Shown one piece after another: positions 1 through 64,000 of a stretch of DNA of 64,000 nt. The DNA comes from a virus. The DNA lies in IMG/VR virus record IMGVR_UViG_3300021962_000061, positions 1 through 64,000 of that record. One strand, given 5' to 3'. The position numbers and the translations under genes are program-made. How positions within the stretch are numbered: position 1 is the first letter of the stretch; every line of letters begins with the position of its first letter. Below the pieces are notes generated by a model that was not told the DNA's origin, did not search any database, and worked only from the letters and a program-made list of their open reading frames with translations.

Positions 1-695
1 GAAGAAACGTCGGCATACTCTAGGCCTTCTGCTAATGTGCGAAACTTTTCAACTTGAGTTGCAGCTAGGCCTTCTGATACTTCAGTAAATGCCTTTTCTG
101 CTTCTGCTGTTTCTAGCTTCTTAGATAGTTCAATATTTTCATTAATTGATGCAGATAGCTTTGCCTTTAGTTCTTCAACTTCTGCAGCTGTCTGAGCTAA
201 TACATCTAGCTTCTCTTGTGGAGCATCAACATAATGTTCTGCGAAAAGACCCTTTAGGCCTTCCATAAAGCTCTCAACTACTTCGGCCTTAATACCGCTT
301 TCAATTGCTAGCTTGTTCTCTTCTACCCACTGTTCTACGACATAGTCTAGGTAGCTATCGATCTTCTCTACTAGAGCCTCTTCAATAGCACCCACTTCTT
401 CTGAAAGACGTGCTTCGTATTGCTCTTCTAGAGATGCTACAACGCCAGAAACTTTCTCGTTGATAGCAGCTTCGAAAATAACTGTTGCTTTTTCTCTAAA
501 ATCTTCTGATAGTTCTGAACCATCAAATAGAGCAGCTAGGTCCTCTTGTACGGCCTTTAGCTTTTCCATTGGCATGCCAGCATCTTTCTTGGCTGCCTTT
601 GATGTGTCCTTACCACCAGCTGGGTCGACAGGACCGGCAACAGATGCGTTAACACCCGGTACCTTAAAATCTTCTTCTTGAAGTACTTCTGACAT
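1..695 (-). CDS. gp22: prohead core scaffolding protein (T4 gp22-like), runs off the window edge
   Basis: Translated by hand from ATG at 695: MSEVLQEEDFKVPG...LAALFDGSELSEDFREKATVIFEAAINEKV...IDSYLDYVVEQWVEENKLAIESGIKAEVVESFMEGLKGLFAEHYVD. GGAGA SD upstream; lies directly downstream of gp21. Confidence 0.93.
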   Translation of the reverse strand, partial: MSEVLQEEDFKVPGVNASVAGPVDPAGGKDTSKAAKKDAGMPMEKLKAVQEDLAALFDGSELSEDFREKATVIFEAAINEKVSGVVASLEEQYEARLSEEVGAIEEALVEKIDSYLDYVVEQWVEENKLAIESGIKAEVVESFMEGLKGLFAEHYVDAPQEKLDVLAQTAAEVEELKAKLSASINENIELSKKLETAEAEKAFTEVSEGLAATQVEKFRTLAEGLEYADVS

Positions 696-735
696 TGTAT
701 TTTCTCCCAAATAATTTACGTAAATTGGTTATTAT

Positions 736-743
736 TATTTATA
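736..743 (-). promoter_or_regulatory. T4-type late promoter TATAAATA upstream of gp22
   Basis: Exact TATTTATA on + strand in the intergenic gap. Confidence 0.85.
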
Positions 744-746
744 AAA

Positions 747-1406
747 TTAAAGTTTTGACAGGAAGTCAGTCCATGTCTTTAGCATAGCTTCTTCTAAAGC
801 ACGCTTATTTGGCTTGGCTGCTGCCTTCTCAATCTCTTCTTTATACAGTTCAATTTGTTGAGCCTTCAACAAACCATTATCCCATACCCACTCTACACCT
901 TCCATAATACCGTTAACAAATGCACCCGGTGCCGATGGATCAGCTACAATATCAGCAGCTGTTGCAAGAGTGAAGTCATCTTGGACTTCCATGATGCCAT
1001 TCATATCTTTTAATGAACCCATACCGCGTGATGATACACCTAGGCAGCCACCACCTTGAATAATGTTTCTTGCGATGTTGCCCATTGGTGTTTCTAGAAT
1101 CTTGGCGCGGCCAACAATGTTAGATCCATCTCTCTTTAGTTCCGTAATCATATGAGAAATACGGTCAAGATTGATTGAAGGGCCTTCTGGGTGGCCTAGC
1201 TCACCAAAAGCTCTCTTTGTATCTACGTATTCTTTGACGTAGCGATTGACTTCCTTCTCCATAACAGGCATAGGGTAGATACGGCCATTTCTATTCTTTA
1301 GATCAGCCTGCATGAAGACACCTTCAATATAGAAGTCCTTCTTGCCATCTTCCTTTTCTTCTGTTATTAGTTTTACTTCTTCAAGTACTTCGCAAATTAG
1401 TTTCAT
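747..1406 (-). CDS. gp21: prohead maturation protease
   Basis: FYIEGVFMQADLKNRNGRIYP, GELGHP, GVSSRGMGS and DIVADPSAPGAFV motifs. Confidence 0.97.
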   Translation of the reverse strand: MKLICEVLEEVKLITEEKEDGKKDFYIEGVFMQADLKNRNGRIYPMPVMEKEVNRYVKEYVDTKRAFGELGHPEGPSINLDRISHMITELKRDGSNIVGRAKILETPMGNIARNIIQGGGCLGVSSRGMGSLKDMNGIMEVQDDFTLATAADIVADPSAPGAFVNGIMEGVEWVWDNGLLKAQQIELYKEEIEKAAAKPNKRALEEAMLKTWTDFLSKL

Positions 1407-1417
1407 TGCTGTGCCCC

Positions 1418-1696
1418 TTATCTATACGCTACCGAGACTGCTCTAACAACAGCTACACCACTTTGAATTTCTAAAGTGTGAGTAGGTTCTTTAATGAGAT
1501 AAACACTACTTTCATCTGAACCAGCAAAATTGAGTGTAAATGTTGCAACTGTTGTTGTACTATTACTTTTCTGTTCAATAATTACAAGATTACTCGAGTC
1601 AGTGTTTGTAACACGAACAATATTAGCATTACTAACAGTAGTTGGTGTACTGTTGATAGTGGTTTGTTCCCCTAAAAATTTTACGTAGTCTGGCAT
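1418..1696 (-). CDS. small hypothetical head-region protein
   Basis: 92-aa ORF tightly packed in the head operon, beta-rich composition. Confidence 0.6.
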   Translation of the reverse strand: MPDYVKFLGEQTTINSTPTTVSNANIVRVTNTDSSNLVIIEQKSNSTTTVATFTLNFAGSDESSVYLIKEPTHTLEIQSGVAVVRAVSVAYR

Positions 1697-1698
1697 TT

Positions 1699-1980
1699 TT
1701 ATACACCCATGTGTGGTATTTTCATCTGTCTGATATGAGTCTTTAAAATAGGTCTCACATCAGCTTCTGGATACTTTTCTTTTGCACTTCTTAGTTCACT
1801 AGCAAGTTTAGGGTGGTTGCTATACTTACTAATTAATCTTTCTGCATGGTGAGCTGGAATCTTGTCACGCATCTCTGCTCTCAGCTCGCCAGCTGCCTTT
1901 CTAACTTTCATTGGATTCTTGCTATGCAAGGATCCTTGTAACTCACCTTCTTCATTAAGATAGTCTAAAAACTTTTTCAT
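1699..1980 (-). CDS. putative internal head/prohead core protein
   Basis: N-terminus MKKFLDYLNEE resembles the T4 capsid-targeting leader (MKTYQEFIAE); located between portal and protease. Confidence 0.55.
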   Translation of the reverse strand: MKKFLDYLNEEGELQGSLHSKNPMKVRKAAGELRAEMRDKIPAHHAERLISKYSNHPKLASELRSAKEKYPEADVRPILKTHIRQMKIPHMGV

Positions 1981-2744
1981 GTATTGTGAATCTTTTGCTT
2001 TACCATTGACTGATGTCTATTTCTCATAGCCTCAGTTTCAGCACTAACTGTTGAAGGACGACCTTGAACACCAGCTTGCTTCTTTGCAGCACGTTCTTCT
2101 TTACGCTTTTTCATTTCAGCATCAAGTAAATTGCTTGCTATTTCTTTTTGCTTTCTTTTTCTTTCAAAAGAAGCAGCTGATAATTCGTAATCTTTCTCTT
2201 CACCCATCTGAGCCTTTTTGCCAACTAGCTTATAGCCCATCTTCTCATAATCTTTTTTGCCACGCTCAGCATCTTGAACAGAGAAGTGTGTGACTTTAAA
2301 TGGCTTCTTTGTTGGATGCTTATAATGCATCTCAACACCAACAACTTGCTTAGCTTCCTTCACTTCTTCTTTGTCGTCATCTTCATCTTCATCTTCATCT
2401 TCATCTTCATCTTCATCTTCATCTTCGTCTTCTTCGTCATCTTCCTTGCCCATCATTTCTGATAGCTTAGCAATTTTTGCATCTCTTGATTCTGGAAGAT
2501 GATAGGCAGCTTCTGACTCACCTGGTGCATCGTGGCCATGGTCATCCTTACCTGGATCACCTGGCTTCTTGATTGCAGCAACATTCTTTAGAATGTGATC
2601 GTATGGCGACTCTTGAGAGATTGAATCTTTACCCTGAAAGTCAAGAACCTTCATGCCATGCTTGGCCACAAATTCCTGCTCATCACCAGGAACAGGCTTT
2701 GCAACCTCTACTAGCTTCTTTAATGATTCGCGAATTGTGGCCAT
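1977..2744 (-). CDS. highly charged prohead core protein with (DE)n tract
   Basis: Likely start MATIRESL at 2744 with GAGGA SD; E/K-rich with hydrophobic-x-E sites typical of gp21 substrates; gp67/gp68 position. Confidence 0.6.
   Translation of the reverse strand: MATIRESLKKLVEVAKPVPGDEQEFVAKHGMKVLDFQGKDSISQESPYDHILKNVAAIKKPGDPGKDDHGHDAPGESEAAYHLPESRDAKIAKLSEMMGKEDDEEDEDEDEDEDEDEDEDEDDDKEEVKEAKQVVGVEMHYKHPTKKPFKVTHFSVQDAERGKKDYEKMGYKLVGKKAQMGEEKDYELSAASFERKRKQKEIASNLLDAEMKKRKEERAAKKQAGVQGRPSTVSAETEAMRNRHQSMVKQKIHNT
2374..2444. repeat. hexanucleotide (TTCATC)n tandem repeat encoding alternating Asp-Glu
   Basis: Directly visible; encodes EDDEEDEDEDEDEDEDEDEDEDDD. Confidence 0.9.
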
Positions 2745-2754
2745 GGTATTCCTC

Positions 2755-2970
2755 TTATTGTTCTGCTGGTACTTCAACTGGAGCTTCTACAGCAGGTACT
2801 TCTGCCTCTACTTCAGCTTGTGAGTTCATTACTGCATGAGCAACTTCTGGATACATTGCATCCAATCTTGCTGCTACCTTTGTATTGATTGCAGTTTCAA
2901 ACTTATCCAAGAATGCAGCTGCATCCTGGTTAATAACTGCACCAATCATATCTTTTACTTGTTCTGACAT
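2755..2970 (-). CDS. small acidic prohead core protein (gp67-like)
   Basis: 71 aa, acidic C-terminus, immediately downstream of portal. Confidence 0.6.
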   Translation of the reverse strand: MSEQVKDMIGAVINQDAAAFLDKFETAINTKVAARLDAMYPEVAHAVMNSQAEVEAEVPAVEAPVEVPAEQ

Positions 2971-3011
2971 ATAGTAACTCCAATATTCTAATTATTTATC
3001 AATCTGTTCAA

Positions 3012-4571
3012 TTAAACCTGTTCCGTATCAGCTTTACGTTGCTGCAGCTGGTCCTGTTGTTGTTGCTGCATCTCTTGTTCAACGCTTTGTTGATCTACTT
3101 GCTGTTGAAGGATCGGATCCTCTGCATTTTCTTCTTCCATTTGTTCAATATCATGGTCTGACAAACGTAGAACTTTCTTGCGGACAAAGTTACGAGAGTA
3201 GTAAACACCAATCATATCTTCCATATTTTTAACAGTGTTAACTCTATTTGTAATGATCTCAGCTTCCTTCAATTCAGTGAAGTAGCCATCTTGGACGTAG
3301 TCAAATTTAACCTTCGACATAATCTCAGGTAGTTCTTCTTGAGCTACAATGCCCTTTAGAACTAACTGCTTGCCAAGAGCATCCTTAAACAACACTGAGA
3401 ACTTCATTCTCAATCTGTCAACAAACTTTGAAAATCTCAATTCTTCTCTGGTAATTTCTGCTGATCTACCCAAGCTAAATCCTTGCTCTGAATTTAATCT
3501 TGTTACCGGAACATGCAATGACTGATATAGTCTCTTTTGGAAATATAGGACATCTTCCATCTGACCTAGGTTTGCACCAGGGGGTAGAGTTGTTATTTCT
3601 GTACCCTTACCACCTTCACGGCGTGGGATCCAGAAGTCTTCCGTCATTGTCATAAACTTTCTATCGTCTCTGACTTCACCAGTTGTAGCATCATACACTA
3701 ATCTATTTTTATGACGCTGCATCATGTCAGCAAGATATTGTTCTGCCTTCATCTTTGGAAGATTGCCAACATCAATATAGAATACTCTTCTTTCTGGTGC
3801 TCTTGTTAATCTATAGATTACAGAAGCATCTTCTAGCATACGTAGTTGGTTCATAGGCTTAATAGCCTTATGAAGATATGATAGAACGTATGAGTTATTT
3901 TCGTCTAGTAGACCTGACGATACTAGAACAATTGAATCCTTAGCAATTCTCAAGCCAGTTGTAGAAGATGTAACTTCCTTAGCTTGGAATCCCTTATCAT
4001 TGTACATATAGTATTCATTTTGTACAGTGATGGTCTTGCCTTTCTCTTTCTTAATTTCTCTAATCTTTCTAATCTTTCTAGGATCAATATAGCGTAGTTC
4101 TTTGATACCGTCTTGGGGATTAGTTGTATCAATAATAACATGGTAGTACAATCTACCATCAACATACCATCTTCTAATAATATCGAAACCAGATGACGAA
4201 AAGTCAAGTAGTTTTTTGACTTCATTAAATTCTTCAGATATTTTATCTTTCAGCTGCTTTGAAAATTCAAGATCGTCAAGATTGATATTGACCTGCTCTT
4301 GGTTTGAATCGTAGGAAATTATTTCACCTACAATTTCTTCTACAGCAGTTTCAATTTCTGGTTGGAGAGATAGTTGACGATATCTTGTGATTAGCTCAGC
4401 TTCAGTTCTTGCAGTACCTTCTAAATCAACATAGGTACCTACAACGCCGCCACCTGATACGATAACGGCACCATCGTCATTTACTGGGGGAACGAATGAA
4501 GGCTGAGTGACAGCCATCAGCTGTGGCTGCTCTTCTTCCTTTCGTTTAATTGTAAACCCAAATAATTCCAT
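3012..4571 (-). CDS. gp20: portal vertex protein
   Basis: MELFGF, RRWYVDGR, YRLTRAPERRVFYIDVGNLPK and EDFWIPRREGGKGTEITTLPPG motifs. Confidence 0.98.
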   Translation of the reverse strand: MELFGFTIKRKEEEQPQLMAVTQPSFVPPVNDDGAVIVSGGGVVGTYVDLEGTARTEAELITRYRQLSLQPEIETAVEEIVGEIISYDSNQEQVNINLDDLEFSKQLKDKISEEFNEVKKLLDFSSSGFDIIRRWYVDGRLYYHVIIDTTNPQDGIKELRYIDPRKIRKIREIKKEKGKTITVQNEYYMYNDKGFQAKEVTSSTTGLRIAKDSIVLVSSGLLDENNSYVLSYLHKAIKPMNQLRMLEDASVIYRLTRAPERRVFYIDVGNLPKMKAEQYLADMMQRHKNRLVYDATTGEVRDDRKFMTMTEDFWIPRREGGKGTEITTLPPGANLGQMEDVLYFQKRLYQSLHVPVTRLNSEQGFSLGRSAEITREELRFSKFVDRLRMKFSVLFKDALGKQLVLKGIVAQEELPEIMSKVKFDYVQDGYFTELKEAEIITNRVNTVKNMEDMIGVYYSRNFVRKKVLRLSDHDIEQMEEENAEDPILQQQVDQQSVEQEMQQQQQDQLQQRKADTEQV

Positions 4572-4597
4572 ATTATATAACCTCTAGTAGAGAGTAG

Positions 4598-4624
4598 GAG
4601 GGCCGCTTATATTTAGCGGCCCTC
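4598..4624 (-). terminator. 10-bp stem-loop after gp19, containing a late-promoter-like CTAAATA
   Basis: GAGGGCCGCT-N7-AGCGGCCCTC; U-tail is weak. Confidence 0.6.
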
Positions 4625-4635
4625 TTTATCCCCTA

Positions 4636-5172
4636 TTACTCTTGACCGTCAGCTGGGACTGTCCAGTAATCTAGAGCAAACTCACACTGGAATTCTTCGA
4701 TAGCGTTACCATTTTCCCACGATAGTTCGATTGGACCTATAGCAATTGGGAAGATGCCTTCGAAGACATATGAGCGAAGTTCTTCACCTGTCTTACTGAA
4801 CTGGATAACCTCTGCACGAGCTTTGTATTCAGCTGGAGCTGATGTGGCAAATTCGCGAATGTTACCAGAGTAGGAATTAATGTTGTATGACCAAGTTTCA
4901 AGAGCTTTTCTAACTCTAAAGTCTTCATCATTGATGATAGAGACTGTCCAGTTATCAAATACTCTCTGGCCAGCAAACTTAATTGGTCTGCCAAAGTAGA
5001 AGACTTCAATTGGCGCAACAGTTGATGCTGGAATCTGAGCAGCCTTTACCATGAAAGGTACGACTGAATCAGCTGCTGATGTTGCAGGGTTTGTGATTCT
5101 GACTTGGAACAGCGAAGGGCGGGCGCCACCACCCTGTAGCTGACTCTTAATGTCGTTAATATTGAAGGCCAT
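4636..5172 (-). CDS. gp19: tail tube protein
   Basis: GGGARPSLF, YFGRPIKFAGQRVFDNWTVSIINDEDF, IEEFQCEFALDYW. Confidence 0.97.
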   Translation of the reverse strand: MAFNINDIKSQLQGGGARPSLFQVRITNPATSAADSVVPFMVKAAQIPASTVAPIEVFYFGRPIKFAGQRVFDNWTVSIINDEDFRVRKALETWSYNINSYSGNIREFATSAPAEYKARAEVIQFSKTGEELRSYVFEGIFPIAIGPIELSWENGNAIEEFQCEFALDYWTVPADGQE

Positions 5173-5191
5173 TTATGTTTCTCCTTACCGA

Positions 5192-7492
5192 TTAAACTGA
5201 ACCAACAACTTCGCTAAACTCAACACCAGTTCTAACTGCTACAAAGTTTAGTTGGATGAAGTTGATTGAGCGAGCTGGTTTGATGAAGATATCACCAACA
5301 AACTGGTTAGCATCGACAACTTCTGGTGTATTGTTTGTTGTGTCACAAACAACCTTGAAGTCGTAGATACCACGGCGGCCTTGGATCTCACGTAGGTAAG
5401 GTTCAACCAAGTTACGGAACTGAGCTCTTGTGAACTCATCGTTAAACTCGAACAAAGTGAACTTGGCAGCAGTGGCGATTGCTTTTTCAAGAACGATAAA
5501 CAATCTACGTACGTTGATTCTATCAAATGCTGATGGTTTAGCAAGCAATGTCTTGTCGCCAAACAATACAGTACCTTGGCCTGGGAATGTTGTCACTGGG
5601 TTGACACCTGCCTTGTACAACGTATCTCTGTCAGCCTTATCTGGATTATAAGCTAGCTTAACAATATTTTTGATTTGACCTCTATTGAATCCAGCTGGTG
5701 AATACCACGGATCTCTGATAGTGTCAGTTCTTACACACAAGCCAGCTGTATCACCATTTAGTGGTACGTAGCGGTAGACGTCGTTATAACGATCGTACAT
5801 GTACTTGTAGCCAGAATCTATTACACCGTAAGATGATGATCTTAGTGCATTTCTAAATTGTGTAATGTTACCAGCTTGTGAACCAGCCGTAACACCGACT
5901 ACATCACCACGGTCTGGTGATGCAAACACGACACAATCCTTACGAACTTCTGCAATATTGTCAACTAGGTAGTTAGCTAGTTGCTCACCATATGTGCCGC
6001 CTCTTGCCTTACCAGTTAGAATCAATGAAATGTCAACTTCTTCTGCAGAAGCAAACTTGTCATATGCTGTAGCAAGGTAGCTGACAGCGATTGTGCTTTC
6101 GCCAGCACCATCTGCACCGCCTATGAGTGACTTAGTTGTTGGCTTTGAGTTGGTGTCAGAGGATGACATATTGTTGGCTGTATTGGATGAGGCATTACCA
6201 TTGTCAGCAAACCACCACAACCATTCTGAGCCGTTATTAATCACATCCTTATAATAAATTGAAGCACCGTCTCTCTTGCAGTCTGTTGCTCTTGATAGTC
6301 TTTCCCATCTTTCAAGAATTGTGTTCTTAATACCTGTGACTAGACCATCTTCGTCAGCAACTACAACATGAAGCTCGTCTGACGAACCACCACGCTCTGA
6401 TACGTATACAGATGTGCCTGGAGCACCATCTGTTACATCAAAGTATTCCCAGTAACGGGAAACAGCATTAGCAACAGTGCTATTAGTTGTTAAGGACACT
6501 GCGTTTGAACCAGTGTATAGAGATTCAAATGATAAGGTAGCTTGAACAACGCCATTTGAAACACCTGAAGGTGAACCAATTGCAGTAAGCTTTAGATACT
6601 GTGAGTTTACTTTCAACTTATCGCCGACTGTTAGTAAGCCTAGTTGTGTGTTCAATTCAGTATTTGCTAGTGTATTTGCAGCAGCTGTTGAACCAAGTGT
6701 AATTGAGAATGTTGCACTTGAGCCAGCTGAGGTGTTACTACCACCAGAAGTTGAGTTGGCAACAAAAATTTGGATAACTGATGTATTTGGGAACTGACCA
6801 GCTCCAACAACTGTTACTGCTGTAATACCACCAGTTGAGTTAGTTGTTACTGTGCAGTTGCCTGTATTAACAACACCATTGGATAGAACGACTACGTCTG
6901 TATTGTCGTAACCTGAACCACCAGCTGTTACTGTAATTGCTGTTACGTTTTGTGATGCTTGAGTTGCTGTCAATGTACCTGTATTTGCACCAATGCTAAT
7001 TGCTAGTGTTAGTGTGTTGTTGGCATTGTCAACAGAGGACATTACATTTGATGACCAAGCATTTGAGCTGTCGCAAATGGAAACCTTTAGAGAATTACCT
7101 AGTGCACCTGGATACTTGGCTCGGTAAATTGCACCTTGTGAAGAACCAGTTGTTTTTGTTAGGTAGTCATCCAAGTTCTTAACCTGGAGATTTGCTACGG
7201 CCGATGTGTTGGCATATGCATTATATGCATTTGCATCTGCAGCACGTGAAACATATAGCTGATTGCCATATGCCAAAAAGGAAGATGCTGTCATAAAGGT
7301 TTCAAAATTTTCGTCATTTGGTAGACCAAATCTGTCTACTAGTTCTAATTCGTTTGAAACATTTACTCTATCGTTTACTGGACCCCAACGGAAAACACCT
7401 GCAATACCACCTTCTGTGGAGGATACGGCAGGGACCACTGTTGTCAAGTCGATTTCGCTTACATTTACGCCTGGGCTAACTTGAAATGCCAT
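5192..7492 (-). CDS. gp18: contractile tail sheath protein with inserted surface domains
   Basis: Start MAFQVSPGVNVSEIDLT at 7492 with GAGGAGA SD; PWYSPAGFNRG, FDRINVRRLF, FEFNDEFTR. Confidence 0.98.
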   Translation of the reverse strand: MAFQVSPGVNVSEIDLTTVVPAVSSTEGGIAGVFRWGPVNDRVNVSNELELVDRFGLPNDENFETFMTASSFLAYGNQLYVSRAADANAYNAYANTSAVANLQVKNLDDYLTKTTGSSQGAIYRAKYPGALGNSLKVSICDSSNAWSSNVMSSVDNANNTLTLAISIGANTGTLTATQASQNVTAITVTAGGSGYDNTDVVVLSNGVVNTGNCTVTTNSTGGITAVTVVGAGQFPNTSVIQIFVANSTSGGSNTSAGSSATFSITLGSTAAANTLANTELNTQLGLLTVGDKLKVNSQYLKLTAIGSPSGVSNGVVQATLSFESLYTGSNAVSLTTNSTVANAVSRYWEYFDVTDGAPGTSVYVSERGGSSDELHVVVADEDGLVTGIKNTILERWERLSRATDCKRDGASIYYKDVINNGSEWLWWFADNGNASSNTANNMSSSDTNSKPTTKSLIGGADGAGESTIAVSYLATAYDKFASAEEVDISLILTGKARGGTYGEQLANYLVDNIAEVRKDCVVFASPDRGDVVGVTAGSQAGNITQFRNALRSSSYGVIDSGYKYMYDRYNDVYRYVPLNGDTAGLCVRTDTIRDPWYSPAGFNRGQIKNIVKLAYNPDKADRDTLYKAGVNPVTTFPGQGTVLFGDKTLLAKPSAFDRINVRRLFIVLEKAIATAAKFTLFEFNDEFTRAQFRNLVEPYLREIQGRRGIYDFKVVCDTTNNTPEVVDANQFVGDIFIKPARSINFIQLNFVAVRTGVEFSEVVGSV

Positions 7493-7538
7493 CGTGATTC
7501 TCCTCGTAGACAAATCTATTGAATAAAGCTACTGAAAT

Positions 7539-7546
7539 TATTTATA
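7539..7546 (-). promoter_or_regulatory. late promoter TATAAATA upstream of gp18
   Basis: Exact consensus in the intergenic region. Confidence 0.85.
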
Positions 7547-7565
7547 AATTCCCTAGGTTCATGTT

Positions 7566-9637
<2,072 letters not shown>

Positions 9638-9666
<29 letters not shown>

Positions 9667-10531
9667 CCACTGGGAAATCAGGGTTTGTGTTTGTAGTTAC
9701 AATATAGGCCCAGTTGTCATTTGCTGCTATGTTGGCAGCTGGGATTGTTATAGCTGGATCCGTTGTTGGATTACCATTTGCATCAAGACCCGGACGGACT
9801 TGAGTTGTTGTGAAGAATAAAGTATTAGATAGAGTTGCGTTTGAGGAAATTGTATTGGACTCAGCCTCAATATTTGCACTAAAGCCATCAACAACAAACA
9901 ACCTCGTATTAGCTGTATTGATAATGTTTTTATCTTTAACAGGACCAAACATGTAACCTTTCATTGTAAAATTTAGTGTATGGATTATTGTCCTTCTGCT
10001 CTCATATGCATCTTCATACGTGTCTTCTGTTGTTACTGTATTTAAAACAACTGGAACATCCATACGTAGATCTAAATCATCTACAAGCTTGATTGTGTTT
10101 GTCCATTCAGGTGTGAAATATGGTAAAATCTGTTCAAGTAACTGAGTACCATCTTCAGCGTTGAGAACGTATATTGAAAGTTCAAAATCTATATCCCACG
10201 GTACAGGATTGTATACTCTAGCATTGACTTGATTATCGCTAGGGACTTTAATTGTACCAATAGTTGATAATTTTCTAGTTGGGTCATAGTTGTACCCAGA
10301 GATTTGAAAACTCATTCTGGGTAAACTAATAGCATCTGGTTTTGTTAGATTGGGGTCCTGCTGAATCCTGGATAAAAACTTGGCTCTTGGGCCATAGGCA
10401 ATTGGTACCTTAATACGTTTAACAATAGTTCCTGCGTTGTTTCTTCTCCACACAACCATATCGTTAAACATGGTACCAAATACCACCACATATCTTCTTA
10501 TGGTCTCGTGATAATATTCAGATCCAAACAT
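9638..10531 (-). CDS. gp15: tail sheath stabilizer/terminator
   Basis: FGTMFND, VPIAYGPRAKF, LPRMSF, EQILPYFTP. Confidence 0.95.
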
Positions 10532-10533
10532 TA

Positions 10534-10698
10534 TTAGTCACCACCGCCGTTGCCACCGCCTGAACTACCACTCTTTCCGGGTGGTAGAGATTTAATTGTA
10601 CCGTCAGCCATTCTAATTTTTACATTAGGAACTTTGATAAGTTTACCAGCGGCGTTTCTAACAAAAAGTTCTTGTACAAGTTGTTTGAATGTTTTCAT
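10534..10698 (-). CDS. 54-aa basic protein with Gly-rich tail (not in ORF track); putative internal protein
   Basis: MKTFKQLVQELFVRNAAGKLIKVPNVKIRMADGTIKSLPPGKSGSSGGGNGGGD; fills the gp14-gp15 gap and overlaps the gp14 stop (TAATG). Confidence 0.7.
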   Translation of the reverse strand: MKTFKQLVQELFVRNAAGKLIKVPNVKIRMADGTIKSLPPGKSGSSGGGNGGGD

Positions 10699-11366
10699 TA
10701 GTATGTGTTAGCCTCTGAGAATGGATTGATTTCTGTAAAGTCAAGAATATCATCACCACGTGTCTCAAACAATTCATTTTGTGCTTGCTTATCTATTGCA
10801 GAAACATTGAATGATGTAACTGCTTGAGTACTATTTGCTAGCTTAAAGCTTAGAGCATTATATGTGTCATCAATCATAGGTATGCTTGTTGCAAACGTCT
10901 CTTGATTGAATTCAAATAGCTCACAAACAACATCGTATGTTTGCAGCGCACCCATTTGATAGAAAATAGCTTCGTGCTCAACAAATCTAATTACATAGCC
11001 TTTCATGGTGAGAGGGAAGAAAATCATATCTCCTTCTCTTGGTCTTGTTATACCAACAACTTCACTTGTAAATGTTCTTCTTGAAAATGTAAATGTAATT
11101 CTGTCTCTAATTTGTAAACCAAATTTAGATAAGAAGTCTCCCTCACCCTCAAACCCTTCGACATTTTTAATGTAGGCTTCTACCAGATATGCATTATTGA
11201 ATGAGGCTAGTTCATCTTCTTTGAATACAGGTTCTTCATTGTCAATAGTTCTTGGGCAATACCAAACCTCATGCCCATAAATTTTAATTGACTCTATTAC
11301 TAGATCTTCAATTAAAATTTGTTCTTGGCTGTTATCAAAATTATTAAAATAAAAATTAGTTGCCAC
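10698..11366 (-). CDS. gp14: neck protein
   Basis: EDLVIESIKIYG, GFEGEGDFLSKFGLQIRD, RPREGDMIFFP, DFTEINPF. Confidence 0.95.
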   Translation of the reverse strand: MATNFYFNNFDNSQEQILIEDLVIESIKIYGHEVWYCPRTIDNEEPVFKEDELASFNNAYLVEAYIKNVEGFEGEGDFLSKFGLQIRDRITFTFSRRTFTSEVVGITRPREGDMIFFPLTMKGYVIRFVEHEAIFYQMGALQTYDVVCELFEFNQETFATSIPMIDDTYNALSFKLANSTQAVTSFNVSAIDKQAQNELFETRGDDILDFTEINPFSEANTY

Positions 11367-11367
11367 T

Positions 11368-12108
11368 TTATCCCACCATGTGATATGCAGGCAAGGTATA
11401 AGATGTCATCATTTCCTGCTCTAGTGATTCAATTTCGGCTTTTGCATCGTCCATAATCTTCTCACCGTTGAATTGGACACCACCAGGAAGAACCATACCT
11501 GTGAACTTAGTTAGGTTTGTCCCCCACTGATATTTAATCTGGGCAGAAGTATATAGAGCTAACCAACGATCACCCCAAACATCACTATATGTTGCTGGGT
11601 CTACTACTTGATAGGCTTCCACAACCAAATATTCATTAAGCACTGCAAGATCCCAGTCCATATCAATATGTAATCTATTTTTGTGTCTATTATAGCGAAT
11701 TGGCTTTTGGCCAACCAGAATTTCTTCTAAAAACTGAATATGCTGCATTGCCATAACATATGGAACCATTGACTGAGTGGTCAAAGTGTAGAGGTCATTT
11801 AGAGCAATCTGATAGCGAATGTTGAACAAGTTCATCGTATTTAAACTCTGTCCAACAGGAAAAATCTTTACAGCACCAATGATATTTTCAGGTAAGGTGA
11901 TATATTTGTTTGCTTTATCTGTTGACGTAATTTGGTGCTTATAGTATACTTTCTCTGCCCCATCAAAGTGATAGTCCCAAAAATATCTTAAAGACTCGTC
12001 AATACGGTCCTCCACTTGGTCGTCATCAACGTTGATTTCTATAACTGGCTTACCTAATTTACGAAGGCAATACTCTTTAAATTCAGATCTGGTTGTTGGG
12101 ACTGCCAT
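11368..12108 (-). CDS. gp13: neck protein
   Basis: YCLRKLGKPVIEINVDDDQVEDRIDE, QWGTNLTKF, LPGGVQFNG. Confidence 0.96.
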   Translation of the reverse strand: MAVPTTRSEFKEYCLRKLGKPVIEINVDDDQVEDRIDESLRYFWDYHFDGAEKVYYKHQITSTDKANKYITLPENIIGAVKIFPVGQSLNTMNLFNIRYQIALNDLYTLTTQSMVPYVMAMQHIQFLEEILVGQKPIRYNRHKNRLHIDMDWDLAVLNEYLVVEAYQVVDPATYSDVWGDRWLALYTSAQIKYQWGTNLTKFTGMVLPGGVQFNGEKIMDDAKAEIESLEQEMMTSYTLPAYHMVG

Positions 12109-12138
12109 GGAATTTGCTCTCCAAATACGTTATTAAAG

Positions 12139-12146
12139 TATTTATA
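12139..12146 (-). promoter_or_regulatory. late promoter TATAAATA upstream of gp13
   Basis: Exact consensus. Confidence 0.8.
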
Positions 12147-13032
12147 GATCAATTACATCCATGCATTCAAGTAGTCCACTTGTCACCCTTTCTGTCTCAT
12201 TTCCATTGGCAATTATTCTATTAGCGGTGGTTTCGGGCAGCCATTTACCAACATTTATAGTAATATCTTTATATTTGTGATACGGATATCCAAATATTTC
12301 TTCAACTTTCTGTTTATTTGGAGCAGCAATTACCTTATTCCAGAAGTTTAGAATATATCCATTTTGGGCCCTGAGGTTATGGGCAATAGTTTGTCTTGCT
12401 GATATTGCGGCACCAATAAGAACGTCACTTTTATGATTTAAGTTTCTATCAAGGTACGCTAGTTGTTTTTTCTTAATTGCATCGCTTAGAAACTGGCCAT
12501 CATTACTGTAGTTTAAATTAGTAATTTTTGTCATGTCAACTACAAAAAAGTTGGTGTCTACAGACATATCACGTGGAGGTAAACCAATCATGCCATACAT
12601 TGCTAAATGTCTATCGTACTGATATACTCTTGATAAACATAGGCCTATTTTATTACAGTTTAGGTTAGACTTTGCAAATTGCGCATAGTCTTTAACAGCA
12701 ATTGCTCCAGCCATTATGCATGAAGCAACACCAGAATATCCTGTCAAGCTAATGGCATTAAGGGTTGATAAAATTGTATTTCTAATATCAAAATCTTCTA
12801 AAACAAATACTTTGTAATTTAAATTGTTTGCTTTTACAAATTCTGATACAACCTTATCATAATCTTTAAATGCAGCATACTCTTTGTTGGTTTTGTTTTC
12901 TTCATACATCGTGTTATATTTGGACACTTGGCTACCTGGAATGATGATTGTTACATCTTCAATTCCAAGATCTCCAAGAGACTTAATTGTCAAAAAACAA
13001 CCATGATGTTGTGCAATAACAAAAGTTTTCAT
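12142..13032 (-). CDS. putative divergent GT-A fold glycosyltransferase-like protein
   Basis: N-terminal Rossmann-like pattern (FLTIKSL...VTIIIP). DTNFFVVDMTKI...NDGQFL resembles the GT8 N-x-G-V-x-x-x-D-L...DQxxL segment. No clear DxD, so tentative. Confidence 0.4.
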   Translation of the reverse strand: MKTFVIAQHHGCFLTIKSLGDLGIEDVTIIIPGSQVSKYNTMYEENKTNKEYAAFKDYDKVVSEFVKANNLNYKVFVLEDFDIRNTILSTLNAISLTGYSGVASCIMAGAIAVKDYAQFAKSNLNCNKIGLCLSRVYQYDRHLAMYGMIGLPPRDMSVDTNFFVVDMTKITNLNYSNDGQFLSDAIKKKQLAYLDRNLNHKSDVLIGAAISARQTIAHNLRAQNGYILNFWNKVIAAPNKQKVEEIFGYPYHKYKDITINVGKWLPETTANRIIANGNETERVTSGLLECMDVIDL

Positions 13033-14012
13033 GTTATTACACCTTCTTTCTGAAATACTTCTTTGTTAGCTTCATCACCAACTTCACCTGGTTTATACTG
13101 CACTTTAACATGCTTATATTTTTTTGTGTTTTCAAAAAATCTGGCAATACATTCTGCCTTATTATTATGGTGAACAGTGATTAGACCAGACTCAGGGTGT
13201 GACATTAAAGCAGCAAATTTATTATATAATGTGTCCTTGACACCACATTTATCTAAAGATGTGTAGATTGCTTCAAATGTTTTACCAACACTAACTTTTT
13301 TATTATCAACTAATCCAATACCTTTACCTAGTAGTACAGCTGCACAACCTGTTTCTGATGATAACGTAAAGTATACTTTTTTAGATTTCTTAAAGATTGG
13401 ATACATTGAAGCATCGTTCCTAACAATCCTCTCTCTGTATTTTTGTTCTAGAATTGTTTGCCACACTTTGGCCGTGATAGGGTGTATCTTTACCCACGCT
13501 CCATTATTGTATAATTCATCAACTTTTTCCCAATCAACAGCATCCTTGTTAATTAAATTAGTCCCTGGTAGTAATACTAATTCATTAACATTAGCGTATT
13601 GATTATCAAGGTCATCATCTAGAATATACTTGTCTGTTAAATTATCTTTAAGTGCTTGAGCAATTCTAAATCCATCTTCCGTTGGACCCTTTCTTATTTG
13701 TTCAACCATAATGTCTACTGTAATGCGTGTATTGCATGCAGCAATGTATAGCACTTGAGTGAGTAGGTCGGTGTACTTATAACCAGTTATAGTATCTTTA
13801 GGACTACCGTAACTGATATCGTACTCAATTTTTAACCCGTTGGGATTTTTAGGAATTAGATCAGCTATTTCTGATAATCTATCATTAGCTGGGGAACGCA
13901 GCATATTTCCTGATTTCATGAAGTGGGTAACAGTGTCGTTTACCCATTCGTTAGAGGAAAGATTAAAGAATTTTTTCTTCTTTGTTTTTGGATCAACAAC
14001 TTCATCCACCAT
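13029..14012 (-). CDS. putative GT-B glycosyltransferase (KpsS/KpsC, sialyl- or Kdo-transferase-like)
   Basis: WVKIHP and VYFTLSSETGCAAVLLGKGI match the VKxHP...T.xS.xGxEAxxxGKP signature of CMP-sugar transferases. Confidence 0.6.
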   Translation of the reverse strand: MVDEVVDPKTKKKKFFNLSSNEWVNDTVTHFMKSGNMLRSPANDRLSEIADLIPKNPNGLKIEYDISYGSPKDTITGYKYTDLLTQVLYIAACNTRITVDIMVEQIRKGPTEDGFRIAQALKDNLTDKYILDDDLDNQYANVNELVLLPGTNLINKDAVDWEKVDELYNNGAWVKIHPITAKVWQTILEQKYRERIVRNDASMYPIFKKSKKVYFTLSSETGCAAVLLGKGIGLVDNKKVSVGKTFEAIYTSLDKCGVKDTLYNKFAALMSHPESGLITVHHNNKAECIARFFENTKKYKHVKVQYKPGEVGDEANKEVFQKEGVIT

Positions 14013-14016
14013 AATA

Positions 14017-14166
14017 TTAACCCTTTTTCACATTTTCTAATTCATGCACTTTCTTTTTTAAGGTCTTGATCTCTTGATGCAAGTCCATTATCTTTTGCAA
14101 CATAATCTCAACAAAAGACTCTAACTTTCTATCAATCAATTCATTACTGACACGCTCTTCACTCAT
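14017..14166 (-). CDS. 49-aa coiled-coil protein (not in ORF track)
   Basis: MSEERVSNELIDRKLESFVEIMLQKIMDLHQEIKTLKKKVHELENVKKG; GAGGTG SD; follows a late promoter. Confidence 0.75.
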   Translation of the reverse strand: MSEERVSNELIDRKLESFVEIMLQKIMDLHQEIKTLKKKVHELENVKKG

Positions 14167-14199
14167 TGTTATTCACCTCAAGGTAATAATGATATAGTA

Positions 14200-14207
14200 T
14201 ATTTATA
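14200..14207 (-). promoter_or_regulatory. late promoter TATAAATA driving the small ORF and two GT-like genes
   Basis: Exact consensus. Confidence 0.8.
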
Positions 14208-14211
14208 TTGA

Positions 14212-16200
14212 TTAATTAAACGTAGTTACGATAGTGGTATCGAATGTTGTTGTTCTAGAAGTATTGTACGATGTGTTGCGGTTAGTGTCATAAGTTGTGT
14301 TGTATGCAGAGCTAGTTGATTTGCTTGTGTTTATCACTGTGTCTCTAGTTGTATCATATGTCGTTGTTGTGTCAAATGTGCTAACGGTATCAAACACTGT
14401 TTGAATTACTGTATCAAATGTTGATGTTGTAGATTTTGATGTAGACTTGCTCGTGTCAATTGTTGTGTCATAAGCTGTTGTTGTATTGAATACAGTTGTT
14501 GTATTATAGTTAGTGTCAATAGTAGTATCAAATGTTGATGTTGTAGATTTTGATGTAGACTTGGTTGTTGCAATTGCAGTATCAAATGTTGTAGTTGTAT
14601 TAAATACTGTTGTTGTGTCGAATACAGTTGATCTTGTAGTTTCAAATGTGGTTGTTGTGTTAAATGTTGTTACAATTGTTGTATCAAATGTTGATGTTGT
14701 AGATTTTGATGTAGACTTGGTTGTTGCATATGCAGTTTCATAAGCTGTTGTTGTATTAAATACTGTTGTTGTGTCAAATGCAGTTGATCTTGTAGTTTCA
14801 AATGTGGTTGTTGTGGACTTACTTGTACCAATAACGGTATCAAAGGTTGTTGATTTTGTTGTAGCAAATGCTGTGTTAAAAAAGAAGGAAGTATCTTTAA
14901 CAGTATTGTTCAATACTGTTGTTCCATAAGTTGTCGTTGTATTAAATGATTCCGCAGTTTGTTTAGATGTTGCAGTTGCTCTACTTGTAGCTTTAGTTGT
15001 CACGCCCGCAGCACCGGTGTTAAAGTAGAATGTTGTATTGAAGTAGAATGTAGTACCAAAATAGAATGTTGTACCACCACCGGCTGATGTGTTGTAATAG
15101 AAAGACGTATCTCTAACAGTGTTATAAGCAACATATGGACTAAAGAAGAATACTGTAACGTAGTATGTTAAACCATCATATCGTGTGCCAAAATAGAATG
15201 TAGTGCCACCACCCGCTGATGTTCCACCTCCTGCAGCAGTGCCAGCGACCCGTGTTGTTCCAAAATAGAATGTTGTGCCATATGTGGTGTTATAAATTGT
15301 AGTTGTGTTAAAAGTTGTAACTGTTTGTTTAGATGTTGCAGTTGCTTTAGATGTATTAAAGAAGAATGTTGTCTGGAATGTTGTTAACAAAGCTGTGGTT
15401 GTAGCCCTTGTTGTATCATACGTTGTATTTCTTGATGTGGCATACCCAGTTTCATAAGATGTTGTTGTAGCACCTGATGTGTTGTAAGTGGTATTTCTAC
15501 TAGTAGCTGTAGCTTTTGATGTGGCGGTAACCCCTGATGTTGCAATTACTGTATCATATGTTGTATTATAAGTTGTGGTTGTAGATTTAGAAGTTGCATA
15601 TGTAGTGTTTCTACTTGTGGCTGTAGCTAAAGTAGTGTTGTAAGTTGTATTTCTACTTGTAGCAGTTGCATTAGATGTGCTTGTGGTTCTAGACGTAGCG
15701 TATGCTGTATCATACGTTGTGTCATATGTTGTAGTTGTAGATACAGTTGTCAAATACGATGTGAGAACAACGGATGCTGTTGTTCTTGATGTGCTTGTCG
15801 TCTTTGTTGTTGTGTAAGAGGTGCCATACGTTGTGTCATATGTTGTAGTTGTAGATACAGTTGTGGCATAGGCTGTGTTTCTACTTGTTGAGGTAGTTCT
15901 AGTTGTGGCTGTTGTTTTAGTTGTATTATATGTTGTAGCGTAGCTTGTTTCAAAGGTAGTTGTTGTTGCAATTGTTGTGCCACGTGACGTATTGAATGTT
16001 GTAACGATAGTTGTATCAAATGTAGTTGTACGTGATGTTTCGTATGTGGTATCTTTTTCAGCAACATAGACTAATCGTAGAGTACCATTATCATTAACGT
16101 AAACTCTATTAATCTTACGCAAAATACCGCCATCATTAACTTTAATGATCTTAGCGTCTCGTAGTGTTCCGTTATCGTTGACAAATATTTTGCGCGGCAT
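14212..16200 (-). CDS. Thr-rich self-complementary (predicted giant beta-hairpin) virion appendage protein
   Basis: 662 aa; N-terminal triple VNDxG motif followed by ~615 aa of 2/4/6-residue T-terminated units mirrored about FFFSPY. Confidence 0.8.
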   Translation of the reverse strand: MPRKIFVNDNGTLRDAKIIKVNDGGILRKINRVYVNDNGTLRLVYVAEKDTTYETSRTTTFDTTIVTTFNTSRGTTIATTTTFETSYATTYNTTKTTATTRTTSTSRNTAYATTVSTTTTYDTTYGTSYTTTKTTSTSRTTASVVLTSYLTTVSTTTTYDTTYDTAYATSRTTSTSNATATSRNTTYNTTLATATSRNTTYATSKSTTTTYNTTYDTVIATSGVTATSKATATSRNTTYNTSGATTTSYETGYATSRNTTYDTTRATTTALLTTFQTTFFFNTSKATATSKQTVTTFNTTTIYNTTYGTTFYFGTTRVAGTAAGGGTSAGGGTTFYFGTRYDGLTYYVTVFFFSPYVAYNTVRDTSFYYNTSAGGGTTFYFGTTFYFNTTFYFNTGAAGVTTKATSRATATSKQTAESFNTTTTYGTTVLNNTVKDTSFFFNTAFATTKSTTFDTVIGTSKSTTTTFETTRSTAFDTTTVFNTTTAYETAYATTKSTSKSTTSTFDTTIVTTFNTTTTFETTRSTVFDTTTVFNTTTTFDTAIATTKSTSKSTTSTFDTTIDTNYNTTTVFNTTTAYDTTIDTSKSTSKSTTSTFDTVIQTVFDTVSTFDTTTTYDTTRDTVINTSKSTSSAYNTTYDTNRNTSYNTSRTTTFDTTIVTTFN
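14411..14719. repeat. three identical 39-bp intragenic repeats (14411, 14525, 14681)
   Basis: GTATCAAATGTTGATGTTGTAGATTTTGATGTAGACTTG; spacings 114 and 156 nt. Confidence 0.9.
15555..15864. repeat. intragenic repeats in the opposite arm (identical 40-mers at 15711 and 15825, degenerate copy at 15555)
   Basis: CATACGTTGTGTCATATGTTGTAGTTGTAGATACAGTTGT; spacings 156 and 114 nt. Confidence 0.85.
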
Positions 16201-16224
16201 TCAAATAATCTCTTTGCGAGTTAA

Positions 16225-16923
16225 TTATGGTATATAGACATACCAAACATGACCGTTGGAGCTGGCTCCAACATCACTGGGTTCCACGCTAGTTATTGTA
16301 GCAGGGGTTCGCCAGTATGCTCCACCTGTTGAATTTGAATACAATATTTGATCTTGTGCACCAGTAGCTCCGTTGGCAAGTAACTTATCCGGTACATTTA
16401 TAGCTGAGCTATTGGCAATTACAGTACCATTAATTAATATGCTAGCAGCTGATATAACAGTATTGACAGTTGAGTTACCGATAAACAATGCTGATGTGTT
16501 TAATGATAGATTAGCGCCAACAGCTACTGTAGTTGTATTAACTGTTACAATACCGATATCAATTTCAGTTGAATTGGCTGTCCAAAAGACTGTTGAATTA
16601 CCAACATAAACATTACCGGAAATATTAGCAAAGCCAGTAATCGTAGTGTTACCCAACGCGGCTGTATTTGAAACTGTCAAAGCACCATTAACTGTAACAT
16701 CGCCACGAAGAGTAGCTGCTCCACCAACATTGGCAGTTGAAGAAACATTAATGAACCCAGTTACGTCCACATTACCTGACGTAATAGTACCATCTATTTC
16801 CAACGATGATTGAGTGAGTACGGCGTTAACAGTTGAGTTGCCAATCACCAATGCTGATGTGTTTGCAACAATATTGGCGCCAACTTCTAAACCGTTTTTT
16901 ACTCTAAAATTTTGATTAGCCAT
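16225..16923 (-). CDS. fibre/structural protein with GNSTVN repeats
   Basis: MANQNFRVKNGL N-terminus, beta-repeat body, C-terminal P...NGHVWY motif. Confidence 0.7.
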   Translation of the reverse strand: MANQNFRVKNGLEVGANIVANTSALVIGNSTVNAVLTQSSLEIDGTITSGNVDVTGFINVSSTANVGGAATLRGDVTVNGALTVSNTAALGNTTITGFANISGNVYVGNSTVFWTANSTEIDIGIVTVNTTTVAVGANLSLNTSALFIGNSTVNTVISAASILINGTVIANSSAINVPDKLLANGATGAQDQILYSNSTGGAYWRTPATITSVEPSDVGASSNGHVWYVYIP

Positions 16924-16959
16924 CTTGGTTCCCTACTATCCCCGAGAGGTTTATATTAT

Positions 16960-17373
16960 TTATGAACTTATTAGTTCGACATTGAACTTAAATGTGTTTG
17001 TGCCAGCATTTGCTGGTGTAGCTCTCAACCTAACATCGCTACCACTGATATCAGCAGAATAAGCAGCTAGCTCAGCATTATCAAAAAATGATGCAAATTG
17101 AACAACTTCAACATTGGTACCATCGTGCTGCAATACAACATGGGACGTGTGATAATCAGTACCATTGGTAGCTGTTATAATGTATCTTGCAGCTCTATAT
17201 GTGGCAAGAACAAATGTGTGGACATCACCAACTGTTGTTCCTTCTATTGTAGCTGTACCAACACCTCTGTTTGTTGATTGTATCTCTAAATCAGAAACAA
17301 TTGTGTTATTAGCTTCAATATATGCAACGTGTCTTGAAATTTGAGCTATATTGAACGCCCTCGTAGTTGGCAT
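16960..17373 (-). CDS. virion structural protein (YRxAxY...HDG...ADI.G.VRLRATP domain)
   Basis: Domain is paralogous to the C-terminus of the 17378-18217 protein. Confidence 0.7.
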   Translation of the reverse strand: MPTTRAFNIAQISRHVAYIEANNTIVSDLEIQSTNRGVGTATIEGTTVGDVHTFVLATYRAARYIITATNGTDYHTSHVVLQHDGTNVEVVQFASFFDNAELAAYSADISGSDVRLRATPANAGTNTFKFNVELISS

Positions 17374-17377
17374 GTTA

Positions 17378-18217
17378 TTACACCTCTAAAATAATTCTTT
17401 TGGATTTAAAAATTGTACCAGAGCGGGTTGGTGTAGCTCTAAGTCTTACATTACCACTGTTGATATCAGCTGATAGGGTATACAATGAACCGTTACTATA
17501 TGCGATGCCGTATTCAGCAATATACGCCGTAGTGCCATCGTGAATAACTACAGCTTCACTAGATTGGAATGAATCAGAAGTATTAGCCTGCACAAGATAT
17601 TTGGCTGTTCTATAAGTTGAACTATTATAACTATCAATAGTTAATATATTGGTATCGCTAGACGAATAATCAACTGGGTATGTTAAATCAGTAGCAAATG
17701 ATGTTGTGCTTATTGATACAATTTCAATAACATCACCATTTATAGCATTAGATGTTAAAGTAATAGCTGCAGAATTTGTTTCTGAGAAGTCATCTGTTAG
17801 TATTAGCTTAGAACCGTTTAGAAATACACATTCTCTGCCTGCTGTATAAGAAAGAACGGCAGCATTATCATCAGCACCTTCAATAACAGTTGTATTGGAG
17901 GTTATTGAGTACGTATAGGTAGTTATTGTTGATATACTGTCAAGCGAATTAGCCCAGTAAACACCACCAGATGAATTTGACGATAAAACTTGGCCATCAG
18001 TACCGGTGGCGCCATTAGCATATACAGTTGTTACTGCAAGACTTGTAAGATTAGAACCAACTTCAAACGAAACAGTTCCATTTGAAGAAAATAGTTTCTC
18101 GTCCGTTAAGTTAACAGCCAGCTCACCAGCAGAAATATAGCTTGTATTTGCTGGATCAGCGGTATTTGGTGTACGTCCAGAGACTGACGTTCTTTTTATT
18201 TGAAATTTAGTAGCCAT
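17378..18217 (-). CDS. fibre protein with Mtd-N-like N-terminus
   Basis: FQIKR...GELAVNLTDEKLF; GTDGQVLSSNS repeat; C-terminal HDG/VRLRATP domain. Confidence 0.7.
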   Translation of the reverse strand: MATKFQIKRTSVSGRTPNTADPANTSYISAGELAVNLTDEKLFSSNGTVSFEVGSNLTSLAVTTVYANGATGTDGQVLSSNSSGGVYWANSLDSISTITTYTYSITSNTTVIEGADDNAAVLSYTAGRECVFLNGSKLILTDDFSETNSAAITLTSNAINGDVIEIVSISTTSFATDLTYPVDYSSSDTNILTIDSYNSSTYRTAKYLVQANTSDSFQSSEAVVIHDGTTAYIAEYGIAYSNGSLYTLSADINSGNVRLRATPTRSGTIFKSKRIILEV

Positions 18218-18232
18218 ATGGCCCTCAATGTT

Positions 18233-18250
18233 AACCAGTATATACTGGTT
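18233..18250. repeat. perfect 18-bp palindrome in a 5' UTR
   Basis: AACCAGTATATACTGGTT. Confidence 0.85.
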
Positions 18251-18286
18251 TTGACTATATTGTTATTTATTACTTCACAATGTTAA

Positions 18287-20926
18287 TTATTCTAATGTAA
18301 ACACACCACCATCCATTTTTGTTACACCACCAGGAGGAGGCGGTGGTGGCGGTGGAGGAGGTGGAGGCGGTGGAGGCGGTGGTGGGGCAGACGCAGCACT
18401 ATTCAGCGTAATTGTTGCTGTACTTGTATAAACAGATTGTTCTGTGTTATCAGAGGTGACTAAACATCTATAGCCACTACCATCCAAAGATTGAGAATCA
18501 ATTAATACATTATATGTTGATGACGTTGCACCCGGTATTTGGATCCATGGTAATGTTGCATTCTCGTAATATTCCCACTGATATTTTAGTGGCCCTAAAT
18601 CACCAGCTACAAGTGCTGCCTCAACTTTAAATAGCCAGTTTGTAAAGTTTAGTGGACCAACATAACTTGATGGTTGTGTTGTTATTGTAGGAGGACCTAA
18701 AACAACAGATGGATCAGAGTTGATGGTAATTGTTGCAGTATTTGTATAAGTATACAAACCAGTAGATAGAGATGTTACTCTACATCTATATCCATATCCA
18801 TCATATGCAGCTGTATTTAATTCAATTGACAGTGTTGGTGTAATCTCATTGGCTAACGTGATCCATGGATTGGCAATATCTGTGTAATACTCCCACTGAT
18901 ATGCTAGTGGACCTGTATCCCCTGATGCTAACGCTGCTTCCGTTCTTAAATACCAAATTGACGAGTCTGCTGGCCCTGTATAACCTTGTGGGTTTAGAGC
19001 GATGGATGGTGGCTGCAGTACAACTTGAGGGCTTGATAGAGGAAACGAAATAGAAACATTATTCTGGCCTGGTATATCATACAATTCAATTGTAATATAT
19101 TTTTCGCCAAATGCCCCATCATCAGATGTTGCAATCTGTTCGGTCACAAATGAGTAAGCAAGCGACTGTCCACCATACAAATCAATTACACCAACATTTT
19201 TAGTTGTCAATGTTCCTGTTAGTGCTATGTTTATAAACTGTTGCTCAATGCCAGTTATTCTGTACTTAATGTTACTGCCAACTGGGTAACCCCAAGCTCT
19301 GATACCAAGAATGAATGATTGACCTTCTTGTATACCAACTGTTGGTGATAAAGGATCCCCAGCCACATTGGTTGCTGAACAAGTAACAGAAACTATTCCA
19401 GTAGTATCAATAATTTTTACGCTTGATGTATATGTGCTAGATACAATCAGCGTCATTGTTTCTTCTGCTTCTATACTTGCATCAATAGTTGGTGTCACAA
19501 CTAGACTTGCTAAATTGTTATTGATTGTTAATGTTCCTGATGTAGCCACATCTATGTCAGCTGCTGTTACACCAGTAATTGTATAATTTACTGTGGTACC
19601 ATCTGGGACATTTGTAGTCTTTAGTGTAAAAGTTACTGGTTGTCCTTCACTCACGCTTGTAGCGCTAGATGTTAAATTAAAGGTTTGTGATGAATCAGTG
19701 ATTAGTACGGATGTGGATGCTACACCAGGTATTTTTAAGATAAATTGTCTTGAATCAATAATGTCGTTGGCTTTAACGGTATAGGTCTTTACTGCTGTGC
19801 CGTCATTACCAACTGTGAAGAAGTCTCTTGTTGGTGGCGAACTCACTAACTGATCGGACGTATAATTCTCAATTTCAAAATTAACTCTTGTACCAGCACT
19901 AATATTTTGTGTCGTTAAAGTTACTGTAAACTGTGTTCCTTCTTGTACAGTTGTTACTGAAGGTGTTAAAACATATGTACCACTTGTTACAGCAGTTGAT
20001 ATATCTTTAACAATTACATTAGCAGATACAGTTGGGGATACATCAGTTAGGGTGAGAACCATATTTTCCTCACCTTCTGTTGTTACGTCAGCAACTATCT
20101 GAATATTTGCTGTAGCAAACCCATATTGTGTTTGTTGGTCAAATCCATATATTGTTGATCCGTCGAGACCTAGAATAGGCTCTATAACAGCCACTGTAGA
20201 AATATTAAATGTACCAGTTACAGCACCTCCAGAAATATCACTACCATCAACACCAGTTATTTTATATGGTATTGATGTGCCACTTGGAACACCAGTTGTC
20301 ACGAGAGTGAATGTAACAGTGTCACCCTCATTAACAACACTTTTATCAGGCAGAAGTGAGTATGTGGCTAACTGCTTTACTGGCGGCCTTGTTGTATTTG
20401 ATTGAATGGAAGCAACACAATCAATATCTACAGCTTTACCTGTTTCCCCAGATGTGGCTCTTATGGTGAAGGAACTAGTACCAACTTGTGTTGGCGTTCC
20501 TGAAAACACAACATAGGCATATGTTCTGGAAGTCAGTATTGGGTCACTAACAACACTTGTACCATCTACATCAACTGATACACCAGCTGGCAACGAGCCA
20601 CTCACAACTGATACTGTAAATGCATTAGTTGTATTAGCACCCCACTCTTCAATTAGCAAAGCATTATATCTTAGTGCAACATTTGATTGCCAAGTTGGTA
20701 GTGTTCCATTTTGTGCTACAAGATCACCAGATAATAATATCTTTGGTGTTACACTAAGAGAATACGATTGGGTATTTGAAGATCCGTCAACATCAGCTGC
20801 AGTCACAGAGAAAGAATAAGACCCTACTTTTGTAGGATACCCTCTTAAATACATCAATCTATTATCAGACACTAATGAAAGGCCCGGTGGTAAATTTCCG
20901 CTTGTAACTGTGTAATTAATAGCCAT
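18287..20926 (-). CDS. multi-Ig-like-domain virion protein with polyproline C-terminus
   Basis: GNLPPGLSL/GSLPAGVS putative-Ig repeats, V.EG..VTFTL.T repeats, YQWEYY...GYGYRC Ig domains, ~18 consecutive Pro. Confidence 0.8.
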   Translation of the reverse strand: MAINYTVTSGNLPPGLSLVSDNRLMYLRGYPTKVGSYSFSVTAADVDGSSNTQSYSLSVTPKILLSGDLVAQNGTLPTWQSNVALRYNALLIEEWGANTTNAFTVSVVSGSLPAGVSVDVDGTSVVSDPILTSRTYAYVVFSGTPTQVGTSSFTIRATSGETGKAVDIDCVASIQSNTTRPPVKQLATYSLLPDKSVVNEGDTVTFTLVTTGVPSGTSIPYKITGVDGSDISGGAVTGTFNISTVAVIEPILGLDGSTIYGFDQQTQYGFATANIQIVADVTTEGEENMVLTLTDVSPTVSANVIVKDISTAVTSGTYVLTPSVTTVQEGTQFTVTLTTQNISAGTRVNFEIENYTSDQLVSSPPTRDFFTVGNDGTAVKTYTVKANDIIDSRQFILKIPGVASTSVLITDSSQTFNLTSSATSVSEGQPVTFTLKTTNVPDGTTVNYTITGVTAADIDVATSGTLTINNNLASLVVTPTIDASIEAEETMTLIVSSTYTSSVKIIDTTGIVSVTCSATNVAGDPLSPTVGIQEGQSFILGIRAWGYPVGSNIKYRITGIEQQFINIALTGTLTTKNVGVIDLYGGQSLAYSFVTEQIATSDDGAFGEKYITIELYDIPGQNNVSISFPLSSPQVVLQPPSIALNPQGYTGPADSSIWYLRTEAALASGDTGPLAYQWEYYTDIANPWITLANEITPTLSIELNTAAYDGYGYRCRVTSLSTGLYTYTNTATITINSDPSVVLGPPTITTQPSSYVGPLNFTNWLFKVEAALVAGDLGPLKYQWEYYENATLPWIQIPGATSSTYNVLIDSQSLDGSGYRCLVTSDNTEQSVYTSTATITLNSAASAPPPPPPPPPPPPPPPPPPGGVTKMDGGVFTLE

Positions 20927-20937
20927 ATTTCTCTCTG

Positions 20938-23900
20938 TTAACGTAGATCACGAATACCGCCACCACTGTCGCCACCCGTACCATCGTTACCACCATCAAT
21001 ACTTCCTAAGAATAGATTTACATAATCAGTAATTTGTACGTTGGATAAGTTGCCTGGTGTTATTGTAATATTGGTCTGCGTATCAAAAACATTTTTGCCT
21101 TTAGTATTAGTATTACCATTAGATATAATACAATAATCAAATGTAACGCCAGATGGTTTTCTACATTTGTATATGTACCAATCGAATGAATCATTATTTC
21201 TTGATCTGTCGTTTTGACCTAATCTAAAGTTATGAAGTTGTAGTGGTCCATACAATTCGTTGTCAGAACCAATTAAGAAGATGTCTCCAAGTCTAGCTGT
21301 ACCTGTCTCGGAGAATGACATCACCATAAAATAATCTTCTGGTATGATGACATTTGGTTGTTCAGAACCATGTGCAGTTCTATGACTTGTGCTGCTATAG
21401 TATCTAACATTACTTGAATCGTACAATGGCCTTGGTTTAGATGTTGAAGCGTTAGGATCATACAATTGTCCTGTCACGCCACCGCCAGCTGTGAAGTTTG
21501 TAAAGTTTACAGTTTGACTATGGAAGCCCAACCATTTAATCTCTGGACCAGACGTGTAACTACCAGAAGAAGGTAATCTAGAATAATCTAGCTGCTCACT
21601 ACTATTACCAAAAGCATCCCGTGTGTGGTAAAATCTTGGTCCATATGCAAATGTGGCCAATCTGAAAATACGACCACTAGGAATGGACAAACCAAATGAC
21701 TTATTACGTACAAGAGGGCCATCAACTATTATATTGCCTGAATAGACCTCTGCCTTGACGCCCAAGTTTTCATTGCAATTTTGAATCGTAAACGGAACAA
21801 GATCAAAGTTAGCTGAACCGTTACCAGATGGATCAGTATAAGTTGCAATGCCGGTTACTGTTAATGCACCTGTTGTTTGATTTTGTGTTAGTTGTGAAGC
21901 CACTGCTCCATCTGCACTGAACACAAACCTTTTATTTGGTATATCTGTAGCGGCTGAGGCTTGATACGATTGACTCTCAGAGTAAGTTACCTGGGAGGGG
22001 ACTGGCTCTGGATAATTAAATGAATTATTAGCAACAGTAAAATTCCAAACCTTAGGTGTGCTTGTTGTTTCGCTAAATCTAAACTGAGGATTATTGACTG
22101 TTGCGCTAATGGTATTGGTATACTGTCTTGCAGTTACAAACACGCCGTTTGAGTATCTTACGTTGAAAGCTACCGTAAACGTTGCTGAGTTACTACCAAT
22201 TTCATTCTGAACAACTCTAGCTCTAGCAGTAGGGCTTGCGTTACCACCACTGGCTATTGCTACAACGTTGGCACCATTTGTTTGAACAATTGTTGTTACG
22301 ATATATGAGTCAGCAATTGTGTTTTGGGTTGCTCCTACCACCACAGTGCCAATTTGGGGCTTGATGTAACCATTAGCATTCTGTACAGCTGAATTTGTAA
22401 TTGGATCCTTAGTGAGAATATCTACTAATCTAACAGCAGCATCCATGTTTGGAGGCACTAAATTAGTTGAGTTGCTTGTCAAGGTTAGAACTAGTAGCTC
22501 GTTGTTTTCTGTTACAAAGTCTTGAGCTGGATACAAATCATAAGTTGCTGTATTACTTTGAATAGTAAATGACCCACTCAATACACTTGGGGTGATATCA
22601 CCTGTTGTAATTCCGGCACCACTAATTGTAAATGGTACAACTGTGTCGTTGTCAACATTTATAGTGTCAAGTGTAAATCTAACACCAGAAGATGGTGACT
22701 GTTCACTTATTGAAAGTACATTAGATGTTAGCTTATAAACTTTTAGATCAACTGGATTCAAGTCAGCTGCAACTGTCACATCTTTAGTTGCTTGTCTTTC
22801 AATACCTTTATAATTGGCTCTAGCTGTTATTCTATAAGTACCAGATGTTGTTGATCCTACTTGCGACTCTGGATCAATTCTAGCAATAGCAGTTATTCTT
22901 AATTTTTTATCTGAATCTTTTGCTAAAAATAAACCATCATCATTAAATGCTGGTAAACCATTTGGATTTGTGCTTGATAGCAATTGAGGCGGAAAATCTA
23001 ATGTAGTTGTAGCGTATTGGGATTCTGATACTTCAAATGATTGTGTTGTGTTAAGTGGGTTTAATTTTTCTGTTCTAGTTAAACTATCTCCCCTCACAGT
23101 AAGAGGATGTGTTACTGCATCCAATGTTAGAGGAGGCGTGGTTAGAACTTCAACAAGTCTTGCTGAGCTATCATAAAGTTGTGCTGTTACCGTAACAGTC
23201 TGTACATTTGAACTATCTGTTGATTGTGATGTAACAAAAGTATTGATTGTTGCTGTAGTAGATGTTGATGTATTGGTGAAACCAACACTACCGTTATCTA
23301 ACGAAAATGTTACATAGCCGCTTGGATGATCATGTGTAACAGTTGTCAACAATGAAGCTGTTGCTATTCCTGATACACTAAATGCTGTGTCTGTTTGAGA
23401 TACTGATGTTATATCTGAGATATACTTTAATGTCTCTGCAGTTACATTAACAGTATCGAGTATTTTTTCTACAACAGTAGTATTACCATATTTTAATACA
23501 CCTGTTATGTCAAAACTAGCTGTATTAGTAATATTTTGAGAAATATTTTTCCCGGATGGGGTTGTAGCAGTTATATTTAATGTTGATGTTCTGCTGTCAT
23601 TTGTAACAGTAGAGATTGGTCCTCCACCATTAAACTTTCTTGTTTGCCATATGAATGATGCGTTTGGTATGCTCCATGTAGCAACACTTGTTGATATAGC
23701 AGTTTGAGCAGCATAACCAGTCTTGGTGTTAGAAACAGGTTGTTGGAGATTCAACCCATATGAACCAGCTCTAAGAATCAATCCACCCTCAAAATCATTT
23801 TGCGTGATAGCTTTTTGATCTAGTATTCTTCCATTAGGGTCTCTAAGTGTGGCCACGACAGTAACAACAGATTCTTTAATTTGATAACCTTCAGCAGCAA

Positions 23901-25455
23901 AATCATGATATAAAGATATTCTTTCTGTTCTACTTGAACTGTTGGATGCAATTAACTGAGTCGTTATAGCACTACCAGTAGTTGCATATGTAAATTCCAA
24001 AGTACCTTGTGTATATGTTGGTGCTACTGCATCATGAGTGGCAATAATATCAATAGTAGCATATTGGCTAGAGCCGTTAGAGAAAGCATTATTTGTTGTT
24101 ACGCCACCAACAGCAGTTAGTGAAGTAATTTGTCTATCAATAAATTGAGCCAACAAACTAATCTGTATAGTGTTTGATTCTACTACTTCATTGTTATATA
24201 ACATTTCTGTTAGAACAGAATATGTTGCTGTATTTCTAGTTTGAAAAGTTGGTGCTACTACAGTAAATGTTATTGTGCTGTCGGACGTATCTACTGTTTT
24301 ACTATCTAGCGTTCCATATGGTCCGACCGATCCTGTTAACTTGGTTGGCGTAAATCTGTATCTTGTATTTGAAGACAATTCTGTATTGGATGAAGCTTTC
24401 AGAGTAATCGAAGCAGTCTGGGCAACGGCACCAATAGCACTAACAGAAGCTGAAGGTAGTGTTGTTACCTGAAATGCAGCATTAGCTGCAGTTAGTGTTA
24501 ACTTAACATTTTTTGTACAGGTATTTACTGTGTGGACAGAATTTGAGACTGCTCGGACAAGCCCATTAGCATAATACTCTACGCCTGATGGAACAGTCAT
24601 TACACCAGTCACTGTTAAGTTCGCTGTTTTGGTTCCATTAGGTGTAGCAAGAGTAATTTTTGCCGACTTAATGCCAGCTGGTCTATTAACTGTAGAATCA
24701 AACTGAGTAATTTTTTCTACTGTTATGTCACTTGTTGTAGTATTAGAAGATCCTGAATCAATAGTATATGACCAGGTCATTGTAGGATCATACATGTCAC
24801 TATTGGCAGTAACGACTACTGTAACATTTGCAGTGTTGCCAACTTTAACTGCTGTTAGCTCAGCAGTAGCTGGAGGCGATGGTGGTGAACCTGGTGTTCC
24901 ATGCTCTGTTGGTCTGGATGGAGCTGAAGCTTCAGGATCAATAGTAATTGTCGCAGTGTTTGTATAAACAAACAAACCAGTCGTTGAGGATGTTATCTTA
25001 CATCTGTATCCTTGACCATCATATGCAGCAGTTGTTAGTTCAACAGCAAGACCTGGATTGGTTTCATTTGTAAGTATTTGCCATGGCAGCAATATATCTT
25101 GATAATACTCCCACTGGTATAGCAGAGGTCCTGGATCGCCAACACGTAGCTGGCCTTGAGCATAGAAATACCAGGTAGAGGAATCAACAGGCCCCGTATA
25201 ACTTGATGGATTTCCTGTTACAACTGGTGCTTGAGTGACAGCAATAATTTCAGAGAAAGCTGTTTTATTCGAAAGATCACTACCTAGAGAAATTTCACTT
25301 GTATTATAAGATTTGACAAAAGTGCCACCTAGTTGTTTAACAACACTATTAGCAGCTAGATTTTGAATCTGATTAGATGGTGTACCGGGATTAAGCTCAT
25401 CCGTTACATCTGAAACATCTATTGAGCTTGTGCTATTAGCTGCTGGGGTGGTCAT
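20938..25455 (-). CDS. large Ig-like/beta-rich virion structural protein
   Basis: 1505 aa; contains a YQWEYY...GQGYRC Ig domain paralogous to those in the 879-aa protein. Confidence 0.7.
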   Translation of the reverse strand: MTTPAANSTSSIDVSDVTDELNPGTPSNQIQNLAANSVVKQLGGTFVKSYNTSEISLGSDLSNKTAFSEIIAVTQAPVVTGNPSSYTGPVDSSTWYFYAQGQLRVGDPGPLLYQWEYYQDILLPWQILTNETNPGLAVELTTAAYDGQGYRCKITSSTTGLFVYTNTATITIDPEASAPSRPTEHGTPGSPPSPPATAELTAVKVGNTANVTVVVTANSDMYDPTMTWSYTIDSGSSNTTTSDITVEKITQFDSTVNRPAGIKSAKITLATPNGTKTANLTVTGVMTVPSGVEYYANGLVRAVSNSVHTVNTCTKNVKLTLTAANAAFQVTTLPSASVSAIGAVAQTASITLKASSNTELSSNTRYRFTPTKLTGSVGPYGTLDSKTVDTSDSTITFTVVAPTFQTRNTATYSVLTEMLYNNEVVESNTIQISLLAQFIDRQITSLTAVGGVTTNNAFSNGSSQYATIDIIATHDAVAPTYTQGTLEFTYATTGSAITTQLIASNSSSRTERISLYHDFAAEGYQIKESVVTVVATLRDPNGRILDQKAITQNDFEGGLILRAGSYGLNLQQPVSNTKTGYAAQTAISTSVATWSIPNASFIWQTRKFNGGGPISTVTNDSRTSTLNITATTPSGKNISQNITNTASFDITGVLKYGNTTVVEKILDTVNVTAETLKYISDITSVSQTDTAFSVSGIATASLLTTVTHDHPSGYVTFSLDNGSVGFTNTSTSTTATINTFVTSQSTDSSNVQTVTVTAQLYDSSARLVEVLTTPPLTLDAVTHPLTVRGDSLTRTEKLNPLNTTQSFEVSESQYATTTLDFPPQLLSSTNPNGLPAFNDDGLFLAKDSDKKLRITAIARIDPESQVGSTTSGTYRITARANYKGIERQATKDVTVAADLNPVDLKVYKLTSNVLSISEQSPSSGVRFTLDTINVDNDTVVPFTISGAGITTGDITPSVLSGSFTIQSNTATYDLYPAQDFVTENNELLVLTLTSNSTNLVPPNMDAAVRLVDILTKDPITNSAVQNANGYIKPQIGTVVVGATQNTIADSYIVTTIVQTNGANVVAIASGGNASPTARARVVQNEIGSNSATFTVAFNVRYSNGVFVTARQYTNTISATVNNPQFRFSETTSTPKVWNFTVANNSFNYPEPVPSQVTYSESQSYQASAATDIPNKRFVFSADGAVASQLTQNQTTGALTVTGIATYTDPSGNGSANFDLVPFTIQNCNENLGVKAEVYSGNIIVDGPLVRNKSFGLSIPSGRIFRLATFAYGPRFYHTRDAFGNSSEQLDYSRLPSSGSYTSGPEIKWLGFHSQTVNFTNFTAGGGVTGQLYDPNASTSKPRPLYDSSNVRYYSSTSHRTAHGSEQPNVIIPEDYFMVMSFSETGTARLGDIFLIGSDNELYGPLQLHNFRLGQNDRSRNNDSFDWYIYKCRKPSGVTFDYCIISNGNTNTKGKNVFDTQTNITITPGNLSNVQITDYVNLFLGSIDGGNDGTGGDSGGGIRDLR

Positions 25456-25467
25456 TTCAAACCCTAT

Positions 25468-25503
25468 AAAAAAAAGGCTACGTATCTATTTATACGTAGC
25501 CTT
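25468..25503 (-). terminator. Rho-independent terminator (12-bp stem, U8 tail) containing late promoter TATAAATA (25487-25494)
   Basis: AAGGCTACGTAT-CTATTT-ATACGTAGCCTT preceded by an A-run on + strand. Confidence 0.8.
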
Positions 25504-25519
25504 GATTGACAATTGAAGC

Positions 25520-25747
25520 TTATTTTTGTTCTTGTTTTTGGACCTGAGGAGGTTTGTTATGTTGAACTATTTTATTGTTTAATGCTTCAATTTCTTTTTC
25601 TAGATGCTTAACCTTTTCATCACTTTGCTGAAGCTTTTCAGTGAGTAATTCACATTGAGCCTTAACAATTAAAAGTTGGTTTATTGTTTCAATCCACGCT
25701 GTCCTGTAGGCAGAAAAAACTTTTGCCTCTAATTCATTATTATCCAT
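25520..25747 (-). CDS. small coiled-coil protein (possible fibre assembly helper)
   Basis: Heptad pattern; GAGG SD. Confidence 0.6.
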   Translation of the reverse strand: MDNNELEAKVFSAYRTAWIETINQLLIVKAQCELLTEKLQQSDEKVKHLEKEIEALNNKIVQHNKPPQVQKQEQK

Positions 25748-25758
25748 TGTATTACCTC

Positions 25759-27225
25759 TTAGAATGTTCCTCCATCCAAATCAGCAAACACTGGGAATCC
25801 AGTAGAATTTGCCTGTAGTATTTGGCCATCTGTACCTGCTGCTGTTACTTGTAGAGCTGAAGTACCATTACCATAGATAACACCCTTGGACGTGAATGTG
25901 CCAGCGCCTGTACCGCCTGATGGAACACCTAGTGGTGATGATAATGTTATGCTTGTTGCCTCTAGAGCACCCACAACAAGCGCAGCAAGCGAACCACCTG
26001 TCAGATCAACAGTGGTACTTGGCTCATTCGATAGGCCAGTGTACAGTTTGTATTTACCTGAATCACTTTGGTCTCTGAAGAATGCAGTATAGCCAACAGT
26101 ACCGTCATTATAAACACCATATAAACCAATATCTACAGAATCAGCTGAAACATTGCCGTTAGCTAACTTGATCAGCGGATCTTTTACTGTCATGTTAACT
26201 GTGTCGATAGTTGTTAATGTACCAGTAACTGTTAGGTTACCGGATACTGTCATATCAACAAACGAACCATTGCCAGCTGTAATTGTACCATCGATGTCTA
26301 GCGATGAAGATGTTAGAACAGCATTGACAGTTGAGTTACCGATAAACAATGCTGATGTGTTTAATGATAGATTTGAACCAACTGTGATAGAACTACCAAC
26401 AGCTACAGCAGTTGAATTAACGGCTGTATTAACTGTTGAGTTGCCAATTGTTAGTGTTGTATCTATAGTTACATCTGGTGTTAGTGCAACAGTAATGTTT
26501 TGAGATGAAAATACAACATTTGCCTGGCCAGAGTTACCACTGACGGTGTGGTTTTCCCACTGACCTGCATCGTTGTCGTAAACAAGAACATTATTGTTAG
26601 CAGCTGATGAAATTGTTACATCTGACAATCCATCCAGGTCTGTGACGGGAGCTGCCCAGTATACACCACCAGTTGAATTTGACGATAAAACTTGGCCATC
26701 AGTACCCGTTGCACCATTAGCAGATACTATACCAGTGACTGTTAGATTGGTTGTTGTAACAACTGTTGAGTTGACTGAAACATTTACAGTTGAGTTGCCA
26801 ACTGTAAGCACACCAGTTGCATTATCCCATGTGAATCTAGCGTTACTACCTAGGATACCACTATTATTAAATTGAATTTCAGTATTGGTGCCAGCAGCAG
26901 TTGCTGTTAGTGTTGTCCAATAGAGGCCACCACTAGAATTTGACGATAAAACTTGGCCATCTGTGCCAAATGTACCATTGGCTTGTAGTACTGTTGGAAC
27001 CAAGTTGGCAACAATAAGTTTGTCAATCTCACTAGTTGCGTTAACAACAAGTGCCTGGTTAGCAGTCAGTACACCTGGTGTATGTTCACCACCAATTGGA
27101 ATTACAGCTGAGCTGTTGCCAATAAACAGTTTACCTGATAAGTACGAGTATGCCAACTCACCTTCACTTAAGGATGTTGGTGTAGCTGTACTACTACTTC
27201 TTTTAATTTTGATTACGTTTGCCAT
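25759..27225 (-). CDS. tail fibre-like protein with Mtd-N-like N-terminus
   Basis: IKIKRS...GELAYS; GTDGQVLSSNS repeats; GNLTVTG, VPSGGTGA; ends LDGGTF. Confidence 0.75.
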   Translation of the reverse strand: MANVIKIKRSSSTATPTSLSEGELAYSYLSGKLFIGNSSAVIPIGGEHTPGVLTANQALVVNATSEIDKLIVANLVPTVLQANGTFGTDGQVLSSNSSGGLYWTTLTATAAGTNTEIQFNNSGILGSNARFTWDNATGVLTVGNSTVNVSVNSTVVTTTNLTVTGIVSANGATGTDGQVLSSNSTGGVYWAAPVTDLDGLSDVTISSAANNNVLVYDNDAGQWENHTVSGNSGQANVVFSSQNITVALTPDVTIDTTLTIGNSTVNTAVNSTAVAVGSSITVGSNLSLNTSALFIGNSTVNAVLTSSSLDIDGTITAGNGSFVDMTVSGNLTVTGTLTTIDTVNMTVKDPLIKLANGNVSADSVDIGLYGVYNDGTVGYTAFFRDQSDSGKYKLYTGLSNEPSTTVDLTGGSLAALVVGALEATSITLSSPLGVPSGGTGAGTFTSKGVIYGNGTSALQVTAAGTDGQILQANSTGFPVFADLDGGTF

Positions 27226-27489
27226 TTAGAACGTCCCTCCGTCAAGCGATATTGACGTATTGCTTAAAGTTTTTACTTCGTACTTATCATTAGAAGCATT
27301 ATATATGACGACATCGCCATTGGCGGGTGTTCCTTCTGTCACATCAAGTAATTGATCAAATCTTACCGAAGTTGCACCTCCCACATTAACCAACGTGACA
27401 GGATTAACCTTGCCAGTGGATTGAAGTGAACCGTTAACTGATTTAACAACAACGTTTGCTGTTATATTTGTAGTTGTTAAAAGCGCCAT
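27226..27489 (-). CDS. small fibre-associated protein
   Basis: LLDV...NGDVVIYN...KY motif; ends LDGGTF. Confidence 0.65.
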   Translation of the reverse strand: MALLTTTNITANVVVKSVNGSLQSTGKVNPVTLVNVGGATSVRFDQLLDVTEGTPANGDVVIYNASNDKYEVKTLSNTSISLDGGTF

Positions 27490-27502
27490 CTATTCCTCAG
27501 AA

Positions 27503-27510
27503 TATTTATA
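27503..27510 (-). promoter_or_regulatory. late promoter TATAAATA
   Basis: Exact consensus, intergenic. Confidence 0.8.
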
Positions 27511-27516
27511 AATTTA

Positions 27517-27843
27517 TTACTTTGTGACGTTAGGTGTAACTGTTACAATACCTTCTATTAATCTAGAAATAACGTTGCCACTATCAGTTACTTCTAAATC
27601 ATACACATAACGACCTGCAACTAGATTTGAAGTTTGATTGGCAGTTAATGCTAATGTAACAATACCAGTGTTTGTTAATGACACGGAAAAGCTAACTGAG
27701 TTGGAAGACGTATAATGCTTTCTTATTTGGGCCTCGCCCGAATAATTACTAAAATCAACTGGAGTGCCACTCTCACTATTGAAGGTGACTGAAGTTGAAA
27801 ATGTTGTGCCTTGGTCGACGACCAAATTAACTTTTGTAGCCAT
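27517..27843 (-). CDS. conserved virion adaptor protein (BppU-N-like)
   Basis: NLVVDQGTTF...AQIRK...GRYVYDLE...RLIEGIVTVTPNVT. Confidence 0.7.
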   Translation of the reverse strand: MATKVNLVVDQGTTFSTSVTFNSESGTPVDFSNYSGEAQIRKHYTSSNSVSFSVSLTNTGIVTLALTANQTSNLVAGRYVYDLEVTDSGNVISRLIEGIVTVTPNVTK

Positions 27844-27846
27844 TTA

Positions 27847-28944
27847 TTATTTGTCTTTTAGTCCTAACTCTAGGGTTTGCACTTTATCATTAAGATGTTT
27901 GATCGCTTCAATAAGTAGTGGAACTAATTTACTGTAATCCACTGCTTTATAGCCATCTGATCTTAAGTAAACAGCTTGTGGTGCTACCTTTTCAACATCT
28001 TGAGCAACCAAACCTATATCATTATCTGGTTTTGGGCCCACATTTGTTAAATCAGCAATTGCCTCTTTATCCCAGTCAAATTCAACGCCGTTTAATTTTA
28101 ATATCTTTTCAAGACTATTATCAATTAACTTGATATTTTTCTTTAATCTTTCGTCAGATGTATAATAAGCGGTTACATCACCTGTCGCGTAAATTGCACC
28201 ATTCACGTGCAAAGGAGCTTCTGGGTTAGTCACACCACCAACACCAATTCTTGCTGCTGTGTTTGAAATAAACAATGATGCTGTTGTACCACCAAAATTT
28301 ACATTAGCATTGAATCTTACTTGACCGCTACTATTGGCGTTTACGGTGCCTAATGTTAGTGTATCAATTTGTTGTTCGGTTAGATGGGTTAATCGTGTTC
28401 TTACCCACTTATTTGATGATGTGTCATATACAATTGTATCATAAGCAGAATTTGTAGTGTTAGCATACCCAACATTTGAAGTCAAAAGAAACTCGGCCGG
28501 GTCAAGATCAGTACCCTTAACATTTAAATTTGCAAACGCCATATACCCAGTACTGTTTGCTTTTAGCCAACCAGTAGTGGATGAGTAAGTGGATGATCTA
28601 TCAGCAAATCTAAGTTTTGTTGTTGTATCAATTGTTACGTTACCAAGAGCGCTCAAATGACCAATGGTATACAAATTGTATGAACCATCAACAACAACAT
28701 TCGTACTAATTGTAGCATTAGCACCAGCTGGACCTGTTAATGTGTTATTAATAGTTATTGTATTTGCAATAAAAGTACCAAATAATCTAGCTGTGTAACT
28801 GACTGTTGAGTTGCCAGTATTACTTCCTGTTGTATTAGCAGTAATAACAGCATTACTAATAGTCTGTGCTATTTGGTTGGTAATGGAAATCCAACCTGCA
28901 AATGTATCCGTATTTGCATTTATTTCGGAAATTACTACTGACAT
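27847..28944 (-). CDS. tail fibre with C-terminal intramolecular chaperone (peptidase S74)
   Basis: N-terminal DTFAGWISITN; YYTSDERLKKNI, GLVAQDVEKVAP, VDYSKLVPLLIEAIK. Confidence 0.88.
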   Translation of the reverse strand: MSVVISEINANTDTFAGWISITNQIAQTISNAVITANTTGSNTGNSTVSYTARLFGTFIANTITINNTLTGPAGANATISTNVVVDGSYNLYTIGHLSALGNVTIDTTTKLRFADRSSTYSSTTGWLKANSTGYMAFANLNVKGTDLDPAEFLLTSNVGYANTTNSAYDTIVYDTSSNKWVRTRLTHLTEQQIDTLTLGTVNANSSGQVRFNANVNFGGTTASLFISNTAARIGVGGVTNPEAPLHVNGAIYATGDVTAYYTSDERLKKNIKLIDNSLEKILKLNGVEFDWDKEAIADLTNVGPKPDNDIGLVAQDVEKVAPQAVYLRSDGYKAVDYSKLVPLLIEAIKHLNDKVQTLELGLKDK

Positions 28945-29150
28945 TTTTTATCCTCAAGTAACATTTGCACTAGCGTTTTTAGTTCTTGCACTTCTGCCTG
29001 TAGCATATTTATTTTGCTATTTTGCTGCTTCCTAAGTTTATATTCCTTCAACTTAGCAGTATTGGTATTTAAAATAGCCCCAGTGCTTTCGTCTTTAATA
29101 TAATCGGGATTTTCTTTAACCCTATAAACTATTGACTGTTCCATCGTCAT
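28935..29150 (-). CDS. small conserved T4-like protein
   Basis: KDESTGAILN motif plus coiled coil; typical position after DUF4815 genes. Confidence 0.65.
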   Translation of the reverse strand: MTMEQSIVYRVKENPDYIKDESTGAILNTNTAKLKEYKLRKQQNSKINMLQAEVQELKTLVQMLLEDKKCQ

Positions 29151-30850
29151 ACCTGAACCGCAATAACTCTTAGATCGTTGATTTTTGGGTATAGATGTTC
29201 TTTGCCACTATCAGCAGTCATAACAATTTTCACTGCAAACTTTTTAATGACTCTATCATATCCATAACCACCATATGATGGACCACCTGTTGTTCCCCCT
29301 GTTGAATTTGCCGAGTAGTAGACTACAGGAACTGAATTGTTTGATTGATATGCAGCAAATGCATTGCCAGCTAATGCAGCTGTGTTGGCAAATGAATATG
29401 AATACTCTAGGTACTCATCTGGGGCATTTGTGTTTCTTGCTTTATTTGGATCTTCCAATGCCATCTTTGACCATACTTTATCATCAAACTTATCAGGGTC
29501 AGCGGCATTCCATATTTTTGTATAAACGTGAATTTCTGTATTTGCTGGCTTATTAACAGTGATGAAGATTTTTAGATCTTCAGCTTCCATCTCATCCTCA
29601 AGTGTTATAACCTTTGATATATACTTGGCATCAGCACTACCAGCGTTTGTGTGCTCGTTTGTTAAGTTATTATTAATTAAATTTCGAATAGCCACCAAAC
29701 TATTTTTACCATTCAAGTTAATAACAGGCGAAATGAAATTACTATTAGTTGTTAGTGTTGCTTGAATTACAATAGATGAGTTAGATGATGGTGTGCCTGT
29801 TCTGAAGTCATTTCCTGCATTCTGTTCGTCGGTTTCTCCCAACAAATATCTAGGCTGATCTTTATATTCCAACTCAATATTGTTTTCTAGTGTAGCACCA
29901 GTGTCTTGAACGTACTTAGTGCCATTATACACCGCACTCTTAACATTGAGCGAGATATTAGTTAGGGGTAGTTTCTTAATACCAAGTTTTGGAGCAATTG
30001 CATGTATTGGGAACTTGTACAGGCCACTATTGGCAGTATTATGGACTCTTGCCAATCCTAAAATACCCGATCCATTAGCTGTTGGAGCTGACTCATCTGC
30101 TGTTCTCACAAATGCAATATCAGTATTTGCTTGGAAGTTTGCAGATGAATTCTTCAAATACAAAATTTTGTTAACAAGATCTAAGTTTTGTACAGTGGCT
30201 GAGATAGCTGTGTTTACAGCATTGTTTGACCAGCCATACACTTGATCCCCTGATCTGATATCATACTTACCTAACAACGATGAGAAATTATACAGCTTTA
30301 GGATTTCTGTATTTTTATTTCTTAGTGCTGCTGTTCCAGAGGTTGGTGTGAATTTAGCTCTATACAATCTAAATTTAATATCTTGGTTTACAAGATCAGC
30401 ATATTTTTCTTCGTTGCCTGAGAAGTATGCTGTACCAACTAATGGATTTGAACCAATTGGTTTATCATCAGCTATATCACGCTTGCCTAGTTCCCCAACC
30501 CAAATATTGTAATCTGGTGAATTACCAATTGGTCTAACGACAAATCCGTAGCTTTCTGCGGAATCAAGATATACTAACTGATTAAAGGTAAACAATGTTT
30601 CTGATGTACCATCAACAGAAGTTGTAATATTTTCAGGGTCAACAATAATAGTGGACCCAGCAATTGCCTTGCTAGGATCTGGAATACCATTTGTAAGTCT
30701 GACTAGGAAAAGTTCTACACCCAGTGAGTCTGACTTGTTTTTGAAAAACAAACCTAATTTTGAAACAAATACACCTGGAACACCATCTGGTGTTGACACT
30801 TTGAATGTTTGTGTTAAACTAGTGTATTTAATGTTTAATGAACTAGGCAT
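29147..30850 (-). CDS. virion structural protein (C-terminal part of the DUF4815/VrlC-like family)
   Basis: LTQTFKV, GLFFKNK, DIKFRLYRAKF, ISPVINL, AKYISK, FAVKIVM...PKINDLRVIA. Confidence 0.75.
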   Translation of the reverse strand: MPSSLNIKYTSLTQTFKVSTPDGVPGVFVSKLGLFFKNKSDSLGVELFLVRLTNGIPDPSKAIAGSTIIVDPENITTSVDGTSETLFTFNQLVYLDSAESYGFVVRPIGNSPDYNIWVGELGKRDIADDKPIGSNPLVGTAYFSGNEEKYADLVNQDIKFRLYRAKFTPTSGTAALRNKNTEILKLYNFSSLLGKYDIRSGDQVYGWSNNAVNTAISATVQNLDLVNKILYLKNSSANFQANTDIAFVRTADESAPTANGSGILGLARVHNTANSGLYKFPIHAIAPKLGIKKLPLTNISLNVKSAVYNGTKYVQDTGATLENNIELEYKDQPRYLLGETDEQNAGNDFRTGTPSSNSSIVIQATLTTNSNFISPVINLNGKNSLVAIRNLINNNLTNEHTNAGSADAKYISKVITLEDEMEAEDLKIFITVNKPANTEIHVYTKIWNAADPDKFDDKVWSKMALEDPNKARNTNAPDEYLEYSYSFANTAALAGNAFAAYQSNNSVPVVYYSANSTGGTTGGPSYGGYGYDRVIKKFAVKIVMTADSGKEHLYPKINDLRVIAVQV

Positions 30851-30874
30851 CTAAATTAACCTCTAATTAATAAA

Positions 30875-33800
30875 TTATACATTTCTCAAATTTACTCTAA
30901 GATCGGAGTTCTTGGAATATGGCAATGACCCACTTCTATCACCACCACCAACTACAATAGTATTGTTAGTAGTAGTTGATGAGCTGGCAGTATTTGCATT
31001 CTTAAGAGTAAACACCTGAGAAGTATTACCAATGGAATTTGCATAACCGTTTGACAAGTAGAAGTCAGCCTTAACCAAAACTTTTGTCTCTGCACCAAAT
31101 GTATTGTTTGAATATAATGTCAATATATCATTTTCTACACGTGGTGACGAAGCAATTGAGTTTGACGTTAGACCAGTTATTACCAAGAATGAAGCTCCGG
31201 AACCAGCACTTGTATTTGATGTTGAGTTTGCCAGCACGCTGGAGTTTGAAACTCTAATACGAATCTGGTTAACTGGTTTAATTGTTGTACCAGGTACAAC
31301 ATTGGTATATTCAACATATACAACATCACTTACTGCTGCATTAGCTGTGTTGGCTGTATCGCCATTATTAATCAACTTCAGTGTCGTGCCGCTATCAACC
31401 CAATAATCTGTACCACCTATTTGCAGAACACCATTAATTGCAACTTGAATACTTGTGTTTGTTGAAGTTGTTGATAGAGTAAAGTCATTGTTTGAAGTAC
31501 TATTTGCTACAAACGAATCTGGTGTAGTAATAGTACCGTCTGTGAAATTACCTCTGCCTGTAACTTTTACTAGTACAATGCCTCCAGTTGTATTAGTTTG
31601 GATTGAAGCGTATCCATCTACTTGACCATTAGAGAACTGAATTGTATCACTGTTGGAGTAGTTTGAACCACCTGCTGTTACGTATACCTGTGTGATATTA
31701 GCATACGATATAGCTGGCAAAGGATCACCACTCTGAGTAGTTACTGTCCATACAACATTACCCTGGTAATCAATGGCTGGCTGAGCCAAAATCTTCAGTG
31801 TTGTGTTTGAACCAAGTGACAAGCCAGCATTATATGTTAGCATGTTATATGGTAGTGTATCTACTGCTAAACCAAGACCAATATCTGTTGTGTATTGAGA
31901 CCAGTCGCCATATGCTTTTAGGTCAGAATAATCATCAAACAAACTTGGAATTAATCTTAGCAGCATTCCCTCTGGATTTGTTGGTGTACCAGGAGCTGCA
32001 ATGCCACCAGTCTGCAATAGTTTTGTTAGTCTAATTTGTTTAGCAAATTCTCTTGTTGCACCAGCTGATGTTGTTATTGCCAACGACACAATCACATCTT
32101 CAACCGAATTCAATGTATCGAAGGATATCGTATGGGGCCCAACACCTGTAGCGGTATTTGAAGAGCATGTAATCAAACCAGGAACAGCACCAAAGTTCCA
32201 TGAGTAAGATGTAATTGTACCTTGGTTTGTATAGCTGTCATCAGTAAATGTTAGTACAAATGTACCATTAGCAGTTATGCCATTTGTAACAACTGATGTT
32301 ATAGTTGTATTACCTGTAAATGTATAATGAGCAAACAAGTTAGATGATGGTGTTGTGTTACCTGGTTGTGGATTGCCTGGATTTTTAGGTGGATCATTGG
32401 CTGAAATGTCAATTGTAAAGAATGTCTGCGCAATGGATTCATCTGAACCAGCAGCTAGTGATTCGCGATTAACCAATGTTAATTTGTGAACACCAACCTT
32501 AATTGTAGCAGCTGGAAGAATAAATTTACCAATAATTTCACCACGCGAATCACTAACTAATGGTGTACCCCATGGTGTAGTTCTTGTAACGAATGTTTCA
32601 TCCTGAGCATTAGGTGTTGAACTTAGTTCACCCAATGCTGCTTGTGAGGTCAAATTGTATTGATTATCAATAAACAAATAGTGAGTTGTATTTGGCTTCA
32701 AGCCATAGGCCTTAAAGGCAAATACACTTTCTTTTGCTTGATACAATACACTTGGTGACATTGTAACATTATCATTGTCGCCAAGAACATCGTTCAAATC
32801 AATCTGCTTAGATGTAGCAATAGGTGTAGATGTTTGATCTCTAATTTCATTAAATGCTTTACCACTTGTATCGCGATACTGGAACAAGTCACCTGCGCCG
32901 CCTATGTACATATAATCTGTTGGGTCAATATTTAAGCGCCAGAAGCCATACTGGGCTATACCCGGCACTATCGAGTTTTGACCTGAATTCATATTGTTGT
33001 ATGCAAGTGAAGGTCCATTGGTACCAGTAACAGCTGCTGGAGGTGCTAGGTAGTCAACGCGAGTCGACTTCAATGGTCTTAGATCAATGGTACCCGCCCA
33101 AGACAAAGGAACACCCGATACGTTCAATGGTTCAGATGCGTTAGGCTGCTCTAAGAATACTTCTTCCGTATACGCAAGAGTAATCATACTACCTGTTGCT
33201 TGAACATTAGAGTATGAGTTTGTATTAGTATCAAATTCAACATCAACAATTTCTGGATGGAAAGGTGGTCTTAGTAAACCATTCTTTTCATCAATAGCTG
33301 CTCTATAGTCTGGATCTTCAGTTCTACCAAACACATGACTGTTGAATGGATCAACAAAGAAACCATTTTGGAATCTTTGATTACCTGAGCTATCGGCAAT
33401 AGTTGTTTGTAATGCAACCTTTTCTAATAAGTTTAAAGTTGTATAATATTCTAGTCTCTCAATTCTCTGTTCAAGAATCGAAATGTCACGCATTGTGAAA
33501 CGCTTATGTGTTAACAAATTTAGCTGAGTGATGTAGTGGAATTTAGGCTTATTGACGAATTGTTTTTCGGCATCTGTTAATGAAGGATATGGAGGAATAT
33601 CAACTTCAGCAATATTCAACACATCAGAGTTCATTGGAGATAGTCTTGGTGCTACATCCGGCAGCCCTTCTTCGACTTGGAACAACTTATCGCTTGTTAA
33701 TACAAGTCTATCCTTTCTACCTAGGTAGTATGTAAAGTTAGATGATAGGACTGATGTTGGGAAAGGATTGTAATTTGTTGTATTGGAATTGAATGTGTTA

Positions 33801-36697
33801 GTAACAGGTGGGTTAACTGTAGCTGTTGTAAATTCAGCTGTTAGGTTAGCTGTATTTGATTTGTATGGTCGGAAGTCAATTACATCTCTTAGATCATAGC
33901 TTGTATTTGCTGTAGAAGAGAAGTACTTTGGAATTTCCCATGTTCTGATATACAAACTTGCATTAGCATTTAATGTGTCGTTTGCTGGATAAGAATCAAC
34001 AGAGAAGAAACCTTCACCAGTTGTAGCATTTACAACAAAGCAATCAAATTCAACCAACATATGGACGTTAGCTAAACTGCCAAGACCTGACAATGGGTTG
34101 ATCGATAGGGTTGCATGGTCATAATGGGTATCATTTTGGCCATCATTTAGTGCAAACTTATTAACCTGGTTTTGTAAGATATTAAAGTTGGATGAATTAG
34201 TGCCAAAATATACACCTGTTAGGTTGAATACATCCGGTATACCTAAATTCCACGGACCAGTTTCTCCACCAGCATTATTTGCTGTATTAATAATTACAAC
34301 TCTCTTTCTATTAACATCCTTCTTCAATTCGCTTGCTTCATTATTGTAGGCATAGAATCTTACAGCTACATTAGAAGTACCAACATATGTGGAGCCTAGA
34401 TTAATTGTTGCTGTTTCTCTATTAACAGCTACTGACAATGATCTCTTTGAACCAGCTGAAGTGTTAAGAGCAATATGTGATCCTTCTACATGTATTCTTC
34501 TATATGTGTTTGCCACTGCTGTTACGGCAGAATCTACAGTCATTGTTGTTGCGTCTGTAATTGCAGTGATTCTTCTTGTTTGGCTTGCACCAATAAATTC
34601 AATATATTCACCTACAACAAAGTCTTCATTAAATGTTGTTGTAGTACCTGTAATAATATTAGTTGCGGATGCTGCAACTGTGCCTGCTAAGTTGGCAGAC
34701 GAAGCATTTGCATCTAACAAGACTACATCTGCTAGTAGTTTAGAAGAATCAGAACCGTCACTGAAGCCAACGATGCCCTTCAATGCGCCAATACCAAATG
34801 TTATAGTGCCACCGGAAATTAACTGGGCAGTTGTATTTGCTGCTGTATAGAAATAATTAGTATCAAACACGTTGTTTGAATTTCTCAGATTTTTTACAGC
34901 ACGAGCATTCAGATTAAATAGCAGTTGTGGTACAGATGATTCCTTAACGACAGCTAGGCTGTTATCTAGAACAATGTCGGCAAATGCCTCTGTGTTAGTT
35001 GAGTTTGCGGTACCACTGTGGTAAACAATTGATCTAATGTCCTGTGGATTAGATCCATTATTCATTCTGATATTAAACAAATACAATCTATACTGGGAAG
35101 TTGGTTTGCCTTTTGTGCTATCAAATGTGTCGTTAAACTTAACAGCTCTCACATTAGCGTAGCCAATGATTGAACCTGTTGCAGCGGCACCAGGAGATCT
35201 ATTTCCTGACACAGCATCTTGAGCTGCTGAGTATAAGACCACCTCTGTTGATTGGTTGACAGGGAAATAACCCCTAACCTCATCCACAACATAATAATTA
35301 CCATACGATACAGTAATTAATGCTTCATTTACAGATAATGTATCTGTGCCTCTTCTACCAACAACATTAAGGTTGTCTAGCAATTCAATTCTCTTACCCT
35401 TGACATAGGCAAGACCTTGTGTCACTTCATATACCATATTATTGGTGCTAGTGAAGTCTGGTTTTGTTGTTACACTAAATGGTTTGATTACATAATGGCC
35501 TGATTCTTCGTATGTTCTTTTAGCTAGTTCTTCACCCAGTGTGTTGAACTGAGTATCTGTTCTTTGGAACACAGGTCCATTATTTGAAAATTCTACAATT
35601 GGGAATGCAATATCAGTGTTTGAAATTGTATTTGCGCCAGTCTTATTACGCGAAATCAACGTTGATGTTAGCTTTAGTCTATGAGCACCGGGTGCATTGA
35701 TATTTGGTGTACCAGAAGCATTGTCATATAAGGAGCTGTCTGTTGTTTCTTTTACAATTTCTTCACTAGTATTAAAATATAATACCTTACCAGCAGGATC
35801 TCTTCCATTTTCATTGACGATAGTCAAATGTGACTCAACTTTAATAAAATGACCTTTGTGGAAAACAATACCAGGGCTAACAGCTACACCATAAGCAAAC
35901 CCTTTTGAGTCATAAAGGGATGCGTTTGTAGCTAAGACTTGAACTGAGTCAATAAATGAGTTAGAGTATGGGATTAAATTAATACTGTCAATTGTTGCTG
36001 AAATATTTGTGTCTGTTGATACAACTACTGTTTCACCAGCTGCAAATTTCTTTCTTACATTTCTTAATTCAACAAAGGAGCCGGAACCATTAGCGTATGC
36101 ATTAACAATAAAACCACGTGCAAGTGATGTTTGGTTAATAATTCTTGCGCCAGTTGGAAAATTCAAGCTATTAGCTGTTGAAGCAGAAGTTATCTTCAAA
36201 ACAGTCTTATCAATGTAGGTCTTGCCAGGTATGTAAATATTTAAATATTCACCTTCAGCAAATGTTCTTTCGTTGTTGCTACCTGGTTGCGTATACTTAA
36301 CAAAAAATCTAGCAGGATTTGCTGTTGCTGAAAACCCCTCTCTTGCAGCAACAATTTGTGCTACAACACCAGTAGTATTACCAACAGCAATGGCATTAAC
36401 AAACTGAGTGTTTGTGGATGATAGTGATGTATTTGTAACAAACTGATCAGCAATTGAAACAAAATCAATATCTGGAAGATAGGAAATACCACATCCTTTA
36501 ATAATTGTGCCATCTTTAAAGATGTGCTGGCCAAATCTCTCAATTTGATTTTGTAGAATTGATTGAGCTTGGTTTAGTTCACGAGCTTGGACGGCAACGG
36601 ATGGTCGGAATAGAATTCTGTGGAAATTCTTATTCTCATTGTAATCATCAAAATACGGGGACGCATTTAATGTTGTATTTGCTATGTCAAGGGCCAT
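30875..36697 (-). CDS. large virion structural protein (DUF4815/VrlC-like)
   Basis: SPYFDDY...FHRILFRP..AVQARELNQAQSILQNQIERFG; RTYEESG; RFTMRDI..LEQRIERLEYYTTL; GFFVDPF. Confidence 0.88.
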   Translation of the reverse strand: MALDIANTTLNASPYFDDYNENKNFHRILFRPSVAVQARELNQAQSILQNQIERFGQHIFKDGTIIKGCGISYLPDIDFVSIADQFVTNTSLSSTNTQFVNAIAVGNTTGVVAQIVAAREGFSATANPARFFVKYTQPGSNNERTFAEGEYLNIYIPGKTYIDKTVLKITSASTANSLNFPTGARIINQTSLARGFIVNAYANGSGSFVELRNVRKKFAAGETVVVSTDTNISATIDSINLIPYSNSFIDSVQVLATNASLYDSKGFAYGVAVSPGIVFHKGHFIKVESHLTIVNENGRDPAGKVLYFNTSEEIVKETTDSSLYDNASGTPNINAPGAHRLKLTSTLISRNKTGANTISNTDIAFPIVEFSNNGPVFQRTDTQFNTLGEELAKRTYEESGHYVIKPFSVTTKPDFTSTNNMVYEVTQGLAYVKGKRIELLDNLNVVGRRGTDTLSVNEALITVSYGNYYVVDEVRGYFPVNQSTEVVLYSAAQDAVSGNRSPGAAATGSIIGYANVRAVKFNDTFDSTKGKPTSQYRLYLFNIRMNNGSNPQDIRSIVYHSGTANSTNTEAFADIVLDNSLAVVKESSVPQLLFNLNARAVKNLRNSNNVFDTNYFYTAANTTAQLISGGTITFGIGALKGIVGFSDGSDSSKLLADVVLLDANASSANLAGTVAASATNIITGTTTTFNEDFVVGEYIEFIGASQTRRITAITDATTMTVDSAVTAVANTYRRIHVEGSHIALNTSAGSKRSLSVAVNRETATINLGSTYVGTSNVAVRFYAYNNEASELKKDVNRKRVVIINTANNAGGETGPWNLGIPDVFNLTGVYFGTNSSNFNILQNQVNKFALNDGQNDTHYDHATLSINPLSGLGSLANVHMLVEFDCFVVNATTGEGFFSVDSYPANDTLNANASLYIRTWEIPKYFSSTANTSYDLRDVIDFRPYKSNTANLTAEFTTATVNPPVTNTFNSNTTNYNPFPTSVLSSNFTYYLGRKDRLVLTSDKLFQVEEGLPDVAPRLSPMNSDVLNIAEVDIPPYPSLTDAEKQFVNKPKFHYITQLNLLTHKRFTMRDISILEQRIERLEYYTTLNLLEKVALQTTIADSSGNQRFQNGFFVDPFNSHVFGRTEDPDYRAAIDEKNGLLRPPFHPEIVDVEFDTNTNSYSNVQATGSMITLAYTEEVFLEQPNASEPLNVSGVPLSWAGTIDLRPLKSTRVDYLAPPAAVTGTNGPSLAYNNMNSGQNSIVPGIAQYGFWRLNIDPTDYMYIGGAGDLFQYRDTSGKAFNEIRDQTSTPIATSKQIDLNDVLGDNDNVTMSPSVLYQAKESVFAFKAYGLKPNTTHYLFIDNQYNLTSQAALGELSSTPNAQDETFVTRTTPWGTPLVSDSRGEIIGKFILPAATIKVGVHKLTLVNRESLAAGSDESIAQTFFTIDISANDPPKNPGNPQPGNTTPSSNLFAHYTFTGNTTITSVVTNGITANGTFVLTFTDDSYTNQGTITSYSWNFGAVPGLITCSSNTATGVGPHTISFDTLNSVEDVIVSLAITTSAGATREFAKQIRLTKLLQTGGIAAPGTPTNPEGMLLRLIPSLFDDYSDLKAYGDWSQYTTDIGLGLAVDTLPYNMLTYNAGLSLGSNTTLKILAQPAIDYQGNVVWTVTTQSGDPLPAISYANITQVYVTAGGSNYSNSDTIQFSNGQVDGYASIQTNTTGGIVLVKVTGRGNFTDGTITTPDSFVANSTSNNDFTLSTTSTNTSIQVAINGVLQIGGTDYWVDSGTTLKLINNGDTANTANAAVSDVVYVEYTNVVPGTTIKPVNQIRIRVSNSSVLANSTSNTSAGSGASFLVITGLTSNSIASSPRVENDILTLYSNNTFGAETKVLVKADFYLSNGYANSIGNTSQVFTLKNANTASSSTTTNNTIVVGGGDRSGSLPYSKNSDLRVNLRNV

Positions 36698-36709
36698 TCC
36701 TTTACTCCA

Positions 36710-38773
36710 TTAGAACGTAATTACAAGTCTGACTTGTTCGTTTGTAGTATTTGATCTTTGAATTGGTAAAACATTTTGTATGTACAAAATTTCACCGGAA
36801 TATAGTTTAGCATCAGGAATTGTTGTTATATAGGTATTACCAATCACCTTAGAGTATTTAGCTCCCGAAGCAGCAATGGTTGGTGTAGCTGCATCCCCTA
36901 CAACATAGCCAACACCTGTTATTAATGTGTCGTTGACAAATGTATTAGCACTGCTTATACCACGAGTTTGATCCTTATCCAGTCCTGTTAATACAATAGT
37001 TGAACTGTTGGAAAATGCTACTTTAGCCATTATCTGGGACCCGCCCCCAGAATTATTAGATCCAACCACATATTCACCTGGAATTAATGACTGAGTTGCG
37101 TCTTGCGTTGCTGTTACTGCTACTGTTTGGTTAAAGAATGATCCTGAAAATCTTGGTCTAATTGTTAAAGCTTCAGCTACAACAGTACGTGAGAACGGAG
37201 ATTTAATCTTCAAACTTGTATCACTAACAACTTCAGTTACTTCTTTTTCTTCGTCCAAATAAACAATATAATCGCCAACGTTTACCTGGGCTGTAAAATA
37301 TGTTCCTGTTCCAGTAACAGATGTGCTATCAGCAACCAGATCCATTGTCCCTGTTCCTGTTATTGTGTTTGCAGCAAGAGGATTTTTAATGATACCTACA
37401 GATCTAAACTCAACTTCTGATGAATGCGAAAATGTTGCTGAATTGGAGAACTGCATACCAATACCAATAGATTGGCAGTATAATTCATCCACTACATTGA
37501 AGCCATGGCCACCAGGTGGTGATATTACTGCTCTTACTACTGCACCACTACCAAATCCTGTGGACGTCTGAATGTTTACATTAGCTTGCTTATAATTTTT
37601 GCCAGGATTTACAATCTCAATTTTTTGAATGCTACCAGTAAATGTAGTGTTTGAAACATTCTGCATTATAGCATAAGCAATACAATTTGATCCCGTTTTA
37701 GAATTAATCTTTACATACGGTGATATAATATATGGCTGATTATTAGCAACATCTCCTGTGTTAAATGGTGTTTTAACTATAGCAAAATTACCACTGCTGT
37801 TAGAAACATATTCACGAATTTCTTTAACGTATGTTTGATTTGTTGTGTCGTTAGTAATAATTAATGCACAGTTTGAAAAGAATCCATTTGTGGATGAAGA
37901 ATCGCTGTCAATTCCAATAACAAAATTATTATTGTTTAATGTTGAAATGGTTCCACTATCAGCTGGATAACTTGAGCCATTTGCTTCAACTGCAAAGTAG
38001 AAAATGGATCCTTCAATTGCCGCATTTTTAACATTTGCATTTTGAAAAATGGGAATAAAGTTATCTGTTGCAAATGTTAGAAAATCACTGTTATTAATTT
38101 CATACAAAAATAACCATCTATAACCATCCGACTCCTTAGGTGGATATCCCAGCTCAATATGTGTAGGTTCAATTGTTGACCTTCCATCATTGTTATTTTC
38201 AATACATTTGTAAACTTTATTTTCTGATGTTAATACGTAAAAGCTTTTTTCAATTAACTGTGTATCTTTATCGTCATATTTTGAATACAACGTGTTTGCT
38301 TGCCAGACAGTTTTTGAAGCCATTGGAATAACATTATTAGCAGTAATTTTTCTGCCAAACATCATTTCTTCATGCATGAATATGTTACTTTCATATTCAT
38401 TATCAATTGTATTTGCAGCAGTTGCTTCATCATCTTCATAAGGGGACTGTCGAGCAGCAAACACATAATAATTGTTATTAACTAACTTACCTTTCTTATA
38501 TGTGTTTGCTGAATATACACTACTAAATGATGCTGCTGTGGATAGATGTGTTGCATTAGTAATGCTTATAATTTGACGGGATTCAGGACCAATAAAAATA
38601 CGGTCATTGACCGTAACCTCGTTAACAAAATTTGTACCAACCCCAACCACAGTTGTGGATGTGGTATTTACGGTAATTGTACCTGATAAGTTAGCACTTA
38701 AAGTATTAGCAATAGAATCTATAAATGCGTCAACTATATTGGACTTGAATCTTGTTAACATTCTATTTCCCAA
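36710..38773 (-). CDS. gp8: baseplate wedge protein
   Basis: FYVLTSENKVYKCIENN, DGYRWLFLY, ISPPGGHG..VVDEL, GEILYIQN..PIQR. Confidence 0.85.
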   Translation of the reverse strand: MGNRMLTRFKSNIVDAFIDSIANTLSANLSGTITVNTTSTTVVGVGTNFVNEVTVNDRIFIGPESRQIISITNATHLSTAASFSSVYSANTYKKGKLVNNNYYVFAARQSPYEDDEATAANTIDNEYESNIFMHEEMMFGRKITANNVIPMASKTVWQANTLYSKYDDKDTQLIEKSFYVLTSENKVYKCIENNNDGRSTIEPTHIELGYPPKESDGYRWLFLYEINNSDFLTFATDNFIPIFQNANVKNAAIEGSIFYFAVEANGSSYPADSGTISTLNNNNFVIGIDSDSSSTNGFFSNCALIITNDTTNQTYVKEIREYVSNSSGNFAIVKTPFNTGDVANNQPYIISPYVKINSKTGSNCIAYAIMQNVSNTTFTGSIQKIEIVNPGKNYKQANVNIQTSTGFGSGAVVRAVISPPGGHGFNVVDELYCQSIGIGMQFSNSATFSHSSEVEFRSVGIIKNPLAANTITGTGTMDLVADSTSVTGTGTYFTAQVNVGDYIVYLDEEKEVTEVVSDTSLKIKSPFSRTVVAEALTIRPRFSGSFFNQTVAVTATQDATQSLIPGEYVVGSNNSGGGSQIMAKVAFSNSSTIVLTGLDKDQTRGISSANTFVNDTLITGVGYVVGDAATPTIAASGAKYSKVIGNTYITTIPDAKLYSGEILYIQNVLPIQRSNTTNEQVRLVITF

Positions 38774-38782
38774 ACCTTACTT

Positions 38783-41700
38783 TTAATTATTTATATAAAC
38801 GGTATCATAATTTGTTTGGATAGCCGTTTCATATGCAGTTGTAGTTGTTTTGTCAGTTACTATGCTTGTAGCTGTTGTAACAGTTGTATCAAGATCAGTA
38901 TCTTTATATACTGTATCAAATGTAGTAATAACTTCTGTTGTTCTTGTGGTATCTCTTACGTATTCAAACGTCTGTGTATTAGTTAGAATATTTGTTGCTC
39001 GACTGGTTAATTTACTACCTGTTAAAAATACAGTTGTAAGTTCAACGTCTGTTAAAGTATCAAACTCGGTAATTCTATCCTTATAATCAATAACAGTAGT
39101 CGTAGATTTTGATGTTAACTGTTGTGTTTGGCCAGAAGCTGTATTATACGTTGTAGATGTTAAAAACGAGGTTGATGTCTGTGTCGATACAGCAGAAAGA
39201 GTGGATTTTGATGTAGCAGTTGACTTTGTAGTTAGCAAAGCGGAAACAGTAGTTGAAGATGTTTCAAATGCTGTTGATGTGATTGATGTAATTGTACTTG
39301 TTGTCTTTGATGTAGCTGTTTGGAATTGTGTAATCAGTATAGAATCAGTCACTTTGGCTGTGTCAGTTAAAAATGCCGTTGTTGTAGTTGTTGAAGTATA
39401 TGTGTCTCTTGTGGTATTAAATGTTGTTGATCCAAAAGGCGTTGTTAAAAATACTGTATCATAATCTGTTGAAGTTGTCTTACCACCCTCATAGCGAGTG
39501 AATGCAGTAGTGGTTGATTTTGATGTGGATGTTGTTACATCTGTGTCAAGTGCTGTGTCTTTATAAACCGTATCAAATGTAGTTGTAGTAGCTGCAGAAG
39601 ATTGGGTAATAGCAAACGTTGTATCAAATGTAGTGGACGTTGATAATGTTGTGTCATACCCAGTTGTTGTGTTGAATGTTGTTAATGTGTTTTTAACAGT
39701 GGATGTGGTAACATCTGTATCCAGCGAAGTATCTTTATAGGTTGTTGAACCTGTGGTGCTTGTTAGCTTGGATGTTGCTGTACTCTTTGTTGTACCAAAT
39801 GTAGTCAGTGTATTTCTAGAAGTGGACAATGTTGTATTTGTATATGTACTTCTTGCAGTTTCAAATGCAGTAGAATATGCTGAAAGATACTGAGTGGTTG
39901 TATTAAATGTAGTATCATAAACAGTATTGTATACTGTTAATGTTCCTACTGTGGTGGCTGTATCCTTTGATGTTTGGCCAGGGTTTGTATTAATAACTGT
40001 ATTGAATGATGTGGTTGTAGTACTAGATGTAAAGAACCCACTTGAAGTGACATAAGTTGTGTTTGTTGTCTTAGATGTACTAATTGTGGTATCAACAAAT
40101 GTTCCAGCCCCAGAGTTTGTTTGATATGAAGTGTTATACGAAGTTGTTGTTCCAATTGTAGTTAAATACACTGTACCAATAACAGTCTCAAAAACTGTGG
40201 TTGTATCATAATCACCTGACATTGGATATAGTGTATCAGTTATAATGTCAGTAGATCTTGTTGTTGCCTTTGATGTTACGCTTGACGTTATTGTAATTGT
40301 GCCCTTAGATGTAAGACCCAGGGATGTAGCAGTTGTTTTGGATGTAGAAGTTGTAACATCTGTTTCAAGAGCAGTATCTCTAAACAGTGTTAAGAAAGTT
40401 GTAGCTGTACTTGAGGTTGTTATATAAGATGTTGTTGTTTGATTGCCTGTATCATAACCAGTATCAAATGCAGTTGATGTATTTACAGATGTCGAAAACA
40501 CAGTATCAAATGTTGATGTAGTTGATTTGGTTGTTGCATAATTTGTAGCGTACGCAGTTGCAGTTGTCTTAGCTGTATCAATATTAGTATCGTAGGTTGT
40601 AGAAGATGTAATTACTGTACTTGATAATGTGTCAAATGCTGTTGTTGTATTTTTAGAGGTAATAACATCTGTTTCAATACTTGTTATATAATCAGTATCA
40701 TATACTGTAGATGTTGACTTAGATGTTATGGATGATGTTGAAGTATTACGGGCTGTATTGTATGCAGTTGCAAATTCTGTAGAAGAGTCATACACAGTTG
40801 TAATTTCTGTACCTCTTCTTGTATCGTATGTGGTATTAATAACTGTACTTGTTGAGTATTCAGTAACGCGAGACACCGTAGCAAAGTTACTTACAAATAC
40901 TGTAGATCTACTGGTTGTTGTTGGCTTGTCAGTTGCTTGTGAAGTATTGAAGTATGTTATCACCTCAGTACCCTTAGACAAAGCTGTTGCTCTAGATGTT
41001 GATATGGACGTGTCAAATGTTGTTGATGTATCAAATTGTGACACATATCCAGTTGTAGTGCTCTTTGATGTACTGTACTGGGATGCATACTCAGTATCTA
41101 CTACTGTGTTGTAAAGACTTGAAGTCGTTCTGGCAGTGGCCTTCACAAGGTCTGTGTTGCGACTATCACTCAATGTTGTTTCATAAGAAGTTGCAATTGA
41201 TGTTGATGTGTCAATAGTTGTATCTGCAACACTGTCATATGCTGTAGTTGTTGATACGTTTGTTGATAAAGATGTGTTGAACGCAGATGCTGTAGTTTTT
41301 GAGGTAGCAACTAACGTATTATAAGTTTCGTATGTTGTTACAAAAACGCTACTGTAAACTGTGTCGTATACTGAAGTAGTTGCAATTAATGTTGGGTTTG
41401 TAGTAGCAACAACTGTGTCACGCAATGTGTTTCTGTTTTGGAACACAAACTCTGTGTCAGTAACTTTGGATGTTAAAACATTTGTATCTACAGAAGTTAT
41501 AATACCAGCAACCGTTTCATATTGCGTTTGATACGTTGAACTGTAAACAGTTTGTGTAGCTAGGATAACATATGTTGTTGTAGTGTTAACATCTGTATCC
41601 CGTGAGGTTGAGCGGTTTGTTGTACTAGCAAATGTAGTAGCCGTGTTTCTACTTTCATCCACACCGGTATCATAAGTTGTTGTAGTATCAAAAATTGATG

Positions 41701-43882
41701 TTGTAGATTTACTTGTAGATTTAGTTGTTGCATAACCTGTGTCGTAGGTAGTGTTAAACACTGTTGCAGTAGAAACATTTGTTTGTCTAGTTGTAAATCT
41801 ACCTGTGTTTGTAATCTTTTGTGTGATAAATGTTGTGTCAATAGTTGTATCAAATACAGATGTTGTATTTTTAGATGTAGCAAAAATAGTATCAAAGACT
41901 GTTGTAACAACACTAGATGTATCATATCCTGTTTGATAAGTTGTATCAAAGGAAGATGTGGTTGATTTGGAAGTTGTCTTAGTAGTGTTAATTGTTGTAT
42001 CAGTTAGAATTGCTGTATCAAACGCACTTACAACAGTTGTGTCGGTGCTATACGCTGTATTAAATGTGCTTAAAATAGTTGTGTCAAATGTACTTACAGT
42101 ATCAAATGTGGTAGTTGTATCAAACGTGGATGTAGTATCATAAGCAGTTGTAGTTGCCACAATAGTAGATGTAGCTTTACTTGTAGCAACACTAGTTGTT
42201 TTGGATGTTGCAGTTGCTCTAGATGTTACAATTACCGTGTCATAAGTTGTATTGTAGGTTGTAGTTGTTGTGTACGTTGTGTTAAACAGTACTGTTGTCT
42301 GCGTTGATCTACCTGTTGCTACTGCTGTACTATAAGATGTTGTGTATGTAGTTGTTGTTGATACGGACGTAGCTCTGGATGTTGCAAAAGCAGTTGAAGT
42401 AGCTTTATTTGTAGCTTTTGAAGTTTCAAAAGTTGTTGTTCTTGCTGTATTAAAAAAGAACGATGTGTCTCTAATTGTATTGGGTACCACAGCTGTAGTA
42501 CCAAATGTTGTGTTAAAAAAGAACGATGTATCTCTAACAGTGTTATTTAATACTGTTGTTTGTGTAGATTTTGATGTTGCTGTTTGTTTATTTGCTTCAA
42601 ATACTGTTACGGTATATGTAATAAGCTCCTCTTGGAGTTCGGGGTCAAAATAAGATGATACGGTTTCTCTAGAAGTAATAAAGGCTGTAACCGTATTGAA
42701 GGTTGATGTTGTATTGAAGAAGAATGTTGTCTGGAATGTAGTTAATAAAGCTGTATTTGTTGCTTTAGATGTATTAAAAAAGAATGTTGTCTGGAATGTA
42801 GTAAATAAAGCTGAGGTTGTTAAAAATGTAGTTGTTTTAGATGTATTATATACTGTATTAAACACCGTTGATGTTGATGAGGTTGTATCATATACAGTTG
42901 AATAGCTTGAAGTTGTAGCTTTAGAAGTAGCTGCACTGGTGTCAAATATGCTCAAGTATGATGTTGTTGTTGCCTTTAAACTGCTTGTTGCTTTGGTTGT
43001 ATCAGTGGATTTAGATGTCGATTTACTAGTAGCAAAACTTGTGTCAAAAGATGTTGTGGTATTGAAAGTAGTTGTATACTCAGAATCATAAGACGTGGTT
43101 GTAGCTACAGCTGTATCTGTGGATTTAGATGTACTTGTAAGCTTAGATGTTTGTGTTGATTTTGAAGTGCTTGTAGATACAGTTGTGCTATAAGACGTTT
43201 CTCTTGATGTACTTTTTGTTGTATCCGTTGAATAAGATGTTTCTCTAGTTGTTTCATAGGCAGTAGTTGTTTGATATGATGTCTCGTAAGTTGTTGTATA
43301 AGACGTTGTCGTAGCTTGATTTGTACCTAGAGTTGTTGTTACAAGTGTATTAAATGTAGTAGTTGTGTTCTTAGATGTGGACTGGGATGTATCAAGCGTA
43401 GTAGATGTTATCTTTGTTGTAATATAGGCTGTCGATCGTGATGTATTATAAGCTGTTACGGTATCAACAAGGGTTTCATATGCCGTAATGAATATGCTGG
43501 AAGTTGTCTTGGATGTACTCTTTGTCGTTAATACAAAAGTATCAAACGTCGTATTAAATACAGTTGTTGTTGACTTAGATGTAGAAGTAGCTTTGGATGT
43601 GTCAATATTAGTTACATACGCTGTAGTCGTTGTGGATGATCTGTCTGTATTGTACAGCGTAATGTATGTTGTTTGAGTTATATAAGCTGTTGCAATTTCT
43701 GTTTGTCTTTGCTGTTGTATTTCAAAAGAAGTTTCAGTAGCAGTTCTCGGAATTGCTTTAGTAATTTCAATCTTGGCACCGGAAGCGGGAGCTGTAACAA
43801 ATACAACATTGTTACCAGTAATAGTATAATTAGTACCTAGTACTTGCGTTATGCCATTGACTTTAACAACTATGCTGCTCAT
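38783..43882 (-). CDS. giant Thr-rich self-complementary hairpin protein, baseplate-associated
   Basis: 1699 aa; N-terminal VKVNG..Q..GTNY...F.TAP domain; same repeat grammar and shared motifs as 14212-16200. Confidence 0.8.
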   Translation of the reverse strand: MSSIVVKVNGITQVLGTNYTITGNNVVFVTAPASGAKIEITKAIPRTATETSFEIQQQRQTEIATAYITQTTYITLYNTDRSSTTTTAYVTNIDTSKATSTSKSTTTVFNTTFDTFVLTTKSTSKTTSSIFITAYETLVDTVTAYNTSRSTAYITTKITSTTLDTSQSTSKNTTTTFNTLVTTTLGTNQATTTSYTTTYETSYQTTTAYETTRETSYSTDTTKSTSRETSYSTTVSTSTSKSTQTSKLTSTSKSTDTAVATTTSYDSEYTTTFNTTTSFDTSFATSKSTSKSTDTTKATSSLKATTTSYLSIFDTSAATSKATTSSYSTVYDTTSSTSTVFNTVYNTSKTTTFLTTSALFTTFQTTFFFNTSKATNTALLTTFQTTFFFNTTSTFNTVTAFITSRETVSSYFDPELQEELITYTVTVFEANKQTATSKSTQTTVLNNTVRDTSFFFNTTFGTTAVVPNTIRDTSFFFNTARTTTFETSKATNKATSTAFATSRATSVSTTTTYTTSYSTAVATGRSTQTTVLFNTTYTTTTTYNTTYDTVIVTSRATATSKTTSVATSKATSTIVATTTAYDTTSTFDTTTTFDTVSTFDTTILSTFNTAYSTDTTVVSAFDTAILTDTTINTTKTTSKSTTSSFDTTYQTGYDTSSVVTTVFDTIFATSKNTTSVFDTTIDTTFITQKITNTGRFTTRQTNVSTATVFNTTYDTGYATTKSTSKSTTSIFDTTTTYDTGVDESRNTATTFASTTNRSTSRDTDVNTTTTYVILATQTVYSSTYQTQYETVAGIITSVDTNVLTSKVTDTEFVFQNRNTLRDTVVATTNPTLIATTSVYDTVYSSVFVTTYETYNTLVATSKTTASAFNTSLSTNVSTTTAYDSVADTTIDTSTSIATSYETTLSDSRNTDLVKATARTTSSLYNTVVDTEYASQYSTSKSTTTGYVSQFDTSTTFDTSISTSRATALSKGTEVITYFNTSQATDKPTTTSRSTVFVSNFATVSRVTEYSTSTVINTTYDTRRGTEITTVYDSSTEFATAYNTARNTSTSSITSKSTSTVYDTDYITSIETDVITSKNTTTAFDTLSSTVITSSTTYDTNIDTAKTTATAYATNYATTKSTTSTFDTVFSTSVNTSTAFDTGYDTGNQTTTSYITTSSTATTFLTLFRDTALETDVTTSTSKTTATSLGLTSKGTITITSSVTSKATTRSTDIITDTLYPMSGDYDTTTVFETVIGTVYLTTIGTTTSYNTSYQTNSGAGTFVDTTISTSKTTNTTYVTSSGFFTSSTTTTSFNTVINTNPGQTSKDTATTVGTLTVYNTVYDTTFNTTTQYLSAYSTAFETARSTYTNTTLSTSRNTLTTFGTTKSTATSKLTSTTGSTTYKDTSLDTDVTTSTVKNTLTTFNTTTGYDTTLSTSTTFDTTFAITQSSAATTTTFDTVYKDTALDTDVTTSTSKSTTTAFTRYEGGKTTSTDYDTVFLTTPFGSTTFNTTRDTYTSTTTTTAFLTDTAKVTDSILITQFQTATSKTTSTITSITSTAFETSSTTVSALLTTKSTATSKSTLSAVSTQTSTSFLTSTTYNTASGQTQQLTSKSTTTVIDYKDRITEFDTLTDVELTTVFLTGSKLTSRATNILTNTQTFEYVRDTTRTTEVITTFDTVYKDTDLDTTVTTATSIVTDKTTTTAYETAIQTNYDTVYINN
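38788..38795 (-). promoter_or_regulatory. late promoter TATAAATA upstream of gp8
   Basis: Exact consensus at the end of the preceding gene. Confidence 0.75.
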
Positions 43883-45840
43883 GCCCCACCAGGAATAGAG
43901 TATGCGTTTGTACTACCATCACCAACAAAACCCCTACCAGAATAGCCTGTTGTTGCTGATGTTACCTCACTAGAAATCAATACACGACCAAACTTTTCAA
44001 CACCTGCAGGGTGCCACAACTTTCTTAGTAAGTCACTATACTTGTCAAATACAATAGAGGATCTTACTTCGTATGAAAAATCTTGGTAGTAAAAACTATC
44101 GTGTATGTACTTATCTGAGTTTAAAAATCCTCTAGTGGATTTAAATCTACCTTCACCTTCACCTTGCTTGAGCACCTCAAGAGTACCTGTACCTTCTAGT
44201 TGGGTGTTTGCCAGTGACACAAGAGTAACAAATTCATTTGGCTCATATCCAAACCCCGAATCAGTAATTTTAACAGCACCAACAGCGTCTGTACCAAATC
44301 CTGTTAATGCTGTAATTACAGCATTGTTGCCAAGATAACCATTACCACTTTCTCCTCTGCCAGCTTCGTGTTGAACATCAAGCAACTTCAAAGTTGATAT
44401 AATAGTATCTACTGCTTTCACTTGAAGATTAGTGGTATAGCCTGAGCCAGGGTTGACAGTTTTTAGACGTCCAATGGTGCCCACTAAATAGTTTTGAAAT
44501 CCTAAAGCATCCTTCAGAAGTGTATCAAAACCAGCTTCAACATTGGATGATAATCCATATCCATTTGCTGTAGGATAAGACAATTGGCCAATTATCATAT
44601 TAGTGACATTGTTAGCTGTACCAATATAAGTTGTTGTTTGCCCGAGAGCTGAAATTTTTAGTGGAGATGTAAATAGGTTGTGCGTGTCTACTAATGTTTG
44701 GATCGCCAAGTTTGCTTCTTCCCCACCGCCGGCTATTTCAGCATCAAGTATAGCCGCCACACCAACACTTGGACTACTTGATGTATTAATAACACTGATC
44801 ACTACAGTGTTTGCGTTTAAGAAACCATTACCACCATTTGTTAGTGATATTGTTACAATACCACCCACAGTATTTGTACTGACGTTTGCTATTGCATTAA
44901 TAGAGCCGTTTGAAAGAATAACAATATCACTGTTGTCATAGCCAGAACCACCCGATGTTATGATTACATTTGTTACAGGACCTGTAATTTGAAATTCTGT
45001 GTTATCAATAGTATAGCCGCTACCACCATCAAGTAATCTAAAACTTACTGTGCCGTCTCTTTCTTCTAATTGTGTAACAACTGCTTTACACCCCTTGCCC
45101 TTACCTCTAACTTCTAGCTCATCTCCTAGATTAAAACCAAACCCTGTTTGGATTCCTGTTATTGATGTGGCTGAACCAATGATTTGAGGGGAGTTGATAG
45201 CACTAACAGCGGGTTCCGTGCCTTCAGGTAAGCGGGCTTGGTCAATTAAAACGGTTTCATCGTTTCGGAAGTTTCCTTCAACATCTGTCAAATAAAATAT
45301 GTTAATGTTTTTATTATTAATATATTTTGTTTGAAATCTTTCTACATAAGCTCTTGCACCAGATACACGCCCAACAATAAACTCACCAACAAATAATGAA
45401 TTGAAAGGCTTATAGGATACTTCAAGGTAGATGTTCTGCCCCCATTCACCATCAGAAAGTCTGAAGACATCGTCACCTGGTTTGTATACACTTATACTAT
45501 CACCAAATAACAATTGAAATAATAGTTTTAAACCACGCTCGGTTCCCTTTGAACCATATACTTCTTTAATATGTTTCTGGAGTAGCTGCTTATCGCCTGA
45601 AATATCTTCAGGAATTGGAAACATGTATTTTTTCTTAAACTCATTAATAAAGACATCAATTGTTTTATCAATATCTCTATATTCCAACAATCTTCTTGAA
45701 TCATAAAGAATTTGATCTTGAGATTCTAACCACTCGAAGTATGCTTTAACAAAAGCAATAAACAACGGACCTTCATCTCTGTAGATAGAAGGAAATTGAT
45801 CGGCAATAAATGGAGAAATGAATCTTTCTATTTGCTTCAT
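43879..45840 (-). CDS. gp7: baseplate wedge protein (gp7-like)
   Basis: FIAFVKAYFEWLE, DIDKT, YGSKGTERG..LLFQLLFG, HDSFYYQDFSYEVRS, WHPAG. Confidence 0.82.
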   Translation of the reverse strand: MKQIERFISPFIADQFPSIYRDEGPLFIAFVKAYFEWLESQDQILYDSRRLLEYRDIDKTIDVFINEFKKKYMFPIPEDISGDKQLLQKHIKEVYGSKGTERGLKLLFQLLFGDSISVYKPGDDVFRLSDGEWGQNIYLEVSYKPFNSLFVGEFIVGRVSGARAYVERFQTKYINNKNINIFYLTDVEGNFRNDETVLIDQARLPEGTEPAVSAINSPQIIGSATSITGIQTGFGFNLGDELEVRGKGKGCKAVVTQLEERDGTVSFRLLDGGSGYTIDNTEFQITGPVTNVIITSGGSGYDNSDIVILSNGSINAIANVSTNTVGGIVTISLTNGGNGFLNANTVVISVINTSSSPSVGVAAILDAEIAGGGEEANLAIQTLVDTHNLFTSPLKISALGQTTTYIGTANNVTNMIIGQLSYPTANGYGLSSNVEAGFDTLLKDALGFQNYLVGTIGRLKTVNPGSGYTTNLQVKAVDTIISTLKLLDVQHEAGRGESGNGYLGNNAVITALTGFGTDAVGAVKITDSGFGYEPNEFVTLVSLANTQLEGTGTLEVLKQGEGEGRFKSTRGFLNSDKYIHDSFYYQDFSYEVRSSIVFDKYSDLLRKLWHPAGVEKFGRVLISSEVTSATTGYSGRGFVGDGSTNAYSIPGGA

Positions 45841-47636
45841 TATTCTCTGATACCATTTACGGTTACAGTAAGATATTCGTCACTGAGCTGTAATATTTTA
45901 TTTGCTTTTGTTTCAATATCAAAATTTTGTGTCTTAGCATATATGCTAATGTATGACCCGTCAAAATCTTCGTATGTTATTTCACTGATAGTTAATAATC
46001 CTGTTGCATAATCAATTGTACCCACTTTATCAGCTAGCAATACAATTTCATTATTAATTACCGCAACTACCATCAAGTTACCTTGACCATCATCCTTTAT
46101 TCTTGCCTGATAATCTACATTGCCAATACTATACGTGAATACAGAAGTTTCAATTGAAGGTTGAGTAGTTTCATAAATTTTTCTTGTTGTTAGATTTTCA
46201 GTCTTGATTTGATTTTCAAACGAGAATGAAACTCTTGTTGCCACACCCTTCTCTATAATAACTTGTTTGACTAATCTTAATTGGGTATTATTGCTGATGA
46301 TAGCGTCTTCACTATCATCTATTGCTTTACATAGTTTGGAGAATCTTAAATCTGACCCAAACTTTTCAAGATTATCTGAACCCCAAGTTAGTATTGTTGA
46401 CTCAACAAGCGACTGGATATCTCTTGCTGATCTACTTGTATTATTGATGTTGTAAAGAACATTGGTTACTACTTCTGCTAGAAAATAATCTGGATCTACT
46501 ACTACAGGATCAATTGATATCGATGTTCTTTCCTTCAAGAAATTATAAATTTGTGTTTTTAATGAAGCAGGTAACTTGGTTGTACCAATTGGTTTGGCTG
46601 CAACAATTACCTTACCATACTGCTTTGGTTCCGTCTCTTCACCACCATATGCTGTCACAACTTGGAGAGATGGGAATTCTTGTCTTGTTAAGATAATAAA
46701 ATCTTCTACAGTAACAGCCCTATTCTGAGTTGGGAAGTATCTTGGAGCATTAAATTTAATTTCATTATCTGTCTCGTGTTCTGCACCACCTTGAGCTGCC
46801 GTGACAGTTGTTACAGTAATACCAGTATATCCATCAATTGGTGTTGGTGCAGTGAATGTATTGACACCATTACCATCAATGCCATTGGTTTCTCTATAGT
46901 TAACAGTGATAACATTGCCATCCACCAATTTTTTACCAATGCTACCATTACCAAACACAAGCTCAAACAAATGGTCTTCAGCACCTTGAACAAAGAATAT
47001 CTCAGCAGTGCTATCTAAGCCAAATAGGAATGTCTCTTTATTCCATGTTCGCTCAGTTGTTGAGCTCGTAGAATCTTTAACAGTTACGCTTATTGATGAA
47101 GTATCAACATTAGCTGATTGTAGAAGATATCTTGCTGAGTTGTTAGCGATGAATATTTCTCTTACGATATTACCTTCATACACACCAACGTTGGCAGCTT
47201 TATAAACGCCGTTCTCTGGTCTAATAACTAAGGTTTCGTTTGTTGTAAAATAGTAGGTTGTACCATTTTCTGTCCTACCATTAATTTCATAATACTTTGG
47301 TATTGTGATAGAATCAGGGGAATCAGTGGGCACAACTGTAAAATTAACGTAGGCAACGGCTGATGTTCTTGATCTTGGGGTGTAATTTAACTCTTTAGAA
47401 TGCGATACAATTGATTCCCTAAGTGTTGCTGTATCAAGAAACATTTCGCTGCCTACCATGTTGAGGTAGACGCCATTCATATATGTGTTATAAGCTAACA
47501 CATCTAATAATACAGAAAGATTGGACCCTTCAAAATCGTAGTCTTTAAAAACATCTTGTTGGGATAAAAATGTCTTTAGTCTAGATTTATAGTTTTGAAA
47601 ATCTAACTCAGTAGTTGTTAAGAAACCATTAGCCAT
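45840..47636 (-). CDS. gp6: baseplate wedge protein
   Basis: LDFQNYK, DYDFEGSNLSVLLDVLAYNT, QNRAVTVEDF. Confidence 0.95.
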   Translation of the reverse strand: MANGFLTTTELDFQNYKSRLKTFLSQQDVFKDYDFEGSNLSVLLDVLAYNTYMNGVYLNMVGSEMFLDTATLRESIVSHSKELNYTPRSRTSAVAYVNFTVVPTDSPDSITIPKYYEINGRTENGTTYYFTTNETLVIRPENGVYKAANVGVYEGNIVREIFIANNSARYLLQSANVDTSSISVTVKDSTSSTTERTWNKETFLFGLDSTAEIFFVQGAEDHLFELVFGNGSIGKKLVDGNVITVNYRETNGIDGNGVNTFTAPTPIDGYTGITVTTVTAAQGGAEHETDNEIKFNAPRYFPTQNRAVTVEDFIILTRQEFPSLQVVTAYGGEETEPKQYGKVIVAAKPIGTTKLPASLKTQIYNFLKERTSISIDPVVVDPDYFLAEVVTNVLYNINNTSRSARDIQSLVESTILTWGSDNLEKFGSDLRFSKLCKAIDDSEDAIISNNTQLRLVKQVIIEKGVATRVSFSFENQIKTENLTTRKIYETTQPSIETSVFTYSIGNVDYQARIKDDGQGNLMVVAVINNEIVLLADKVGTIDYATGLLTISEITYEDFDGSYISIYAKTQNFDIETKANKILQLSDEYLTVTVNGIRE

Positions 47637-47637
47637 G

Positions 47638-48060
47638 TTATCTTACCCTATCTAATAGAAAATCCAGAGTCTGGACATCTTCTGATGTGTCCATTCTGAA
47701 TCGTATTGTAACATTATACGAGTTTGTGTCGTAGTTTGCCTGAACTACTACCTGTTCTAGAATAGCTCGAGGCTCATAGTTTTCAATCACTTCCGTAATA
47801 TAATCTTCAACAATCGATTCAGTTAGAGGTGTCGCCGGCGAAAATAGTAATGATCTTAGGTTGCCGCCAATCTCAGGATCAAGTAATCTTTCAAACTTAT
47901 CAGTTAACACTAAGGATTTAACCGATCTTTTAACTGAGTCAACGTCTGTTAATCTATTAACATCTTTTGAAAAGGGATTATAACCAAATCCTATACTCAC
48001 ATCTGAGTACTTGGCATTAGTCTTTGCAAATGTAGATGTTGTTTTGATGTAATTAGACAT
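47638..48060 (-). CDS. gp25: baseplate wedge / sheath initiator
   Basis: SVKRSVKSLVLT..FER..DPEIG..L..LLF, IENYEPRA. Confidence 0.93.
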   Translation of the reverse strand: MSNYIKTTSTFAKTNAKYSDVSIGFGYNPFSKDVNRLTDVDSVKRSVKSLVLTDKFERLLDPEIGGNLRSLLFSPATPLTESIVEDYITEVIENYEPRAILEQVVVQANYDTNSYNVTIRFRMDTSEDVQTLDFLLDRVR

Positions 48061-48080
48061 TTAAAGCCTCTTAATCTGAT

Positions 48081-48088
48081 TATTTATA
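48081..48088 (-). promoter_or_regulatory. late promoter TATAAATA upstream of gp25
   Basis: Exact consensus. Confidence 0.8.
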
Positions 48089-48415
48089 TTAACCATTTGC
48101 AAAGACATTATGTGAACCCTCAGCAATGACATTTTGTTCTGGAGTGCCAGTACCATAATGATCATCTTGTCTACCAATTTGCTTGTTGCCAATAAAGACA
48201 TTTGGAGAGTATTTGTCTAAAACAGATTGATCCACTTCACACCCCTTTCTTTTATGTTCTGCTATTTTATTGCCCTTGACGGGTATTAATTTAAAATTAG
48301 CATATACATAACTGCTGTTAACCTCTCCAACTGCTGTGTTGACAGGGTTTCCACACTGATGGCCTTGACCAGTAGGTGATTGTACTCTATCTCCCTCTCT
48401 TGCTACAGCTGGCAT
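48089..48415 (-). CDS. PAAR-like spike tip protein (gp5.4-like)
   Basis: MPAVAREGD, His/Cys metal ligands, SPNVFIG, GSHNVFANG; directly after gp5. Confidence 0.85.
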   Translation of the reverse strand: MPAVAREGDRVQSPTGQGHQCGNPVNTAVGEVNSSYVYANFKLIPVKGNKIAEHKRKGCEVDQSVLDKYSPNVFIGNKQIGRQDDHYGTGTPEQNVIAEGSHNVFANG

Positions 48416-50088
48416 TATGCTACCGCCGTTGGTTTGAGATCTACTAATTTATTCCGTGCATAGGTGCTGTGGTTATTGAATGTTGCAAGTGGTAATCCGC
48501 TCTTAGAAACGCCATCACCATACGCAATGTGAATCCACCCCGAACCCCCATTTGTTGTATATTCTAATAAAAATTGCTTTGCAATTTTACCAACAAGTGG
48601 GTATATTTTCTGAGCAGCTTGGTAATTTGACATACCATGTACCTTAATATCCACTGCTCTACCAATATCGTGGTCAGACACTTTACCACTTGCGGAAACA
48701 CCAGTTTTTCCTGATTCCCTAAATGCAGAAGTAATAGTGAATCTAAAACCAGCTGCCTTAATAGGTTCAAGAATATTTTCTGCTAGTTTGACCAGATTGC
48801 AAAGTATATCAGACTCACTCTGTCCACCCTGAGCTCTCAGTTTTCTTGTTCCCCCTTGTGTCATATCAGCAAGCGTGAAGTTTTTTGAAATTTTTACTTG
48901 TTTGTAATCATCCTTAAGTTGGATAGCACCACAAGAAACATCTTTCTTCTCACCACCAGCAGGAGGTGTTGATGATTCCCCTTCTGCTGGTGGTGTAGTA
49001 TCAATAGGGGGAAACCCTGCCTCTACTCTTAATGCATTGATCTGTTCTGGTGTCTTTTCTACATCATCTTCTACAGCAAGTAGTTCAAATACAGTAGGCC
49101 CACCAGAGCTCTTAGTAATTGCTTCAGGTGGCTTGATGGTATCTAGTGGTTTGGCAGTTGGCTTATTAAAATGAACTTGACTACCTTGTAGTTCTACATT
49201 ACCGCCAGAGTATATAATAGCGTTACCACCTGAATCAATATTTGTGGCACCACCAACAGCAACATCAAAATTGCCACCAATATCCATTCTTAAATTACCA
49301 CCAACTCTCCATGTAGCATCACCAGTTGTTGAGATATTTGTATTTGCACCAGCTAGAATGTTAACAGACCCAACAACAGACATATTCATGTTACCACCAG
49401 TATATGTGTTTTCGTTATTGAACACAATCTGGTAACGACTATTAGCACATCTATATACTGTTGAGCCATCTGGATGGAATTCAATAAACGAACCCTTCCT
49501 ATGGAAAATTTGAACTCTTTCAGACGTTGGTGTATCATCCAATTCAATTACATGGCCACTATTAGTTTCCATTACATGGTTGAATGGATACCTTGCATCA
49601 AATTGGGAAATTGGTTCTGAAAATTTTGTACCATCAGCAGCTGGTACTGCAGCCGTGGCTGATGACTTACTATAGGCTACTGCATTTCTATCAGCAGTAC
49701 CTTCCTCACCTCTAGCTAGTCTTGAATTTGTTCCTTCATTAATAAACCTTGGATATGTCCCAGATGGGTCGTAGAATCCTTCTGAGGTGACTGCTTGTGT
49801 TTCAGGTATACTAACAATTGAGCCAAGAACAATAGGTTGCTGCGCAAGTTCACCATCCACAAAAAAGCCAACAACCCAATCACCTTGGTTAACAAGTGGG
49901 GCTGACATAGCTGCTGTAGATGATACAAATGGTGCCCAAGGTAAGTCGCTTGTTGGCAATAATGCTTTATCTTTTGTGTGATAACCAATACATCTCACTT
50001 TCACTCTGTTGATTAGTAAGGGATCGTTAACATCCTCAACTACACCCATAAACCATGTCATTGCTCTAAACTGTGCTTGCCCTTCCAT
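48415..50088 (-). CDS. gp5: baseplate central spike with C-terminal M15 metallopeptidase
   Basis: OB-fold WFMGVVEDVNDP...RVKVRCIGYH; YPFNHV.ET.SGH..E.DDTP; beta-helix; ITSAFR...SDH..GRAVD...WIHI. Confidence 0.92.
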   Translation of the reverse strand: MEGQAQFRAMTWFMGVVEDVNDPLLINRVKVRCIGYHTKDKALLPTSDLPWAPFVSSTAAMSAPLVNQGDWVVGFFVDGELAQQPIVLGSIVSIPETQAVTSEGFYDPSGTYPRFINEGTNSRLARGEEGTADRNAVAYSKSSATAAVPAADGTKFSEPISQFDARYPFNHVMETNSGHVIELDDTPTSERVQIFHRKGSFIEFHPDGSTVYRCANSRYQIVFNNENTYTGGNMNMSVVGSVNILAGANTNISTTGDATWRVGGNLRMDIGGNFDVAVGGATNIDSGGNAIIYSGGNVELQGSQVHFNKPTAKPLDTIKPPEAITKSSGGPTVFELLAVEDDVEKTPEQINALRVEAGFPPIDTTPPAEGESSTPPAGGEKKDVSCGAIQLKDDYKQVKISKNFTLADMTQGGTRKLRAQGGQSESDILCNLVKLAENILEPIKAAGFRFTITSAFRESGKTGVSASGKVSDHDIGRAVDIKVHGMSNYQAAQKIYPLVGKIAKQFLLEYTTNGGSGWIHIAYGDGVSKSGLPLATFNNHSTYARNKLVDLKPTAVA

Positions 50089-50090
50089 AA

Positions 50091-51464
50091 TTATGACGCT
50101 CTCTCTTTAATAAACTGAGAATTAATATCCTTTCTATAATCCTCAATACTTCTTTCATACCCATCTTTAAACAAATCACAAATTGTTACATACTTCTCAA
50201 CATCAGTTATCGCATGTACACAGCTGCCGACTAAAAACTTACCACTTATAAAAAAGTCAGATTCTTCTCTTGGTTCACCAGCTGCCTGGTTAATTTTAAT
50301 GTTGATAATGTCGCCAGGTTTCAATCTTGGGTTACCTAGCAGTACTACAGTCATTACTGTTTGGTTTAGTAGAGCTTTTTGTGCTATTGCTAAACTTGTA
50401 ATTGAACCAATATATTCATTGGTATTATCGTAGGCAACACCACTACATCTAATAAACAAGCTTGGTTCTTCGTTTGTTTCTCTTTGGTCATTATTGACAT
50501 CGCCTACAAAATTTGTCATTTCTTCCTTGTCCATCAATAAGTTTTGACCAAGGAGTAAAACATTTTTAGTTTCGTTTCTTATATCAAACGTTGTTTCCTC
50601 AATTGTTCTTCTTACAAAGTCAAACACAACAGTTTTGTTTTTAAGAGAACCCATCATTATTTTTTTTCTTTGGTCAGTGGATTCGTGATGAACAAATTCC
50701 TGAATTCTAAAATAGTCGTTTGATGCACTTGTTTGATTTCTGTTCTTTTCGGGTGAGAAGATATAATTAAATGAGTTACCACTAGCCACAATATCAGCTA
50801 GTGGCTTGAAGTATATTTTATCTCTTGTTTCATAAAAGAAATAATTGCCTTTCTTGTCATCATTTTCAGAAATACAATGCTTACTGATTTCTTCTATCGC
50901 TGCAAACGGTGGCTTTGACGATATAGTATATGTTAAGGCTCCAAATGTGTTAGCAAAGTTTTCTGGTTGTATTTGATCTGGGGTCGGTGTCAAAAATTCC
51001 TCACACATATTTTTGACAATATCGCTAGCTCTACCTCTATAAGATTTTTTAACAACATTTGTTAAGCTTTTAAATCCAATTTTAGAAACAGCTCTAAAAG
51101 TATATTTTGAACTTTTCTGACCCTCGTTGCGGATCTGACCACCAATTTGTTCAACAACAAATTCTTTAGAAATCTTATCATCAATTGTATCGCTCGGGTC
51201 CTTAAAGATATCAAATCTCAGTATGTCTCCGGGCTGAATACCCAACCGCTGAATAATGTTACCACCGTCCACAAATAATCCCTCAACATACATGAATTTA
51301 GAAAATAATGATTCGTATATTCTAAAGGTTCTTGCATATGTTGTTAATCCAGTTTCTGTATCTGAATTATTTGTTCTCTTTATGAGGGTTATCTTATAAC
51401 CAAATTGTTCAATCTGTCCCTTTTTGACAACAAATGATTGAACTAGCGATTGTGTTTGGGACAT
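50091..51464 (-). CDS. probable baseplate hub protein (gp27-like)
   Basis: IYESLFS, YFFYET, GNPRLKPGDII, SGKFLV; lies between gp53 and gp5. Confidence 0.6.
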   Translation of the reverse strand: MSQTQSLVQSFVVKKGQIEQFGYKITLIKRTNNSDTETGLTTYARTFRIYESLFSKFMYVEGLFVDGGNIIQRLGIQPGDILRFDIFKDPSDTIDDKISKEFVVEQIGGQIRNEGQKSSKYTFRAVSKIGFKSLTNVVKKSYRGRASDIVKNMCEEFLTPTPDQIQPENFANTFGALTYTISSKPPFAAIEEISKHCISENDDKKGNYFFYETRDKIYFKPLADIVASGNSFNYIFSPEKNRNQTSASNDYFRIQEFVHHESTDQRKKIMMGSLKNKTVVFDFVRRTIEETTFDIRNETKNVLLLGQNLLMDKEEMTNFVGDVNNDQRETNEEPSLFIRCSGVAYDNTNEYIGSITSLAIAQKALLNQTVMTVVLLGNPRLKPGDIINIKINQAAGEPREESDFFISGKFLVGSCVHAITDVEKYVTICDLFKDGYERSIEDYRKDINSQFIKERAS

Positions 51465-52000
51465 TACAAATTAACCTTTTTGAATAGTAGCTCTAATTCA
51501 TTAGTAATATCAAGAGAAAGGGATCTATCTATCAGTCTAATTTTTCTTTTTTCTTCGTTAATAATTAATTCGTATGTGTAATTATCAACAGCACTCCACC
51601 CACTTCTTAAAACATTAGTTGTATTTTGGTAAGTTGTTTTTGTCATCCAGTAAGAATGATTGTCGCTTCTATAATATAAAGCGTTGTTAATATTGGTGGC
51701 TTGTTCAATACTACCATATTTTTTAGTAATGTACTTGTCGAATTGATTTGAATCAAGAGGCCAATCATAATATGGATCAATCATATCATTAGCAGCCATA
51801 ATTAACCAAACAAAGTTAATTGAACCATAATAGTTGTATGATAATGTTGTTATCTTTTCGTCGTCTCTAATTGTATACGGGTAAAAATTATCAAAGTTAT
51901 TAAGAAGGTTTTTTGCCAACTTAGCTTTGAGAATAATATTTCTTACGGAGTGTTCACCGTACTGTACAATTGGAAAATTTTTAAAATATTTCTCAGACAT
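51464..52000 (-). CDS. gp53: baseplate wedge protein
   Basis: YFKNFP, LSYNYYGS...WLIMAANDMIDPYYDWPL, YELIINEEKRKI. Confidence 0.92.
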   Translation of the reverse strand: MSEKYFKNFPIVQYGEHSVRNIILKAKLAKNLLNNFDNFYPYTIRDDEKITTLSYNYYGSINFVWLIMAANDMIDPYYDWPLDSNQFDKYITKKYGSIEQATNINNALYYRSDNHSYWMTKTTYQNTTNVLRSGWSAVDNYTYELIINEEKRKIRLIDRSLSLDITNELELLFKKVNL

Positions 52001-52965
52001 TAAGTACCTCTGAATCTACTGACTCTATCTCTTACGTTGTCACGTAATCCATTACCTTCTCTCTCACCTCGTGGGAGGGATTCAACAGCCTGGTTAGGCA
52101 ATATTGTTACATCACCACCATATGTAACATCAAACACATCACCTCTTAGCTGTTCAATTTCTGACAGCTGTAACTGTAGCTCCACAGCTTGGGGAGCCCC
52201 AATCAGACTTGTGCCTGTGTTTTTAAAGAATGCAGGTTGATTGCTTGGATTGTAATTAACTGTGATACCTTGAATTACACATCTAGCAAAGCCAAACAAA
52301 GCATTTGTTCCAAAGAATGTGATTTCCACTTCGCTTGGCATTGACAGGAATAATCCCTGACCAACGGGAAGGGATTCTTTTTTGAATCTCGTAATAATTT
52401 TTTGAATTGCTTCAGAGTCTTCTGGTGTTTCTGGCGTTAGTCTAAAATTTAAATTATGTCTTCTTAATTCAACGTTTTTAAATACAGCTGTTGTGAATGG
52501 ATTAGGAACATTACCTGCTGCAAGGTTTAACGCACCAGCAACAGAGCCTGAAACCTGAGCCAATGTTCTGGCCAAAAACTCAGCATCACCACCAACTCTA
52601 CCAGCAAATGTCTTAACTGCCTCGCTAGCGCCAGATTTAGAAAATGCATCACTCACAGCTTCACCACTTTGAATACCAGCAGCTACTGCACCAAGATCAA
52701 CAGTATCATACGCTAAGCTTAGTGTATCAGTGATGTTTTCTGGTAATGGCAGTGCTATATGAGCTTGCGTTAAGTTACGTGAAACGACTTGCTTTTTAGT
52801 ATCCGTTGTGCCCCCAAACGATGTTTCAAACTTAACAAATTTGAACAACGTGCCCATGTTCAATTTACTATCAGCAGCTGGGAAAACTGTTTCAGCAATG
52901 TCATTGACTCTTCTTGCTCTGTTCAATACTGCTGATGGATGATTTCTACTTCCAGGTCCGGCCAT
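52000..52965 (-). CDS. gp48: baseplate tail tube cap
   Basis: IALPLPENITD, PNPF...F..VELRRHNLNFRLTP, CVIQGITVNY; likely start MAGPG at 52965. Confidence 0.82.
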   Translation of the reverse strand: MAGPGSRNHPSAVLNRARRVNDIAETVFPAADSKLNMGTLFKFVKFETSFGGTTDTKKQVVSRNLTQAHIALPLPENITDTLSLAYDTVDLGAVAAGIQSGEAVSDAFSKSGASEAVKTFAGRVGGDAEFLARTLAQVSGSVAGALNLAAGNVPNPFTTAVFKNVELRRHNLNFRLTPETPEDSEAIQKIITRFKKESLPVGQGLFLSMPSEVEITFFGTNALFGFARCVIQGITVNYNPSNQPAFFKNTGTSLIGAPQAVELQLQLSEIEQLRGDVFDVTYGGDVTILPNQAVESLPRGEREGNGLRDNVRDRVSRFRGT

Positions 52966-52972
52966 ATAAATA
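52965..52972 (+). promoter_or_regulatory. late promoter TATAAATA for the gp4-gp2-gp54-gp26 operon
   Basis: Exact consensus, 5 nt before the gp4 ATG. Confidence 0.8.
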
Positions 52973-52977
52973 CCTAT

Positions 52978-53421
52978 ATGAGTTATAAGGGGCGTTACAA
53001 AGTTAAAAATCCACAAAAATACAAAGGTGACCCCACCAATGTTATTTATCGTTCATCTTTAGAGCTTAAATTGATGAACTATCTTGATATGCATCCTGAT
53101 GTTCTTGAATGGTCAAGTGAAGAGTTTTTCATTCCTTATATTTCACCAATTGATGGCAGATTCCATAGGTACTTTCCGGATTTCAGTGTGAAGAGACGTG
53201 ATAAGAATGGTAACGTTGATAAAATTGTAATTGAGATTAAACCGTCAACACAAACACGACCACCAGAAAAGAAAAGTAAAGTCACTAGAAGATATATTAC
53301 AGATGTTAAAAATTGGGGTGTAAATAATGCCAAGTGGAAGGCATGCCAAGAGTTCTGCGATGAGAAAAATTGGAAATTTCAAATATTGACAGAACGAGAA
53401 ATTAATGGCTACAACTACTAA
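52978..53421 (+). CDS. gp4: head completion nuclease (TnsA-like PD-(D/E)xK)
   Basis: MSYKGRY..KNPQKYKGDP, YRSSLE, WSSEE, HRYFPDF, IEIKP, NNAKW. Confidence 0.93.
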   Translation: MSYKGRYKVKNPQKYKGDPTNVIYRSSLELKLMNYLDMHPDVLEWSSEEFFIPYISPIDGRFHRYFPDFSVKRRDKNGNVDKIVIEIKPSTQTRPPEKKSKVTRRYITDVKNWGVNNAKWKACQEFCDEKNWKFQILTEREINGYNY

Positions 53422-54019
53422 TAGCAATATTACAGGATTTCAAAAGCTGCTGCAGCAAGCTGCTGATGAGGGTGTTTTATTAGATAACTCTAAAGAGTCG
53501 TTAGAGTGGCTAAGGAAGAAGTACGTAACGATCAAACCATCCGACGTCATAGAAAAGAAGTTTTTATCTGAAACAGATAGAAGGCGAAAAACACCACTGC
53601 TTGGTAGAATGTACATGTTTTTGTACATGCCAAAATACAGAAATGAATTACCTTACTACGATAGGTTTCCATTAGTATTTCCATTTAGAAGGGTGGCTGG
53701 CGGATTTTACGGATTAAATTTACATTACCTATCACCTAAGTATAGGGCACTGCTAATGGATCCGCTATACAATCTACTTAATAATATGAAGTTTGATGAG
53801 TCAACTCGGCTGAGAATGACATATGACCTACTTGATAGTTCATCTAAATATAGATGGTTCAAGCCTTGTGTAAAGCATTATCTAACAGAATATATGCGCT
53901 CAACCTTAGTTTATATTGAACCTACAGAGTGGAACCTTGCTTTGTTTGTTCCTTCTGAGCAGTTTAGAAAAGAAAACAAGAGAAATGTTTGGCAAGATTC
54001 ATACAGGTCAATAAACTAA
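53405..54019 (+). CDS. gp2: DNA end protector protein
   Basis: GRMYMFLY.PKY...LPYYDRFPL, GLNLHYL, PCVKHYL. Confidence 0.93.
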   Translation: MATTTNSNITGFQKLLQQAADEGVLLDNSKESLEWLRKKYVTIKPSDVIEKKFLSETDRRRKTPLLGRMYMFLYMPKYRNELPYYDRFPLVFPFRRVAGGFYGLNLHYLSPKYRALLMDPLYNLLNNMKFDESTRLRMTYDLLDSSSKYRWFKPCVKHYLTEYMRSTLVYIEPTEWNLALFVPSEQFRKENKRNVWQDSYRSIN

Positions 54020-55083
54020 TGGCATTTGATATAGACAAATGGAAGTCAGTTCACACTGCTGGATTTTTAAGATCTTCCAACTACATTGCTTTAATATATC
54101 CTCCACAATGGGCCTATGCAGAGTCTGAGAAGTGGTGGGGTCCTGATTTGGCTTATCTTATTTCTGCTACATCTCTACCAGGCGTACAGATAGCCACTAC
54201 AGAAAGCAGATTATATGGTCAAGGCCCATTAGTCAAAATGCCATATGATATCTTAATTACAGATATTCAAATGAAGCTGTATGTTGATGCTACAGGAAGA
54301 TCAATTCCCTTTTTCCACGATTGGGTAAGGAATATTGTTAACCTTAGCCACGTACAAAATGAACCTAGATTTGGTGCATTTAGTAATCAAATATCATATA
54401 GAAGTGAGTATGCTACAAGAATTGACATACTTGTTTATGGTGATAAGCCTAGAGTAAGTAGTGGCGAATTAGCTGATGGGGCTTTAATGATTTACAGCCT
54501 CTATGACGCATTTCCTGTGTCAGTATCAGAGGCATCATTGGATTGGCAAGCTGGTGGTGAAATAATGACGTTCAATGTTTCGTGGGCGTACAGATCATTT
54601 GAGTATAAACTGCTTGAAGACGTTGCCCCTACTATTAAGAGCACTGCAGTGAGAATACAGCAACCAAAGAGTACTTCAGCATCAGATGCTGGCACTGCTC
54701 CAACAAGAGTTCCTTTGAATGTGTCAAATCCTACAGTACCTACAGCAGTACCCGTAGATCTTTCTAATGGACCACCACAGGTAAACACAACAGCAAAGAG
54801 ACCAGAAAGTGGATTGGCAAGAATTAATAAAACAGCTAGCAACATCAGAGAGAGTTCTCAGAAAGTTAGAACTCAATCCGTATCCTTAATCAAAAATGTT
54901 GAGAGTGTAATTTATAACAACGAATACATAAAGGCCGCAGAAAACATTGTTGGTACAATCAATGATGTTAGAAAGACAGTTGGCGTTCTAGCAAAACTCA
55001 ATAATACATTGAAGAGTGACCTAAAACAACAACTCACTACAGCTACCGGCGGTAAGAGTTTGAAGAATATTATTAAATTTTAA
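54019..55083 (+). CDS. gp54: baseplate tail tube initiator
   Basis: gp19-like fold (SLPG, KMPY, FFHDW, LYDAFP, FNVSWAYR); likely start MAFDI at 54019. Confidence 0.75.
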   Translation: MAFDIDKWKSVHTAGFLRSSNYIALIYPPQWAYAESEKWWGPDLAYLISATSLPGVQIATTESRLYGQGPLVKMPYDILITDIQMKLYVDATGRSIPFFHDWVRNIVNLSHVQNEPRFGAFSNQISYRSEYATRIDILVYGDKPRVSSGELADGALMIYSLYDAFPVSVSEASLDWQAGGEIMTFNVSWAYRSFEYKLLEDVAPTIKSTAVRIQQPKSTSASDAGTAPTRVPLNVSNPTVPTAVPVDLSNGPPQVNTTAKRPESGLARINKTASNIRESSQKVRTQSVSLIKNVESVIYNNEYIKAAENIVGTINDVRKTVGVLAKLNNTLKSDLKQQLTTATGGKSLKNIIKF

Positions 55084-55098
55084 CTATTGAGGTGAAGT

Positions 55099-55788
55099 AT
55101 GCCACTACCAAAAATTAACCAACCAATTTTTTCATTAACACTACCATCTACAGGTAAAGCAATTAGATTTAGACCCTTTACTGTTAGAGAAGAGAAGTTA
55201 TTGTTGATTGCTCAGGAATCCGGTGAACGTAAAGACATTATCAATGCATATAAGCAACTAATTAATAATTGCTGTATTGATCCAGTGGATGTTGACAAGT
55301 TAGCATCATTTGATATTGAGTACTTCTTTATCAATCTTAGATCTAAGTCTGTTTCAAATATTGCTAAAGTTATGATTACAGATCAAGACGATGGTAAGCA
55401 ATACGAAGTAGAATTCAATCTTGATAAAGCTGAAATTGTGAAGAAGAACGATATATCAAACAACATTAAGTTAACTGATAGCATTGGTGTTTTCCTCAAA
55501 TATCCAACATTTGAAATGTTATTGAGCCTTGATCTAGAAAAATTAGATACCATTGGTATTCTTCGAAGTTGTATTGATCAAATTTATGAAGGTGATCAAG
55601 TATTTGACACATCAAACTACACTACTAGTGAGATGGATGAATTTATTATGTCACTCAATAAACACCAGATGGAAAAAATTCAAGAATTCTTTGAGTCATT
55701 ACCAAAAATTGTTGCGCGTAGTAAATATGTAACTGCTGAAGGTAATGTCAAAGATATTGTGATTGAGGGCCTCGATAATTTTTTCTAG
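55099..55788 (+). CDS. gp26: baseplate hub assembly protein
   Basis: MPLPKI, FRPFTVREEKLLL, FDIEYFFINLRSKSV, LKYPT, EGLDNFF. Confidence 0.93.
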   Translation: MPLPKINQPIFSLTLPSTGKAIRFRPFTVREEKLLLIAQESGERKDIINAYKQLINNCCIDPVDVDKLASFDIEYFFINLRSKSVSNIAKVMITDQDDGKQYEVEFNLDKAEIVKKNDISNNIKLTDSIGVFLKYPTFEMLLSLDLEKLDTIGILRSCIDQIYEGDQVFDTSNYTTSEMDEFIMSLNKHQMEKIQEFFESLPKIVARSKYVTAEGNVKDIVIEGLDNFF

Positions 55789-55979
55789 TCCTGGCTGGGT
55801 ATAACAACCTAGCCAATTATTACCAGACTGTATTTGCATTATGTCAGCATCATAAATATTCAATTAGAGATATTGAAGATTTGATGCCTTATGAAAGAGA
55901 CATATACTTAACATTATTAATAGATTTTCTTGAAAAAGAAAAGGAAAACTTAAGAAAGCAAGGAATTAGGGACGTATAG
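55785..55979 (+). CDS. gp51: gp51-like baseplate hub assembly catalyst, probably expressed by -1 frameshift from gp26
   Basis: Hand translation: LVLAGYNNLANYYQTVFALCQHHKYSIRDIEDLMPYERDIYLTLLIDFLEKE...; no ATG precedes the conserved part. Confidence 0.82.
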   Translation, partial: LVLAGYNNLANYYQTVFALCQHHKYSIRDIEDLMPYERDIYLTLLIDFLEKEKENLRKQGIRDV

Positions 55980-55982
55980 TTA

Positions 55983-58034
55983 ATGGCTGATAAACCACTA
56001 CCAAATGTAAACCAACAAGATCCAGCCCGAGCTGTTATTCAGGTTAAGCTGGACAGTGGCCAGTTTAAAGTTCTGGATAGAATGGTTTTGTTGTTAACTA
56101 ATGTGTCCGACAACCTCTACAACTTAACAGGGTTTATGGGCGCCCAGCTCACTTCTCTTAAGGAAACGGAAGCTGCACTAAAGGAAATGGCAGCTGTTGA
56201 TGAAGGAAAGGAAAGGGAAAAGGCTCTTGAGAAAGAACGAAAGCAGGTACCACAGCAAGAAAAAAAGAACCCATTCCAAAAAATTATAGATTTCTTTGAT
56301 AACATTATTAATGTTCTTCTGCCCTTCATTATTGGCTTTTTTATTGGACTGAAGAAAGAAATAGGGCTGATAGCAGCTCTTGCGTTAGTCTTTAGAAAAC
56401 AAATATTTTCAATATTTAAACTTGTTTTTGATCAAATAAAGAAAGTAGTCCTTGCTCGGAGTGGGACAGCTGCTACAGATAAAGCGGCAGGAGCAGCCGG
56501 AGCGGCTGGCCAGCAGGTGCCAGAATCACCTGAAGGTAAGGGAGCTAAGGGTGCAAAGAAAGGACCTTCTGGATTAGACAAGTTCCTGGAAGGGGCTAGA
56601 AAGACTGGCAAGGCTATAAAGGACTTGTTCGTAGGTATTGCTGATACTATTGCCAAGGTTCTTGGTAAGCTAGCTGGTGGTATCAAAGATTTTATATCAA
56701 AAGTTTCACAAGGTATCAAGACGCTTTTACAAAACATCGCCAAAGGTATTGAAAGCTTTGGTAAGGGCAATGTATTAAAGGGTGCAGCTGCTCTATTGGT
56801 TGTATCTGGTGCTCTGTTCGTTGCTGCCAAGGCATTCAAAGAATTTGCAGATGTCAAGTGGGAATCTGTTGCCAAGGGCTTAGTGGGCATTACTGGACTT
56901 GTTGTCGTAATGAAACTACTAGAGAAAGTAACAGGTAGTATTATTAAGGGTGCTGCAGCTCTTGCAATTATGTCAGGCGCATTATTTATTGCTGGCAAAG
57001 CATTCCAACAATTTGCTGATGTCAATTGGGAAACATTGGCCATCGCTGCAGTTGGTATTGGTGGTCTGGCAGCTGCAATGATGCTGCTTGGTCCAGCAAT
57101 TGTTCCTATTACTTTGGGTGCTGCTGCTCTTGGTGTTATGAGCTTGGCGCTAGCTGGGTTTGGAGCAGCTGTACAAGTACTAGCAGCTGGCTTACCTACA
57201 ATTAGTGAATTTATTAAAACTTTGGCTACTATTGATGGTGGAGCACTGCTGCTTGCTGCCTCGGGCATAACGGCTATTGGTGTAGCGTTAGCAGCATTAG
57301 GTGCTGGCCAGGTTATACAAGCATTGGGTAACTTTGTTTCTGGAATCTTGAGTTTTGGTGAAGAAGACATCTTTACCAAACTAACGAACCTTGGTAAAGT
57401 TGCTGGTGATTTAAATCAATTACCAGCTACACTAGAAGCTCTTGGTGGATTGTCAAACTTCAAAGTCTCAAGTGACTTTATGAAGAATGTTGATATACTA
57501 TCAGGTGGCCTAAAGAAAATAGCTGATGCTGCTAAAGGATTTGAAAACACAGACGATTCTCTAACTGCTTTAGCTAAGATTGCTGGGGCAATGGGTAAAC
57601 CTGCTGGTGGCGCCGCTGGCAAACCTGCTGCTACTGGCGGACCAATGTACAGTGAAAAGGATCTTGCTGATCAGAAGAAGCGTTTAGAGATAGCTGAGAA
57701 GGCTGGCGGAAAGGCTGCTATTAGTGTAGAACGTAGTCGACTCCAAAACATGGAGTCCCGAAATAGATTGGCAGCAGCTGAAGGTCCTAATGTTAAGCCT
57801 GTACCAACAGGCGTACCGGGTCAAACATTAAATGCTGAGTCTCAGGCTATTAATAACCGTGCCACTGCTGGCCAGGGGGCAGGCGTTTCACAAAACGTTG
57901 TTGCACCAACTACAACTGTTAACCAAAGTAGCAGTCAAAACTTAAGCACATACCCATCTGCAACACCTGCATTTGGTTCATGGCAAAGCCAATTCTACAA
58001 TCTTGGCTTGTCTGGCCGGCGTCCAGAATTTTAA
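55983..58034 (+). CDS. tape measure / baseplate hub protein (gp29-like)
   Basis: Ala/Gly-rich helical repeats (KGAAAL...AF..FADV.WE); follows gp26/gp51. Confidence 0.7.
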   Translation: MADKPLPNVNQQDPARAVIQVKLDSGQFKVLDRMVLLLTNVSDNLYNLTGFMGAQLTSLKETEAALKEMAAVDEGKEREKALEKERKQVPQQEKKNPFQKIIDFFDNIINVLLPFIIGFFIGLKKEIGLIAALALVFRKQIFSIFKLVFDQIKKVVLARSGTAATDKAAGAAGAAGQQVPESPEGKGAKGAKKGPSGLDKFLEGARKTGKAIKDLFVGIADTIAKVLGKLAGGIKDFISKVSQGIKTLLQNIAKGIESFGKGNVLKGAAALLVVSGALFVAAKAFKEFADVKWESVAKGLVGITGLVVVMKLLEKVTGSIIKGAAALAIMSGALFIAGKAFQQFADVNWETLAIAAVGIGGLAAAMMLLGPAIVPITLGAAALGVMSLALAGFGAAVQVLAAGLPTISEFIKTLATIDGGALLLAASGITAIGVALAALGAGQVIQALGNFVSGILSFGEEDIFTKLTNLGKVAGDLNQLPATLEALGGLSNFKVSSDFMKNVDILSGGLKKIADAAKGFENTDDSLTALAKIAGAMGKPAGGAAGKPAATGGPMYSEKDLADQKKRLEIAEKAGGKAAISVERSRLQNMESRNRLAAAEGPNVKPVPTGVPGQTLNAESQAINNRATAGQGAGVSQNVVAPTTTVNQSSSQNLSTYPSATPAFGSWQSQFYNLGLSGRRPEF

Positions 58035-59593
58035 TTATATACACTTAAGTCTGGGTAGCACATAGCCAAAGCATCTTGCTTGGTACCAATTGTTTCCCTT
58101 AGCTTGTTGTTTGTGTTTTTAGTGAACACAGTACACATAAACAGTTGGGCAACACCATCATATCTAAAAACAGCATCCTCTGTATTAGAACCCGTTTGCA
58201 ATATCCAGGATGATCCATACGTAGCCACAATTGTATCAATTTGGTTTGGGCTATATGGAAGCTGCTGTAGTTCTGATAGAGCTTGAGCGGAATCAAACTG
58301 AGTTGTGATCGGATCAGTACTTATATAGCTACTCAAGTACTGCAATGTTGGTACAGTAGTTCCATAATATCTAAACAAGCTGTATGTGTAGCCATTGCTA
58401 GTGGGCTGGTGGCTAACCTGTCTTGAAAATTGTACACCCTGATCCACTTTATTACATCCATATGTTTGAGTTGCATCAACAATTGGCGATCTATAGTTAA
58501 ACTCAACAGTTGGTGTGCTAAACGATAACATATTACTACACGTATTGTTCTTTTTAGTAAACACTACACTTCTGTTAGTAAATTTAATAACTCTTCTGCT
58601 ATATGAGGATGCTTTGATTAGATTCGTATCAGTTTCAACATTAACTACTTGACATCCATAGATGTTGTCTTCACCGCAAAGCGAATCCACCACTAATCCA
58701 TCATTGCGCAATCTTGTGCCTCTACTAACAAGAAAAACATTACCCGATTCATTCGTAGGCATAGTTAACTGATTACTATACACAGAAAGATCAAATGATA
58801 CAGATTGAGGATTTGTATCAATTATTTGTTTGATGACATCAAAATTAATATTATAGAAGCTCCTTACTTGACCGGTGGCTCCTAAATTCGTTTGTATTGA
58901 TTGAGTAACTCTCTTACTAATCTGCTGATAGGCTGCAAGATAGTCAACTATAAGCTCACCTTTTTGTTGAGCTGCAGTATCATTTGAAAGAATGTAGTCA
59001 TTGTAAAATGTCGATATGTCTACGCCTATATCTTTCATTTTTACGGCGAATGATTCCACTTCCTTTTTAGCCAAAGTAGCAACGTTGTTTGACTGACTAC
59101 TGCATCCATCACCAACACTAATGCTTGTGGATGAAACAATATCAGAGATAGCTACTGCAAATAAAGTAGTGAAGGGTGTTAAATTGACATTTGTTTGATT
59201 TGATCCAACCCAAGACCCAGGTAGGTGAAGCATAGTGTATGGTACACTAACCACTCCTCGATCACTGTCTACAGCTCCTGCGGGAACATTAACAACTATT
59301 GGTCTGTCTTGCCAGCACTGGAAATTGCTTACCTGTTCTTGTGTAAATTGCCAGCTTCCATCAGATCCGGATACTGTTATTGGTTCACCGGTCTCGTGAC
59401 TCATGCTCCAGTTTACATCAATATAGATACTAGCTCCAGAAACATATCCGTCAATAACTTTACCAGCTATTACGGATGGTATTGTCTGTACAGTAGCTGC
59501 TTTAGATAAAGTGGGGGTGGAAGAATTTTCTTCTCCACCCCCACACGATGCTACAACTAGGCACACTAGTATGCCTACTGTTGCTCTGTTCAT
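58031..59593 (-). CDS. predicted lipoprotein
   Basis: Signal peptide with lipobox LVVAS-CGGG; GKVIDGYVSGASIYIDVN...GEP...DGSW; NLTPFTTL. Confidence 0.75.
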   Translation of the reverse strand: MNRATVGILVCLVVASCGGGEENSSTPTLSKAATVQTIPSVIAGKVIDGYVSGASIYIDVNWSMSHETGEPITVSGSDGSWQFTQEQVSNFQCWQDRPIVVNVPAGAVDSDRGVVSVPYTMLHLPGSWVGSNQTNVNLTPFTTLFAVAISDIVSSTSISVGDGCSSQSNNVATLAKKEVESFAVKMKDIGVDISTFYNDYILSNDTAAQQKGELIVDYLAAYQQISKRVTQSIQTNLGATGQVRSFYNINFDVIKQIIDTNPQSVSFDLSVYSNQLTMPTNESGNVFLVSRGTRLRNDGLVVDSLCGEDNIYGCQVVNVETDTNLIKASSYSRRVIKFTNRSVVFTKKNNTCSNMLSFSTPTVEFNYRSPIVDATQTYGCNKVDQGVQFSRQVSHQPTSNGYTYSLFRYYGTTVPTLQYLSSYISTDPITTQFDSAQALSELQQLPYSPNQIDTIVATYGSSWILQTGSNTEDAVFRYDGVAQLFMCTVFTKNTNNKLRETIGTKQDALAMCYPDLSVYN

Positions 59594-59598
59594 TTTTT

Positions 59599-60522
59599 TT
59601 ATTCTTCAGCTAACTTCTTGAAGAAATCAGGAAGGTTATCTTCTGAATCCGAAGGCGTGAATACATCATCGCTCTCGTTCCAGCTCTCCTTCTGAGCCTT
59701 AGGTGCAGCTGCCTTAGGACGATATGCAGGTGCTGCAACCTCATCCTCTTCTTCTTCAATAGCACGAGTCATTGGAGCACTCTGGCCAAGAGACTTAGCC
59801 AGGCGAGCCTTGAGATCATCATAGCTCTTGAATTCCTTCTTGTCAGTGAACTGAGCAAGAGAGTGTTCTGATTGCCATACCTTCTCTAACTTAGCATCAT
59901 CGTCAAGCAATGCAGCTGGTGCATCGAACTCAGACTTATCGTAGTTACGATAGCCTTCAACCTTACGAATCTTCAACTTGAAGTCAGCACCTTCCCACAT
60001 ATCAAAAGGATTGACTGCTTCCTCATCTTCAAACTCAGGATACATGGCATTGTTGATCTTATCATAGATCTTCTTACCATACTTGAACAAGAACACCTTA
60101 CCTTCATTGGAAGGGTTAGCAGGGTCACGAACCACATAGATGTTTGAGATGAAGTTTAGCTTACGCTTACGGGCTGAAACAATCTTCTTGTTTGCATCCA
60201 CTCCACTATTCCAAAGAACAGTGTTCTCTTCACATGCGGGGCACTTATCGCCAAGAGTCGTAGGACAGTTCTCAATGAACCAACCACCAGGACCTTGGAA
60301 GCCATGAGAGAATATGCGAACGAAAGGATTGTCTTCACCAGAAGGAGCAGGAAGAAATCGAATGACGGCAAAGCCGTTACCTGCTTGGTCAACGCCAGGT
60401 TGCCAGAAACGATTATCGTCGTTACTACCACCTTGTCTGTCGTTGATCTTCTTTACTGTATCTGCCAACTTATCAAAGTCGGACTTACGATTGCGCTTTA
60501 ATTGATCAAATGCATTTGCCAT
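59599..60522 (-). CDS. gp32: single-stranded DNA-binding protein
   Basis: GNGFAVIRFLPAP, WFIENCPTTLG..CP.CE, YGKKIYDKI, NYDKSEF, acidic tail; start MANAF at 60522 with GGAG SD. Confidence 0.97.
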   Translation of the reverse strand: MANAFDQLKRNRKSDFDKLADTVKKINDRQGGSNDDNRFWQPGVDQAGNGFAVIRFLPAPSGEDNPFVRIFSHGFQGPGGWFIENCPTTLGDKCPACEENTVLWNSGVDANKKIVSARKRKLNFISNIYVVRDPANPSNEGKVFLFKYGKKIYDKINNAMYPEFEDEEAVNPFDMWEGADFKLKIRKVEGYRNYDKSEFDAPAALLDDDAKLEKVWQSEHSLAQFTDKKEFKSYDDLKARLAKSLGQSAPMTRAIEEEEDEVAAPAYRPKAAAPKAQKESWNESDDVFTPSDSEDNLPDFFKKLAEE

Positions 60523-60586
60523 ATAATTGTATCTCCGTATAGATGTATAGTGTATTAGTTTGTTCACAATTAAACATAATATACAC

Positions 60587-60594
60587 TATTTATA
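60587..60594 (-). promoter_or_regulatory. late promoter TATAAATA upstream of gp32
   Basis: Exact consensus. Confidence 0.75.
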
Positions 60595-60600
60595 ATACCA

Positions 60601-61185
60601 TTAAAGATCGAAATAGTCAACAGTTAACTTCTTAATTTTTACTTTATCATACTTAACAAATGGTTTGTACTTCTGTAATTTGTTTAACTGTACTGGCCAA
60701 ATTGCCGGATCCATAATTTCATTTTCCCAATAAGGGAAGAAGTTCAATTGGGAATTCAGCAAAATCATGGTTTCTGGATAAATAGTAGTTCCAATCAACA
60801 TTTTTAGCAGCTTAGGGTGTTGACCATTAACTACTCTCAATGATTGGTCAATATCGTGGGGCAGCTTCTTTATGTCTTCTTGGTAGGTGTAAGATATAGC
60901 ATCTTGTCTCTTCTTCCAACGAAGATACACATCCTCGCTCATTTCGGCGTTTACAATATCTCCAATCCAAGCATTTGGATCATCAACAAAGTTAGATACA
61001 AGAAGACCAATAGGGTCAGAATGCTTCTGAAGCTTCGAAAAGAAATACTTGTCCTTGCGAACTTCAAAAGCAGTGAGCTGAACTTTAACTTTGCCGTTGT
61101 ACTTGAAGAAATCATAGCTAGTATGAAAGTGATTCTTGATTGCTACGTAAAGTTGATACGCTTCGTACGGACTTTGTAGTTGCAT
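60601..61185 (-). CDS. gp59: helicase loader
   Basis: YQLYVAIKNHF..YDFFKYNGK, RKDKYFFSKL, KYKPF; adjacent to gp32; likely start at 61185. Confidence 0.9.
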   Translation of the reverse strand: MQLQSPYEAYQLYVAIKNHFHTSYDFFKYNGKVKVQLTAFEVRKDKYFFSKLQKHSDPIGLLVSNFVDDPNAWIGDIVNAEMSEDVYLRWKKRQDAISYTYQEDIKKLPHDIDQSLRVVNGQHPKLLKMLIGTTIYPETMILLNSQLNFFPYWENEIMDPAIWPVQLNKLQKYKPFVKYDKVKIKKLTVDYFDL

Positions 61186-61756
61186 CTGTATACCACTTAG
61201 GAGGGGTTGTATATCGCCAGCGAGCAAACTTAGACTTGCTACCGATGTAAAAATTTCTATAAGCCTTTACAGGATCTTCGTCTTTATACTCATCTGGCAT
61301 CGCCTGAACAAATGACTTCAACTTATAAACTTTATCTGTTGTACCATAGGTCCAATCATAGTTAGGCATATTTTGAGGTGGCCCTCTATCTGCTATACAT
61401 CTAAGGATAGGACTACAAGCATGGCTTTTACGAAACCGCTTTTGATATTCCGACTCTAATGCAACAGTATGTAAAAATAGCCATTCGTAATGGACAGCAT
61501 CTTCTCTAATCCAAATGTTGCATGGATGTTTAAAGTGAACAGCATGGTAAAGAACTTTATCTCTACGATCAGCCAAACGATAGCGAGGGACATTACGCTT
61601 TCCAGAATTAGATGGAGCAATTTCCATTTTACCATCTAGCACTCTATGGCAAGTTGACAGCATCTGGATGCTCTCGGTGAACATCTTGACAACATGCTGG
61701 TCACAAAGCATTTGTGCAGCTATGAATGGGTTACGATCTACAATAAAAATATTCAT
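61118..61756 (-). CDS. pyrimidine-dimer DNA glycosylase (DenV)-family protein
   Basis: MNIF..D..P..AAQ..CDQHVVKM..ES.QMLST, HPC.IW, QAMPDEYK, AYRNFY. Confidence 0.82.
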   Translation of the reverse strand: MNIFIVDRNPFIAAQMLCDQHVVKMFTESIQMLSTCHRVLDGKMEIAPSNSGKRNVPRYRLADRRDKVLYHAVHFKHPCNIWIREDAVHYEWLFLHTVALESEYQKRFRKSHACSPILRCIADRGPPQNMPNYDWTYGTTDKVYKLKSFVQAMPDEYKDEDPVKAYRNFYIGSKSKFARWRYTTPPKWYTDATTKSVRSVSTLRSNQESLSY

Positions 61757-61758
61757 AA

Positions 61759-62346
61759 CTAACTGATGTGTTCTAGTAGTTTGTCTATATTACTACATTT
61801 CTCTAGGAACGTCAAGTCTGGCTCCCACATTGTTAGGATTCTTTGCTTCTGTGTTTCGGTAAGTTCAACGTCAACGTTTGTTTGGTTTAACTTCTGAGGA
61901 AGGTCAAGGTCGGTGATGTTGAACATATCACCACTAAATGATTTGAGGAAGTACGTCTGCGATCTCAAATGAATGTTCAAATCCCCTTCATTATCAACTT
62001 TACTAATATATGTAATTAGTTCGTCAATTGACATTCCTCGAATTTCTGGAATAGCATCTTTCCTTACGTACCTAAAGTCACTATATAATGACTTGAACCT
62101 TTCAACAGGATCCCTAACAACTGTAAAGTTATAAAGGCCATTTGTATTAGCATCTAGTGGTGTTATATAGTCAGCAAGATCCTCGTGGTGGATCCATTGA
62201 TTGGATTGATTGTCTAAAGATTTCAACCACCTTGGTTGATACTTCTTCATTAATAAGTACTTGACTGTAGTATTGCCGCACTTAGGAATTGCCCAAAAGT
62301 TGCAGGGACCAATACTGGCAATACTATACGTAAGTTTGACGCTCAT
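61759..62346 (-). CDS. sulfotransferase family protein (Sulfotransfer_2-like)
   Basis: 5'-PSB IPKCGNTT; 3'-PB FTVVRDPVERFKSLY; HLRSQ. Confidence 0.82.
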   Translation of the reverse strand: MSVKLTYSIASIGPCNFWAIPKCGNTTVKYLLMKKYQPRWLKSLDNQSNQWIHHEDLADYITPLDANTNGLYNFTVVRDPVERFKSLYSDFRYVRKDAIPEIRGMSIDELITYISKVDNEGDLNIHLRSQTYFLKSFSGDMFNITDLDLPQKLNQTNVDVELTETQKQRILTMWEPDLTFLEKCSNIDKLLEHIS

Positions 62347-62983
62347 AAGGTAACAAAGATTGTTGTATTGTGGAGTAGTTAACTAAACCAACATTGTATG
62401 TTTCCCTAGCATACACAGCTAGTCTATTATAAAAGAATTGAATTATTTCTTCGTCTGTTAGATCGCACCATGGCTTATTATAATATGCGTTGAGTGTTGA
62501 GCGGTTATACTCTCTTTGAAACTTGGCCATCAATGAGGGATCTGAATAACCCTTAAGTTCAATGTCTATTCCCCTACCATAGTAAGCAGTTGATTGGTTT
62601 GGGCCATTATAGACCATATCAGCTCCAATAAAGCCAATTTGGTTGATTGCTTTTCCAAAATAAACAAGAGAGCAATATGCTGTAGCCAATACAGTACTAC
62701 GTCCACATATATCCCAGCCACCACACTGCTCAACAGCATACATTGCACTAGCTTGATTGAAAAAATTGCCCTCAGGCTGACTGGATGATAGATCTATAGG
62801 AGTTAAATTTTGAGGGAACCCAATAGACTCAACATACTCTTTTTCATAATCTTCTGAACAACAAAAGTAGTTCCACTTTACTCTACCATGAGCATTGTTG
62901 ACGGCGATAACTGTATGTGTAGATAAGTCCCAGTTATCCGTCTGCTCAATTGAAAACCCACTACCACAAATTAGTACGTTCAT
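62324..62983 (-). CDS. Maf/GT29/GT42-like glycosyltransferase-fold protein
   Basis: VLICGSGFS...VIAVNNA...STVLATAY...IGFIGADM; likely start 62983 (ATGA overlap). Confidence 0.6.
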   Translation of the reverse strand: MNVLICGSGFSIEQTDNWDLSTHTVIAVNNAHGRVKWNYFCCSEDYEKEYVESIGFPQNLTPIDLSSSQPEGNFFNQASAMYAVEQCGGWDICGRSTVLATAYCSLVYFGKAINQIGFIGADMVYNGPNQSTAYYGRGIDIELKGYSDPSLMAKFQREYNRSTLNAYYNKPWCDLTDEEIIQFFYNRLAVYARETYNVGLVNYSTIQQSLLPYERQTYV

Positions 62984-63600
62984 TGCTTTATATCTGAAGT
63001 ATTGATAGCAAAACCAAACTGGCACACCACTCTAGGTAACGTGCCTTGCAAAAAAGGCATATAGTGTAACATTCTATCAGCAGGAAAACACCATGCATCA
63101 CACATATCTATTTGTATGTTTTTATTGTTTATATGCGGGTCGTACGATTCATGGTTGTCTCTGTTTACCATCACATTAAACCTAATGTGCCTCCAACCTT
63201 TTATTCGCTGAGGTAGTTGAGCATATTCTCTGTCATAAGCATCAGTATGCTTTTGTATAAACCCACCTGGTTGTATATAGGTCATCAACCAACCAAGTCT
63301 AGGATCTATAGCATAATCATTGAACCTATCCAGCTCCATTACCTTTGTTATTCTTTCGTACAAAGTTTTAAACAATGGCATGCTGTCAAATATATCCACA
63401 CTACTAAATTTCAGTGAGTGTCTTAGATGTTTGGATACTGCTACTTGATATTGCTCGGATTGGTTATATGAAAATCTATCACAATTAAAATAACCATTCG
63501 TCCATTTGTCAACAGCAAATTGATATAGTAAATTTCTTTCTTCCTGAGAAATGAACTTTCTGTGTACTACTATATTACTGAGAAAATTGATTTGCTGCAA
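62980..63600 (-). CDS. 2OG-Fe(II) oxygenase
   Basis: PGGFIQKHTD (HxD), distal H (MLHY) and R (PRVV). Confidence 0.78.
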   Translation of the reverse strand: MQQINFLSNIVVHRKFISQEERNLLYQFAVDKWTNGYFNCDRFSYNQSEQYQVAVSKHLRHSLKFSSVDIFDSMPLFKTLYERITKVMELDRFNDYAIDPRLGWLMTYIQPGGFIQKHTDAYDREYAQLPQRIKGWRHIRFNVMVNRDNHESYDPHINNKNIQIDMCDAWCFPADRMLHYMPFLQGTLPRVVCQFGFAINTSDIKQ

Positions 63601-63850
63601 TTAAGTAGTTGCTCCCACTAGTTGAATCTATAGTTCTATCTATCTCACCCCAGTACTCTTCAATTGCTCTTTTAGCAAATTCCATTTCAACATACTGACC
63701 AAGAATTTTTTCTTCTGTAGCATTGATAGGAATCTTAGCGCCCCAGATAATAGTATGAGCATAATTATAAGCTTGGCCAACTACTAAACCATCTTCTACC
63801 TGGAAGTAGTAGTGGTTATTTTTATCAACACAGCGCCAGTTGCGTTTCAT
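63575..63850 (-). CDS. hypothetical protein
   Basis: Likely start MKRNW at 63850, directly after the upstream stop. Confidence 0.6.
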   Translation of the reverse strand: MKRNWRCVDKNNHYYFQVEDGLVVGQAYNYAHTIIWGAKIPINATEEKILGQYVEMEFAKRAIEEYWGEIDRTIDSTSGSNYLIAANQFSQ

Positions 63851-63851
63851 A

Positions 63852-64000
63852 TTAGTCCCACAATCCGTTGTAGTACTTACCAAACAGCCTAAAGCCATTC
63901 TTCATACGTTCGTCATGAGCTCTCATACCTTCAAGGTCCATCTTGAAAGTATGGTTAGGTCCATGAACAAGCTGCGAGTACTTATAACCTTTAGGACCTT
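63852..64000 (-). CDS. C-terminal end of a conserved phage protein (partial)
   Basis: Hand translation ends ...HDERMKNGFRLFGKYYNGLWD*. Confidence 0.65.
   Translation of the reverse strand, partial: GPKGYKYSQLVHGPNHTFKMDLEGMRAHDERMKNGFRLFGKYYNGLWD

Follow-up and report, generated by a model that had tools for sequence, protein, structure and literature searches.

The locus examined here raises the question of what kind of structure is encoded by an exceptionally threonine-rich gene that lies within the structural operon of a T4-like phage. The window (the whole stretch of viral DNA that was analysed, 64,000 nt) includes a 662-residue open reading frame whose product contains 244 threonines (37%) and no histidine, cysteine or tryptophan. 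After a head of 47 residues, the remaining 615 residues (48 to the C-terminus) hold an unbroken two-residue parity: on one track, threonine (at 154 of 307 positions) alternates with bulky residues, and the other track is made up of small and polar residues. The original prediction described this body as a string of units of two, four or six residues, mostly ending in threonine, and our parse bore this out, yielding 155 units (103 tetramers, 29 dimers, 22 hexamers and one central 12-mer). It further proposed that the two halves of the body pair with each other in an antiparallel fashion about the center VFFFSP/YVAYNT. The features discussed below are listed in Table 1.

Table 1. Positions of the hairpin gene, its parts and associated genes in the window.
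Feature	Positions	Strand	Basis or details
Thr-rich hairpin protein gene, 662 aa	14212..16200	-	ORF list, ATG start; stop codon 14212-14214
Head, residues 1-47, three tandem VNDxGxLR-type repeats	16060..16200	-	Five-ortholog alignment, 65-67% identity to window protein
N-arm, residues 48-354, predicted outgoing strand	15139..16059	-	Register i + j = 710 (1-based)
Apex codon, Pro355	15136..15138	-	Symmetry center, inside VFFFSPYVAYNT (15118-15153)
C-arm, residues 356-662, predicted returning strand	14215..15135	-	Register i + j = 710; last residue opposite first body residue
Putative distal tip zone, residues 310-401	14998..15273	-	Unit parse and pair counts; F-Y-F hexamers opposite Ala/Gly runs
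Sub-tip module, N-arm residues 270-283	15352..15393	-	92% DNA identity to 1699-aa paralog over 62 nt
C-arm mirror partner of sub-tip module, residues 428-443	14872..14919	-	87% DNA identity to paralog, 67 nt
Conserved trio after hairpin gene: 49-aa ORF, 327 aa (13029-14012), 296 aa (12142-13032)	12142..14165	-	
Paralog, 1699 aa, 34% Thr	38783..43882	-	Hairpin 1, 63-394/440-771; hairpin 2, 844-1000/1001-1157

When the body is laid antiparallel to itself, residue i falls opposite residue 710 - i (i + j = 708 in 0-based numbering), and all 307 pairs lie in a single ungapped register centered on Pro355, the sole internal proline in a protein whose only other proline is Pro2. The arms had been put at about 307 and 308 residues; they are indeed nearly equal, but the actual lengths are 307 and 307. 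Over this register, the bulky positions of the two arms match at 72 of 80 sites (0.90), compared to 0.58 for the next best center, and six of the eight misses are threonine versus serine. As had been predicted, the coinciding positions place one aromatic residue opposite a basic, aliphatic or small one: 70 of the 72 bulky pairs are mixed (aromatic:non-aromatic), the other two are aromatic:aromatic, and non-aromatic:non-aromatic pairs are absent. Permutation would give 36 ± 4.3 mixed pairs, and 70 was reached in 0 of 10,000 permutations. The partners of the aromatics in the mixed pairs are Lys or Arg (38), aliphatic (18), small (12) and polar (2) residues. Both aromatic:aromatic pairs are found in the tip zone and nowhere else. 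A further 73 pairs in the protein are Thr:Thr.

The claim that about 80 unit pairs match in length did not hold when pairs were counted by unit index, which gave 45 of 75 pairs of equal length, or 52 of 80 if serine was also allowed to close a unit. These counts are weakly above those from shuffled units (36.7 ± 3.2, with the observed value reached in 50 of 5000 shuffles, and 40.9 ± 3.4, reached in 5 of 5000, respectively). The count is low because a dimer plus a tetramer faces a hexamer at two places. The residue register, by which the match does stand, at 72 of 80 sites, was used as the test statistic in place of unit-index pairing.

Shuffled units do not pair equally well. In 1000 shuffles of all units, the score at the observed center averaged 0.34 and never exceeded 0.535, versus 0.90 for the actual sequence. 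The best score across all centers averaged 0.58 in these shuffles and peaked at 0.83; when units were shuffled within the arms and the center was kept, the average was 0.435 and the highest score 0.67. The true register has 38 aromatic:Lys/Arg pairs, whereas 58 shifted registers averaged 8.2 and reached at most 18. In an antiparallel scan of the window, the hairpin protein scored 286.5, versus 27 or less for the 37 other frames of at least 200 aa. P-values are nominal throughout, because the repeats and the related sequences are not independent. The mirror pattern is real and far beyond chance.

Additional regularities follow the same symmetry. Mirrored DNA repeats are spaced 156, 114 and 114 nt apart in the N-arm and 114 and 156 nt apart in the C-arm, and a 38-residue period is present in both arms. 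Aromatic residues opposite Lys or Arg are followed by Asp or Glu in 19 of 38 cases, versus 6 of 42 for aromatics with other partners (nominal p = 7e-4), and this rule recurs in six of seven proteins examined, which suggests a charge balance across the ribbon.

A DNA inverted repeat was considered as the cause of the mirror and was ruled out. The gene contains a single inverted repeat of 17 nt (82%), the GC skew has the same sign along the whole gene, which counts against a DNA palindrome, and threonine codons are never the reverse complement of threonine codons because of the genetic code. TxT ice-binding β-solenoids also carry regular threonine arrays, forming a ladder on one face, and are built from parallel coils with a constant period. 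Here, however, the whole-chain signal is antiparallel: the best parallel register (a shift of 4) scored 102.5, compared to 286.5 for the antiparallel one, and units of 2, 4 and 6 residues occur side by side. A parallel β-solenoid of TxT repeats was thereby also ruled out.

Searches with the 662-aa protein found no Pfam family at E up to 0.1, no match in PHROGs, and no match by phmmer in the PDB at E up to 1. Searches of 50,697 phage records with the gene (tblastn and blastn) and with a 52-aa head sequence (tblastn) gave no match; the low-complexity filter probably masks the body. A protein homology search yielded one match among 8000 scored candidates, and an exhaustive phmmer search yielded 45, nearly all limited to the head, because the composition correction suppresses the body. 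In these phmmer matches, the head is also found at the start of about 40 short proteins of 55-240 aa. The ESM Atlas model of the exact sequence (pLDDT 0.23, pTM 0.13) is not a confident fold; feature matches of 0.86-0.89 led to unnamed viral clusters, and structure matches (TM of 0.30 or less) say little because the source model had a pLDDT of only 0.23. We regard both the matches and the model as uninformative. A literature search found no description of a mirror-coded hairpin design. The original prediction had not recognized the architecture as that of a described phage fiber, and we likewise found nothing like it in the literature, Pfam, PHROGs or the PDB.

The same code is found in related loci. 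The best register begins at residue 49 in all ten complete orthologs that carry the head (662-1319 aa), and runs to the final or next-to-last residue in eight of them, stopping 56 aa before the C-terminus in the other two. (Ten incomplete orthologs, L003, L008, L010, L012-L016, L018 and L020, were left out of the equal-arm count, and L007, which is the same contig as L004, was counted once.) Besides the window protein, the nine remaining complete orthologs, L005, the paralog and gp7 of Stenotrophomonas phage DLP6 all show aromatic:non-aromatic and Thr:Thr rungs in one antiparallel register. Pooled over the ten orthologs, there are 1426 pairs that contain an aromatic residue, only 32 of which are aromatic:aromatic, and there are no pairs in which Lys or Arg faces Lys or Arg. 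The apex motifs of the relatives are rich in glycine and proline, and proline is present in seven of the ten apex windows.

A comparison of L001 and L002 shows stems that are 94-100% identical, and a stretch (residues 451-850) that is only 32-76% identical. This divergent stretch is mirror-symmetric about the apex, with a net change of +6 residues per arm, as in an exchange of a tip cassette. Indels in one arm without a counterpart in the other would have spoken against pairing. Nine of the ten orthologs had no unmatched indel; in L017, the tip register is 22 residues off the stem register, owing either to an indel without a counterpart or to a fault in the assembly. The 85-residue tip of L004 shows no clear register. 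A search for covariation between the arms did not give the hoped-for signal: in pairwise ortholog alignments, which are biased by the repeats, the aromatic residue had moved to the other arm in just 0-2 pairs per comparison, and none of these were used as support. Taken together, the pair statistics, the controls, the ten orthologs with equal arms, the tip swap and the paralog upheld the proposed antiparallel self-pairing.

These data also bear on the possibility that the body has no stable fold at all, and is a disordered, perhaps glycosylated, threonine-rich spacer in which repeat turnover or composition produced the mirror as a side effect. The threonine content of 37%, the very low confidence of the ESM Atlas model, and the presence of two conserved genes without a family match after the hairpin gene would all fit such a spacer. 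It would, however, leave unexplained the parity that runs unbroken through 615 residues, the scarcity of aromatic:aromatic pairs and lack of Lys/Arg:Lys/Arg pairs in the orthologs, and the equal arms over a two-fold length range together with the symmetric tip swap. Moreover, shuffles that preserve composition and units destroy the signal. We rejected a mucin-like linker on these grounds, and consider disorder of any kind highly improbable.

The 1699-aa paralog contains at least two hairpins with separate centers in one chain. Its gene start overlaps the end of a gp7-like gene by 4 nt, and a search of related loci found no relatives of it. A link between gp7 and the hairpin is also seen in DLP6 (KU682439.2), P0003 and P0018, in which gp7 is fused to a hairpin. 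In DLP6 gp7 (AMQ65900.1), the mirror arms comprise residues 706-967 and 982-1243, with a score of 165. DLP6 is a cultured T4-like myovirus, and its portal protein is the closest named match to that of the window (54.7% identity). The C-terminal half of DLP6 gp7 has the same threonine-rich mirror design as the window protein, but is fused to gp7, lacks the three-repeat head and has shorter arms. In the DLP6 genome paper, the protein is listed only as gp7, and the word "threonine" is absent (PMC5349666).

A self-complementary pattern alone does not separate a hairpin from a duplex, in which two extended molecules would pair antiparallel to form a ribbon of double length that bears a head at either end, and all of the pair statistics fit either arrangement. 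The position of the sole internal proline exactly at the center, the two aromatic:aromatic pairs at the tip, and the Gly/Pro-rich apex motifs of the relatives all argue against a duplex, as do the several separate centers within the single paralog chain. Anchors at both ends would also be ill-suited to a virion appendage or to a fusion with gp7. We therefore find a duplex improbable. Intramolecular pairing is the best reading of the central Pro355, the proline in seven of ten apexes, the paralog with at least two centers and the gp7 fusions.

The hairpin gene belongs to the structural operon, in which homologs of gp13, gp14 and gp15 lie three genes downstream of it and are followed by the small and large terminase, sheath, tube and portal genes. 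Synteny is preserved in all six related loci compared. The 327-aa and 296-aa genes come after the hairpin gene in all six loci that reach that far; their products have no family in Pfam or NCBIfam and no sequence matches in the PDB. A glycosyltransferase identity for these two downstream proteins thus finds no backing in these databases, and its sole trace is a faint lead from the ESM Atlas (score 0.78, Capsule_synth on 15% of one cluster's members). In the structural region (20-69.9 kb) of the cultured relative HTVC008M, no such protein was found among frames of at least 300 aa (maximum score 27.5).

In T4, the gene order is gp12-wac-gp13, and it is by gene position only that we liken the hairpin protein to fibritin (wac): each would be encoded by a fiber gene shortly before the neck genes gp13 and gp14, with an N-terminal anchor. 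Fibritin is a trimeric coiled coil, with three chains per whisker (PMC3004832), whereas the hairpin protein, at 37% threonine, lacks heptad character. Given this composition and the strict two-residue parity, a coiled-coil whisker identity appears implausible.

The mirror match of two 307-residue halves makes it very probable that the chain doubles back to form a long, thin, two-stranded fiber. We put the probability at roughly 0.8 that the protein is a virion fiber of a T4-like myovirus, in which one chain extends for 307 residues, reverses direction at Pro355 and pairs antiparallel with itself on the way back to where it started, so that both termini would be at the head end. In such a β-ribbon, alternate residues of each strand would point to one face, an alternation of Thr:Thr rungs and rungs that contain exactly one aromatic residue, Phe or Tyr, opposite Lys/Arg, Ile/Val/Leu or Gly/Ala. 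The opposite face would present small polar pairs, with Asp, Asn, Ser or Ala across from Thr or Ser. At ≈0.33 nm per residue, the predicted length is ≈100 nm, reaching ≈200 nm in relatives with 635-residue arms. The original prediction had likewise proposed a β-ribbon of about 100 nm, or an oligomer of such ribbons, which cation-π and aromatic-over-Gly pairs would hold together. The three-repeat head is a probable anchor module that would tie the fiber to the particle, and the aromatic- and glycine-rich distal tip would be the variable, exchangeable part, likely to contact the host surface.

Cross-strand pairs (Thr:Thr, aromatic:Lys/Arg and aromatic:Gly) would then provide the stability in place of a buried core, as in short β-hairpins and single-layer sheets. 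Tryptophan zippers, the OspA central sheet, SasG rods and "aromatic rescue of glycine" are examples of such structures held by cross-strand pairs, with ≈10-20 residues per strand, or built as three-stranded domain repeats. Strands of 307-635 residues and a strict grammar of four-residue units set the hairpin proteins apart from these. We know of no precedent for an isolated two-stranded ribbon of 307 rungs, which might not be stable as a monomer.

A rival reading is that the hairpin is only the protomer of an oligomer, with three hairpins forming a six-stranded tube like the needle at the tip of the T4 long tail fiber, or two ribbons packed face to face, and the aromatic/threonine face buried between chains. 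That face is markedly more hydrophobic than the opposite one, and phage fibers are usually trimers: T4 gp12, gp34, gp36, gp37 and wac are listed with three chains each (PMC3004832, Table 3). In the gp37 needle, also a trimer, the chain leaves domain D10 (residues 811-881 and 1010-1026) and comes back to it, with the receptor bound at the distal tip (PMC6957217). The needle is, like the fiber proposed here, a thin phage fiber element, and the sequence code of the hairpin protein implies a chain that would likewise run to a tip and back. The same source describes a glycine of one strand packed on an aromatic residue of another (G921-F970), and seven His-coordinated iron ions in an obligate trimer. 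The hairpin protein has no histidine that could form a metal core, and has no sequence similarity to any solved chain (PDB, E up to 1). The needle measures ≈150 by 25 Å (PMC3004832), compared to the 307-635 residues per arm of the hairpin proteins, and the accessible description of gp37 includes no residue-by-residue pairing code. Furthermore, 38 of the 72 bulky pairs in the window protein place an aromatic residue opposite Lys or Arg; with about half of the aromatics facing a basic residue, a buried core would be awkward. The head holds three repeats within one chain, and the same design is fused to gp7, which in T4 is a monomer present once per wedge, or six copies per tail (PMC3004832, Table 1 and associated text). 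We consider an oligomer rather unlikely on balance, though clearly less so than a duplex.

Pairing within a single chain is the preferred reading. In its fullest form, a protein code resembling base-pairing would zip one chain into a monomeric, core-less β-ribbon of 100-200 nm, which phages would hang on monomeric anchors such as gp7, tune in length by mirrored duplications, and fit to a new host contact by swapping the tip; we give this complete picture an even chance.

Should the protein fold as its sequence suggests, it would represent a new way to build a fiber, from one chain and two strands, with no core. The number of rungs would determine fiber length digitally, and it would be explained how a long phage fiber can be mounted on a single-copy protein. 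The ten orthologs, with their 1426 aromatic-containing pairs, would constitute a natural data set of cross-strand pair preferences, and the design could serve as a template for long, programmable β-ribbons. Because the cultured phage DLP6 carries the design on its gp7, the idea is directly testable. In uncultured T4-like phages, it would mean that one family of large, unannotated and highly variable structural genes encodes host-contact organs with an exchangeable tip.

By composition, threonine accounts for 244 of the 662 residues of the hairpin protein, histidine, cysteine and tryptophan are absent, and proline occurs only twice (Pro2 and Pro355). After a head made up of three VNDxGxLR-type tandem repeats, a two-residue parity runs unbroken over 615 residues, from residue 48 to the end, with one track in which Thr and bulky residues (F, Y, K, R, I, V and others) alternate and a second track of small polar residues. 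The parse into mostly Thr-terminated units of two, four or six residues, made in the original prediction from the sequence alone, was reproduced by dipeptide reading of the body, which gave 103 tetramers, 29 dimers, 22 hexamers and one central 12-mer.

The units had also been said to match in length outward from the centre. Paired by index, the first 12 pairs are equal, after which the match slips where a dimer and a tetramer face one hexamer; only 45 of 75 pairs agree (shuffles, 36.7 ± 3.2). Paired by residue, however, the register is complete: the bulky positions of the two arms fall on the same rung at 72 of 80 sites across the full 307 pairs, with i + j = 708 for residues i and j on opposite arms (0-based; 710 when counted from 1). 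In six of the eight misses, Thr lies opposite Ser. The last residue lies opposite the first residue of the body, and Pro355 is left unpaired at the centre. The next best centre reached a coincidence of 0.58. The value at the 708 centre in 1000 unit shuffles averaged 0.34 (maximum 0.535), and shuffling each arm with the centre retained gave at most 0.67. The antiparallel score was 286.5, compared to 102.5 for the best parallel register. When the 39 stop-to-stop frames of the window that reach 200 aa were scored, one other Thr-rich gene attained 253 and the remaining 37 stayed at 27 or less. A nucleic-acid effect as the source of the mirror is ruled out by the lack of DNA inverted repeats in the gene (none beyond one of 17 nt with 82% match), by a GC skew of a single sign across the whole gene, and by the codons themselves, since the reverse complement of a Thr codon can never be a Thr codon. 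The mirror in the protein is confirmed.

Where both strands carry a bulky residue (72 rungs), exactly one is aromatic in 70. Opposite this aromatic stands K/R 38 times, an aliphatic residue 18 times, Gly/Ala/Ser 12 times and a polar residue twice. The two rungs left over pair aromatic with aromatic and lie at the tip, and none of the 72 lacks an aromatic. Permuting the partners predicts 36 ± 4.3 one-aromatic rungs, and 0 of 10,000 permutations reached 70. The aromatic is in the N-arm 34 times and in the C-arm 37 times, and a further 73 rungs are Thr:Thr. Shifted registers contain a mean of 8.2 aromatic:K/R pairs, compared to the 38 in the true register. Asp or Glu is found next in 19 of the 38 cases with a K/R partner for the aromatic and in 6 of 42 with other partners. 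This second-order rule recurred in six of seven proteins tested (the exception being L005), with p-values that are nominal given the non-independence of repeats and relatives.

Scans of viral and metagenome contigs yielded 20 loci of the head type, of which the 10 with complete ORFs were used and the 10 incomplete ones left out. The window protein, with 662 aa, is the shortest of the ten (L004, 1184 aa; L001, 1299; L002, 1287; L009, 1319; L017, 1264; L019, 1286; L021, 1155; L022, 1152; L023, 1092). In all ten, the best antiparallel register starts at residue 49; in eight it extends to the final residue or the one before it, and in L001 and L002 it stops 56 residues short of the end. The arms are equal while arm length spans 307–635 residues, in agreement with the expectation that indels in homologs should be matched between arms. 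Pooled over the ten, 32 of 1426 aromatic-containing pairs are aromatic:aromatic, and K/R:K/R pairs do not occur. Two of the ten deviate: the 85-residue tip of L004 has no clear register, and in L017 (Ga0194113_10023512) the tip (550–661/674–785) is 22 off the register of its stem, reflecting either an unmatched indel, that is, a real bulge, or an assembly error (repeat collapse). L017 differs from the near-identical L019 by 22 residues in one arm only. The anti-diagonal covariation sought in homologs was weak, with the aromatic shifting from arm to arm at 0–2 rungs per pairwise comparison.

L001 and L002 are 94–100% identical over residues 1–450 and 851–1299, but only 32–76% between. The divergent stretch is symmetric about the apex and, summed over its indels, each of the two arms is 6 residues longer in L001. 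Thus, a mirror-symmetric cassette comprising the distal third of the hairpin was swapped. Such an exchange would be expected of a functional tip module borne on arms that have to stay matched. DNA repeats in the window gene are spaced by 156, 114 and 114 nt in the N-arm and by 114 and 156 nt in the C-arm; together with a 38-residue period in both arms, this makes growth by matched duplications visible.

The paralog (34% Thr) contains at least two mirror-coded hairpins (residues 63–394/440–771 and 844–1000/1001–1157) with a possible, weaker third (score 54); in its ortholog, L005, the arms span 44–594/644–1194. The two window genes share sub-tip modules at mirror-related stretches with 85–92% DNA identity (92% and 87%), pointing to exchange between the paralogs or to conservation of a binding site. 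The first 4 nt of the paralog overlap the end of a gp7-like baseplate wedge gene, and hairpin and gp7 form one protein in the T4-like Stenotrophomonas phage DLP6 (arms 706–967/982–1243) and in two proteins from the homology search (P0003 and P0018). T4 gp7 is a monomer present in six copies per tail (PMC3004832, Table 1 and related text). Three features, the gp7 fusion, the several centres per chain and the lone proline at the centre, speak for a hairpin formed within one chain rather than a duplex between chains, and they make a single-chain fibre plausible. We put the probability of intramolecular antiparallel pairing at roughly 0.8, and the odds that the ribbon is monomeric and two-stranded at about even.

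The window is a structural module of a divergent T4-like myovirus, with a portal 54.7% identical to that of DLP6 and ~52% to those of Pelagibacter, Methylophilales and cyanobacterial phages. Downstream of the hairpin gene, in the direction of transcription, come a 49-aa ORF, two conserved proteins, homologs of gp13, gp14 and gp15, and then the two terminase subunits (small and large), sheath, tube and portal.

Hairpin gene and other features of the window
Feature	Position (nt)	Strand	Remarks
49-aa ORF, 327-aa and 296-aa proteins	12142–14165	−	Between hairpin gene and gp13
TATAAATA	14200–14207	−	T4 late-promoter consensus; directly after hairpin stop codon, before 49-aa ORF
Hairpin gene	14212–16200	−	662-residue ORF
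Shared sub-tip modules	14872–14919, 15352–15393		Paralog residues 355–391 and 441–480
Head	16060–16200	−	Hairpin protein residues 1–47
232-aa protein	16225–16923	−	Adjoins hairpin gene upstream
365-aa protein	27847–28944	−	Many PHROGs tail-fibre distal-subunit families, best E 3.9e-36
Paralog	38783–43882	−	1699 aa
gp7-like gene	43879–45840		Baseplate wedge

The 327-aa and 296-aa genes lie downstream of the hairpin gene in all six related loci that extend that far. Their products had no match in Pfam, NCBIfam or PDB, and may help to assemble or modify the putative fibre. The sole hint for these proteins was a faint ESM Atlas lead to Capsule_synth (score 0.78). Neighbouring genes are 53–89% identical across these related loci, and the length of the hairpin gene spans a two-fold range. 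The VNDxGxLR head alone begins ~40 short proteins (55–240 aa, within P0004–P0047 of the homology search) with unrelated C-terminal domains, and is a widespread N-terminal module; two of these, P0012 and P0025, have signal-peptide-like leaders. The 365-aa protein is a conventional fibre tip in the same structural module, and the 232-aa protein, with a bactofilin-like match of 24.9 bits (below the cut-off of 27.9), is probably a small β-helical fibre protein. No mirror-coded protein was found in the part scanned of the structural region of Pelagibacter phage HTVC008M, a cultured relative (L011, 20000–69900; maximum score 27.5), so the design is not universal among these T4-like phages.

The hairpin protein had no match in Pfam, PHROGs or PDB, and its ESM Atlas model was of very low confidence (pLDDT 0.23). 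A full-text literature search returned no description of a mirror-coded hairpin fibre, and the available text of the DLP6 paper (PMC5349666) names the protein just gp7 and does not use the word threonine. The nearest described architecture is the T4 gp37 needle, in which the chain runs out and back in a short, iron-cored trimer with a receptor-binding tip (PMC6957217). An out-and-return course is also what the sequence code implies for the hairpin protein, which has no histidine to coordinate iron. The core of the original prediction, antiparallel self-pairing of the arms, is supported by the register, the pairing code and the orthologs. Beyond this core, we infer a β-ribbon fold and a fibre length of ~100 nm (307 × ~0.33 nm), together with the oligomeric state, the kind of forces at work, a place in the virion and an adhesive role. 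We rate this fibre design as new in kind.

What the first reader, a model, noticed from the sequence alone, without database searches (positions are those of the whole stretch)
41585..43690. Second, independent giant hairpin using the same pairing code, inserted between gp7 and gp8
Seen: about residues 66-770 of the 1699-aa protein mirror around the turn SYFDPELQEELITY (~nt 42635). Pairs include SRET/VFEA, AFIT/NKQT, TFNT/SKST, TFFFNT/TVLNNT, TFQT/VRDT, NTALLT/SFFFNT, VYNT/SKAT and AYVT/SRNT, with only a few exceptions. The block ALLTTFQTTFFFNT and its partner VLNNTV(K/R)DTSFFFNT occur once per arm in the 662-aa protein but twice per arm here, so both partners were duplicated together. Inference: a family of ribbon appendages with ~350-residue arms, one on the baseplate and one on a fibre, with different tips (acidic DPELQEE versus aromatic FFFSPY).
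Basis: partly seen in the sequence, partly recalled or inferred. Interest (0 to 1): 0.85.

Follow-up and report, generated by a model that had tools for sequence, protein, structure and literature searches.

The report
Giant fold-back threonine zipper fibre
A phage baseplate protein has two stretches of about 340 residues that match each other position by position when one is read backwards, so the chain very probably folds back into an extremely long, thin two-stranded beta ribbon, a fibre design I found in no paper, family library or solved structure.

Summary
In the 1699-aa, 34%-Thr protein (38783-43882, minus strand), residues ~66-415 mirror residues ~418-770 around one centre. I aligned the arms on Thr positions alone. 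Centre 416 was then the single best of 1000 centres (score 36 against -93 +/- 17), and the register i+j stayed at 833-835 over 350 residues. Of 45 pairs holding Lys/Arg, 36 face Phe/Tyr and none faces Lys/Arg. No shuffle control reached these values. The DNA is not a palindrome.

Relatives show the same code with arms of 134-577 pairs. These include the gp7 of the cultured Stenotrophomonas phage DLP6. Close orthologues differ by matched indels at mirrored positions, such as 54 aa in each arm. In distant relatives the hairpin is fused to gp7. Here the gene is split from gp7 inside a domain, and that junction is conserved. Three orthologues carry a glycine-rich tail-fibre domain at the tip, but this protein does not.

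My best reading is a single-chain two-stranded beta-ribbon stalk on the baseplate. The scan had already found this design on other DNA.

The parts
38783..43882 (-). Gene for the 1699-aa Thr-rich protein (P0001). No Pfam, PHROG or NCBIfam family matches it.
43733..43882 (-). Residues 1-50. These form the C-terminal part of a small beta-sandwich module whose first strand is encoded at the end of the upstream gp7-like gene. The two genes overlap by ATGA.
   Evidence: same split in 6 of 6 close relatives; weak Pfam hit to the T7 tail-fibre N-terminal domain, E 0.005, below its cut-off
42656..43687 (-). N arm of the hairpin, residues 66-409
   Evidence: local mirror core 75-394
42614..42655 (-). 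Turn, residues 410-423, with Pro414 and the acidic run DPELQEE. The mirror centre lies between residues 416 and 417.
41573..42613 (-). C arm of the hairpin, residues 424-770
   Evidence: local mirror core 440-759
42710..42821 (-). Tandem duplication in the N arm (52 nt, 88% identity, 60 nt apart) holding the two TTFQTTFFFNT blocks
42443..42559 (-). Tandem duplication in the C arm (54 nt, 76% identity, 63 nt apart) holding the two DTSFFFNT blocks. It lies opposite the N-arm duplication.
40658..41107 (-). Candidate second, short hairpin, residues 926-994 against 1007-1075, with its centre near residue 1000. Support is weaker.
   Evidence: 12 aromatic:basic pairs, 0 of 5000 shuffles reach this; but the local mirror score is 20, within the shuffle range
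43879..45840 (-). gp7-like baseplate wedge gene (653 aa), the presumed anchor. In distant relatives the hairpin is fused to this protein.
36710..38773 (-). gp8-like baseplate wedge gene (687 aa)
   Evidence: the phiM12 homologue is annotated as T4 Gp8, pfam09215
14212..16200 (-). Paralogue of 662 aa: a 48-residue N-terminal anchor followed by a hairpin that uses all the rest of the chain (49-355 against 356-662)

Best explanation
Residues about 66-770 fold back on themselves as one antiparallel two-stranded beta ribbon, about 340 residue pairs long. At 3.2-3.4 A per residue (textbook beta-strand rise, recalled) that is roughly 110 nm if straight.

One face of the ribbon alternates Thr:Thr rungs with rungs where a Phe/Tyr on one strand lies opposite a Lys/Arg on the other. 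I read these as cation-pi or aliphatic packing, flanked by Thr methyl groups. The other face carries small polar residues (Ser, Thr, Ala, Asn, Asp).

The base of the ribbon sits on the baseplate. The first 50 residues complete a small beta-sandwich module whose first strand is the last approximately 17 residues of the gp7-like wedge protein. In more distant phages the hairpin is simply fused to gp7.

The turn is the distal tip. In sister phages the tip carries a glycine-rich domain of a Pfam family found in phage tail proteins. The ribbon is therefore most likely a long, thin stalk that holds a host-contact element away from the baseplate. In this phage the tip is reduced to a 45-residue loop, hydrophobic FFF blocks either side of an acidic turn.

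Shown: the mirror, the pairing rule, the matched arm lengths within every protein, the link to gp7 and the tip domains.
Inferred: that the pairing is beta-sheet hydrogen bonding within one chain, the length, the split-domain anchoring and the role in adsorption.
For: 1. There is a unique mirror centre and a constant register, with no shuffle reaching the observed values.

2. Thr spacing is irregular (units of 4, 5 or 6 residues; only 5 short tandem arrays in 5.1 kb). Yet it is reproduced in reverse order in the partner arm with 1 gap per arm over 319 pairs. Only a partner running antiparallel explains this.

3. The rule holds across the family. In 677 gap-free tetrads from 12 proteins, the middle position gives 342 aromatic:basic pairs, 0 basic:basic pairs and mutual information of 0.58 bit (z = 64, 0 of 2000 permutations).

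4. Arms are matched within each protein but differ between proteins. They run to 319, 391, 457, 506, 440, 383, 472, 397, 249, 505 and 577 pairs, each with 0-3 gaps.

5. Indels are compensated. L012 and L015 are 81% identical. L012 lacks 54 aa after residue 428 and 54 aa after residue 804, and the mirror position of 428 is 808. L020 and L039 are 88% identical. Their gaps of 32 and 14 aa in the N arm face gaps of 32 and 14 aa at the mirrored places.

6. This is not a DNA palindrome. Five of 319 codon pairs are reverse complements, nucleotide identity is 0.27 as in shifted controls, and only three inverted repeats of 18-23 nt were found.

7. Composition fits beta structure (established propensities, recalled). 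Thr, Val, Ile, Phe and Tyr are abundant. Pro and Gly are rare in the arms, and Pro414 sits at the centre.

8. Baseplate link. P0004-P0006 and 12 loci carry the Thr-rich part in the same ORF as a phrog_17744 gp7-like domain. The split junction is conserved in 6 of 6 close relatives.

9. Tip. PF21722 Gly_rich_2 lies between the arms in L012, L015 and L009 (E 3e-12, 7e-7, 5e-13, all above the cut-off). Glycine-rich domains at fibre ends bind receptors in Pam3 gp24 and S16 gp38 (PMC9608196, passages read).
Against:
- The ESM Atlas's own model of the 662-aa paralogue is very poor (pTM 0.13, pLDDT 0.23). At least one predictor therefore sees no confident fold.
- I know of no precedent for a two-stranded ribbon hundreds of residues long without a hydrophobic core. 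Its stability as a monomer is open.
- The mirror code cannot tell pairing within one chain from pairing between two chains.
- Point-substitution covariation was not seen. Among 370-408 orthologous pairs in four comparisons there was no aromatic:basic to basic:aromatic swap. The rungs are simply conserved.
- Matched indels near the tip could come from one exchange of a pre-matched distal cassette rather than two compensating events.
- Residues 770-1699, over half the protein, are equally Thr-rich. Apart from the weakly supported short hairpin at 926-1075, they have no mirror partner above the shuffle range.
- Four of 19 family sequences gave no local mirror score of 30 or more (P0004, L040, L054 and the truncated L013). 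Two others were weak or less clean: L018 scored 32 and L026 scored 68, each with 3 basic:basic pairs.
- There are no data on expression, virion content or host.
Confidence: 0.7

Rival explanations
1. The arms pair antiparallel but between chains. The N arm of one copy would zip to the C arm of another, or several hairpins would join side by side into a wider sheet or a closed tube, as in the trimeric fold-back needle of T4 gp37.
For: The mirror code is equally satisfied in trans. One face of the ribbon holds only small residues, which could pack inside a narrow tube or against a second ribbon. Known phage fibres are trimers (established knowledge, recalled).
Against: In the fused relatives the hairpin is part of gp7. 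T4 has one gp7 per wedge (recalled from the T4 baseplate literature, not tested here), which leaves no nearby partner. Tight turns of 12-16 residues in L020, DLP6 and the short hairpin here favour a simple intrachain reversal. The arms always lie in one ORF.
Confidence: 0.17
2. It is a disordered, mucin-like Thr-rich spacer, perhaps glycosylated, and the mirror has no structural meaning.
For: The protein is 34% Thr and 13% Ser and matches no family. The ESM Atlas model of the paralogue has very low confidence. Other first-stage notes propose virion glycosylation.
Against: A disordered spacer puts no constraint on position. Here the register is constant over 350 residues and no basic residue faces another in 319 pairs. 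Orthologues keep both arms equal to the residue while arm length varies by more than 100 residues. Pfam found no glycosyltransferase family in the two ORFs proposed in that note.
Confidence: 0.04
3. It is a beta-solenoid or another repeat fold, like Thr-rich antifreeze or ice-nucleation proteins, and the mirror is a by-product of periodicity.
For: Thr autocorrelation peaks at lags 4, 10, 14, 18 and 28. Thr-rich flat surfaces are known in such solenoids (recalled).
Against: A periodic sequence would give many equivalent mirror centres, but only one of 1000 stands out. Unit shuffles that keep the periodicity lose the signal. Tandem Repeats Finder finds only 5 short arrays. A solenoid predicts parallel like-with-like stacking, not aromatic opposite basic in reverse order.
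Confidence: 0.05
4. It is an artefact: misassembly of low-complexity DNA, or a mutational process such as inverted duplication.
For: Repetitive, compositionally skewed DNA is hard to assemble.
Against: The sequence was recovered with 0-2 differences in three samples. There is no DNA-level inverted repeat. The same design occurs in a cultured phage genome, DLP6, and in dozens of independent contigs. An inverted DNA duplication cannot place Thr opposite Thr, because the reverse complement of ACN is NGT.
Confidence: 0.02

Closest known systems
C-terminal extension of the gp7 'baseplate wedge subunit protein' of Stenotrophomonas phage vB_SmaS-DLP_6 (KU682439.2, AMQ65900.1, 1288 aa)
   Same: It is the same family. 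A gp7-like core (41% identity to the window's gp7-like protein) is followed by a Thr-rich hairpin obeying the same rule: residues 718-966 against 983-1231, 249 pairs, 33 aromatic:basic and 0 basic:basic.
   Different: It is fused to gp7 in one ORF, whereas here it is a separate gene that starts inside a split domain. The arms are shorter, and there is no 900-residue Thr-rich tail after the hairpin. The feature is not described in the DLP6 paper (PMC5349666, passages read; 0 occurrences of 'threonine').
Fold-back 'needle' of the T4 long-tail-fibre tip protein gp37
   Same: The chain runs out to a distal receptor-binding tip and returns, so both ends lie at the proximal side. The elongated beta structure sits on a T4-type tail.
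   Different: gp37 is a trimer whose needle is held by seven iron ions bound by His residues (PMC6957217 passage). This protein has no His at all and no sequence match in the PDB. Its arms are several times longer and it has a residue-by-residue pairing rule.
Glycine-rich distal domains of tail-fibre adhesins (Pam3 gp24, S16 gp38; Pfam PF21722 Gly_rich_2 in the orthologues)
   Same: Three orthologous hairpins (L009, L012, L015) carry a PF21722 domain exactly between the arms. Glycine-rich domains at fibre ends recognise receptors (PMC9608196 passages).
   Different: The window's protein has no such domain in its 45-residue tip. PF21722 is not the GP38 family, and its fold was not tested here.
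Single-layer beta-sheets without a hydrophobic core (Borrelia OspA central sheet, SasG/Aap G5-E rods; recalled)
   Same: These are thin, solvent-exposed beta sheets stabilised by cross-strand side-chain ladders rather than a core.
   Different: They have three strands and short repeats, are tens rather than hundreds of residues long, are not one giant hairpin, and show no sequence relation.
Antiparallel coiled-coil stalks that carry a domain at the turn (SMC/Rad50 arms; recalled)
   Same: The logic is the same: two long complementary arms of one chain zip together and present a tip domain, and arm lengths co-vary.
   Different: Those arms are alpha-helical with heptad repeats. Here the composition and the 2/4-residue pattern indicate beta strands.

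Membership tests
T4 gp7-type baseplate wedge protein (PHROG 17744 / Pfam PF23786) | Sequence match to the family profile | tested here: not met
   P0001 matches no PHROG, Pfam or NCBIfam family. The upstream 653-aa protein does match (phrog_17744 E 6e-137; PF23786 33 bits against a cut-off of 27). So do the N-terminal halves of the fused relatives P0004-P0006. The hairpin is an appendage of gp7, not gp7 itself.
Thr-zipper fold-back hairpin family (defined here) | A single mirror centre, with the Thr register reproduced in reverse order at few or no gaps | tested here: met
   319 pairs with 1 gap per arm, and a score of 44 against a shuffle maximum of 28.
Thr-zipper fold-back hairpin family (defined here) | Lys/Arg faces Phe/Tyr and never Lys/Arg | tested here: met
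   32-36 aromatic:basic and 0 basic:basic pairs. Pooled over the family: 342 against 0.
Thr-zipper fold-back hairpin family (defined here) | The arms physically form an antiparallel beta ribbon | not testable with these tools
The Atlas model of the paralogue is uninformative.
T4 gp37-type needle | His-x-His iron-binding motifs along the needle | tested here: not met
   There is no His in the protein. The iron sites are described in PMC6957217.
T4 gp37-type needle | Sequence similarity to solved gp37 chains | tested here: not met
   A PDB sequence search with residues 1-800 gave only one chance-level hit, E 0.21.
Glycine-rich fibre-tip domain (Pfam PF21722) | Profile match above the gathering score in the tip | tested here: not met
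   The window's tip (46 aa submitted) and the tip of the 662-aa protein match 0 families. The orthologues L012, L015 and L009 do match.
Beta-solenoid Thr-rich repeat proteins (antifreeze / ice-nucleation type) | Tandem coils of fixed length | tested here: not met
   Only 5 short arrays of 2.0-3.5 copies in 5.1 kb. Unit spacing is irregular. There is one mirror centre rather than many.
Mucin-like disordered Thr/Ser-rich linker | No positional constraint beyond composition | tested here: not met
   Composition-preserving and unit-preserving shuffles lose the signal. Arms are matched to the residue in orthologues.

The most novel reading that the evidence does not exclude
A new class of protein fibre. 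A single chain zips back on itself for 130 to nearly 600 residue pairs as a two-stranded beta ribbon. Its partner positions are specified by a simple code, Thr opposite Thr and aromatic opposite Lys/Arg, much as a nucleic-acid stem is specified by base pairing. The stem can lengthen or shorten only by matched changes in both arms, or by exchange of the whole distal cassette, and any domain can be mounted at the turn. It would give phages a monomeric stalk of tunable length, about 45-190 nm, on gp7 and on a second anchor. It would also give protein designers a natural rule set for very long single-layer beta structures.
Probability: 0.6. Interest if true: 0.9.

Novelty: categorically new. Interest (0 to 1): 0.86.

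Why it matters
Known phage fibres are built as trimeric beta-helices, beta-spirals, coiled coils or collagen-like rods. This would be a different design: a monomeric fold-back ribbon whose two halves are complementary, with a readable pairing rule and arm lengths that must co-evolve.

It is testable now, because a cultured phage (DLP6) carries it. It would explain hundreds of unannotated, one-third-threonine ORFs next to baseplate genes in aquatic viromes. It would show how a baseplate can hold a receptor-binding domain 50-190 nm away using one polypeptide. It would also offer a natural template for designing long, core-less beta materials.

The split of a small domain across the gp7/fibre gene boundary suggests a simple strand-complementation way of docking a fibre on a baseplate.

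Tried and rejected
Searches that found nothing or little:
- Structure prediction of residues 296-536 and a two-chain test of arm against arm.
- The ESM Atlas look-up of the 662-aa paralogue returned only a very low-confidence model and unnamed viral clusters. This is uninformative.
- The word-indexed homologue search with residues 330-520 found nothing at 934-2974 aa. With the 662-aa protein it found only P0004.
- megablast and tblastn against phage records found nothing for the Thr-rich protein. The low-complexity filter probably hides it, because DLP6 does carry the feature.
- The PDB sequence search found nothing real.

Analyses that led nowhere:
- Ungapped counting of T:T mirror matches does not discriminate, because any periodic sequence scores.
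- Extension from an anchored centre misses hairpins with large tips. I replaced it with a local mirror alignment.
- Point covariation between orthologues showed no swaps, so it is neutral.
- Association on the other ribbon face is significant (z about 12), but it may follow indirectly from unit type. I do not use it.

Ideas rejected or left open:
- A second long partner for residues 770-1699: none above the shuffle range.
- No other Thr-rich ORF in the window could pair with that region in trans.
- A glycosyltransferase pair next to the paralogue: 0 Pfam families at E <= 0.01.
- Programmed frameshift at the gp7/fibre junction: the junction has no conserved slippery run in 6 relatives. I favour translational coupling, but this is untested.

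Sequencing runs: no RNA holder was listed. Runs with small shares (X4-X9) are not used for habitat.

Paper searches found no description of Thr-rich fold-back fibres. Subscription journals and supplements are not covered, and no supplementary files were requested.
Full report
WHAT IS THERE. The finding lies in one ORF, 38783-43882 on the minus strand. It encodes 1699 aa, of which 576 are Thr (34%) and 224 Ser. There is no Cys, His or Trp. Upstream, in transcription order, lie gp5-like, PAAR, gp25-like, gp6-like and a 653-aa gp7-like wedge protein (phrog_17744, E 6e-137). Downstream lie a gp8-like wedge protein (phrog_438) and a 1940-aa DUF4815 protein, whose phiM12 counterpart at this position is annotated vrlC-like. 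The gp7 and gp8 names rest on homology to proteins so annotated in phiM12 and DLP6. The window is part of an 89.6-kb IMG/VR viral contig, estimated about 53% complete. The stretch occurs in estuary and marine metagenomes. The Thr-rich protein itself matches no Pfam, PHROG, NCBIfam or PDB entry.

CHECK OF THE MIRROR. The sequence is built of short units ending in Thr, so any mirror test must guard against periodicity and composition.

I aligned the reversed N arm with the C arm from a trial centre outward and scored only whether Thr meets Thr. Among 1000 centres, one (between residues 416 and 417) stands alone, with a score of 36 against -93.3 +/- 17.0. The alignment needs only three short gaps (four gap positions in all) in about 350 columns, and i+j stays at 833-835.

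Aromatic and basic residues played no part in building that alignment, yet they sort themselves. Of 45 pairs holding Lys/Arg, 36 face Phe/Tyr, 3 face Ile/Leu/Val/Met, 6 face something else and none faces Lys/Arg. The mean over other centres is 10.6 aromatic:basic pairs.

Three nulls fail to reach this:
- Shuffling all non-Thr residues of one arm: 0 of 5000.
- Permuting only among the 44 columns of the same phase: 0 of 20000. Those columns hold 26 aromatic:basic, 0 aromatic:aromatic and 0 basic:basic pairs.
- 200 shuffles of whole units: local mirror score 18.1 +/- 2.2, maximum 28, against 44; at most 67 pairs against 319; at most 5 aromatic:basic pairs against 32.

The aromatic partner is on the N arm 17 times and on the C arm 15 times.

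The DNA is not an inverted repeat. The assembly is reproduced in three samples.

THE SAME DESIGN ELSEWHERE. The 662-aa protein of this window (14212-16200) is a collinear homologue. After a 48-residue N-terminal anchor it consists entirely of a hairpin, 49-355 against 356-662. Relatives of it have 505 and 577 pairs (L097, L094) with 38 and 60 aromatic:basic pairs and 0 basic:basic pairs.

An exhaustive profile-free search with residues 1-800 found ten proteins. Three long ones (P0004-P0006) have a gp7-like N-terminal half (phrog_17744, E 1e-170 to 1e-195) fused to a Thr-rich C-terminal half. A scan of IMG/VR with the gp7-like alignment gave 80 loci. Of these, 18 have an ORF with at least 27% Thr in some 200-residue window, and many of the others are cut off near the gene.

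I ran a local mirror alignment, again scoring Thr only, on 19 sequences. Fifteen reached a score of 30 or more. Arms ranged from 106 to 506 pairs with 0-3 gaps, and loops from 14 to 505 residues. In total there were 448 aromatic:basic pairs against 6 basic:basic pairs, and those 6 are in the two weak or less clean cases, L018 and L026. Four sequences (P0004, L040, L054 and the truncated L013) did not reach 30. Pooled over 12 proteins, the middle position of 677 gap-free tetrads gives 342 aromatic:basic pairs, 0 basic:basic pairs and 0.58 bit of mutual information.

A cultured phage has the design too. The 1288-aa gp7 of Stenotrophomonas phage DLP6 pairs residues 718-966 with 983-1231 (249 pairs, 33 aromatic:basic, 0 basic:basic). 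The gp7-like proteins of four other isolates (RHph_I1_18, pf16, phiM12, OC) are not Thr-rich and score 4-6.

COMPARATIVE EVIDENCE FOR PAIRING. Arm length differs widely between proteins, but the two arms of one protein agree to within 0-3 residues.

Between L012 and L015 (81% identical), L012 lacks 54 residues after position 428 and another 54 after position 804. The mirror partner of 428 is 808. Between L020 and L039 (88% identical), gaps of 32 and 14 residues in the N arm face gaps of 32 and 14 at the mirrored positions. A third pair is 26 against 18 next to a 30-residue gap at the tip.

These are either compensating events or exchanges of a whole, pre-matched distal cassette. Both imply that only matched arms survive. 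Single-residue covariation was not informative, because rungs are conserved and no swaps were seen.

ANATOMY AND LIKELY WORKING. Within a tetrad T-x-X-x-T, the Thr residues and the middle residue point to the same side of a strand. That side therefore alternates Thr:Thr rungs with Phe/Tyr:Lys/Arg rungs. At the middle position I counted Tyr 23, Lys 21, Phe 14 and Arg 10. The flanking positions are Ser, Thr, Ala, Asn and Asp.

The irregular spacing of Thr, mirrored exactly in the partner, argues against a solenoid and for direct antiparallel pairing. I infer a two-stranded ribbon of about 340 pairs, roughly 110 nm if straight.

Its base is tied to the baseplate. The gp7-like protein ends with the first strand of a common phage beta-sandwich module, and the Thr-rich ORF starts, through an ATGA overlap, with the rest of it. 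The same split occurs in 6 of 6 close relatives, although the junction DNA differs at silent sites and has no shared slippery run.

The turn is the far end. In L009, L012 and L015 a PF21722 glycine-rich domain of 218-273 residues sits there, and it also matches a tail PHROG. Glycine-rich domains at fibre tips bind receptors in Pam3 and S16 (PMC9608196). The window's protein has only a 45-residue tip.

I therefore read the hairpin as a stalk for host contact. This phage either has a minimal tip or uses the ribbon surface itself. That functional step is inference.

After residue 770 the chain goes on for 930 Thr-rich residues. This part holds one possible short hairpin (926-1075) and four copies of a 14-residue motif, but no long partner.

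COMPARISON WITH WHAT IS KNOWN. The closest relative with a name is the DLP6 gp7 extension, which its paper does not describe. In topology it recalls the gp37 needle, where the chain goes out and back with a tip at the turn. It fails that family's tests, though: it has no His, so it cannot have the His-bound iron sites described for the needle, and it shows no sequence similarity. It is not a solenoid, not a mucin-like linker and not a DNA palindrome (see the membership tests). Six paper searches found nothing on such fibres.

Earlier reports of this same scan describe the same design in other genomes and also name DLP6. I had reached DLP6 independently. Those notes are not independent evidence.

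LIMITS. Monomer against oligomer, virion presence, glycosylation and host are open.

VERDICT. The fold-back ribbon reading is strongly supported by sequence and comparative evidence but not yet by any structure. The design appears new, and a cultured phage allows a direct test.

Noticed in passing
43760-43945: A small beta-sandwich module is split across two genes. The gp7-like ORF ends with its first strand and the Thr-rich ORF begins, through an ATGA overlap, with the rest. The same split is present in 6 of 6 close relatives, with silent-site divergence and no shared slippery sequence. This suggests docking by strand complementation.
   Followed up: partly
14212-16200; L094:5992-9897; L097:6001-9552: There is a second anchor type. 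A 48-50-residue N-terminus with three NDNGTLR-like repeats is followed by a hairpin that uses the whole remaining chain. Arms reach 505 and 577 pairs in relatives. The gene sits a few genes upstream of the neck genes (gp14- and gp15-like), about where T4 has fibritin (recalled). Its attachment site is unknown.
   Followed up: partly
L012:13426-14244; L015:5933-6610; L009:13471-14124: Orthologous hairpins carry a Pfam PF21722 glycine-rich domain exactly at the turn. The window's protein has lost it or never had it.
   Followed up: yes
38860-40384: The Thr-rich tail holds four copies of a 14-residue motif of the form [YFL][KR]DT.L[DE]T[DT]VTT[SA]T, starting at residues 1167, 1382, 1440 and 1659. 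Its role is unknown.
   Followed up: no
L024, L042, L031, P0006 (C-terminal 60-100 residues): In fused relatives the big hairpin is followed by a short hydrophobic turn of the form V-[FY]-V-x-x-P-T (centres listed). This is possibly a clasp at the base of the stalk.
   Followed up: no
12142-14012: Another first-stage note proposed that these two ORFs are glycosyltransferases. They match no Pfam family at E <= 0.01.
   Followed up: partly
27847-28944 and 48089-48415: These are ordinary tail parts: a 365-aa protein with a Peptidase_S74 intramolecular chaperone domain (E 2e-15) and a 108-aa protein with a weak PAAR match (23.5 bits, below the Pfam cut-off of 27) next to gp5.
   Followed up: no
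L089 (KU682439.2 151407-155273): Between the gp7 core and the hairpin, DLP6 gp7 and the metagenomic proteins P0005 and P0006 share an extra, non-Thr-rich insert of about 150 residues. I did not identify it.
   Followed up: no
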